The notes under the pieces were generated by a model. It was not told the origin of the DNA. It saw only the letters and a list, made by a program, of their open reading frames with translations, and did no database searches. A stretch of 63,270 nucleotides of DNA, the filler included, from Rhabdomonas costata (taxonomy: Eukaryota): NCBI GenBank assembly GCA_019059605.1. It is 54 parts of 54 records of this genome, joined end to end, with 100 filler letters (N's around TTAATTAATTAA, not from the genome) between each part and the next. Parts side by side here need not be neighbours in the genome. Positions count along the whole stretch, not along the records: positions 48,115 to 49,187 come from JAHMHO010030022.1; positions 49,288 to 50,361 come from JAHMHO010030023.1; positions 50,462 to 51,535 come from JAHMHO010030024.1; 51 more parts are not named here. One strand, given 5' to 3'. Made by a program: the position numbers and the translations under genes. Position 1 is the first letter of the stretch, and every line of letters begins with the position of its first letter. Shown piece by piece: positions 1 to 63,270 of this stretch.

Positions 1-750
1 GTGGTTTGGGGGCAGGTCATTGAGCCCAACATCATCTCCAACTTCGCCCTGCGCGATTTTGGCTTTGATGTTGTGCGCAGCCTTTTCGGGTGCGTAAGCA
101 TTGTCACTTTTTCGCAATCTCATTTCTGATGATACGGAACCGATTGCATTCAAGAAAAGGTCCTCCTTCTCCATCCAAAATTATGTATGGATGCAGTATC
201 GGACTTTTCGTTCAGTTTTACCTACTTATTTCTGGAAGCGCTAGGATGGATCGGCGTTTCCTCTTAGCAACACTTTAATAGAACAAATCAGTTTTTAAAG
301 GGAATCAAGTATAAATTACCTCTATGGCCTGTGGCACGTGTCCGTGATGCATAGAAGTGAGGGGAATTCTGCGCCTTTTATTTTGCGCATTTTTTGGACG
401 ACAATCCTCATGCTGTGGACATCATTTCGAAACTATTTCTTCGCAGCTGAATGAACAGTTGCCAGGGAAATGGCTTGCTTTGTTCTTGTTTTGGTTTGTC
501 TCTCAGGGTTTCCATTGCCCTGACCATTCCCACAATATGCTTTGAGGTGGTGGAGCTGTGCGTGAGGGTCTTCCTTCCCGTCGGAGAGAGGCCGAGCTTT
601 ACGCAGCGGGTGGTAATGGCGGGAGGTATTCTGGGCGTGGCCGCCGTTGTGGCCATGGCGATGCCCAGCCTGACGGCCGTTCTGGGGCTTGTGGGCAGCA
701 CCACCACTTCCACCGTCTCCTTTGTGTTTCCACCCCTGTTCTACCTCAAG
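1..750 (+). CDS. Amino acid transporter (AAAP/Aa_trans family), exons 1-89 and 507-750, partial
   Basis: GT-AG intron 90-506 (GTGCGT...TCTCAG) joins in frame: EPNIISNF...VVRSLFG|VSIALTIPTICF...PSLTAVLGLVGSTTTSTVSFVFPPLFYLK; next donor GTATGC at 751. Confidence 0.85.
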
Positions 751-925
751 GTATGCACATTGAGGCAATTATGTCTGAAAGAAAAAAGAGTAATAGAATT
801 CTTGCATCCATGATTGTGCTCATACAGCTGTCATGTCGCGAGTGCAAACTTGCTTGGCTTATGACCCTACCCGTATGATTCGACCTTCCTGTTTTTTCGT
901 TGGGATTCAGAAGACGTTAGCGGAT

Positions 926-995
926 GCTTTGCTTTGCTTTGCTTTGCTTTGCTTTGCTTTGCTTTGCTTTGCTCTGCTTTGCTTTGCTTTGCTTT
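926..995 (+). repeat. (GCTTT)n microsatellite
   Basis: About 14 tandem units seen directly. Confidence 0.97.
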
Positions 996-1074
996 GCGTT
1001 CGTTGCGTTGCTTTGTTGGATGGCCCTTTTTGTTTTTGAATGATACATTCAAAAACAAAAAGGGCCCCAACAAA

Positions 1075-1174
1075 NNNNNNNNNNNNNNNNNNNNNNNNNN
1101 NNNNNNNNNNNNNNNNNNTTAATTAATTAANNNNNNNNNNNNNNNNNNNNNNNNNNNNNNNNNNNNNNNNNNNN
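1075..1174. other. Artificial contig linker (N44-TTAATTAATTAA-N44); first of 53 such linkers
   Basis: The same 100-nt spacer recurs about every 1.17 kb; TTAATTAATTAA gives stops in all six frames. Confidence 0.99.
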
Positions 1175-2210
1175 GTGTTGGGTGTGTGTGGTGGGTTGTG
1201 GGGTGGCCCTGCTGGTTGTGGTGCTGGTGCTTATGCTGGTGCTCAGCTCCCTGGGGGCCAAGCCCCGCGACCGAACCTCCGTAGTGATCAAGATTGCGGT
1301 GAACTACATGCAGGTATTGAGGTTTTTTTGTGGTCGATTTCTTTCCAGCTTTCCAGCTTTCGCCCGGACTCTACCTTTAGGTAAGACAATGGTGGAGCAA
1401 AGGGGAAGAAAAAGGGCAACAATTACATTGTACCTTCTTTGGGGGCGGGGTCTCGCATGTCAGCCCGGGCCACCTTTACTGGTAAGACCGCCAACGGTTG
1501 GCCTCCCCACCTGAGGCAATCGTGCCTCTCTCTTTCTCTCTCGTTTGTCAAAGTGTAAAGTGTGTCTGGTAAGGCGAGCGCTGAGCTCGCGGTGAACTAC
1601 CTGCAGGTATCGAGATATTTTTACTTTGGAAGATGTCTTTCCACTTTTTCTCGGACTCTACCTTTGCAACAAGGGGGTAAGCAAGGGGCAACAGTTGTTA
1701 CACGTTAACCTCAGCACGCATGACAAAACCCACAGTAGAAAGAATTCCTGAAAAGGCAATTTATTGTGCATAAATGTTTGGGTAAAAACTGCGCATATAC
1801 CGTGGACCTATATCAAAATATATTGATATAGGTCCACGGGTAGGTATATTGATATATCAAAATATATATCAAAATTGACTTCTCGGGTATGAAATTAACG
1901 ACACAGGTGCTATTTTATGGGCAAATTTTGCCTACCTAGTTTTTTTCTACCATTTTGAACTTAGTCCTCCGCAGCCCCTCGGGCGAACATTCCCTTCCAA
2001 TCACAAAGGTCGCGACAAAGATCTCCGAGCTGCTCGCGGCGGAATACATCCCGGGCTTCATCACCGGCATGTTCTCCGGCCAACAGTCCGTCAGCGAGCC
2101 CTACATTCAGGCCCTCTCCCTGGATTGCCTGCTAGGCTGGAGGTTTCAGTACCCGCAAGAGTTCCTGCTGTTCATCTCCGCCCCGGTGTGGATGACCCTG
2201 GTGGTGGGCA
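1175..2210 (+). CDS. Multi-pass membrane protein fragment (KI-x-VNY-x-Q...SLDC type), exons to 1313 and from 2009
   Basis: SVVIKIAVNYMQ|GTATTG donor at 1314; AAG acceptor at 2008; in-frame VATKISEL...QALSLDCLLGWRFQYPQEFLLFISAPVW with hydrophobic segments. Confidence 0.65.
1800..1839. repeat. 17-bp perfect inverted repeat in an intron
   Basis: CCGTGGACCTATATCAA / TTGATATAGGTCCACGG with a 6-nt loop. Confidence 0.9.
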
Positions 2211-2586
2211 TGAACAGCAGGAACTCTTGCGGGTACTGAAACCCCCACNNNNNNNNNNNNNNNNNNNNNNNNNNNNNNNNNNNNNNNNNNNNTTAATTAA
2301 TTAANNNNNNNNNNNNNNNNNNNNNNNNNNNNNNNNNNNNNNNNNNNNTGTGTTGTGTGGTGGGGGAGCGGATCCAATGCTGAACAACTGCCAGAGTACT
2401 CAACCTTGACGGGTGGGTAGCTGACCGGTGAAGCTGCAGAATTTTAATCCGGGCTGCGCCGCCCCTCAGATGTGTGAATGCGAGATAGGATGTGATGATC
2501 TGTCATCACTGCTGTTTTCCATATGCGTTTCTCTGCCTGATTATGCTATTTCTCTGACCCACTTAACCCCTCTACATTCTGCTTAG

Positions 2587-3287
2587 GAGTTTGCTGCTGG
2601 AGGAAGACCTGCCGCGCAGCCCGAGCTCCAAGGCCCCATGGCGTGTTCTGTGGGTTAGTCTGAACCCCAGCCCGGTCTACAGTGACACGGTTCGCAAAAA
2701 CGTATTGCAGATTCTTCAGGAGGAGGAGGAGAAGAAAAACAAAAAGAAGAAGATCCTGAAGGAGAATATCAAGGAAGAACCACAAGGAAAAGCCAAAAAA
2801 GATAAGATCAAGGAGGAGAGGGTCAAGGAGTCCTGCGAGTTTGTGATCGATGCCTGCGCCATGGATTTCCTGCCTGACTTTTGTAAAAAGGAGAACGGGC
2901 AGACCCTTTCGGAGTCGGAGTGGAAACTGAAGCTCACGAGCAGGATTCACGACAAACTGCGGTGCTACCTGCACTGGAGCTTGGACGGCGCAGTTCTTTC
3001 GAAGCATGTCACGCGCTCTGCACGCCGCGAGCTTTGCTCCCTGAGAGCTATTGTGGTGGAGGTCTGCCACATTCAGCAGAAGGAGTACTGGAAGCACTGC
3101 ATGGACATCTTGCATAACTTCGTGTGCTGTTTTGAGAAATCTGATCCGTTCCGAAATGCCCTGGATTTTGTAACTTTTGCCGGGGAGGGTTTACCCGTGG
3201 TCCAGTTCGAGACTGAAATGTTGAAGACCCTGCGCAAGAAGATTCTTACCGACTTGGAGCTGAAGGTGGTCGATTTCCAGGAGAAAG
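2587..3287 (+). CDS. Large exon of an unknown protein with a K/E-rich segment
   Basis: About 700 nt open frame with coding-like codons, bounded by TTAG acceptor and GTGCCT donor; no domain recognised. Confidence 0.65.
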
Positions 3288-3632
3288 GTGCCTTGTGACT
3301 CTGAACTGGATTTTCCCACTTTTTCCCACTTTTCTTGGGATCATAATAAACGTTTTTATTCGGATAATATCGTCGCTGCTGCGTTCTGATGAGGTGCGCA
3401 TCCGCGACCTTTCCCACCCCCCNNNNNNNNNNNNNNNNNNNNNNNNNNNNNNNNNNNNNNNNNNNNTTAATTAATTAANNNNNNNNNNNNNNNNNNNNNN
3501 NNNNNNNNNNNNNNNNNNNNNNGGACTGGAAAAAAGAGCATTTGAAACCAAATTTTTCATTGGGGTGGAAATGCAAATGAGCACAAATTTTGCAGGTTGC
3601 ACTTTTTTCCAGTCCCCTCTCCCAGAGCGCAC

Positions 3633-4347
3633 ACTTTCAATGGCAATGGTGAGGATACAGTGGGACCGGGAGGAGGTCGGGTTCATCGGCGTCTCGCAGG
3701 ATATCCTAAATGGAGAGAAGTCGGAAGTGGTCCGCAAACCTCTCAGCTGACAGTCCGGCAGTTTAACTTCAGAGGCACACACAGGACGTGTTCAGGAAAG
3801 CAATAGAAACGTCGACGACCTCATCATGTTTGACCGTGAGCTTCGGGACAAAAACATCTAACCTGTTCAGGTCCCCCAGAAACAGGAGGTTCAGCGCATC
3901 CTCCACGCTGTTTGCGACGTGCATCTCCAGTCCTGCACAGCAGCCCCCTTTCCCCACAGAACCATCACAACGCAAAATAACCCCCACAATTGTGCTACTA
4001 CTATGGGCAGTACCGAAATGAAAAAGTATGCCCTCTTCGTTGACAGTGAGAGTTTAATACAGAGACTCGATGGACCCATCAAGTGAATTCCCACCGTCAG
4101 AACTAAGCCGGTAGCCAGAACAGAGAGAGAGAGTTGTTCCGCTCCAGGTCACACTAAGAGCCTACCCACATCTTGTCTCGACAACCTAAGGGAAGAGAAG
4201 GAGGAATGGGATCCTGCCTCCATGCGTGTGTCTACACCAAGCGGCAGTGACCTTTGAGAATAGTTTCGTCGGCGTCTTCCATCACGGTCACCTTTGGAAG
4301 CTCTTCCAGGGAGCTGGAGTCCTTGCCACGGTTGAGGAGATCGCTCC
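3633..4347 (-). CDS. KIF6: Kinesin-9 family motor domain (KIF6-like), exons 4347-4252, 3932-3863, 3705-about 3633
   Basis: Spliced: SDLLNRGKDSSSLEELPKVTVMEDADETILK-GLEMHVANSVEDALNLLFLGDLNR-ISCETPMNPTSSRSHCILTI; switch-I SSRSH and the KIF6-typical ALNLLFLGD..R...ETPMN; GT-AG introns in phase. Confidence 0.9.
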
Positions 4348-4736
4348 CTGCGGTTGGATGCGGTTGGGGACTCAGAGTGAGGAAAGGAGCCAACAACAAC
4401 AACTGTCCCGACGCCAAACAAAAAGCGTGAAAACGGGATGAATCACTGAGGAATCTGAAAGACCATCCGGATGAGATAGAGAAAGGTTGAGGAGCAAGCA
4501 CTTGAAAGGAATATGCGTGGTAACCGAGCAGCACGTTCTCCCAGATATAACGATGATTACCAAAAGAAGTTAAAAAAGCAAGTAACACCTCGAAAGNNNN
4601 NNNNNNNNNNNNNNNNNNNNNNNNNNNNNNNNNNNNNNNNTTAATTAATTAANNNNNNNNNNNNNNNNNNNNNNNNNNNNNNNNNNNNNNNNNNNNGGTT
4701 TTTGGGGAAGCTGCTAAAAAAAATACAAGGACGCAC

Positions 4737-5277
4737 CTCGAGGTTTACCCGCCGAGCATCCGCCATGTAGCCCCCGACGGTCCCTGTGCTGACCTGCCAG
4801 TTCGGGTCCTGGAAGCTCGTCCAGCCGCCGCCGGGATCGGTGACGCCTCGGGAGAGAGTCCGGATCACCTCACTGCTGGCCTCCACTGCAAGAACCCGAA
4901 CGGCCTGCCCGCTGGGAGTAAAGTGCGAGAACATGTGCTGTCCTGCAATGGAGCTGGCCAGAAGGTATCCTGTGTTGATCTCCACCAGAAAGGCCACCGT
5001 GCCCTCGAACAGCGTGGATGAGATCTAAAATCCAAACAGAAGCGGTGGGAAAGGGCTCGCTGAAGGTTCCGTTTGCCTTTTCAAGGCAGTGGCAAAACAG
5101 GTACAGGTATAACTCCGCCTTTGAGATTTGAAGGGTACGACTGCCGGAGAAAACCCACGATCCTCTCCAAATGGAGTCATTCTTTGAACGACAAAACGGA
5201 GCCAGACTGCATTACTAACTACCTTTTCTTCCAATAGCAGGGCTAAAGCGGAAGTTGGGCGACAAGTGACTGTGGTC
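4737..5277 (-). CDS. Cache-like extracellular sensor domain fragment (exon 5024-4737, possible upstream exon 5277-5223)
   Basis: GTVAFLVEINTGYLLASS...RVLAVEASSEVIR resembles the dCache G..FIIE..G.LVASS...A.ES....IR pattern; TTTTAG acceptor, GTGCGT donor. Confidence 0.55.
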
Positions 5278-7199
5278 CTGGAGGGGGGGTCAGATCACGC
5301 ATTTGCAACAGTTCACGCAGATGGGCAGAAGGATTCCTCTGAAGGCACCTATGCGTTCTCGGAAATCGGCCAAAGAACGTGAAGAGAACATACGCAAGCC
5401 TATTTTGCTGACGTAGCGCTCTTGTGTCGTTTACTGTGCAGCTTTTTCACCACTTTTTGGCAGCTATAGTAGTAGATGGGCTAGTGTTTTGCACAATGTC
5501 ACGCTTATTTGGGCCATGAGGCGCAGGGAAGCGTTGGTTCTTTTTGCATTCTACGACGTTTTGTGTGTTGTTTCTGAAACCTTCTCACCTGGGAACCACA
5601 GTAATCATTTTGGCAATTCTTGTGATATAGCACACGCCATACTGAAAGAGCGATCAGGTAACACATCCCAGCCCGCCCAGTGAGCTCATCCACAGAACTT
5701 TCCGGTCAACCACCGACCTGCAGAGTCCGCCACAGACCTGTTTAAGGAAAGCATCGAAGTGGAACACTGTNNNNNNNNNNNNNNNNNNNNNNNNNNNNNN
5801 NNNNNNNNNNNNNNTTAATTAATTAANNNNNNNNNNNNNNNNNNNNNNNNNNNNNNNNNNNNNNNNNNNNTGTTTGGGGTTGGTGTGGCGCAGTGAGCGT
5901 GCATATCTCCTGTGCTTCAATTCGGTGGCATGTGTGGCAGTGAGCCGTTTCCCCTGGTGATTTTGGATTCTTTTCTACGGTTGCCTGCAAACAGAAACCG
6001 AACCCTTTCTATATATCTGTCTCGCAGGTTATCGCGACCTGTTGATGTTGTGCTTTTTGTAATCTTTCTTTTGTGAGTTGGCAACTGCCTTCTCGCAGCA
6101 ACCCTGAAAAGGCGTGTTGGGAAGTTAGAACTTTGGATGTGGTGTGGATGTTATGTGTGTGTGTGTGGAAAATAGAGGATTTACATGCGATCAGCATTGT
6201 CTTGTTAGGTTTTGTGAATGTGTGTGTCAATGGAAAAATTCTGCAAGAAAATGCTTGTGAGTTACTGGCCTCAATTCATGATAGTCTTCGCGGAACGGCT
6301 TTTCTTCTGTAGAAGTCGTTTTGATTTAGTGCCCACAATGACCAGGTGGCCTCATCACCACATTTTGCTGCTTGGTTGGAACCATTGTGGTCCGGAGTTT
6401 TTGCTGTGGCTGGTTTGTGTGCAGGGAGGCTGTGTGGGTTCCTTCTTCCATACAGGACAGTGGGTGAGGTTTCCGCAGCAGCAGCTGGTGCACCGGCGGG
6501 GGTGGTATCAGCTGGTTGACCACGCGTGGTTCCGTCTGTGCCAGCCCCTCGGGCAGCTCCTGTGTGTCCCTTAAAGCACACACCGTCACTTTCCGGGTAA
6601 ACCCTAGCACTTAGCAAGGCATCCGCAGCACTCGGGGACCTGCTGAGGTCGTTATCAGACGCGGTACCTTCCTGTAGTTGCATCCATTGTACAGAAGTCG
6701 GCACAGGCTTCGTTGGGGATCAAGCCGTGGACTGCCGATCATTAACACAGGGCCGTATCTCATGAACTACCTTGTGGTGGGAACTGGCACCACAAGGATA
6801 CTCTCCAAAGGAAATGAAAGCAAAGCGAATCAGATTCAAAGCCCAACCGATCCTGGGAGCAAGACTAAACGCCTCGGGCGAAGCGAAAGTTCGTTCTGGA
6901 AGTGCGGCCGCTCCCCATTTTCGAGCCGTACGACAAACCCACCCNNNNNNNNNNNNNNNNNNNNNNNNNNNNNNNNNNNNNNNNNNNNTTAATTAATTAA
7001 NNNNNNNNNNNNNNNNNNNNNNNNNNNNNNNNNNNNNNNNNNNNGTTTGTGTGGAGAAATCCTGAAGAAACCCGACCAGACCGACGGACCAGCTGGCGGA
7101 GAAGGACAAAGACGTATTGAAAAACCGTGCAGTGGTGGCTGGAAATGGAGCAAGTGCATTCCTGTCCAAAGGTTCGCGGAAACACGGCATCAAGACGCC

Positions 7200-7586
7200 T
7201 GAGCGCAAGCGTTGGGCCATAAAAACGGTCACCAGATCGACATGTGGAAAGTGTTCCAGTTCGAATTAACTATGCAGGTGGGAACCGCTGGGATTGTGGG
7301 AAATTCTCAGGTAAATGGCCAAATACCATGCAAAAGTCGCAAGATGGGTTGGGGTTACGACAAACCTGAAGTTTACCACGTCAGAGGCCAACACCACGTC
7401 GACGGGATCGGTGATCTGCTGCATCTCCGCCTGCACGCCCCAGGACAGGGCCACGGGCTTGCAGTTGGAGGACACCCCGTTGAGGGCGACATTGCGGCTC
7501 ATCAGCGGCAGCAGGTTGGGACGGTCCGACAGAAGAACCTTTGGACCCACCACCCCACTCTCCACAGCCAAAAGCCCCGACAGCAC
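7200..7586 (-). CDS. METTL21/EEF1AKMT-like SAM-dependent lysine methyltransferase fragment, possibly degenerate
   Basis: KVLLSDRPNLLPLMSRNVALNG...LSWG...VDVVLASDVV matches family motifs; no clean upstream acceptor, and the downstream part needs a frameshift. Confidence 0.65.
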
Positions 7587-10500
7587 AATAATAAATACAG
7601 AGGTCTAACCCATCTTAACTCCCCAGGAATTCCATTGCATTTTTGGGGCTCTTGAGATGCGTTGGGCGCATGGCGAGTTGGCTGTTGCCTGACAGGCTTG
7701 GTTACCACTATCGACTAACGGGCGCACGTGCAGTTATCAACGGTTGCTCGGTAGGTTCCTTCGGAGCGCTTGGTGCCGTGGGATACCAGCTCGTGGGACA
7801 TCGCCCGGTTCCACATACGATAACCCCCCTCGTGAATGCACGTAATCGATGGTCCCCGCCTGAGGAGAGATGGGACACGTCGGCGTTCGAGGGAGACATT
7901 TAAACTAGACACAGGAAGACGACACGTTGCGGCTTGCACCACATGTCACACTCGACGCCATGCGGAGGAGGAGGAGGAGGGTGGTGGAGGTGTTGTCGTC
8001 CCTACCCCTCTCTGCTTCACATCGTATCTTCAGTGAGACACCTTTGGAAGCGGGCAGGTGAACAGGAGGAATGGCACGAAGAAAAAGGGGTGAGTGGGTG
8101 GGAGAGAGGAGGGCCTCGNNNNNNNNNNNNNNNNNNNNNNNNNNNNNNNNNNNNNNNNNNNNTTAATTAATTAANNNNNNNNNNNNNNNNNNNNNNNNNN
8201 NNNNNNNNNNNNNNNNNNGGGGTGGTGTGTCAAGTCGGAAACGGGGACCAATACCGCATTTTTTGGGTCGAGGAACCAGCTTCGGTTCGACAATATTTCC
8301 CTTTGAATGGCACGTGCCCATCAGAGGAATGGACATAGACTAACGTGTAAGTGAACTGGGGTGGATCTATCGATGCTTTTCGCATGCAGGTCCAGCGTGT
8401 GTCGGCGAGGACTGCTGCACACCCGGTAGTTGCGAGCATCTCAGTAGCATGTTTTTGTTGTTGCATTTGTGTGCAAATGCTGACAGATTTGCGTCGGCAT
8501 AACAAAACATTTACCAATGGCGGCCATGCAGCTGCCAAGAGGGGCTGATCCTCAATATTTACTGGCACTGCCACGATGAGGTTTGGTTCGCTCTGGGAGT
8601 GTGGGGAGGTCCAACATCCACTGCTTAAAACCGTCCTCTTTCTGCCAGCCGAAAAATCACAGCCTGCAGAGCAGACAGCCAGTTTGAATTTGATGGGAGA
8701 GTTACATGCTCCCTATTTTACTTTTCCATTCGTGGACCGGCACTGCTGGGGATTCAACCCTCGATCCTTGATCCTTCCAGCACCCTATTTCACGCCTAAA
8801 CGCATCTCATTGTTTTACACCAAGCAGAGGGTATCTGAGGGATCTGGAGTGTGCTTTGGATTGAGGAGGAAGGTGAGTCTCTGTTTGCTGGAAGCCTTCG
8901 GAACCTTACGGATGGTTCGAGCATGCAATACGATTTCCATATTGGGGGTGCACAGCTGGCGGGAGAGCGGAAGTTGAGGGCATAACGCACGTCAAACGGT
9001 CTAACGGTTTTTCTCTGGTGGAGGCATTGAGGGCTGGAAAATATTCCCCAACTGCCCCTACTGCCAACAAACACGGCCGCATCCCCGGCAGAAGCCGTTG
9101 AGTCAAATTTTCGTCGCACCATTGTCGTGTTCCTGTTCTCTCCCTTTTTTCATTCCCTTCTTTCATTCCGCTCCAACCTGTGCCACAGCGGTCTCCTCCG
9201 CGGAGTACAAAATGCGCCGCTCCATTGCCACTTCAATCTTCTGCCGCAGTTGGTCTCCAACTTTGTGAGAAGTGCAATTTATACCACCCGAANNNNNNNN
9301 NNNNNNNNNNNNNNNNNNNNNNNNNNNNNNNNNNNNTTAATTAATTAANNNNNNNNNNNNNNNNNNNNNNNNNNNNNNNNNNNNNNNNNNNNGGGGGTGG
9401 GGAGGAGTTAGACGTCTAACATCCGTGCAACCCACGCCCCTTCTGTTGTTCCTTACCTCCTGAAAAGCTTCTGTTGCAATCCCAGGGGACACGTGTGTCT
9501 AACTTCTAACAGCTTTAGAGTTAGACGTCTAACGCCCATTAGGGGGCGCCCCCCCCCCAACTGGCATGCCCCTGAATGGGAGCTGTTTGAGCCTGCAGAT
9601 GCGGCTTTAGGGGCACGTTACCGTGCGCTTCTTTGATAGGAAAGGTGCCTCGGCCAAAATTCTTGGTCTGCAGCTTTAGACTTCTCCCGTTTGGAAAAGT
9701 GGTGGGAAATGGTTATGTAAAATATCGTATGTGTTCACATCCTTTCTTCACCTCGTACACGGAGAATGAATGCACGAAACTCGAAATGATACGGTGCCGT
9801 TTGCTCTGTCACCTTACAGCTTAACAGGTGCGTGGGGTTCTGCGCACTGTGCGCATCACCAAACCACAGAAATCCAACCATAAAAATCATATAAAATCCC
9901 AGAAAACACTTTGGAGAATGCCTGGATGTTGGTGGAAAGGGGAGCGAGCCCACGGACGGAACACCAACAACTGTTGAACATCGATCACTATTCAGATAGT
10001 GATAGTGTAGGGGTCACCAAACCGACGAAACCGAAAACACTCTAGAACTGAGAGGTTCTGTGGACAGTAAAACGGTGTAATTTTTGCGACTTGAATTCAA
10101 ATTATGATTTCGGAATGAAGAAAATGAAGGTTAACGTGACGGGACGCGTGCCTTCCAAGACTGCAGGGTAATGACAGGTTGATAGGGTGAAGGCCGTTCG
10201 GCGGCCCGGAGGAAGGCAGGGTAAGTGTCACTATGCTCGGCTTCGACCTTAGATTATTGCTGGAAACCGCTCACTCTCCAGCGGTATGTGTATCGCATTC
10301 CAGCAGGCTAGATCGTGGGGTTCGTCGCCAATCAGTTAGACCTGTCTATTTCCTGCCTTTCGGCTTTTTCGATCCCGATGCTTCCCCACCCAACCTAAGG
10401 TGGAATGTAGCGTGGACATACTTCCTGCGGGCCTTCTGCGGCTGCCGGAAGTATGTCCACACCACCNNNNNNNNNNNNNNNNNNNNNNNNNNNNNNNNNN

Positions 10501-10642
10501 NNNNNNNNNNTTAATTAATTAANNNNNNNNNNNNNNNNNNNNNNNNNNNNNNNNNNNNNNNNNNNNGTGTGGTTGTGCCTTAATCCGCAATGTGGGGGGA
10601 GGAGGGGCCACGCGCAGTGTGTGTTGGCTTTGCTCTTGTCAG

Positions 10643-10783
10643 CTGCCCTGTGAGGGCCCGTCAGATCCCCCGAAGAGGGAAAGCTCCTCGCTGGTCTTCG
10701 TAGAGCCCTTCCTGGTGCTCCTGGGGGGTTTCGATGGGTCCCGAGACTTGCCCGAGGTTTACCTATTTGACGTCGACCTGGAG
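10643..10783 (+). CDS. Kelch-repeat protein exon
   Basis: PPKRESSSLVFVEPFLVLLGGFDGSRDLPEVYLFD (kelch hhhGG motif); 141-nt exon bounded by AG and GT. Confidence 0.75.
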
Positions 10784-13346
10784 GTCTTGTGCATTTGGGC
10801 ATTTGGGCGGGTGGGGAAGGTGGCAACGGTTTCTCGAGTTTGCCCCGGCTCATCTGCTAAATTTTGGCAGCTTCCGGTTGACACTTGTTGGAGTGTTGGA
10901 GCGGACACTTGTTTCAAGTTCCTAGCCTTTGGTCAGCCATTTACGGGCAGGGAGCTGATGATGTCAATGTGTTTTTGGGGCTTCGTAGATGGAGAACCAA
11001 CAAATATCACTCTCCCATTTTGGACCCATTCGCAACCGGACTAACACCCGTCCTCGCCAGCTCACACTCAAGCGCATCCACTTCGCAAGGAAAAAGGGGG
11101 GAGTCTCTGCACAAACCCACGCATCTGAATGGTTGGCTTTTTGTGTTCATTTATAAAATTTCTTGATCGTTTTCCAGAGGTTTGGCTTGGAGAAGGGAGC
11201 ACTGCACTATGGGAATAGAAGCACCCATGTGGGATCGACAAAATCGAATTGCGTGCGGAAAAGGCACCGCGAGTTGAGCGAGATGTAGCCACTGCACACC
11301 CATGCACCCATCAGTTGGAGAGCATGTGTGATGCCCATGTGCAACGCGAACAGCTCTGCAGCACAATGACCCGAGAACCCGTGAGAGGTGGAGGCAGCGT
11401 GCAGCGAGGAAATGTAAAACGGGGGGGGGGGCTGCTTTTTGGTGTGGAAACGATGGGAATGGGATGCTGTGTAGGAATGGTTCATGGCCACTCGTTGCCT
11501 GATGGTTTACTTTGCTACAGAAATGGCACCGCGGGGGAGAGCTACCCTCCGCCTGCCTTCCCCGCTCGGGGCACTGTGTAGTTCGACTTACCTCGCAATG
11601 CCTTGCGCCAACCCCTTCCCCCACACCCCAAACACACCAANNNNNNNNNNNNNNNNNNNNNNNNNNNNNNNNNNNNNNNNNNNNTTAATTAATTAANNNN
11701 NNNNNNNNNNNNNNNNNNNNNNNNNNNNNNNNNNNNNNNNTGAGACACAAGGCGACCAACCATCAAGGAGAATGAAGGTCGTTTTAATGTCCGAAATGGC
11801 ATGAAAATTTCGCGTGCCATGAAGGAAAACCAAGTCATTGCGTAACTTTTTCAGTGCGCCGTTGGCGAAGATACCTATTCCCACCCACCCAGCAAAAATT
11901 CCACTGCAGACTTTTTTTCACAGGAAATATCGCTTGGAAGGGTAACACGCCTCCTTTAGATACCATCTCAAAAACTCTCACTTTTAAAGTGCCGGAAGTA
12001 TATTTGCCCAGCGTATGTGCGCAATGACTGAGAGAACCGATCGGCTGAGCTCGGTTGCCCACCCCAAAACAAATTGGCAGGAGAAGGGGAAGGAAAGAAT
12101 GACATCGGGGAGTGATGAGGAGGATAGCAGACCTAGAGTGACGTCGTGCAGTAGCACCCGCAGGGTCTTTGGGCCACCCGTGAACATGGAGCTGCTTGCG
12201 GTGAGAACGATGGAGATGCTCTTAAGGGTGCCAGTGGTCCGCAGGGGAATAAGGAGCTGTAAAAATCCATAATATGATAGGAGGAGGAGGAAAGAAGCCC
12301 AGAAAGAAGGAATACGGAAGGGAAGTCATATCTCACGTCAGTTCAACGTATTCTTCATATGGATCCAGCACCAAGGCCAATAAACAATGAGCCCTGAGCC
12401 TTCCACACAAACTTTGGTACGCTGGCAAACCAGGACCCAAAACCGTTTTTGTAATACACGAAAAGGAATAGGGATCTGCCCATTTTCACGCCAACCTCCA
12501 TTCCCCACACAAGCGATGCAGCACGCGGCATTCCGGACTTATAACCAGGCCAAACGGTTGTCAATTTGCAATCTTATGTTAAGCTTGTCAGCGAAAGTTC
12601 TGAAGAGTTTGGGAACACAGACGCGAAGCGAAAACCTCCCACGGGTTTTGGTAGGTCACGGGAAAGATAACGTGCTCCGGCCACTGCGCCACCACACAGG
12701 ATTGCGTGGCCGTGGCTCCGTCCCCGAAGATGTCACAGTTTCCGGTGGAGAACAGCGCAAAGGGGCTGCCGCGGACAGCAACGGACCCTGAAAAAAAGTC
12801 CCCCCCACCCCACCNNNNNNNNNNNNNNNNNNNNNNNNNNNNNNNNNNNNNNNNNNNNTTAATTAATTAANNNNNNNNNNNNNNNNNNNNNNNNNNNNNN
12901 NNNNNNNNNNNNNNCGCTAGCAAATGCGCTCAGTGCGTTGGTGCTTCGAACCGTGATTATGACCTTCAGACACCCAGCTGGAGCTTCCTTTGCGGGGCAG
13001 GACGAAGTGAGGTGGGAGCGTGTACAGTCTACGATGTCCGTCCTCCGGACACAGCCGTGACAGGCTTCTATATAAAGAGAGCATGTGCTGGGCTTCAGTG
13101 TGAAAGAGAAGGGGCCCTCGCAGACCGCAGACCTGTGGTTGGGACGGGGAGAGAACAGCAAGCAAGAGGGAACAACAGTGAGGACACCACTTCACGGCCA
13201 CTGTACAGCGCCCTTGCCTATTGTGCCTGTCGATGAAACCCTTGCTAGAAGAACACACATCACGGTGACATGGGGGGAGGAAAAGGGACGCATGACAGAG
13301 AGATGGAGAATGCCAACGATGCTCATGGACGTGCAAGGTCCTCTGC

Positions 13347-13751
13347 TTAGTCCACGCTGCATAGCAGGGCGACCCCTCGGAGGATCCAGTGGTGGGGCTC
13401 CTCCTCGCAGTTCAGATCGACGTCGAAGATCCAGTTGATGTCATTCCGGGTGGGGTACTTGTAACACGGGCAACGGAACTTGTTCATTGCTCCCTTCTGC
13501 TTCTGCGGGCGGTGGCCCGCCTCCTGCCCAGTGACGTGCAGGATGGGTAGCTCTCGGAACATCTCCTTTGGCGCGGCCTCCTTCACCTTGACGCGGTTCT
13601 TGTCCCAGCTGCAACCCTCCAGGAACAACCCGTAGATGTAAACACCTTCCACGGCGGCGCGGTCGCACTCGTGCTTTTCCATCTTCATCACGTCTGTCTT
13701 TGTCTCCATCTCGTCCAGAGACCAGTTGTCACGGGAATGCGCTCGGCACAC
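13347..13751 (-). CDS. Dynein heavy chain (axonemal type), final exon
   Basis: EGVYIYGLFLEGCSWD...PKEMFRELP...CPCYKYPTR...HWILRGVALLC then TAA; CCCAG acceptor. Confidence 0.95.
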   Translation of the reverse strand: MCRAHSRDNWSLDEMETKTDVMKMEKHECDRAAVEGVYIYGLFLEGCSWDKNRVKVKEAAPKEMFRELPILHVTGQEAGHRPQKQKGAMNKFRCPCYKYPTRNDINWIFDVDLNCEEEPHHWILRGVALLCSVD

Positions 13752-14129
13752 CTGGGAGAAAAGCACCCGAGCTAAAAAATGACGAAGCGAAAACTTCTTG
13801 TGCCTTCATTACCTGCTGTCATTTGAACCATTGCAGATCCAAAAACAACCACGAAAAGCGCCAGAGCATAAAAAGTAACTGCGCGAAGGAGCATGTTCAT
13901 CGTAACTCTGTGTCAACCAAATCCATGAAGACGAGCATGCTCTGAGGGGCAATACCGGAAAGCAAAGCACACACATGCACACACACAANNNNNNNNNNNN
14001 NNNNNNNNNNNNNNNNNNNNNNNNNNNNNNNNTTAATTAATTAANNNNNNNNNNNNNNNNNNNNNNNNNNNNNNNNNNNNNNNNNNNNGCTACCCTCTTC
14101 CTCCCCTCTTCCCTCTGTGGGTGTGCCGG

Positions 14130-15081
14130 GAGCCCCTCCGCGGCGGCTGGTGGTGTGGTCGCGGATTGACCAGAAGACCTGCCTGAAGTGCATCTCCACG
14201 GCGGGGCTGAGCCCTGTGGTGGTGGGGCTGGTGCGGCGCGGTGACGCCCTGCACACCAACCTCCAGGAAATTGAGCGCATCTTGCAAAGTGCGTTGCCGG
14301 CCACACTCCTCGTCCCTTGACCCTCATGCAAGCAGTCGCGCACGTGAACTTGACAGACACGCGCGCGCGCACACACACACAACTAACAGATTTGAACTTG
14401 TGTTTGCACTTGCCTTGCGATCCTTCTTGCAAGTGCCTTGGATTCAGAGGAGGGATAATTGCCGGGTTGAAGGGCGTTAAACGTTTAGCAGCGCCAAACG
14501 TTTTTGGCTTTTGCGGATTTTAGAATTGCCGTTGCTGGGCTATGAAAAACAGCGTATTTGTGGGCAAAGGCCAGTTTACGGCGCGGCCATAGTGGGTAGC
14601 CGGGTTGGGTAAGGCAATGTGGTGAGCGATGCCCCGCTTCACACTGCTGAGCAACGAAACCGTGATTTGCCACTTAGGCGATTTCTCGATGTGTTCTTAG
14701 GACGCCCCCTAAACAGAGCATTTTAATGGACATCGCCCCACGTAAGTAGAGCATTTTAGTTTAGTGGAGATTTGAACAAGGGAGTTGGTCACCCTACCCT
14801 CCCAAAAAAAATGCAATTGACACTGGAGCAGGAGTTATGTATGTCGAGGGGGGGGGGTTCTCGCGTGCTTGGACACCGGTTGTGTGACCGGTCAATGATT
14901 TCCAACCACATATACAAAAGTGCAAGCGGCGGAAGTGGTGTGCGTACTGACCACAACGTCGTGCTTCGCCCCGCGGAGCCCGGATGACGTCCTCGCGGTG
15001 TCCCGGCTTTGCCAGAGATACGGTGTGGCCCATGTCATCAACAACGCCTATGGTGTTCAAAGTGAGCAGCTGATGAAGTCG
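14130..15081 (+). CDS. SEPSECS: O-phosphoseryl-tRNA(Sec) selenium transferase, exons to 14288 and 14921-15081
   Basis: VVWSRIDQKTCLK...GDALHTNL and TTSCFAPRSPD...HVINNAYGVQS are SepSecS hallmarks; intron 14289-14920 (GTGCGT...AAAG) in phase. Confidence 0.95.
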
Positions 15082-15485
15082 GTGTGTGTGAATTCATGCC
15101 ACGCACGCCGCCAGCTGCGAGGCAGTGGAACACTTTGGACCATCACATAAAAACATCCCCCTNNNNNNNNNNNNNNNNNNNNNNNNNNNNNNNNNNNNNN
15201 NNNNNNTTAATTAATTAANNNNNNNNNNNNNNNNNNNNNNNNNNNNNNNNNNNNNNNNNNNNATGTTTTGGGTATAAACCGGTGCTCCGAAGGCCCGGTG
15301 TTCACATCAACGAAGTTCGTTTTTCAAAAGACAATGGCGAACGCTCAAACATTCGAACATTCAAAACAAACCCCGGAAAAAAGAAGTCATCATTCAGACA
15401 TAACGATTGCATTCTGCCAAAAATCTGGTCCACCAGATTTCCATAATGATCCTCCCGAATATTCACCTTCCCAGCCCTGCATATA

Positions 15486-15967
15486 CCCTCCTGTTGACAT
15501 TCGTGTACACGAGAGAGGAGGGAGTTCAACGCAGTCTTTGCATCTCTCGCAGAATTGTGAGTACCGCTGTACAGTTGTGTGTTTGTTTGCTCCACAATGG
15601 ACACTGAGACCCCGTTTGTGTGGCTTGCTCTGTGCTACACCAAATCACTAACGTCCTTTTTGCACTCCTTTCTCCTTTCTTCATAAGTGTCTCAGCGTGC
15701 TAAATAAAATGTAGCAGTTTCGTTTTTTTTGACTTTGTGTTTTATGGCAGTAAAGGAGATAGAAAGAAGCCAGCCGGCAACGTGACCATATCCCTCCTGT
15801 TGACATTCATGCACACGAGAGAGGAGAGGGAGTTCAACCCAGTATGAAAAAAAGGACAAAAGGAGTGTAAAAAGGACGTTAGTCGTATGGCGGGTGTCAG
15901 TTTCGATTGTGAACAAACAAAAACACAATTGTACAGCGGTGCTCGCAATTCTGCAAGAAATGCAAAG
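15486..15967. mobile_element. Two diverged, oppositely oriented copies of a putative MITE
   Basis: Unit A at 15486-15530 and 15792-15838 is a direct repeat; it is followed by segment B forward (15536-15685) and B reverse-complemented (15843-15967). Confidence 0.55.
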
Positions 15968-16608
15968 TGTGTTCGTTTGATAGAACTTTAATTTACTGTA
16001 ATGCAGCTGTAGTGCAGCTGTGCAGGTCAATAAACCGTTTGTAAAACGTTTAGGCTATAGCGCAGACGTCTGCCAATGAACTTGATACTAATTTGTAACA
16101 AATAGAATTGACGTTTCACATGGATTCTGTCAATGTACTTTCTTTCTCGAGAACGGCGCAACCCTTCCCCTGTTCAGTGATATCAATGTACTTTCATCTT
16201 AAAATCTGAGGCGTAATGAAAGGACAATTTGTATTAAACGGACCAGCTGGCATTGTGTTTGTGATGGAAAAATAGTCGAAAGGAAAACGTCCAGAAACAA
16301 GTGCATCAGTTACCGAGAAAACACAACCCACAACCCNNNNNNNNNNNNNNNNNNNNNNNNNNNNNNNNNNNNNNNNNNNNTTAATTAATTAANNNNNNNN
16401 NNNNNNNNNNNNNNNNNNNNNNNNNNNNNNNNNNNNTTTGTGTGGGGTCGAAAATGGGGCCTTCCGGGTGAAAAAATCGGCCCTCCGGAAATCGACCCAA
16501 CATCATGTTTTTGAGGGACTCTCCACCTCTAACACATCGCTGGTCGCTGAGCGTCAGGTGCAACGCGTCGCAGTCCCCTATTTTATCTTCCTTAAAGGGT
16601 GCCTTGCA

Positions 16609-16609
16609 G

Positions 16610-16662
<53 letters not shown>
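16609..16662 (+). repeat. (GTT)n microsatellite
   Basis: About 18 units seen directly. Confidence 0.97.
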
Positions 16663-16663
<1 letters not shown>

Positions 16664-16734
16664 TGCCTTTTGTCCGGTCAGAAGATGTGATTATTGTGAG
16701 GATGGGCAACATGTGTTCGTGGATTCCTCTCCAG

Positions 16735-16843
16735 GCTGAGTGCCAAAATTGTGGAGGTGGGCTTCAAGAGGATCTGGGCCAGTGGGCTCTCCATCTCCGC
16801 CTCCACGGGTTACCGTGACAACAACGAGCTGAGCTACACTCAG
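16735..16843 (+). CDS. pepM: Phosphoenolpyruvate phosphomutase exon
   Basis: CCAG|[37 protein letters not shown]|GT matches the PEP mutase N-terminal pattern GLSA.IVEE.GF..IW.SGLS.SA..G.RD.NE.SWTQ. Confidence 0.85.
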
Positions 16844-19800
16844 GTTGATGCTTCCGAGTGTGCGAGCCTGCCGCACGTGCCCAATCGGTCCCTTTTCAAA
16901 ATGGGGCCGCACTTTTGCTCACTGAAAGCAACGAGCAGCGTAGAAACTATGGCTCTTGTTTACGATTGCTTCGGCACCCAAGCCACAAAGGATGCGCTGC
17001 GTCTCCAAGGTCGGGCCGCTGTGCTGAGCCTGCAATGAAGCTGTCCTGCGTAGTGAGAGAGGGCTTTTCCGTACGACGAAACCGGATTTTCCTACCAGGC
17101 TTCGCAGTAATTCGAGAGTTTGCAACGTTGCGTATTCATGAACAGACAGCATATGCTACTAATGCCCAGCAGCGTACATACACAACGAAAAAATTCAGTT
17201 CGAAACGCTGCGGACTAAGTTCAACTAATATTCGGGGTTTAACTAGCTTCATTTTCCATTCCATGCTTGCGTTCAAATCGCAGAACATCGCACCTCCACG
17301 TTGGGAACCCAAATGATCCTCCAGCTGTATCCCCACTCCAGCATCCGCGCACTGCATTGGTCGGTGGTGAGGGAATGTCCCCAAAAGTCTGGCGAATGCC
17401 TTCCATGGCCCCTGCACTGACCTACAAAGGAAAGCACATGACGAGATGACGAGGTAAAGGGACAGCAGCTCTGATTTCACAGACACATCAGCCTAGTCGC
17501 TGAAAAATGAAAAATCGCNNNNNNNNNNNNNNNNNNNNNNNNNNNNNNNNNNNNNNNNNNNNTTAATTAATTAANNNNNNNNNNNNNNNNNNNNNNNNNN
17601 NNNNNNNNNNNNNNNNNNTGTGGGGTGGAGTGTGCGGTGAGAAGACACACGCGCTGGGCGCACAAGGCATGCGTGTAGATAATAATGTCTCATGTTTCAT
17701 GTTACTCTCAGGTTTCTCCCGCTTTGTCGCCGGTCCTCGGGAGACGGATCACCCCTTAGCGCTGGGTGCAGGTCCTTGGGACTCCTCGATGACGGAGGGA
17801 CTCGCTGCGCTCGCTCGCTCCTGGTCTCTCTTTGACTCTTCAGCTCTCTTCGTCTCTTCTGCCTCGGATCCCAAGCCATCTTCTGACCGCAGGAATGCGG
17901 CAACCCTTCAAGCGGCCCTGGTGCATTTCGCTGCGAGATGGAACTTCGGGACCGTCAACAGGGAATGCAGAGCCATTCACAGACATTCTCTCAGGTCTTC
18001 CATTTGTTTGGATGAGGGGACGGCTGTGCTGTTCTGCTGTGCTGTTCTCCGGATTTTCCTGTTGCCACAGCTAAGTGATCCAGAACACGCGCGTGCATTT
18101 TTGCGGCGTCAAGCGGTGCTGCCGGGCTGCCCTTGTGAATTGCGTGTGGGCACGGGCTGCAGGCTGTCGTGAGGTGCATAAGCTGATTGGTAGTCACAGG
18201 GTGCTCATCCCCAAATTCTCTGTCAAATGGGTGCCGCAGGGTACCCTGGACAAGGATAAACTTTCACCCCGCCCCCCTGGTTGAAGTGGCCGAAACACAG
18301 AGCCCCTTTCTCGAGAGCCATCATGCGTATTTGCTCAAGTCTTCCAAAAGACACCCGTATACATGCTGGTACATGGAGGTGCAGTGACCAAGTGACCTTG
18401 GCGATCTGGAAGTGATCGTCACTACGGTAAGTTCGGTTTCCCATGGATGCAGGAAAACAAGGCATGCCAGCGACACGGATAACATACACATGCACATGCA
18501 CACACAAACCGGGGAGCCCATGGAACGGGCCGGAGATATGGGGCCGCCGCCGAAGGAGGACAGGGCCGGAGTGGCAGCCCGCAGCTGATGCCGCAGCCGG
18601 TGCACCTCGGCCTCGCTGTCCTCCAACCGGGCCTGCCCCCACACCCACCAACGCCACCAGAAAAGAGCAAAAGGGGTGCAGAACCCACAACANNNNNNNN
18701 NNNNNNNNNNNNNNNNNNNNNNNNNNNNNNNNNNNNTTAATTAATTAANNNNNNNNNNNNNNNNNNNNNNNNNNNNNNNNNNNNNNNNNNNNGGGGGTTG
18801 GTCGTCAAGTGAGGTTGGGTTGCCAGAGCAAAATATGACACTCAATGAGGGCAAGGGGAACTATGGTGGAGGCTAAATAATGTGGCCCCTTTTGTTTTGA
18901 TATCTGGCAGGGGTCACGCTCCCTTATTTTCCTTGGTGACCACCCGATTGCAGAGCAAAGCCAAAAAAAAATACTTCTCCACCACTCATACGTTTGTTTT
19001 TAGTCTTGTGAATGGTCTCGAAGCCCGCCTTATTTAAAATAAGTCATCCATCAGTGTGGCCCCGTCCCCCCACACCTATCCTGGCTCAGCAATCCTCTTG
19101 ACCGGCCTTTGATTTTCCACAGCATCTTCACGAGTCGGGGAGCGGCAAGTTTGAGCTCAGCAAAAGGTCGTGTTAGCCAGTCGAGGATCGCCCTGAGCGC
19201 TCCACCCAACTGCATGAAAAAAAGTGCAAACCTTCGAAAGAGTGCGGTTTTCGATTATATCCCGACATGTCGCGGAAAAAAAAAGAAAAGCGAAAAAGGA
19301 ACAAATCCAAAATCAAAAACGGCTGTGCTGTTGAGAATGGTGATACAAAGTCAAGGTGTACTTGAAAGAGCAGCGGACATCGGTTCCAAAACCCAAGGCG
19401 AATACTCACCAACTAATATAAAATGAGGACATCAGGGGCAGCCAACGATGCACTTCACCGGAAACGCCCACAGTGTTGGGAAATGGGACGCGGAATCCCC
19501 CAGAAATTGGACTGGTGAGCATGGGGGCAACCGCTCCCTCAACGGGCAGCCAATTGCACCAACAAAGACATTTTTCCTGCCATGGGAATAGGGATTGCAG
19601 AAAAAGAACGGGATCAACGTGTGGGTCAGTGCAGCAGCCCCCAGAACCAAAAGACAACACCACGTGTGGGGGAGTGGGAAGGGCTGATGGTGAGGGGGGT
19701 GGGAGTGTGCAGGTAGGTTGTCGAGCAAGTCGACTACGCGTGAAAACGGCGACGGAAGGAAACCGCCGAAAAGAAAAAACAGCAAATGAAGGGAAAGACA

Positions 19801-19966
19801 GTCAACCAGGGAATCACTCTAACAAACAGAAGCAGAACAAGAAAAACAAACCGGAGGAGAAAGAAANNNNNNNNNNNNNNNNNNNNNNNNNNNNNNNNNN
19901 NNNNNNNNNNTTAATTAATTAANNNNNNNNNNNNNNNNNNNNNNNNNNNNNNNNNNNNNNNNNNNN

Positions 19967-21040
19967 GGTGTTGGGGCCGTGGCGATATTCTTTCTAAGCG
20001 CATACATGGAGGAGCTGGAGTGTCTGGTGCCTCCCACGGAGTTCATACTGCTGGACGCGCTTCCAGTTTCGATCCTTCGAATGATGGGGGTGCAGGGTTC
20101 GGTGATGCTTCTGGAGGATCCTAAGGTGTGGCCAAATGGTAAGTTTGTTGTGATGTCTCTGGAATCGCGTCTGCGTCTGCCATAAATAGGGCTGCCCGGG
20201 CTGCCCTGCACGGCTGCCCAGAGTGAATCTCATGCTCCCTAGCTGCAACAAGAAAGGCGTCAAATGACAGTCAACATGTCAGCTTAGGAATTCTGAAGGT
20301 GTAATGGAGGAGGTTGGGAATGAGCATTGCACTTGCACTTGCATTTGTGTAGCTATATGTTCGGTTGAGCGTGGACGAAGGAACCTAAACCCGCCGTGTG
20401 TCACCACTTCATGTTGATATGTTGATGATGTTCATGGTAATCTTTCACTGATGATATTTCTTTCAGGCTTGCTTGCGGCCGGTGCAGCGGGAGAGGAATA
20501 TCAGGCTGGAACTGCAACCTCCGCAAAACCAAGTTTGGGCTGAAACGCGAACAATGGGGTTTGGAGTTCCAGTTGGTCACCTGTTTGTGCTCAGATGGCG
20601 ACCCCAGCATGCTCTCAGCGAGGCCTGGCCTCGAAGCTCTTCCTGCAGCGGAAGTTGGGCTTCCTGTTTGAACCCCTGCGGGAGAAGTACGTCCCGGTCA
20701 GTGCGACTGTGGACCGCCAGCACCAAGCTCCCTCCTATGCACTGTTGCAGAAGCTCACTGAGAGTGTTCATCAGACTCCTCGCAGTGGTGACGGGCGAAT
20801 CCCCACCGACCTTTTGCTGTCGTCTGGGGGTATGGGCAAGACTTCCACGGGGTTGCTGCTACAACACAACTTTCTTGAGGCTCAGCAAGGGATCTTTGTG
20901 ATCTTCGTGTCCCTACCTTTGGCGGGCCAGGAATTGTGTGCTCCGGAGGGGAGCGGCTTAACAAAGTTCCTGGAAAGCACGATGTGCTTAGGCAAACCCG
21001 ACTTTACGGAAGCGGAGGAGAGCAGCGTGGTGGTGGTGCT
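19967..21040 (+). CDS. NACHT/STAND NTPase fragment (putative exons to 20125, 20467-20532, 20595-end)
   Basis: EKYVPV upstream motif, Walker A LLSSGGMGKTST, following strand FVIFVSLP, and hydrophobic VVVV at the Walker B position just before the contig ends. Confidence 0.7.
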
Positions 21041-22021
21041 NNNNNNNNNNNNNNNNNNNNNNNNNNNNNNNNNNNNNNNNNNNNTTAATTAATTAANNNN
21101 NNNNNNNNNNNNNNNNNNNNNNNNNNNNNNNNNNNNNNNNCCCCAAGAGTGGAGATGGACGGCCTCGAGGAGCAAGGATGTGGGGATAGTATCCCAGTTT
21201 CATAGTTACCGGAGGCGGCGCAGCTCATTATAAAGGCACAAAGAGAAATAACTGTGTGGTCGACATTGGGCGAGGGGAGTGGTAAGGCAATGAGCTGACT
21301 GCAGATGAGGAGTCACGTGAAAGGGTGAAAGGAAACGTGAAAAACGGGAAAACGAAGGAGTGAGAGCAGCCCATTGCCTTGTGGGGTGCCAACCAATGAA
21401 ACCAGAGCAACATGGAAAGGGCACCGGGGAAGGAGACACAAAGACACAGTGGGAAGGTATTTGGACAGTAACTGCTAAGGTGTGTATCAGGACGCCGAAA
21501 ACAGGAAGAATGGCAACTCTTCCTGGTCTCAGCGACCCCACGGGCTGAGCCAACTCTGTCATCCAAGAGATCTGCACCCGCCTGTGCATCCATCGCCACC
21601 AGCAGCCAGAATTTCAAGAAATCACTGCTGACGGAAGCGCAGGAATTGCTGAAGAGAATTGCTCGTAGCATTTTTGAAAACCTTCACCACGTACGTTGTC
21701 CAGCTTCGATGCATTTACGTCGCAGCGTCCTTCCCCTTTCCCTCCACCACAACCAATGCAATTCCGAAGTAGGGCGAAGACAAGCTGCTCATGCCAGCGT
21801 ACCACTAGCGTACCATTCCATGAGGTACACACTCACATGCTACCACATTACCATTACAAAGGGCAGGCCAAGCCACGCCCATCACACGGACGCACTGCTG
21901 TACAATTCCCACCACCGGCGCTCCGACACTGACGCCTGCGAAGCCAGGAGTCGCTCCTGGGGACCTCAGGAAGGGTACGAGAAGTCGGACATGTCTGGCC
22001 GAATGTTCCAGAAAAGGTGGG

Positions 22022-22214
22022 TCAGGGAGCCCTTTTACCTGTGTCTGATGCACTTATGCTCTTCTGCGGCAGCGCAAGGGGTCCAGAGGTTCTCTGCTTC
22101 AGCAGCTCCTCCACCGCTGTGTGGCCTTTCCTCTGCGCCCACTCTTCCGCATCCGCCCCTTCCCATTTCACCGTCAGGTTAGCGCCGTAGTCCCTCAGCA
22201 TACGCACAACCACA
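22022..22214 (-). CDS. Ankyrin-repeat protein C-terminus
   Basis: VVRMLRDYGANLTVKWEGADAEEWAQRKGHTAVEELL; clear paralogue of the C-terminus at 52150-52306. Confidence 0.85.
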
Positions 22215-36265: not shown

Positions 36266-36375
36266 CACCCAACACNNNNNNNNNNNNNNNNNNNNNNNNN
36301 NNNNNNNNNNNNNNNNNNNTTAATTAATTAANNNNNNNNNNNNNNNNNNNNNNNNNNNNNNNNNNNNNNNNNNNN

Positions 36376-36610
36376 TGGGGTTGGTAATGTTCTGGTTCAC
36401 CACGTTCACCGCCGCAGCCGTCATGGTCAGGAACTCTCCCTGCAGGGTGACATAGTTCGTCTTGAAGACCAGCCCGTAGCCCAGCGTGGGCAGGAAGGTG
36501 TACGCTGCATACACCGCCTCTGGGACATAGTCCACGGCGAGGGCGCTGCCCGTGGTGCCGTTCAGTGCGCGGCGGGTCGGGATGGCGGCGTTGGCGTCCC
36601 GGCCGCAAAA
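36376..36610 (-). CDS. Cache-like sensor domain exon
   Basis: PTRRALNGTTG...DY...VYAAYTFLPTLGYGLVFK fits the Cache AL.G..G...DY.G..V.AAY....LGWGLV.K pattern; CACAG acceptor. Confidence 0.75.
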
Positions 36611-36675
36611 CTGTGAGGCGCCAGCCCACACTAGTCGCAGAACAAAATACAGAGTGTGGGAACTGACTTCTTGGG

Positions 36676-37449
36676 ATGAGCGTCCTTGATGCGACAAGTT
36701 ATCAGACAGAGAAGGAGGAATGCGTCCAAACGGACAGGATCGTCAAAGTCAGCAGAGTGACAGATTGTATCATGGAGGAAACCGCCGACTCCAGCCGCCT
36801 CCTGATCGACTGGAGTATAGTCGCGGCAGAGAAGAAGAATTGCGAGAAAAAAAGAGCAACACAGGTTGGTGAGGCAGAAAAGGTTCCGAATCCCGCCAAC
36901 CGGCCAAACTATGGAACAGGGTCAGTTTTCAGAGTCTCTTTTTTTTGGGGGGGGGGTATCCAGCTCAAACGGTCCACGTTCCGATAGGTGGGCGTTGAGC
37001 TCGGTGCTAATGAGCGCCCACTGAGGTTGAATAAACATGGAGGCGCTGTGCTCATATAGGACGCGATGGCCTCACTGTCGGAGCTGGAAGAGTGGGAGGA
37101 TCCCTCGGACCTTCCCCACGGCTCGCTCAGATACATCCCCCCGGGGGTGCGGTCACAATGGACGGCGGCTCTTACGGCAGAGCTGAGTGGTTACCTCGTT
37201 GAGCGGTCCAGGCTTCGCGCTCGTCAGCTGGTTCGGATGCCCCGGTTGGTGATGTCTCCATGTGCCCGTGGTGGCAAGCGGCACGACCGGCAATTCAATC
37301 AGGTAATCGAGCGCCGCCTCAGAATGTGGATGCGCGGCCGTAGGATTGAACTTCTTCGTGAAGTCAGGGAAGAGTTCAAAAAGCAGCTTCTCAAGCGACG
37401 TGGCCGCAAGCCCGCAGCTGCCGCAGACGAGGTGTGCCACCCCCACCAC
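36676..37449 (+). mobile_element. CRE/SLACS-clade non-LTR retrotransposon fragment (region upstream of RT), degenerate
   Basis: RYIPPGVRSQW...L...QLVRMPRLVM...RGGKR...IERRLRMWMRG...ELL resembles the conserved pre-RT region of CRE-type elements; intronless, in-frame stops upstream; left boundary approximate. Confidence 0.7.
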
Positions 37450-38361
37450 NNNNNNNNNNNNNNNNNNNNNNNNNNNNNNNNNNNNNNNNNNNNTTAATTA
37501 ATTAANNNNNNNNNNNNNNNNNNNNNNNNNNNNNNNNNNNNNNNNNNNNTGTGGGGGGGTGTACGGTGCACCGATGGATGGGATGAATAGCTTTTCGATT
37601 CCGTTGGATCTCAATGTCGGTCTTTTTGCTGAGGATCTGACTTGATCCCGCCAGGATAGGTTGCCGCTCATAACTGAGCGTGTTTGTGTCATTTGTAGCG
37701 TTTTTAGGCGTTGAATTCTGTCAACTTTGATTTTCTTCCTTGGCTTGAATGCCTGCTTTGTGCCGAAGTTTTTTTTTGCTAAATGAATTTGCGCATCCCG
37801 AAAATGGGGGGAGGGGTGATGAACATAGGGGAGTACCCCGCTTGCTCCCTTCGAAGCAGGCAACGGCGGGAGATCTGAGGGTTGCCTCGTGGACAGATGG
37901 ACAGTCTTGGTTTGAGAGAGAACAAAACAATACTGAGGGCACGGCGAGCCCACCTCCCCGAAAGGGTGGCTTCACCTCCGAATACCTATAAGCTGGAATT
38001 GGTGAGAACAGTTCGCTGAACAAGTGTTTACTCGACCAATCTAGATTTGATCCTTCATTTTGTTCCGGCTTCAATGCAGCCTTTCGTTTTGAAACAAGTA
38101 CAGGTAAAGGCGTTTCAGATTGGAAACGGGCTGTGTGACAGCCTGGATGGTTTGTGTCGGCTGCTACAAAGCATCTTTTACGGTCACCATCACCGTTTCC
38201 CGTCGAGTAAGGTTCCCAAATAATGTTATTCGTGGAGAAGCCAAGCGGTGCCCACGCAGAGAGATTTTGAACTGCCCTCTCCCTTGTCCACATATCGGTT
38301 TTTGGAACGCGTTGGAACGTGCTAAGGTCATTTCGTTTTTACCGGGATTGTGTTCTCGCAG

Positions 38362-38498
38362 GACATGCTCGGCAAAGAGGCGCTGGAGCGCGGGCTGCGG
38401 TCCTCGGGCACCACCGTGATTGCCTCCTCTCACGACACCTACTTCGCCAAGGTTGTCGCCACGCGGATCCTTTGGCTGGCCGATGGTGTCCTGCGGGA
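38362..38498 (+). CDS. ABC-F family ATPase, C-terminal part of a nucleotide-binding domain
   Basis: DMLGKEALERGL...TVIASSHDTYFAKVVATRILWLADG (H-loop SHD.YF); CGCAG acceptor. Confidence 0.8.
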
Positions 38499-40400
38499 GG
38501 TCTGGACAAAGCCTGAGGCCGAGGGCCAGGCCTCTGCGACCATTACAAACGCAGCCGGGACCCCGTCGTTCTCCTCTTTCTCAACCCCGATCACGCCCAA
38601 CACAACCAAAAACCCACACACACNNNNNNNNNNNNNNNNNNNNNNNNNNNNNNNNNNNNNNNNNNNNTTAATTAATTAANNNNNNNNNNNNNNNNNNNNN
38701 NNNNNNNNNNNNNNNNNNNNNNNGGGGTGGTTGCAGAACAGCTGGTGTACCAGCTGGAGGTCTCTGTCTCCTCCCATATGAGGAGCATATAAGCGTCTAG
38801 GAGGAGCAGGAAGTCCGAGCAGTTCAAGAAAGCGTGAACAGCTTCTCGCGCCCTGCGGGCAGTTATGGCAAGCCATCGGTGACATACGTGGCCGCCCAGA
38901 GTCAGAGAAGCTCTATCCGCTTGGACATGATCTCTGGTGCGGTCGAGATGGACGATGATGAGGAGTGGCACTGGCGGTAGGTTGCGGACCGTGTGGTGCA
39001 GGAAGGCCAGGAACCCGAGGCCTGTGATCAGATGGTGGAAAACATGTCGCAGTCAGTACCACGATAGGATACCAGAATACCAGGATACCAGGATAACCTG
39101 GAGTGGAATGGACGGCAAGCGCTTTTCATCAGCTGACCTCTAGCAGCTTGCTTCTTCTCAAAGACCTGATCGACCCCTCGGAATGGCAGTCAGCAGCCAA
39201 CTCTGGATAGATGATCTAGGAGGAATGCCATTCCGAGCAGCTCACCATGACTCAGGCCACCACATGGTTGATCCATGGTGAGCGCACCAGGCGACGGTAA
39301 TACACCCCAAATGAAGACTTGGACCAACGGTTCCGGAAGTAGTGAGAGGCCTTCAATGACGCTCGTAGTAACCACCGGTACAAAGTGGTCGGTATGGTAA
39401 AAGGAGGAGCGCATCTTGGTCTACATTGCCAGCGGGCGGCGGTCTCGCCAACTGCAGCTGAGCTGGAAGTGGCAGATCAAGCACTTGAAGCGGAGCTCCC
39501 GGTAAGCGTACAGTGAGGACGAGGAAGAACGAGAAGACACGTCCATCCAGGAGACCTCCTCCTACGCACGTTAAGCAAAGCAGTCAGGCGTGAAATCGAG
39601 TATAACGCGCAGATAATGCTTGACAGGACGGAGATGTAGTTCGGTGTGGAGAAAAACAACGGGGGAACAACGAGAGCGATAGCAGCGATAGAAGAGAGAG
39701 CAAGAAGAGCGAGCAACCAACCAGGGGGTCTCGTGTGACACCTTCCATGTGCCGGTCCCCGACCTCACAGGCTAGGACCCAGGCAAAACCACAAACNNNN
39801 NNNNNNNNNNNNNNNNNNNNNNNNNNNNNNNNNNNNNNNNTTAATTAATTAANNNNNNNNNNNNNNNNNNNNNNNNNNNNNNNNNNNNNNNNNNNNCGTT
39901 TTGTTGACAAGTATACTTTGGAGGGCAGAGGATAGTGCCACGGCGGCCGGAGCGGGTGGCTGGTATGGGACGTTCCATGAGGTGAGCGTCTATCCGCTTA
40001 GCAGGCGGAAAACCGAGCTGGACCATATTTTGGCTAGGCTATTTTTGGGCAGGTAAACTGCGTCAGCTACCTCTAAACTTCTTTTACTGATCTCTTTTAG
40101 CAAATGGTTTTTGCGTATACTGTTCCAGCGCGTTCGAAAGATTATGACCGTTTAGCAGTGCCTAACGTATATCCATCCACCTCCTTCTTCAAAAAATGCA
40201 GGTTTTTTTAATTGAAGCCGTGGTGCTACTCGCAAATCAAACGGAACACTCCTGGTGATTGACCTTGGGGGGGAAGTGCATGGACTCCGGCGGAAAAAAA
40301 AGTGATCGATTTGAGTAACATCCAGCCGAGGGTGTTGGGTGGCCCGGCGGGCACCAGCTTGTGTGCATCGGTAATCATCGCCTCTGCCTTGCGCCATTAG

Positions 40401-40721
40401 GTGGGGTACAAGCAGAACCTTAACACCGTGGGCCAGGGCCAGGTCAACGCGGCCCAGGTCACCGGGCTGCTCACTCAGAATGTCTACCAGCGAAACCTCC
40501 AGGCCACCGCGATGAGTACGTTGACGCTGGTGAGTAGTCTTCTGGAGTACCTCGCGGGTCCCGGTGGGGTGCCCAACACCACGCTGGTGCAGATGATGAA
40601 CCAGGTCAATGCCAAGCAGGACCAGCCCGAGCGGGAGTTTGTGCTGAGCCAGAAGGCCAACAACAGCAAGGGCTTCGTGTTCCTGACCAACCTGACGTTC
40701 GCGGCGCGGTGCCTGGGCGGG
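40401..40721 (+). CDS. Exon of a putative Cache-repeat sensor protein
   Basis: High-GC3 321-nt exon (TTAG...GTATGG) ending EFVLSQK...GFVFLTNLTFAARCLGG; resembles the first half of the unit completed at 36610-36376. Confidence 0.55.
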
Positions 40722-41077
40722 GTATGGCGTCTCTGCTGTTTTTCCCTACGGTTTGGTAGGTCTGGAACGCCCGTGTCACTTCCTGGCTGTTTTTGTGCTA
40801 GCTGTGCTTGATGCAGTGAGTTCTGCTCCCTACGTAGGCTGGTGAGTCCACCGGGCACCACCGTTTGCGTGGAGCTTCGTCTTCTCCTTTCCAGAGGCTG
40901 GGCGTTGAACTCTCTAGTTTCTTTAGTTTGGTGAACTAGATCCTCGGTTGATCCAGATCACCAAACAAANNNNNNNNNNNNNNNNNNNNNNNNNNNNNNN
41001 NNNNNNNNNNNNNTTAATTAATTAANNNNNNNNNNNNNNNNNNNNNNNNNNNNNNNNNNNNNNNNNNNNGTTGTGTT

Positions 41078-41306
41078 TGCATACCGGATTATATTTCTAT
41101 TCAAATTTTACTCGCAAATGAACATCCATGGCCTAGCTCAAACGTACACCCGTGGTATGGGAAGCAATTTATGACCGTGAAAGATTTGCGAGCAACGAAA
41201 TGCCTGTTGGCAAGATTGCACCTTTCAGCAGCCACTGAACAGACATATTTGCCCATGGATGTTCATTTGCGAGTAAAATTTGAATAGAAATATAATCCGG
41301 TATGCA
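41078..41306. repeat. 54-bp perfect inverted repeat (41078-41131 / 41253-41306)
   Basis: Exact reverse-complement arms; the left arm lies at the contig start. Confidence 0.92.
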
Positions 41307-42037
41307 TGCACGACCAAATGTCCCGATTGAAAGCGCAACACTAAACTAGTTGCCTTTTCAATGCCAAAGACTGCTTGGTGTAATTCGTTGCTTTGGTTTC
41401 TTTTTTGCAATGTTTGTTTGATTTTTGTTGGCTGTGTTTTTGATTGATTGAATGGTGTCTTTCCACAGCTTCACGTTTTTTTCAGAAACGCGGAGGAGCC
41501 CCACACTGGTTGTGGGTGTGGTTATGCAACCGCACGAGGTGAAGCGGCAGGGCAGACAGCAGGAAGAAGCCACTGGCGCACCCGCACACTCAGACCCACA
41601 AATACCCGCCCATACACACATACACATTTCAACCCACAGCAAGGCAAAGCTGACATTGGGCTGCTCAGTCCTTCCCGGTCACTGCGAATTTCCCTTCGTT
41701 TTCAACTTGAACGGCAGATCAACCCAATCATCTCCGATCCGTGTCGGCAATGTCTGCTGAAGAAACGCGGCAGAAACGATGTGAGTTTCGAAATGTTCAT
41801 GGTGCCTCAAAAGAAATCGTTATTTCTTGGGGCCATATTGTTGTTCCCAAACCGTTGGCTCTCTTGATCGTTCTTGCATAAAATTGCCGTTCTCTCCGCC
41901 AAAGAAAACTGCACGTCGCATGCGTATTTTTTTGCCAGAAGATCCCGTGGACAATTTCACAGGAAGTCGTGCGGCGTAACTATACGTAGCGCACCCCCCC
42001 TACCAGTATTCTTGCGGCATAACTCGGGAATCCCAAA

Positions 42038-42076
<39 letters not shown>
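42038..42076 (+). repeat. (GA)n microsatellite
   Basis: Seen directly. Confidence 0.95.
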
Positions 42077-42080
<4 letters not shown>

Positions 42081-44807
42081 TGGCACAGTTCAAGATAAGG
42101 CTTCAAGAAGGTGAGGGAGGACGGCACCAAGGTCCCACACCCACNNNNNNNNNNNNNNNNNNNNNNNNNNNNNNNNNNNNNNNNNNNNTTAATTAATTAA
42201 NNNNNNNNNNNNNNNNNNNNNNNNNNNNNNNNNNNNNNNNNNNNTGTTTTCTACTATGTGATGGCCATCTTCACTGCGTTACGATGCCAATCCCTCCTTC
42301 ACATGGTATTCCATGTGACTACGCAAGGACGTAACGAGTGGAATCACATTATGGTGGTGGAACGAGTGGAGTAACACTTGTGGATGAAGTAAGAGGGACT
42401 CGACAAACGGAGAGGACCGACATGATGAATGCCTTGATGATACCCCATTCTTACTTGCTTGTCGTTCACTGCACTTATTTCGTAGATGTCTCATTCCACA
42501 TGACGAGTAACGCAGTGACGAGAGAAGCGAGCGGTGGCCATGAGGGCCTCTTCTCTTTTTCTTCTATATTAATGGTCGCTCCTTCGTCTCTACTACCATC
42601 ACTTCTTTGTGTGGTTCACTAGTTTCACTCAATGCACCTCATTTCATCATCAACAGTAATAGGGTCGCGCTCGGAGCGATCCACTTTGATTCACTCTCAA
42701 ATTTTGGTTTCTATGGCATCTTAGCGGTAGATTATCAACGTGTATCCCTAAGGTGGGTCATTCCTTACGTTTTGTGGTGTCATCTTCATCTCCATGGCAT
42801 CTTACCACAGGAGATAGCATGACATCCACCTTACACTCAACATCTTCAGCATATACGCATCAGAATAGCACCACAGATGACTGATGCAGGTTGAGCATGG
42901 GCATTTCAGCATATGCGTAAGCATCAGCTACCACCATCTCACTCTCTACTACAAACGTGGCATTTGTTGAATAAATCGGAGGTTGTGGTGAGTGGTGCTG
43001 ATGACATCAGCGTACCTTGCGGGCATCACTCATGGCAGCATCCCTACCTTCACTCTCCCTATGTCACCTTCCACGGTCACTTGTTGCAACGTTGGTAGTG
43101 GAGAGCAATGCTTAGCACTGCTGCTATGCATACCTTACCACCACCGCTACATCCGCGTGTTGACATCTCGCCCAATTACGTGGCTCTTATGACATCCACG
43201 CGCTTGGAGTGAAAATGAGCCACCATATGCTATTTACCTCTGAATATCCTCTTGCATCCTTCCAATTTGGCTTTCAAATGGAGCTTCTGCACAACCAACG
43301 AATCGTAACCACAAAACCNNNNNNNNNNNNNNNNNNNNNNNNNNNNNNNNNNNNNNNNNNNNTTAATTAATTAANNNNNNNNNNNNNNNNNNNNNNNNNN
43401 NNNNNNNNNNNNNNNNNNGGGGTTTGTTTCCCTGCAGACTGAGGAGGAGCCCAGTGAAGGTGAGGCGCGGCTAGCGCCGCGGGCTGCTTCCACTGCCCTT
43501 GGTATGCGGAGATCGCAAGCCAATTTGGAGAAAGAAACAGTGAGTGTAGTTGGGACGAAGGGACTTCCTGGATTTGTTGCGGTTCGGGTTGCTCCGATGA
43601 CTGGAATTGCTGCAAACTTGCATGTTTTCACCATGTTGAATGCCGTGTGGCCATGCTTGATTTTTGCGCCAACTCTACTCTCAAGCAACCGTCAGACATT
43701 TTTGCGCGTTGGCTGAGCCGATTGGCGTGATTAGGGGTCTTCTCGTTTCCTTTTTTATTTCGGATTTTCACGGGGTGCATCCATTGGTCTTGCTGGTATT
43801 TTTTCTCAGTCCCTGATCACTCCTGCGCCGGACTATAAACCTCAGGGGGGCTGAGCAGGGCAAGGGGGAGATTAATTCCCGCCTCGACAGAACATCTTCC
43901 AACCAAAACTCTACAAATCTCTAGAAGTGTTCATTGCTTCATAAAAACTCAAAATGAAGTTTCTTGAAAAATTTACAGAAATGGATTTTTTGTGAATGTT
44001 CACGAAGTGAGTTGGCGCATAAGCGCCAAACCGCTCCCTCTCCTCCGCACCCCTTCCCTCGAAATATTAAAGCCTTTTAATAGGAAAGGCGACCACGTAA
44101 GGTAAGAAAAGACGACCACAAAATCGGATGGGAGGGGGTGGTGTTGGAAAGTGCCTATCGGGGAAATACCGACTCTCAAGGACGCACACACGCACTGGGA
44201 CGCATCCACCAAGAGGGAGCATACACGTACTGGGACACGCATACGCATACGGAGGCGACGCGCGCACGCAGTGGGACACCACCCGATCTTTGGGTGCGCT
44301 GGGAGGGTCCTGCTCAGCAATAATCCGCTCTTTTGCCACCCTCACCTCAGATGCTGCCTCACGGGAAAACGCTCCAAGCTCTCCCGCAGACGCTGCCTCC
44401 CCTGCAACCGTCAACGTTGGAGCCGAGCTGCAGCCTCTGCGGAGGTCTCTTCTGCCTCCTCTTCCGCCCCCGCCTGCCGGGCCCCCAAAAACNNNNNNNN
44501 NNNNNNNNNNNNNNNNNNNNNNNNNNNNNNNNNNNNTTAATTAATTAANNNNNNNNNNNNNNNNNNNNNNNNNNNNNNNNNNNNNNNNNNNNGCGTTTTC
44601 AAAGGCTCGTGCGGTGCGTTCTGCTGCATCTATTTTTTTTGTGCATTTCCGCGGTTTGAGGGTGAGACATCTCGAATTTCTTTGGTTTCCACTACCTTTT
44701 GGGTTGGGGGGAGTGAGGGGGCGATCTCTCGTTTGTGCTCTGACTTTTTCGTTTCTTGTATGAGTGTGAGTGTCCCACTGATCCCATTGCGCTGTCCTTT
44801 TTCGTAG

Positions 44808-45151
44808 GTTTTGGCACGATGGACGCGGTCTGAGGAGACCCAGCGAAAGTCCATGAAGCTGCGCATCTACCGTGACTTCTCGTGTGGCCATGCTTCAACT
44901 CCTCTGCTTTTTCTGTTGCGCCATTCTTTTTCTCTGCTGTGTGGGGGTACGAACTTTTTTGCTATTGCTTTTTATATTGCACACCTGTTATCCGGAGAAT
45001 CAACTGACTTTATGGTTCACAGCCGCCATTGTCTTTTCTGTAGAGTCCGTACGGATGCCTGCCGCAATATGATTTCCACTTATGTCTCCAAGCTGACCGT
45101 CAGTGCCGACCGCAAGAAGATTGCTATCCAAGGCCTTTACTGGGAGAGGAG
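44808..45151 (+). CDS. Unknown protein, exons 44808-44881 and 45044-45151
   Basis: Phase-2 GT-AG intron joins VLARWTRSEETQRKSMKLRIYRDFS to VRTDACRNMISTYVSKL...; coding-like codons. Confidence 0.6.
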
Positions 45152-45808
45152 GTGTGCCTGAGTTCTGAGTTCTGCCCGTTCGGTTTTTCGCTGTGGTTAC
45201 TGGCCCTTCTTTTCTCGTCTGCAAAAGAAGATGGCCACTGGGTTATGAAAGAAATGACTTCGCTGGCACGTTGTGGTGGTGGCTGCATCGAAGTGTGCGA
45301 ATCTGTTTATGGGTAGAAATCCTCCCTTCCTTTTCATGGGATATGAAAATTAAACACTCGGCAAAACCCTCACTTTGAATGTCGAATCTGTCCATTTGGT
45401 TTCCATACTTCACATTTGTTTCATATTTTTCATACTTATCCACCTGTCTCGCTTACATTACTAGGATCCAAAAAAAAAACAGAAGCAACAGAACTTATGC
45501 GCAAACGTCAATCAGGGCAGATGCTGCCGAAATAGCCGCCGCTCTGAGGACAATCGGTCCTGAGCGATTCCTTTCCGGTTATCCTCTCGCTGCGTCCCTG
45601 CCTCGTTGGAACTGCACTGCATTTGGAAATGAACACCTCTCCTTATAAGATCTTCCCACCACACCCNNNNNNNNNNNNNNNNNNNNNNNNNNNNNNNNNN
45701 NNNNNNNNNNTTAATTAATTAANNNNNNNNNNNNNNNNNNNNNNNNNNNNNNNNNNNNNNNNNNNNCTTCAGTTTCCGTTTCCCATTTCCTTTGTGTGGT
45801 GTTCATAG

Positions 45809-46169
45809 GAAAAGTAGTGGAGCTCCCTACTTCAGTCCTTTGGAAGGTGATTTCGCGGTGGCTCGCGCTCTTCCTGGGCTTCCTTCTTCTCGGGCTTGCC
45901 CTGGGAGCAGCGGTGCTGTCCTTCGCGGGCCGTGGGACAGGCACTCACATCCTTCTCGGGCGACTCGTCCCTGAGGAGGTCTCCGGAGGGGCCCCACCTC
46001 TGAAGGCTACCAACCGGGTCTACCGCTACCACGTGCTTTCCAATGGGCTGCCGGCGTTACTTTGCAGCGACCCCTCGACGGAAACGGCTAGCGCTGCCAT
46101 GTCCGTCGGAGTGGGCTATGACCACGATCCTCGCGATACGATGGGTCTGGCCCATCTTCTGGAGCATAT
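45809..46169 (+). CDS. M16A insulinase/pitrilysin-family metallopeptidase with an N-terminal hydrophobic segment
   Basis: YRYHVLSNGLPALLCSDP..ASAAMSVGVG...GLAHLLEHM (inverted HxxEH); GTACGG donor at 46170. Confidence 0.92.
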
Positions 46170-47457
46170 GTACGGGCGGCTTTATTCATTTGCATCTGTC
46201 TTTTGCAGAGGGGGAGGAGGAGGAGAAGCTTCTCTTGGTTTGCTTCATATGTATGGCCTCAGTCGTTCAGTCATGTCGATATGCTGCATGCAGGTTCGTC
46301 TTCCCGTGTCACTTTCCCAATCGCACCCCTGCTTATGACACATCACTAGGTTAGCGGTACTCTTGCATTCTGTGCCAGTGTCTGGGCAAAATTCATTGGA
46401 GGACCTTCTCCGTTCCGGTTTGCATCTCCTACAGGCTGTTCCAGGGCTCCAAGAAGTTCCCTTCGTCTAACGAGGTGTGACGGTTGCCCTCCTTTGTACA
46501 ATGGTGGCAGCTTTGACTTGGAAAAATGAATTATAGAAGCAGAGCATTGAGGATAGCAGCGCGGTATGTACACGTGGGGTATGACGGGGTGCATTATTTT
46601 GTTGCTTGTGTTTTGTTGGGTGTTGCGGTGCTGCCGTGGCGGGACCCCCCCCCCGGCTGGAATGGTGCCAAGTGCAGGGGTGACGAGGGATAGCATTCCA
46701 GTGTATGCTGGAAAAATTCCCATGTAACCCAGTGCATCATCTTACTTGTCGAGTCCATATCCTACGTATACATACCGCGCTGCTATCCTCAATGCTCTGC
46801 TTCTATAATTCATTTTTCCAAGTCAAAGCTACCACCAACANNNNNNNNNNNNNNNNNNNNNNNNNNNNNNNNNNNNNNNNNNNNTTAATTAATTAANNNN
46901 NNNNNNNNNNNNNNNNNNNNNNNNNNNNNNNNNNNNNNNNGGTGGTGGGGGGGCGCAAAGGGTCGTGTCTCTGCGAGTGGAAAAGGAAGGGGCGGAGACG
47001 ACAATTGATGGGTTGTCATTTGCACTGCAGGATGCAAGGATGCAAACGTGGCACGACGGTCTCAAAATAGGGGCCAGTTGACACCAGAACCGGGAGAAGA
47101 AGGGGGTTGCAACCATGGCGCTGGGGGTTGTGGAGGGCTTTTTCTCGCCACTGAACTCCGTAGAGGTCTTTGCCTAGCGAGGTCAATTCAACACGGATGT
47201 CCTCCAGTGTCCAGCGTCCATCACAGCAGTACATAACTAATAGAGAGGGGGGAGGGACGAAAGACTGAAGAAGAGTAAAAAGAGAGAGAGAGAACTGCAG
47301 ACTTGTCATGCTGTTGCACGTGTTTACTGGTATAGAGGAAAAATGACGCACAAAGCAGCACGGGAGCAAGATGCACAAGAAGCACAAGAGCAGAATCCTT
47401 TTGGACGGAGTATGCACGCATCGTTTGCAGTGTGAATGCACAGCGCCAAGACAGGAC

Positions 47458-47643
47458 CTTCGCGCCGATCTTCTCCAGCTCCCGGGCGAACAGGTCACGG
47501 TCCTCCGTGATCTCGATGGCCCGCACCGGGGTTCCCAGGACTTGCACTCCGTACCGCTCCAGAATCCCGGAGCGCTCCAGCTCAATCCCACAGTTCAGCG
47601 CGGTCTGGCCACCAAACGTCAGCAGAATCCCATCAGGACGCTC
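47458..47643 (-). CDS. Carbamoyl-phosphate synthetase large chain / CAD exon
   Basis: ERPDGILLTFGGQTALNCG...VLGT...TEDRDLF; 186-nt exon bounded by AG and GT. Confidence 0.95.
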
Positions 47644-48189
47644 CTGATGAAAGAGAATCATTTGGAGATGAATTCGGGACAGCCACACAAACCAGGTCAG
47701 CTGGCGATAGCGACATGGCATATTAAAAAAAACTCCGCGCAACGGTGGTGGTGGTAGGCAAAAAGGTGTGGCCGAGGTTTTGGAGCTAGGAAGCATCCTT
47801 GATCCCTAACCATCCCTAATGCCCTTTCAGATATGCAGGCTTGGAACCTCAATACCGTTTTGCCATTGCTTCTGGGTGATGTCAAGAGCCATCCAAGAGA
47901 AAAAGATTTCTTTCACTTCTTTGGTGACCGATTAGCACGCGCACATTGGCTACCACTGGTCGTGATCTGCACGACCAACGTTGTGTCTGAATAAAACAAA
48001 CCTTCAAAAAAACANNNNNNNNNNNNNNNNNNNNNNNNNNNNNNNNNNNNNNNNNNNNTTAATTAATTAANNNNNNNNNNNNNNNNNNNNNNNNNNNNNN
48101 NNNNNNNNNNNNNNTTCAAGCCATCAGGAGGGTAAGGTCACACGTTTGTTTCCAATACAACTGCCCGTTTGTACTGTCGCTTTCTTCAG

Positions 48190-48547
48190 GCTTTGTCCGA
48201 GCGCCTGCTTCTGAACGTTCTTCCCCAACAAGTGGCGCAGGAGCTCCTGCTCCGGGCAGACCTCGTGCCAGGTCCCGTGTCTGGCGTGTCGGAGGACGCT
48301 CGGGGGGTGAGCCCGTCCTCCCGCCTGAGCTTGTCCTCTACGAGACCAGCTGGGCCGTTCAGCTCGGCGGACCTGCTGTGCTGTGAAACCCACCCCTGCG
48401 TCACGGTGTGCTTCGCCGACGTCGTGGGGTTCACGTCGAAGTGCCTGCAGGTGAGCGCGAAGGAGCTGGTGAGCACGCTGAATCAACTGTTCAGCTCGTT
48501 CGACCGGCTTTGCCTCAAGCACCGCGTGGAGAAGATCAAGACAATCG
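48190..48547 (+). CDS. Class III adenylate/guanylate cyclase exon
   Basis: SERLLLNVLP..VA...VTVCFADVVGFT...ELVSTLNQLFSSFD...VEKIKTIG; GTATGC donor. Confidence 0.95.
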
Positions 48548-48823
48548 GTATGCCATAGAAAATTGTCCGTTCGCCAGAGTAACGGTCATGCCTGGCTGTC
48601 AATATCCCATTTGAGAATGTGGGAGTGCGCGGTCCCGTGAGAAGTAATGGGTCAGGCCCGACGGAAAAGCGCATTTTCCGCAAGTAGTGAGAGGAAGGTT
48701 TGCAGATGGGGATCAAGGGAACAGTACAAGACTAGTTCAAGCTGAACATCAGAAAGTTCGAGTTGAAATGCGTGCGCTTCTCTGTGGATAATAGGGGTAT
48801 TAGTTATATTTGGCAGTTTTTTC

Positions 48824-48912
48824 GGGGACAGCTGCATCGCTCCCTAACCCCGTGCGAGACTAATTATCATGTCCCAGGGGACACGTACATCGCTCCCTAA
48901 CCCCCTGCGAGA
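48824..48912 (+). repeat. Two 36-bp imperfect direct repeats, period 53
   Basis: GGGGACA....CATCGCTCCCTAACCCC.TGCGAGA at 48824 and 48877. Confidence 0.85.
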
Positions 48913-50776
48913 GGAAATAGAAGAATAGCTCTTTAGCCACTCCCGAAGCTTCAAATCATCACTGCAGAGCTCCAAGACATCACAATTAGTGATCATCCTC
49001 AAGAAGGAGCAATAAAGGGAAAAAGGTTCACTGCGGTCGGAGTGCCTTATATTATCCAGCTCTCACGCGTTATGACACATGCGGGCTCATTGCTCCTGGT
49101 CAAAGCAACAACAACCGAAAATAACTGTGCAGCCCCCTCGGTGCTCTTCCCTCCCCCTTCTTGATTTCGATTTCGATTTCGCCACTCNNNNNNNNNNNNN
49201 NNNNNNNNNNNNNNNNNNNNNNNNNNNNNNNTTAATTAATTAANNNNNNNNNNNNNNNNNNNNNNNNNNNNNNNNNNNNNNNNNNNNGGTTTGTGGGGGC
49301 GAAGGAGATGCTGAAGGGAACCTGCTGTTTGCCCAGCTTCGCGCACGTGGGGAAGACCATTGAGCGCGTTCCCACTCACTGCAAAGAAAAATGAAGACGA
49401 ACAACAGGTTGCATCACCTGAAAAGCTCACCACGGCTTCCGCTTGCAGTGCTCCTCCGGGGTTGCCTTTGCTAGCATTATGGGAACTAGTGGTGGCCTTT
49501 GCAACATAGTTGCCATCAGTCATCGTGGTTGTCAACTACAACGACGACAGCTACACCCAAAAAAGGAAACCAGCGGAATATTGCAGCCAGCGGTTTTCAA
49601 GCAATCCCGTGATGTGAACTTTGGCAAGTAACCGGCAACGAACAACAGCAAAGAGCACTCGCACATCCAAAAAAAACATCCGAGAAGAGCCCGTTGTGCT
49701 GAATAATGGTCATGGGTAGTCTTTTTCACCATCCCCATGAAAGTACAAATGACATTTTATTGGTACTGCGATTGCATCTCTCTCAGGCTCGGGCATATCT
49801 ACCCGGGTGCTCCACGATAATAGTATACACAAGCAACTCAATGCAAAAGGGCTACAAAGAACAGTTCGGGCACCCCATTTACGGTGATGACAGCTCTACT
49901 TCAAACGACAACATCCAACCATGATGGAAAACTATATGTCTGTACTTCGTGGCCCACCCGGTACTTGCTGGTGACCTTGATGTGACCCAATGAGATACGA
50001 TGCACAGTGACAGCTCAAAGCCACAGGCAATGGATAGCGCTTCTTTCCTGCCTCTATCTGCCCTCATAACAGAAACCTGCCCGGGGCCGTACGGCTCCCC
50101 CAAGCCCGCGCTGCGGGCTGTCCGACCCATGCGCGCACATCGGCGTGCCCTCTGCGCTGCTGCTGATCTCTGAGTTGCTCCTTCCCCGAGACACGCTCTC
50201 GTCCTCCTCCAGCGCTCTCCTCTGCAGATCCATATTCAGCCGCTCCGTCGAAATCATCGACATGGGCGCCGCAGCCACCGAAGACGGGCCGGATGACGAT
50301 GATGAAGCACCAGACGACGAGGAGGAAGCTGCCGCTGCTGCAGGCTTGGGCACCAAACCCANNNNNNNNNNNNNNNNNNNNNNNNNNNNNNNNNNNNNNN
50401 NNNNNTTAATTAATTAANNNNNNNNNNNNNNNNNNNNNNNNNNNNNNNNNNNNNNNNNNNNTGTGTGGTTGTGCTGACAGCGGACTCCGCGCCACTGCGT
50501 TGAGAGACGCTGTTCCTTTGGACATATATATTTGTTTTTGCGAAAATATTTAACAAAAACAAACAGTAAGTAAAAAAATAAATATAGTTGTAAAATGCAT
50601 AACAAAATCATTGTCAGATTTATCACATTTATCAATCATTAAAGAGCTGATGGTGTCGTTATCAAATAAATGTAAAGAATGTAAGAAACATTTTTTTGGC
50701 TTGAAAATATTTTTTATGTTGTAATAAATTAAGTCCTGATTCATAATTTTGAATAAAATCAGTTAATTTCATGTCA

Positions 50777-51215
50777 TAAATACTAAAAGGAATACCATTT
50801 GTATCACATAATACGGATATTTTGACAGATTTTTTTATTTTGGTAATATTTGCCAATACATTCAACACCAAATAAATTAACAATAACAGAGGAGTCGATA
50901 ATAAAAATATTTTTTCTTTCTTTTGTTTTGATAATATTTGGTAGAATAAGACATTAATAATTCTTTATAAGCAGTTTCAAATAGATGTAGATGTTGCCAT
51001 TTTTAAAAACTTTAAAAATCGTAGAATAGTGATTAGGTTTTGTTGTATTTGAATGAATAGGATTTTTGGTGACTTCTCTCCATGAAATACCATTTTTTAG
51101 ACAGTAAATAATTGTTTTTAGGTAATATTCATTTGAATAAGTAGAACGTCGAATGGGCGGTGATAATTTAGATGATAATTCATCTTAATTTATTTGATAT
51201 AATATAGAATATAAT
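50777..51215 (-). pseudogene. Frameshifted IS5-family (IS4 superfamily) DDE transposase, AT-rich
   Basis: YSNEYYLKTIFYCLKNGISWRE...HYSTIFKVFK/KWQHLHLFE...FIIDSS...KISVLCDTNGIPFSI across three frameshifts at A/T runs. Confidence 0.8.
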
Positions 51216-51284
51216 TTTTTGTTTATATTCTTTTTATAAAAGAACAAATAAAAAATAAATAAAAATTATTAATTCCACAACTCC

Positions 51285-51535
51285 AATATATAACAACAAC
51301 TGATATGTTTCAGAGGCCATTGATGAATGGCATTCATCAATAATAACAAATTTTGGAATAATATGTTTTTTAAATTCTTAAAATTAAATTTATAAATATT
51401 AGATGTTTTTGTTGTTAAATATGCTCGATTAATGATAATAAATAATGGTTTTTCATGTGGAACATTTGATTTTTTATGCAGTTGTATTCTTTTTGATGTT
51501 TATAAACATAACTTCTAACATCAAATTTTGACATA
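51285..51535 (-). pseudogene. Decayed superfamily-2 helicase (DEXH/ResIII-like), AT-rich
   Basis: KPLFIIINRAYLT, then after a disrupted stretch IPKFVIIDECHSS (Walker B DECH). Confidence 0.65.
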
Positions 51536-51635
51536 NNNNNNNNNNNNNNNNNNNNNNNNNNNNNNNNNNNNNNNNNNNNTTAATTAATTAANNNNNNNNN
51601 NNNNNNNNNNNNNNNNNNNNNNNNNNNNNNNNNNN

Positions 51636-52306
51636 GTTTGGTCCTGCTGGAATGGCCACCGCGACACCGCCGAGCTTCTGCTGCGCAGACGGGCCGACGT
51701 CAACGTTGCGATGAACGATGGGGTCACGCCTCTTTTCATGGCTTGTCAAAATGGCCACCGGCTTTGGCCGACTACTCGGGAGCGTTCTCCACAGAAAGTG
51801 AATCGTCTCCTCCAACAGCAAACCTATGGTCCTCTACCCGCATCCTCTGCGACCACGACACTGCCGAGCTGCTGCTGCAGAAAAAGGCCGACGTCAATCT
51901 GGCAAAGAAAGACGGGGCCCCGCCTCTTTTCATGGCATGCGAGAAGGGTCACCGTGACATCGCGGAGCTGCTGCTGCACAGCCGTGCCGACGTCAACCTG
52001 AAGCAGAGAGAAGGGGCCCCACCTCTTTTCGTGGCCTGCGAGAAGGGTCGCCGTGACATCGCGGAGCTGCTGCTGCACAGCCGTGCCGACGCCAACGTGG
52101 CGAGGAACGATGGGACCACCCCTCTGATTATGGCAGTATGCAACGGCCACACTGAGGTTGTCGCTGTGCTGGCGGATCACGGTGCGGACTTGGCAGCGAA
52201 GTTCAGTGGGGCGGACGCTGCGGAGTGGGCGCGACGGCAGGGCCACGGCGCGGTGGAGGAGCTGCTGCGGCAGAGGCTTTCACAGCGGCAGCCAAAGTCG
52301 ACTTAA
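51636..52306 (+). CDS. Ankyrin-repeat protein, C-terminal part, interrupted by a 95-nt insert
   Basis: 33-aa repeats G.TPLFMAC..GH.D.AELLL...ADVN; removing 51761-51855 restores GHRDTAELLL. Confidence 0.9.
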
Positions 52307-52682
52307 AAACGGTGAAAGTGTGAACGGAAGAACAAGGAGAGAGACACGCGCAGGAAGAGGTTTGGTTACTTTTCTTGTGTGATTTCTGTGTGTGCATAGG
52401 AAAAGTGCGCTGGCTCTTCCGGCTCTTCTCGCGCGTTTCCCAGTCCAAAAGTTGTTTTTATTCGCAGGATCTTCTGAAGTCGTGGCACGCAATGTCAAAG
52501 CATTTTCTTCGCTAAGAGAATGATATCTCCAAAGACGCTAAGAACACCAACGAATGGAAGTTTCCCACAGAAAGTGTCCCAAGGGCGTACCTTTGACTAT
52601 GAAGTGGGGAGTGCCTTTGTGGCAATGTAATCTTATCGGCTTGCACAAGGAATGACATTTGGCACAGTTGGTTGGTCCTATT

Positions 52683-52709
52683 ACTACTACTACTACTACT
52701 ACTACTACT
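52683..52709 (+). repeat. (ACT)n microsatellite at contig end
   Basis: Seen directly. Confidence 0.95.
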
Positions 52710-52876
52710 NNNNNNNNNNNNNNNNNNNNNNNNNNNNNNNNNNNNNNNNNNNNTTAATTAATTAANNNNNNNNNNNNNNNNNNNNNNNNNNNNNNNNNNN
52801 NNNNNNNNNGGGGTTTGGGTGTGGCTTGTGCTAAGGGTTCACCTGGGTTTTGACCGCTGCCATCCGCCTTTCTTAG

Positions 52877-53780
52877 GTTGACATGCGGTTTGAGAAGTAC
52901 AACGGCAAAATCTTCCACGAGAACTTTGATAAGTGCAAGTCCATAAAAAATCCGCTGCCTCTTGGTTTGCTGTTTGAAGATAAAGCTTGAGTTCTGCATG
53001 CCAAAGTGGTGAAATATGCATGAACAGGACTGAGAGTTGACTAGGATGAAAAGAAGAAAAATCAAAAAATGACAAGATCAGAGAGTTCGGCAGCGAACGA
53101 AGGAAGCGGCTCTGAAAACTGTTCATTGCATCTTTTGCCGGATGTATGGCGATTTTCTTGACGGCTTTTTCTTTTGCACAAACACAGATGAGCTGGTGAC
53201 GGAGCGGGTGAAGGTGGAGACCTGGGTCGAGGGGGTGCCCGTGTCCCGGTTCTTCTGCACGGACGTCATTGTTCCGGGGGAGTTCCACCGCAGCTCAGAC
53301 CTGCAGCGCAAGCTGGCCAACATTGGGGTGGCGGTCTTCATGCAGATGATGGTGACCGACAACTGGTTTCACGCCGATCTGCATCCGGGTTCTTTTCCTC
53401 CTCCTCCTCCCTCTCGTTTTCCTTTCTTGATGTGACTCTTGCTATGCCACTCGTGTGATCGCCTCTCTTTCCCGTCGAGCCAGCTGCTTGAGTGGAGGAA
53501 TGGGCTGGAAATCACTGAAGATTGGTCTGCATTTGCGTACACATCGATCATGCAGAATGCAATCGAACACCCCTTGATTTGCCATGCTCCAGCTGCTCCT
53601 TCCCGACCGACGTTGACCCTTCATTGGCTCAACCCCTGTGTGTGTATGGCTTCAGGCAACATTTTGGTCAGCTTCAAGGATGGAAACCAGAGCAAGCCCG
53701 TGATTTCGTTGGTGGACACGGGCATTGTGCAGACTTTGACCGAGGAGCAGCACCAGGTGGTGCTGATGTTGATGTCCGGG
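52877..53780 (+). CDS. ABC1/UbiB atypical kinase (ADCK2-like), exons 52877-52964, 53188-53388, 53656-53780
   Basis: VDMRFE..N...F.ENF; VETWVEGVPV; FMQMMVTDNWFHADLHPG|NILV; LVDTGIV; all introns GT-AG and in phase. Confidence 0.92.
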
Positions 53781-56611
53781 GTGCGTTGCCAGCCCAGCCC
53801 TCTGCCCCCTCTCCTCAGCCACCACCACTACCATTAGGACAAGACAAAGAGCTGCAGGAATGCTACAACAATGTCACCCAAAANNNNNNNNNNNNNNNNN
53901 NNNNNNNNNNNNNNNNNNNNNNNNNNNTTAATTAATTAANNNNNNNNNNNNNNNNNNNNNNNNNNNNNNNNNNNNNNNNNNNNTGTTGTTGGGACGTCCA
54001 GAAAGGAATGCAGGCGGCTAGCAGTTACAAGGGCTGTAGAGATCCGAAAAGGGACATCAACTACATTCCTATCCTGGACGTCCCAAAATCACTAATCAAA
54101 TTTATCACTCCACTCCAAAGGGAATCTGAAGCGGTGTGTGCGTAGAGCGTATGAGCAAATGTGATGGTGTGTCAGCAGCGTGAAGTTGGGAGTTGTTTCA
54201 GAGGATAGGAGTAGTGTGACCCACTCTTCACTGTTCGATCGGTGGGCAGTAATCTCTCTTTTGAACAAACCCCGCCCAAGTCACCGCCTGTCAGCTCCCA
54301 GGCGCTCCAGAAAAACGTAGTACAACAGCACAGCATCCCATTGTGGTAGTGAAACTGAACATCACCTGACATACAGCCGTGGCAAAGTCAGAAGAAGGCA
54401 TCTTGCTCTGCAGGTCGTGTGGGCAACGACACGCTGCAGAAAGGGGAAATGAGTGGGGAAGCGAGGAGAGTGTTCTACAAGTTGGCCAAGGCAGTGTCCG
54501 CGCTGGCAATCAGTTCGGTCGCCGTGCGAAGTTCTTCAGCAGCCGAAGCCTGCAGCTCCTCTGTGTTCGAGCTCTGCAATTGTAACAAAAGAAGAACGAG
54601 GGCGGAACTAACTTTTCTGGCTTACTGCGCTTGTGAGCTGTATGTTACCGGTGTCTTTTCTCAGGTCCCTATTTTAGTATGGATACTCGGCATGTGCTGG
54701 TCAAACTCACTGATAGTGCATCGGTCACAGTGGGTCAAGGCATGTCAGACTCGCCCTTGTGATTGAGCAAGGCCAGCACGAGTCCGTGTGACTACTACTC
54801 ATAGGGTGACTCCCCTTGGGACTTCGATGTGGGTGAAAAAACACGGATTCACCAACCAACTCTGGGCACAAACTTGTGGCTCGAAGGCGAATGACGACAG
54901 ACAGGAAATGGTATTGGCTCATTGAGGCTCAAGGGAAAAACCGACAACGGGCCACCTTTGACTCGATACCGCCGATAAAAATAAACGCCACTTCAAATGC
55001 GCCCATACCCGCATAAGAAAGCGGGAAGCTTCTTGGGACAAAACCACCCAACACACCNNNNNNNNNNNNNNNNNNNNNNNNNNNNNNNNNNNNNNNNNNN
55101 NTTAATTAATTAANNNNNNNNNNNNNNNNNNNNNNNNNNNNNNNNNNNNNNNNNNNNTAGAGCTCTGCCGCGCGTGTAAACCAAATACGAAAAAAGTCAT
55201 CTCAACTCGTTCAGTTACAACTACATCCCAGCAAGTGACAGCAGCGCATGAAAAAATTCCTCCGACGCCAGCCCTCCATTCCGCTAAGGATAGGATTCAC
55301 ACACACAGGCAAAACTGGTCAAGCAAGCCGTCCACAGCTATTTCCAATTCATCCCGTTCGTATGCCTCACGGGGTTAGCCAATGTCGCACTAATGAAGCC
55401 ACCCCAACAACTCGTTCCAAAAAGGAACCACGCTCTGTCGGCATGGAAAGAAGAATGGGTTCCCCGGCCTAAAGAGAACGCGTCAAATGATGGCTTCAGC
55501 TCCGAAGCTCTCGACGACCGATCAAAACCAGACCCATTTCCCACGGCTGCCTGGCAGAAACACTTCTTAATCGCATCTTCCATGCTGCAATGGCAGCTTC
55601 ATCTTCAGTTGGCATCGCCGATGGAGTGGATTCCACTCGCTCGACGGAAACTTGTCGTTTCGCAGGTGGTCTTCTCAGAGTGGCCTGCCTTATTTGCACA
55701 GCGCGTTCAGCATGAAATTGTTGAACTCATTATAGACAACGCACTTGAAATGGATCGAATCGTAGGCGTACCTATAGAGTGCAAAACGAATCCGGAAACA
55801 CAGAAAACAACCCAAATGTTTCTCATGCTTGCTTCGCAAACAAAAGGGGAAGAATATGGGAGGGATTACTCCACAGAAAGGGATAATCTTTACCTTCCTC
55901 CCATTTCCCCCATTTTCAGATCCGCATGCCTCATAAGTCCAACCCTGGGCAGACACATCGGCACCCTCAATGGTTGCTGCTGGGCAAACCAAGGAATCTT
56001 TATTACTTGTACATCCCAAAATCAATTTTTTTTGGGAAAAGAGTCACAGCGGCAGCGAATAGAGTGTTCAAGGGCCGCAAGAAAGGCAATGCACCTGGTT
56101 TACGCTGGTTGGCAAGGAAGGAAAAAGACACGATGGAGTATGCGCCATGGTCAAGTAATCATAGCGTGAAAAAGAGTGGAGAACACATGCCGTGGATGTG
56201 CTGTGATCCAAAAGGGGGTAAAGGAAACAAANNNNNNNNNNNNNNNNNNNNNNNNNNNNNNNNNNNNNNNNNNNNTTAATTAATTAANNNNNNNNNNNNN
56301 NNNNNNNNNNNNNNNNNNNNNNNNNNNNNNNTGTTGGGGTTTTTGTTGGTGATGCGTGGAAGTGAATGGGTGTTGATTTTTTGTTGTGCTCTAAGCAGAA
56401 CTGCCGCGTAACCAGAGGTTCTGCGGGTTCCCTCTGGGCTCAGCAAAAGAAAAGTGTGTTAGATGGATGAGTGGCAGCCGTGCCTTTGGTATGAGGTTGA
56501 GGGTTACCTGAGGAGTTCAACCTGCATTGGACCTGCATGGGTTGAAGCCCTGTGAGTGAACTGTGAGTGAGTCAGTGACTAGGTGCTTGGGTGGGTGTTT
56601 ATGTGTGGCAG

Positions 56612-57150
56612 ATCGGGAGCTGCTGCAGGCCCTGCAGGCACGTGGGGTGCGGAAGGAGAACCCTTACCAGCATGGAGGGGAGGATTTCCACGAGTTCTGG
56701 CTGCCCGACGTGGTGGAGATGGCGAAGTCCAAGTACGGCGAGGAGGCCCTGGTGCAACGGTGGCTGTGTTGTTTGCCGCGTGCCTGTCCCTCGACGAGCG
56801 CGCATGCGTGCGTGCGGGGGGGGGGGATCTCAAAGAAGCTCAGTCAGTGCAGAGTTCTTTATACCCAGGAGGATGGAGGAGTGCCTTGTCTCAATCGTTG
56901 TCTGTTGAACCCACTGGAGGGGTGGGTTAAAATTTCACATGTTCCCGCGCCTAATGCGCGCACGCACACACACATTGAGCTGCCCGTTGCCCATTCGCCC
57001 ATCCGAAAGAATAGATCAAAGGCAACAGCCAGCGCGCTATGCGGCCTACACACACACGTACGCACAGATACCGCGACTACATTAGCGGAGATCTCTCCCA
57101 GGAGTCCATCCGTGTCATCTATGGCTTCGACAAGGACACCCTTCAAAAGG
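56612..57150 (+). CDS. Unknown protein, exons 56612-56759 and from 57068
   Basis: Phase-2 GT-AG intron joins ...SKYGEEALVQR to YRDYISGDLSQESIRVIYGFDKD; coding-like codons. Confidence 0.6.
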
Positions 57151-58687
57151 CTAGGGAGCCCCGCCGGGCCAGGTCCTCCGCTGGAAAAGGTGCGCGTTTG
57201 GTCTGCTTGACGTTCGTCAATCCATCTGTTCGTCTCTCCGAGCCAATGGGTACGGGGAGGAACCTAAGGTAAACTGCCCGGTTTTGCGGCGGCGGCCGAG
57301 TCCCACGATGTCCGAGTGCTCCATTTGGGAGGAGGCAGGCAATGCTTCTACTTCTTCCCGCAAATCAAATCAGTAGCGACAAGGTGAACTAAGCTATGCA
57401 GATGNNNNNNNNNNNNNNNNNNNNNNNNNNNNNNNNNNNNNNNNNNNNTTAATTAATTAANNNNNNNNNNNNNNNNNNNNNNNNNNNNNNNNNNNNNNNN
57501 NNNNGTTTTGGGGGTCGTACGTTGGGTCAGGGGGGTCAGGGTGCGTTACTGGAGGGTGCGTTGGGTCAGGGTGTTGGTGTGACTGCTGCTTCTGTGCCCG
57601 CTTCTGTGTCTGTGGCCACGCACCACACCAAACAAGCACACAAGCAACACAGCCATCACCGCAATACCCAAAGCCTTGTGAGGAATCGCACGAATCACAC
57701 CGTAGAAAGGCAAGAACTACCACTCAGGAGCAATCAACGCAGGAGTGACCATAGGGTTAGCAGGCACATAGTTATCCGGATGACCGAAGCGATCTTGGTC
57801 CCAGAAGGCACGCATACCCAGAATCAGCGCAGGAATACACACGATAGCAGCATGACGACCCAACAACAGTGGCTAGAAGTTCACACGATCCGACCTACCG
57901 ACGAACAACCCTGCACCAAACACACACCCCACCTGACCCGTAGAATTCACCAAATGCAACACCAACAGATGGACAAGCACGAGCACGGTAAGCACCATGG
58001 GTAAGAGGAAATGCACACCGAAACACCGTTTCACCGTAGCCCCTCACACCACCCCACAACAACTCCAAGATCTGTACACCCACCACAGAGAGCAAATCAC
58101 CACCAAAGCCCACAGAGTCATCTGACCCTACACCAACGAATACCCCGTAAAGCAAGCACCACACAGCAACAACCAGATACCCACACCAATACACCAGATC
58201 GCACCACGAGACAACGAAGAGCCATGCAACAAACAACCGATCATATGAGCACGTACACGCACATGAAGAACACAGAAGCACCATTCGCATTAAGACCGCG
58301 CAACACCACCCCAGCATCCAATTCCCAACCCACAGCCACCACACTCGAAAACGCTCACTCGGCAGAAGGACAGAAGGACAATACCAACACGCTAGCGCAA
58401 ACCACACACATTCCTGCACAGAACCCCAATGACAAGCCTGGAGACAACAACGCCGACGCCGAGTCTACTTGCAACACAGCGGAAGAACCCAGTAGCACAA
58501 CGGAACCCAGGATACCAAAGACCGACACCGACACCGAACCCAGACACAGAAGGCCGACTCCGAAACCGAACCCAAAACNNNNNNNNNNNNNNNNNNNNNN
58601 NNNNNNNNNNNNNNNNNNNNNNTTAATTAATTAANNNNNNNNNNNNNNNNNNNNNNNNNNNNNNNNNNNNNNNNNNNNGGGGTGGGG

Positions 58688-58761
58688 GTCACGAACAATT
58701 CTCCTCCGAAAAAGCGCACATTGACGCGTGCACACCTCTTCGGAGGAGAATTGTTCGTGAC
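58688..58761. repeat. 23-bp perfect inverted repeat
   Basis: GTCACGAACAATTCTCCTCCGAA / TTCGGAGGAGAATTGTTCGTGAC. Confidence 0.92.
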
Positions 58762-60035
58762 GCCCTCCTCCAGAAACATGTCCCGCTGCATAAGACACGC
58801 AGGAATTGCGAAAAAGCCCACCCCCACAAAGGCAGATCGACAAACAAGAGCCAGGTCCTCCAAACTTTGTTTTTACAGAAGTCTCCAAAATCAGAATGAA
58901 CATGAAAATTCGCAGCAGTCGGGATAAACATGCTAACAAAACGCGATGACTGCTAATGGGTCGGCAGATAATATCGAAGCAAAACAAATTATGGGCCTAT
59001 CACTGAGGTGGTGAATGCCCTTCGGGTCTTCTGTTTTTTGTCATCAGGTCTGAGCCAGTGGGGGACAGCGGAGCAAAGGTATGCGCATCGTATATGCGGC
59101 GGTGACTTGATCAACACCTGGGGGAGAAATCCAGGGGTGAGGGCTGGGCAGCTCATCCTCATACACTGGCCCCAGAGACTCCGCACACAGCTCGCTGGGA
59201 CGTGGGGCGTCGCGGAGCATTGTAACACTCGGAGGCAAAAAAAAAAGAGCCTTCAAAAAGTAATCGATGACGAAAAGTAGATGGAGGAGGGGAGAGATAA
59301 TTCAGGCACAGTGGTTTCTCCCCTTAGCACAGTACTTCACTGCTATCAAGGCACTATGAAGACCGAAGTGAAAGCTTTCTGGCTGGTCAACCACCACAAA
59401 AAATGGAATATGCTAGGTCGTCCCACACTTAGCGTTTCGGAAGGCTGCCAGCTCCCAAGTTTACCAAAACTTCGAATCAAAGTCCGCCTCTAACAGTGGA
59501 GAACGTAACAAAAGGACGCCATTGAGTGTACCACATTGTGTGTGCCACATAAAAAGCGAGCTGCACACATACCGCACTACCACATACACAAAGGTTGGCG
59601 GCAGCACCCTGTTAGAGCAACAGCCCGGCCGCGAAGGGGGAAGTCTCCTTCGCTGTGGACCGACACCTGGCTCCGGATCGGAGGTTCCTCGGATCAAAAA
59701 AAGCTCTGGGGAGCATTCATACCGAACGCTAACTCATTAACAAAAACAAACNNNNNNNNNNNNNNNNNNNNNNNNNNNNNNNNNNNNNNNNNNNNTTAAT
59801 TAATTAANNNNNNNNNNNNNNNNNNNNNNNNNNNNNNNNNNNNNNNNNNNNTGTTGTTTGTAAGGCTACTGATATGTATTATGTAATGCTGTGTATTATC
59901 TTGAAACATAAATATTTGAATGGACATTTTGCTTCACTTTTCCGCCGCTCAGAATGTCCCGTGTCGAAATCAGATCATACACTGAGGAAGGCATCAGGCT
60001 GGGTCGATCTAAGCGGCGCATGAGAAGAAACGCAC

Positions 60036-60196
60036 CTCGAGACGGAGTTCCTTCCAGAAGGGCTCGATGGGCTGCTCCACCAAAGTCATCGGCTGCGGTG
60101 AGAACAGGCTTAGCAAGAAAGGGGACTCCTGGGCTGCGGTGTAGGTCGAGGGCACGAGCCAGTACGAACCTTCCGCAACGAATCCTTCGAAGGTCA
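60036..60196 (-). CDS. Calpain domain III-like exon
   Basis: EGSYWLVPSTY...ESPFLLSLFS matches G.Y.IVPSTF....FLL.VFS; CCCAG acceptor, GTGCGT donor. Confidence 0.78.
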
Positions 60197-60579
60197 CTGG
60201 GGAGAGCAAATATTAAACAGGAGCGAATTTTCGTCCCACGAGAGACTATTTCATAATCAACGGGGGCAAGGTTTCCTCCTCCCTTTGCTTCTCTGAGTTG
60301 GGGTAAGGATCTGGGCAGCGCCGCTCGAGATCTCTTTTCGTGGGTTGCGAGTGTCTTTCAGCAGCCGCACTTGCCGGTGCCCGGGTGTGTTTTCGGGTGT
60401 TCTTTATTGTTATTTTAACATTTGCAGGTGCATGGGACCCTCACAAGAGGATTGTGGGGATCTCCTTGCGACAGGTAGTATGCTAGGGACATCTTTTCTT
60501 TTCAGCCATCATTCGGGTCACTTTCTGCCTTTCTTCTTTCAGCACGCTGTCCCCCAAATCCAAAACACATTCCATAATT

Positions 60580-60612
60580 CCCTAGCCCTAAACCTAACCC
60601 TAAACCTAAACC
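60580..60612 (+). repeat. Degenerate interstitial (CCCTAA)n telomere-like tract
   Basis: CCCTAG CCCTAA ACCTAA CCCTAA ACCTAA ACC. Confidence 0.7.
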
Positions 60613-61394
60613 AACCAGAATCGCGACTTAATCAAATACTCAATCAAATATCTGAGCGGCAAAGCAGCATGCAGGTGCCGGAGGTCCGCTGAAAGACAGA
60701 CAAAAACGTGTTCACCTTATTCTCCAGCCCTGAAATGCTGCTGACAGAAAGACTGAGTCAGTGGTCAAAAACGATTCTCTGGTCCCATTCGAATGCGGAT
60801 CAATTCATCAAGACATCAAAGTCTACCACTGTCACTCCATAAAGTGATGGGACAAATAAAGTCAAGTGTATAACTTCAACACACCGCTGTCAGAGATGAT
60901 GTACGCCGTCTTACCCACACAAACNNNNNNNNNNNNNNNNNNNNNNNNNNNNNNNNNNNNNNNNNNNNTTAATTAATTAANNNNNNNNNNNNNNNNNNNN
61001 NNNNNNNNNNNNNNNNNNNNNNNNGTGTTTTGCCATTAAACTACCAAATCTACCAAATTTTCGGAAAAATTGCCGCAAAATGCCTTGATGACAAGATTTC
61101 GGAAGTCCCTATGGGACGAAGGGTAAGAAAGCAAAGGACACAAAACAAATGAAATTGATGCCATTACCTGGCCTGGTCCTGGCATATGAGCGGCAAATGC
61201 CATACAAGAAGTACAAAATGCGCCCACTTGCTTAATCATGGTGGGTGAAATGAGCATCATATGCCATTCCACTTGTACTTTTAATCACCTGTGAATTAAT
61301 CCATGAAAGTTGTCCACGGAGGTCGTCTCTTAAACGTGAGACAATGTGCCATTGTCTTCCAAGCACAGCGGTTGCTTCCAGTACTTCCAATCTT

Positions 61395-61660
61395 GCCTGA
61401 TTTTTTTTCAGCTTTTTATACAATAATGCATCCGAGCATTGTGGTGCAACCAGCAGTACCATGCTCCGGTCAGCGAGGATTTTGTCAATTTTTCAAGTAC
61501 ATCGTCCAGCAACGACCACGGAGGATTTGCAAAAAGAATTTGGTCCGGTCCCCAGTGGTATTCAAGGAGTTGTAGCCCTCTTCCTACCAGTCCTCCGGAT
61601 AATCCAAATAGTATCTGCTCAATTGATGATGTTTCCGGATTGCAAACAGATCCACCTGAG
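61395..61660 (-). mobile_element. DIRS/PAT-type retrotransposon remnant: N6-adenine methyltransferase-like domain, frameshifted
   Basis: DLFAIRKHHQLSRYY ... HWGPDQILFANPPWSLLDDVLEK / KILADRSMVLLVAP...YKKL follows the DIRS MT motif order DLFA...W...ANPP.SL..VL.K...LLVAP. Confidence 0.72.
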
Positions 61661-62787
61661 GAACCAGGTAAAAGTTCTGGAAGATTCACACAAACACTGT
61701 GTGACACAGCATTTTATCCTCCTCACCTCCAAAGCTGCGATGCTGTTCCCTTGCAATCTTCATGAGCGTGGAACGGACATGCTCAGTTCTACCGCGCTCC
61801 CCACTGGAAGTGGAGCAGCCTCTTCCTGTGGGTATGGTGTGGGCTGAAGCACAATTACATCCCATGGAATTGCACCAATTTGTGGGGAAGGTTTGATCGC
61901 TCATCTTGAATAACAGGTTCATCAGCCTGCTCGTGCGTGGGCAGCTGGTCAAAGGTGTCCAGCTTCCTAGTATCGAACGGGATCAGATCGCTAAAATGGA
62001 ATACAGGCTTCATCTTCTTCCGGAGTTTCGCAGGGATGTCAGTCTCAAAGGTTCTCTTCGTGATCTGCTTCTTGATCTTGTAAGGACCAGCGGCCTTNNN
62101 NNNNNNNNNNNNNNNNNNNNNNNNNNNNNNNNNNNNNNNNNTTAATTAATTAANNNNNNNNNNNNNNNNNNNNNNNNNNNNNNNNNNNNNNNNNNNNTGG
62201 TTTGGAGTGTAGGGTATTGGTGCAGTGGGTTGGTTGGGTCGTTTGAGTGGTTGGAGTGGGATTGGCAAATGGGCTCGGTCTTTGGGTTGGGGGTTGGGTT
62301 CTGAGGTTGGGGTTGTGGGATGGGCAGGAGAGTTGGAGGGTTGGGTCTTGGGCATGAGTGGTTGGGTTGGAGGGGGGCGTTCTATTTGTTGATGTAAATG
62401 AGCATGAAGTGGCTCGGGTCCTGCGTACGGCTTTCAATTCAAAACATTGCGTGTCTGTTCCGTCAGAACAAATTTTGGCTTGCTGCGGCATGTTGAAAAG
62501 TGAAATTCTTTGCATCTGGCTTTTCTTCCAGACACACACACATACACGCTGTCCTCTCAGTATGTTTGCTTGGGAAAGTAGAATGGTGACCGAATCTTCC
62601 CACTTCCGCTGCCGTGATGCCATGATGACACTAACGGCCTGTCGCTTGCCTGTCTGAGCATCTCCAGGCATGAAGGTATCACGGGTCATGAAGGGATGGC
62701 GGGATTTATATGCAACCCGTTGCTGTTTTTTCTCTCGTAAAAGCAACCTCACTTCTTTCTCGCTTTCGTCTTTGACTGTTCTCTCCG

Positions 62788-63270
62788 ATGAACACTGAGT
62801 TTCCGGCAAAGGTTCCCAAGGTGACAGTGAGCTTTGGCTCCGAGGTGGTGCCCTTGCTGCTGCACTTCCCGAGGCCCGAGGGCTTCGTTGAAATTGACGA
62901 AGACATCCCCTCCCAGGTCACAGCGTACAACCTGCGCACCCTGTTTAAGCTTGCCGGCCCCGTCAGCCTCTGTGCTGAGGGAGGTGCCGATGCAGAGGTT
63001 CTTCCTGACCCAGAAGGCAACTTCCCGCTGACATGGCAAACTCATCAAGGGGTCAGCTTCAAGGTCTACGGAGAGCCCCTTGTAGCCAGCCAAGACGATC
63101 CCAAAAAGGCCCGCGAGAAGACCGAGCAGGCCAACATCCGGTCCAAGGCCTTGGCCCGAACCCTCGAGCATGCTGGTAGAAAGGCTGAGACCACGTTCGA
63201 GGACTGGAAGAAAAAGGTCCAGCAGAGAGCCAGGTCGCAGAAAGCGTCTGGCGCAGCCACCACCCCACCC
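62788..63270 (+). CDS. N-terminus of an unknown protein (absent from the ORF track; open to window end)
   Basis: ATG at 62788, MNTEFPAKVPKVTVSFGSE...VTAYNLRTLFKL...VLPDPEGNFPL...FKVYGEP..., about 160 codons without a stop, high GC3. Confidence 0.75.
   Translation, partial: MNTEFPAKVPKVTVSFGSEVVPLLLHFPRPEGFVEIDEDIPSQVTAYNLRTLFKLAGPVSLCAEGGADAEVLPDPEGNFPLTWQTHQGVSFKVYGEPLVASQDDPKKAREKTEQANIRSKALARTLEHAGRKAETTFEDWKKKVQQRARSQKASGAATTPP

What the first reader, a model, noticed from the sequence alone, without database searches (positions are those of the whole stretch)
50462..51535. AT-rich island of decayed giant-virus-like genes joined to host-like DNA
Seen: an abrupt shift near 50520 from balanced GC to roughly 75-80% AT (by eye); two intronless, disrupted minus-strand genes in tandem, an SF2 helicase (KPLFIIINRAYLT...IIDECHS) and an IS5-family transposase (YSNEYYL...GISWR...HYSTI...IDSS...KIS..CD..GIP). 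From memory, both motif styles and the composition resemble genes of AT-rich Mimiviridae. Inference: an endogenised, decaying Nucleocytoviricota fragment recording infection of this flagellate lineage. Best novelty candidate in the window.
Basis: partly seen in the sequence, partly recalled or inferred. Interest (0 to 1): 0.8.

Follow-up and report, generated by a model that had tools for sequence, protein, structure and literature searches.

The report
Dead giant-virus DNA scrap, junction unproven
A 1-kb, very AT-rich scrap of giant-virus-type DNA carrying a broken helicase gene and a broken jumping-gene enzyme is attached to only about 50 bases of cell-like DNA, so it may record an old infection written into a cell's genome, but this window cannot prove it.

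Summary
The window is 54 unrelated contigs of about 1.07 kb glued by N/TTAATTAATTAA linkers. The finding is exactly one contig (50462-51535). Its neighbours beyond the Ns are not contiguous with it.

Inside the contig the composition break is real. There are 12 nt of amplification primer, then 47 nt at 62% GC, then 1,015 nt at 22% GC.

Both genes are real, on the minus strand, and broken:
- **Helicase:** an internal piece of a ~790-aa SF2/ResIII helicase, with one sure frameshift and nothing after motif II.
- **Transposase:** the first half of an IS5-family transposase, with three frameshifts and the second half absent.

The closest located full-length relative of the helicase (52% identity) lies in a 753-kb giant-virus bin. 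That bin has capsid, VLTF3 and MutS genes plus eight IS5-like fragments. The same scan found no relative in prokaryote genomes.

Giant-virus origin is therefore supported. Endogenisation rests only on a ~50-nt stub beside a whole-genome-amplification primer. I rate a true integrated relic at about 0.45 and an amplification chimera at about 0.3. Reads could not be examined.

This is an ordinary kind of thing, of modest interest.

The parts
50462..50473 (.). G/T-only 12-mer: leftover of the degenerate part (K10NN) of the whole-genome-amplification primer, not template sequence
   Evidence: 69 of 108 contig ends in the window start with a G/T-only run of 10 nt or more, against 0.57% of internal positions. 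The constant primer part was found 4 times, all at or within about 20 nt of contig ends, with a chance expectation of 0.13. The primer is given as TGTGTTGGGTGTGTTTGGKKKKKKKKKKNN in a Methods passage of PMC10781638.
50474..50523 (.). GC-rich, cell-like stub (about 50 nt). On the minus strand an ATG at 50521-50519 opens a 17-codon reading frame that runs into the primer
   Evidence: GC is 61.7% over 50474-50520. 47-nt windows this GC-rich make up 17.1% of windows in the other contigs but 0.29% in 160 kb of giant-virus loci. There is no match to any other contig of the window apart from the primer part. There is no Rfam or tRNA match and no exact match in JGI metagenome contigs.
50524..50531 (.). 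(AT)4 tract lying exactly at the composition break
   Evidence: ATATATAT/TATATATA occurs at only 3 sites (4 overlapping matches), in 3 of the 54 contigs. One of them is here.
50532..50778 (.). AT-rich tail without recognisable coding. It sits where transposase residues 145-270 should be encoded but are not
   Evidence: hmmsearch of the transposase model (A1) and the helicase model (A2) against all six-frame pieces gave nothing here below E=1.
50779..51163 (-). IS5-family transposase gene fragment covering model positions 17-144 of 270, read in frames 0>2>0>1. It holds three frameshifts, at A5/T5 (51000-51004), A6 (50910-50915) and A7 (50830-50836). The first catalytic-D block (IFIIDSS) is present; the second D and the E are absent
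   Evidence: Four colinear hmmsearch hits have E-values of 2.6e-21, 5.8e-4, 1.4e-13 and 3.9e-6. tblastn of P0001 gives 46% identity over 129 aa, E 4e-31. P0001 was found at E 1.1e-10 in 5.8 billion proteins. The relatives match PF01609 and NF033580, the IS5 family. The frameshift DNA is shown.
51164..51284 (-). AT-rich spacer between the end of helicase homology and the transposase. It possibly holds the left end of the insertion sequence and the transposase start (ATG 51197-51195, in another frame)
   Evidence: The translations show no helicase continuation in any frame. No convincing terminal inverted repeat was found.
51285..51460 (-). Internal fragment of an SF2/ResIII helicase gene, covering model positions 251-308 of 792. 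It contains KPLFIIINRAYLT and motif II (VIIDECH). One sure frameshift lies at A6 (51366-51371). Homology stops abruptly after ...YQLLLYI
   Evidence: Six relatives are 71-84% identical over 25-31 aa, and all match PF04851. Two colinear hmmsearch hits have E-values of 4.9e-6 and 1.5e-13. tblastn of P0007 gives a summed E of 7e-14. Pfam ResIII matches the piece itself only at E 0.043.
51461..51535 (-). Possible upstream continuation of the helicase in a third frame (MSKFDVRSYVYKHQKEY...), which would need a second frameshift at A6 (51470-51475). The contig ends here without a primer
   Evidence: The resemblance to ...KFxIIEHIYNK... in the relatives is by eye only. hmmsearch was not significant. 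The G/T run at this end is 1 nt long.

Best explanation
The 1,015 AT-rich bases are a dead scrap of giant-virus-type (Nucleocytoviricota) DNA. An IS5-family insertion sequence sits where the last ~480 codons of an ~790-codon SF2 helicase gene should be. Only the middle of the helicase is on the contig, and only the first half of the transposase gene is left. Both carry frameshifts at A/T runs. Nothing here can work as a gene.

I read the attached ~50 nt of GC-rich DNA as a real junction. On that reading the scrap is a young relic lying in a GC-balanced cellular genome, presumably that of the amplified cell, and its composition has not yet drifted towards that genome.

Shown: the gene identities, the breaks, the virus affinity of the helicase, and the composition step inside one contig. 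Inferred: that the junction existed in the cell and not only in the amplified DNA, and that the cellular genome is the flagellate's.
For: - **Virus affinity.** The helicase pieces match a family whose full-length member L001 is 52% identical over residues 77-804. L001 lies in G001, a 753-kb bin rated 94% complete, with 3 Capsid_NCLDV matches, VLTF3 and MutS. The same pattern scan gave 9 loci in IMG/VR and 0 in 185,579 prokaryote species genomes. tblastn in phages and plasmids gave nothing.
- **The genes are broken.** In G001 the orthologous helicase is an intact 780-aa frame. Here it has a frameshift and stops after motif II. The transposase has three frameshifts and lacks model positions 145-270. 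Two broken genes in 1 kb suit a relic better than a replicating virus.
- **The stub is cell-like.** GC of at least 61.7% over 47 nt is seen in 17.1% of windows of the other contigs, against 0.29% in giant-virus loci.
- **The junction is not the expected artefact type.** No amplification primer lies at the break, as concatenated amplicons would show. All 4 matches to the constant primer part are at contig ends. The passage read in PMC4527218 puts inter-chromosomal chimeras at 1.13% of MDA chimeras, though that is a different chemistry.
Against: - Only about 50 nt of cell-like DNA is attached, and it lies directly beside the amplification primer. A short run-off extension product re-priming on AT-rich DNA would give exactly this layout.
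- An (AT)4 tract sits at the break.
- Single-cell amplification is known to make chimeric molecules (passages of PMC12256942).
- No reads, no whole assembly and no second copy could be examined.
- The stub matches nothing else in the window, so 'host' rests on composition alone.
- There is no compositional drift and no nonsense codon inside the aligned blocks, and the retained parts are as conserved as intact homologues are among themselves. All four sure frameshifts sit at A/T runs of 5-7, which also fits sequencing error.
- The virus bin G001 itself holds 8 partial IS5-like matches and no full-length one, so transposase relics are normal inside giant viruses.
Confidence: 0.45

Rival explanations
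1. The AT-rich DNA comes from giant-virus DNA that was merely present with the cell (infection, a meal, or an attached particle). The GC-rich stub was joined to it in the tube. A primer-extension product that ran off a short heat-broken cell fragment re-annealed by its AT-rich 3' end to viral DNA and was extended, giving a chimeric amplicon.
For: The assembly comes from K10NN-primer whole-genome amplification of heat-fragmented DNA. 69 of 108 contig ends carry the primer remnant, and 23 of 54 contigs carry it at both ends. The stub is only about 50 nt, directly after the primer, and the break is an (AT)4 tract. Chimeric amplicons are a recognised artefact of single-cell amplification (passages in PMC12256942 and PMC4527218). 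Giant-virus bins contain IS5 relics of their own.
Against: It needs two rare things at once: a cross-genome chimera and a viral region with two broken genes. The ortholog is intact in G001. There is no internal primer at the break. I found no chimera rate for this particular chemistry in the passages read.
Confidence: 0.3
2. The junction is real but lies inside a virus genome. The GC-rich stub would then be the start of a recently captured cellular gene, or another GC-rich patch, in an otherwise 22%-GC giant virus. An ATG sits exactly at the break on the minus strand.
For: On the minus strand an ATG at 50521-50519 opens a frame into the GC-rich part, straight after AT-rich DNA, as at a viral gene start. 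GC-rich 47-nt patches do occur in giant-virus loci, in 461 of 160,223 windows clustered in 8 of 25 loci.
Against: Such patches were absent from every locus at or below 29.5% GC, including all with GC of 28% or less. Only 17 codons are visible, so no homology test is possible.
Confidence: 0.08
3. The AT-rich DNA is not viral. It would come from an AT-rich bacterium, organelle or other eukaryote in the sample that happens to carry an IS5 element and a ResIII helicase.
For: IS5-family transposases are mainly bacterial. P0001 matches 203 plasmid records at 25-28% identity in the listed rows. The atlas look-alikes of both proteins include bacterial clusters. The closest relatives, P0001-P0003 and P0005-P0010, come from unnamed metagenome contigs whose origin I could not see.
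Against: The helicase family was found in 9 IMG/VR loci (6 named GVMAG) and in none of the prokaryote genomes with the same patterns. There was no phage or plasmid match for the helicase or the contig DNA. The transposase model was not found in prokaryote genomes by pattern scan either.
Confidence: 0.1

Closest known systems
Giant-virus-derived insertions in protist and algal genomes (giant endogenous viral elements and smaller NCLDV gene fragments; recalled from the literature, e.g. work on green algae, not read here)
   Same: AT-rich virus-type genes, broken, contiguous with cell-like DNA, and a composition unlike the rest of the genome.
   Different: Known cases are documented on long scaffolds with host genes on both sides. 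Here only about 50 nt of one flank exists, in amplified DNA, and no core viral gene is on the contig.
SF2/ResIII helicase of giant-virus bin G001 (contig C8, locus L001) and its metagenomic relatives P0005-P0010
   Same: The window's blocks KPLFIIINRAYLTTKT and PKFVIIDECHSSMASETYQLLLY align colinearly with them. Identity is 71-84% over 25-31 aa to P0005-P0010 and 72% over 25 aa to L001.
   Different: Those proteins are intact, at 752-862 aa (780 aa in G001). The window keeps only about 58 sure codons, with a frameshift and no motifs III-VI.
IS5-family insertion sequences (NCBIfam NF033580 type; Pfam DDE_Tnp_1 with a DUF4096-like N-terminus), also known from giant viruses
   Same: The N-terminal YSNEYYL...GISWR...HYST block and the first catalytic-D block match. 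Giant viruses are described as carrying diverse IS families (passage of bioRxiv 10.1101/299784). G001 has 8 related fragments, one within 5 kb of the capsid gene.
   Different: Only half a gene is present, with no second D or E and no recognisable terminal inverted repeats. The nearest full-length relatives are uncharacterised metagenome proteins. Bacterial IS5 elements are only 25-28% identical.
Chimeric amplicons of single-cell whole-genome amplification
   Same: The junction lies close to a primer, in amplified DNA from fragmented template, with a low-complexity tract at the break.
   Different: There is no primer sequence at the junction, and the partner DNA is itself structurally damaged, which a single chimera does not explain.

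Membership tests
IS5-family transposase (DDE_Tnp_1 / NF033580) | Significant sequence match to family members over the N-terminal DNA-binding region | tested here: met
   hmmsearch of the model of P0001-P0003 gives 68.3 bits over model positions 17-71. Pfam DUF4096 matches the piece itself only weakly, at E 0.013, below the cut-off.
IS5-family transposase (DDE_Tnp_1 / NF033580) | Complete DDE catalytic triad | tested here: not met
   Only the first D block (IFIIDSS against LIIDST) is present. Model positions 145-270, with GDKGY and the E block, are not found in any frame. It is a gene fragment, not a transposase.
IS5-family transposase (DDE_Tnp_1 / NF033580) | Terminal inverted repeats and a target-site duplication bounding the element | tested here: inconclusive
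   The repeat finder gave only weak AT-rich pairs, and the best one lies inside conserved helicase coding sequence. The far end of the element would fall beyond the AT-rich part.
IS5-family transposase (DDE_Tnp_1 / NF033580) | The relatives reach the curated family cut-offs | tested here: met
   PF01609 is above the cut-off in 3 of 3 relatives. NF033580 is above the cut-off in 1 of 3 (P0003 at 111.8 against 110; P0001 at 98.6; P0002 at 90.5).
SF2 helicase, ResIII type (PF04851) | Motif II (DExH) in the right context, and motif Ia region | tested here: met
   VIIDECHSSMA and KPLFIIINRAYL align colinearly to model positions 251-308. Pfam ResIII on the piece gives E 0.043. The relatives are above the cut-off.
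SF2 helicase, ResIII type (PF04851) | Motif I (Walker A) and motifs III-VI / Helicase_C | tested here: not met
   Motif I (GSGKS in the relatives) would lie upstream of the contig end. Motifs III-VI are absent in every frame downstream of 51285.
Nucleocytoviricota (giant-virus) DNA | Closest located relatives lie in genomes that carry NCLDV core genes | tested here: met
   L001 lies in G001, which has Capsid_NCLDV at 132 bits, VLTF3 at 169 bits and MutS_V at 156 bits. The core genes are on other contigs of the bin than the helicase.
Nucleocytoviricota (giant-virus) DNA | A core gene (capsid, PolB, A32, VLTF3) on the same molecule | tested here: not met
   The contig holds only the two fragments. 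The rest of the assembly is not available.
Nucleocytoviricota (giant-virus) DNA | The family is absent from cellular prokaryotes and phages at comparable sensitivity | tested here: met
   There were 0 relatives in GTDB genome contigs with the same patterns that found 9 viral loci. There were 0 tblastn matches in phages and plasmids.
Mimiviridae / Imitervirales | Early-promoter octamer AAAATTGA upstream of genes (recalled motif) | tested here: not met
   There are 0 matches inside 50462-51535. There are 3 elsewhere in the window, against 3.7 expected. Only one short intergenic stretch exists, so the test is weak.
Endogenous viral element | Viral DNA flanked by host DNA on the same native molecule | tested here: inconclusive
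   One flank of about 50 nt lies in an amplified molecule. The other end of the contig is AT-rich without a primer.
Endogenous viral element | Signs of neutral decay (frameshifts, truncations) | tested here: met
   There are four sure frameshifts and two truncations. There is no nonsense codon in the aligned blocks, and all frameshifts lie at homopolymers, so sequencing error is not excluded.

The most novel reading that the evidence does not exclude
The scrap reached a cellular chromosome through its own IS5 element. The virus-borne insertion sequence would have transposed, or mis-transposed one-ended, from an infecting giant virus into the flagellate genome and dragged a piece of the neighbouring helicase gene with it. 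That would be a transposase-driven route of virus-to-host DNA transfer, caught young, before any compositional drift.
Probability: 0.07. Interest if true: 0.6.

Novelty: new member of a known kind. Interest (0 to 1): 0.27.

Why it matters
If the junction is real, this scrap ties an uncultured eukaryote to a particular clade of AT-rich giant viruses. It would add one more young virus-derived insertion to a phenomenon that is already well documented.

If the junction is an amplification chimera, the contig only shows that giant-virus DNA was in or on the cell. That is also a known observation in single-cell genomics.

There is a practical lesson for the scan. In windows built from glued short contigs, and in assemblies made from primer-tagged amplified DNA, a composition 'island' can simply be a separate contig. 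A junction next to a primer remnant also needs read-level proof.

Tried and rejected
- **Whole-genome search:** no genome is held for this window.
- **Sequencing-run and read look-up:** The junction could therefore not be checked in reads.
- **Representative-library job:** Only its first ~44 residues are in the helicase frame. The only hit (P0004) is a repetitive protein that matches the out-of-frame part, and it is spurious.
- **Single-protein scans of IMG/VR with the window pieces or P0001:** nothing.
- **The transposase alignment A1:** no relative in IMG/VR, GTDB genomes or JGI metagenome contigs by pattern scan.
- **Contig DNA against phages and plasmids:** no match.
- **Exact 43-nt search for the stub in metagenome contigs:** nothing.
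- **PDB profile search with the helicase family:** nothing.
- **Rfam and ARAGORN on the window and contig:** nothing, so the GC-rich stub is not a recognisable RNA gene.
- **Homopolymer error rate of the assembly.** I tried to measure it from host contigs.
  - Pfam on 20 long or abutting frames recognised only a dynein tail and a carbamoyl-phosphate-synthase piece.
  - The dynein frame is preceded by what looks like an intron, not a frameshift.
  - Abutting frames were not visibly enriched by my eye over the list.
  - Technical and biological frameshifts therefore stay unresolved.
- **Ciliate-type stop reassignment:** considered and rejected. The breaks are frame changes, not in-frame stops.
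- **Inverted repeat 50541-50562 / 51406-51427 as insertion-sequence ends:** rejected. One arm lies in conserved helicase coding sequence.
- **Supplementary files of papers:** not consulted.
Full report
**What the window is**

Splitting the window on N gives 54 contigs of 1,054-1,082 bases. They are joined by 53 identical linkers of N44-TTAATTAATTAA-N44. The finding's coordinates, 50462-51535, are exactly one contig. The GC-balanced DNA to its left and right in the window is therefore unrelated sequence.

The contig is the only AT-rich one. Its GC is 24.2%, against 42.7-58.5% for the other 53. No other contig has even a 200-nt window below 33% GC.

**How the DNA was made**

- 69 of 108 contig ends begin with a run of 10 or more bases that are only G or T. 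Such runs start at 0.57% of internal positions, and no end carries the complementary A/C run.
- 23 of 54 contigs carry the run at both ends.
- The 18-nt constant part of a known amplification primer matches four times with up to 3 mismatches, always at or within about 20 nt of a contig end. The chance expectation is 0.13.
- A Methods passage of PMC10781638 gives that primer as TGTGTTGGGTGTGTTTGGKKKKKKKKKKNN. It is used to tag heat-fragmented single-cell DNA before amplification.

The contigs are therefore amplicons of a degenerate-primer whole-genome amplification. The host is a eukaryote. A dynein heavy-chain C-terminal domain with an apparent intron upstream lies at 13350-13805.

**Anatomy of the contig**

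| Coordinates | Content |
|---|---|
| 50462-50473 | G/T-only primer remnant |
| 50474-50523 | GC-rich stub (61.7% GC over 50474-50520) |
| 50524-50531 | (AT)4 tract, one of only three sites of that motif in the window |
| 50532-51535 | AT-rich DNA (22.2% GC from 50521 on) |

The AT-rich end has no primer, so the amplicon ran on beyond the contig.

**The transposase**

The 76-aa piece 50954-51184(-) found one protein among 5.8 billion. This was P0001, 262 aa, labelled transposase by its source, at E 1.1e-10 and 59% identity. P0001 found two more relatives. All three match Pfam DDE_Tnp_1 above the cut-off, and they match NCBIfam IS5 family NF033580 at 90-112 bits against a cut-off of 110.

A profile of the three hits four colinear minus-strand pieces in frames 0, 2, 0 and 1. 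These cover model positions 17-71, 71-98, 96-133 and 124-144 of 270, with E-values from 2.6e-21 to 5.8e-4 among 74 six-frame pieces. No plus-strand piece scores.

That makes three frameshifts. They lie at T5A5 (51000-51004), A6 (50910-50915) and A7 (50830-50836). Positions 145-270, which hold the second D and the E of the catalytic triad, are not encoded in any frame of the remaining 258 AT-rich bases.

**The helicase**

The 47-aa piece 51234-51377(-) found six proteins at E 1.4e-4 to 2.5e-2 and 71-84% identity over 25-31 residues. All carry Pfam ResIII. Five of them are 752-862 aa, and two are labelled superfamily II helicase.

A profile of those five hits two colinear pieces: model 251-282 in frame 0 and model 284-308 in frame 2 (E 4.9e-6 and 1.5e-13). 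tblastn gives a summed E of 7e-14. The frame change is at an A6 run, 51366-51371.

Homology stops at 51285. The relatives go on to ...GLSATPYR and about 480 more residues, but no frame here does. Upstream, a further frame (MSKFDV...) resembles the relatives by eye only.

The contig therefore carries the middle of a helicase gene. It is cut off after motif II, and about 90 bases further on the transposase gene begins. The simplest reading, which is an inference, is an insertion sequence that landed in the helicase gene.

**Whose genes**

The helicase profile, scanned through IMG/VR, gave 9 confirmed loci, 6 of them on contigs named GVMAG. The best, L001, is 52% identical over residues 77-804. 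All the loci have 23.5-33% GC.

L001 belongs to G001, which the tool describes as a giant virus bin of 753 kb in 32 contigs, rated 94% complete. G001 contains:
- three Capsid_NCLDV matches, the best 132 bits against a cut-off of 34.8;
- VLTF3 at 169 bits;
- a 943-aa MutS frame;
- an intact 780-aa ortholog of the helicase;
- eight partial matches to the transposase profile, one of them 5 kb from the capsid gene on the same contig.

The core genes are on other contigs of the bin than the helicase, so that link rests on the binning.

The same helicase patterns found nothing in 185,579 prokaryote species genomes. tblastn found nothing in phages or plasmids. The contig DNA matched nothing in either collection.

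The transposase is less telling. It is 27-32% identical to the G001 fragments and 25-28% identical to bacterial plasmid IS5 elements. Atlas look-alikes of both proteins mix viral and bacterial clusters, so they are leads only. Giant viruses are described as carrying diverse insertion-sequence families (passage of bioRxiv 10.1101/299784).

I conclude with about 0.85 confidence that the AT-rich DNA is of giant-virus type. The family-level guess 'Mimiviridae' is only loosely supported. G001 has a MutS gene, but the recalled motif AAAATTGA is absent from the contig.

**Is it endogenised?**

For a real junction:
- The stub is cell-like. 47-nt windows this GC-rich are 17.1% of windows in the other contigs, 0.29% in 160 kb of giant-virus loci, and none in any locus at or below 29.5% GC, so none at or below 28% (some loci overlap, so the counts are approximate).
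- There is no primer at the break.
- Two broken genes within 1 kb are unusual for a replicating virus, and the ortholog in G001 is intact.

Against a real junction:
- The stub is only about 50 nt, lies directly after the primer and ends in an (AT)4 tract. A run-off extension product that re-primes on AT-rich DNA would look just like this.
- Chimeric amplicons are a recognised artefact of single-cell amplification (passages of PMC12256942 and PMC4527218). I found no rate for this chemistry.
- The stub matches nothing else in the window or in JGI metagenome contigs.
- The virus bin itself is full of transposase relics.
- All four sure frameshifts lie at A/T runs of 5-7. Windows of 10-14 nt that contain a run of 6 or more make up only 5-9% of the AT-rich part. 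This fits either young slippage mutations or homopolymer miscalls.
- There is no nonsense codon in the aligned blocks, and conservation is as high as among intact homologues.
- I could not measure the assembly's indel error rate. Reads and the rest of the assembly were not available.

**Verdict**

My odds are:

| Reading | Odds |
|---|---|
| Young virus-derived relic in a cellular genome | 0.45 |
| Co-amplified viral DNA with an in-tube chimera | 0.30 |
| Junction internal to a virus genome | 0.08 |
| Non-viral AT-rich source | 0.10 |
| Something else | remainder |

In every reading the two genes are dead fragments with no present function. Virus-derived insertions in protist genomes, and viral DNA in single-cell assemblies, are both well-known kinds of finding. 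The interest is therefore modest until read-level evidence for the junction exists.

Noticed in passing
whole window, e.g. 1075-1174, 50362-50461, 51536-51635: The window is not one genomic stretch. It is 54 length-sorted contigs of about 1,074 bp joined by N44-TTAATTAATTAA-N44 linkers. Any feature that seems to span a linker is an artefact of the concatenation.
   Followed up: yes
contig ends throughout, e.g. 1175-1206, 22315-22341, 38596-38623: Untrimmed remnants of a degenerate G/T amplification primer sit at 69 of 108 contig ends, and the constant primer part survives at four ends. The first 10-30 bases of most contigs are therefore not genomic sequence.
   Followed up: yes
L003:9989-12931(+), L008:4459-7365(+); likely also L002:2912-5839, L005:2918-5842, L006:9998-12916: The more distant giant-virus relatives of the helicase (30-32% identity) are proteins of about 970 aa. 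They fuse an N-terminal ResIII/SF2 helicase to a bacterial-type DNA polymerase III alpha NTPase plus finger domain (129 and 128 bits in the two checked). This is an unusual architecture for a eukaryotic virus.
   Followed up: partly
G001 (giant virus bin): C18:11831-12346, C3:1549-1941, C28, C30, C12, C6: The bin holds eight partial matches to the IS5-like transposase profile, in open frames of 74-180 aa, and no full-length copy. One lies 5 kb from the capsid gene. The virus genome itself seems to be littered with transposase relics.
   Followed up: partly
window 13350-13805(-): The end of a dynein heavy chain gene (Dynein_C, E 1.3e-37, reaching the last model position). It is preceded by what looks like an intron acceptor, so the GC-balanced contigs are intron-bearing eukaryotic genomic DNA.
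   Followed up: partly
window 51636-52709 and 21141-22214: These are two contigs, one of which (51636-52709) reads by eye as ankyrin repeats. They share a 68-nt stretch at 79% identity, the only similarity between contigs in the window. The first has a non-repeat insert, possibly an intron, inside a repeat around 51760-51850.
   Followed up: no
window 28157-29230, 56332-57404: G or C runs of 10-11 bases lie inside otherwise ordinary contigs. They could be real, or an artefact of the sequencing chemistry.
   Followed up: no
L001:12207-15023(+), L001:15057-15578(-), L001:1573-2316(+): Next to the intact helicase in the giant-virus bin lie three genes: a 938-aa protein that fuses an N6 DNA methylase with type I specificity domains, an HNH endonuclease and a caspase-domain protein.
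   Followed up: no
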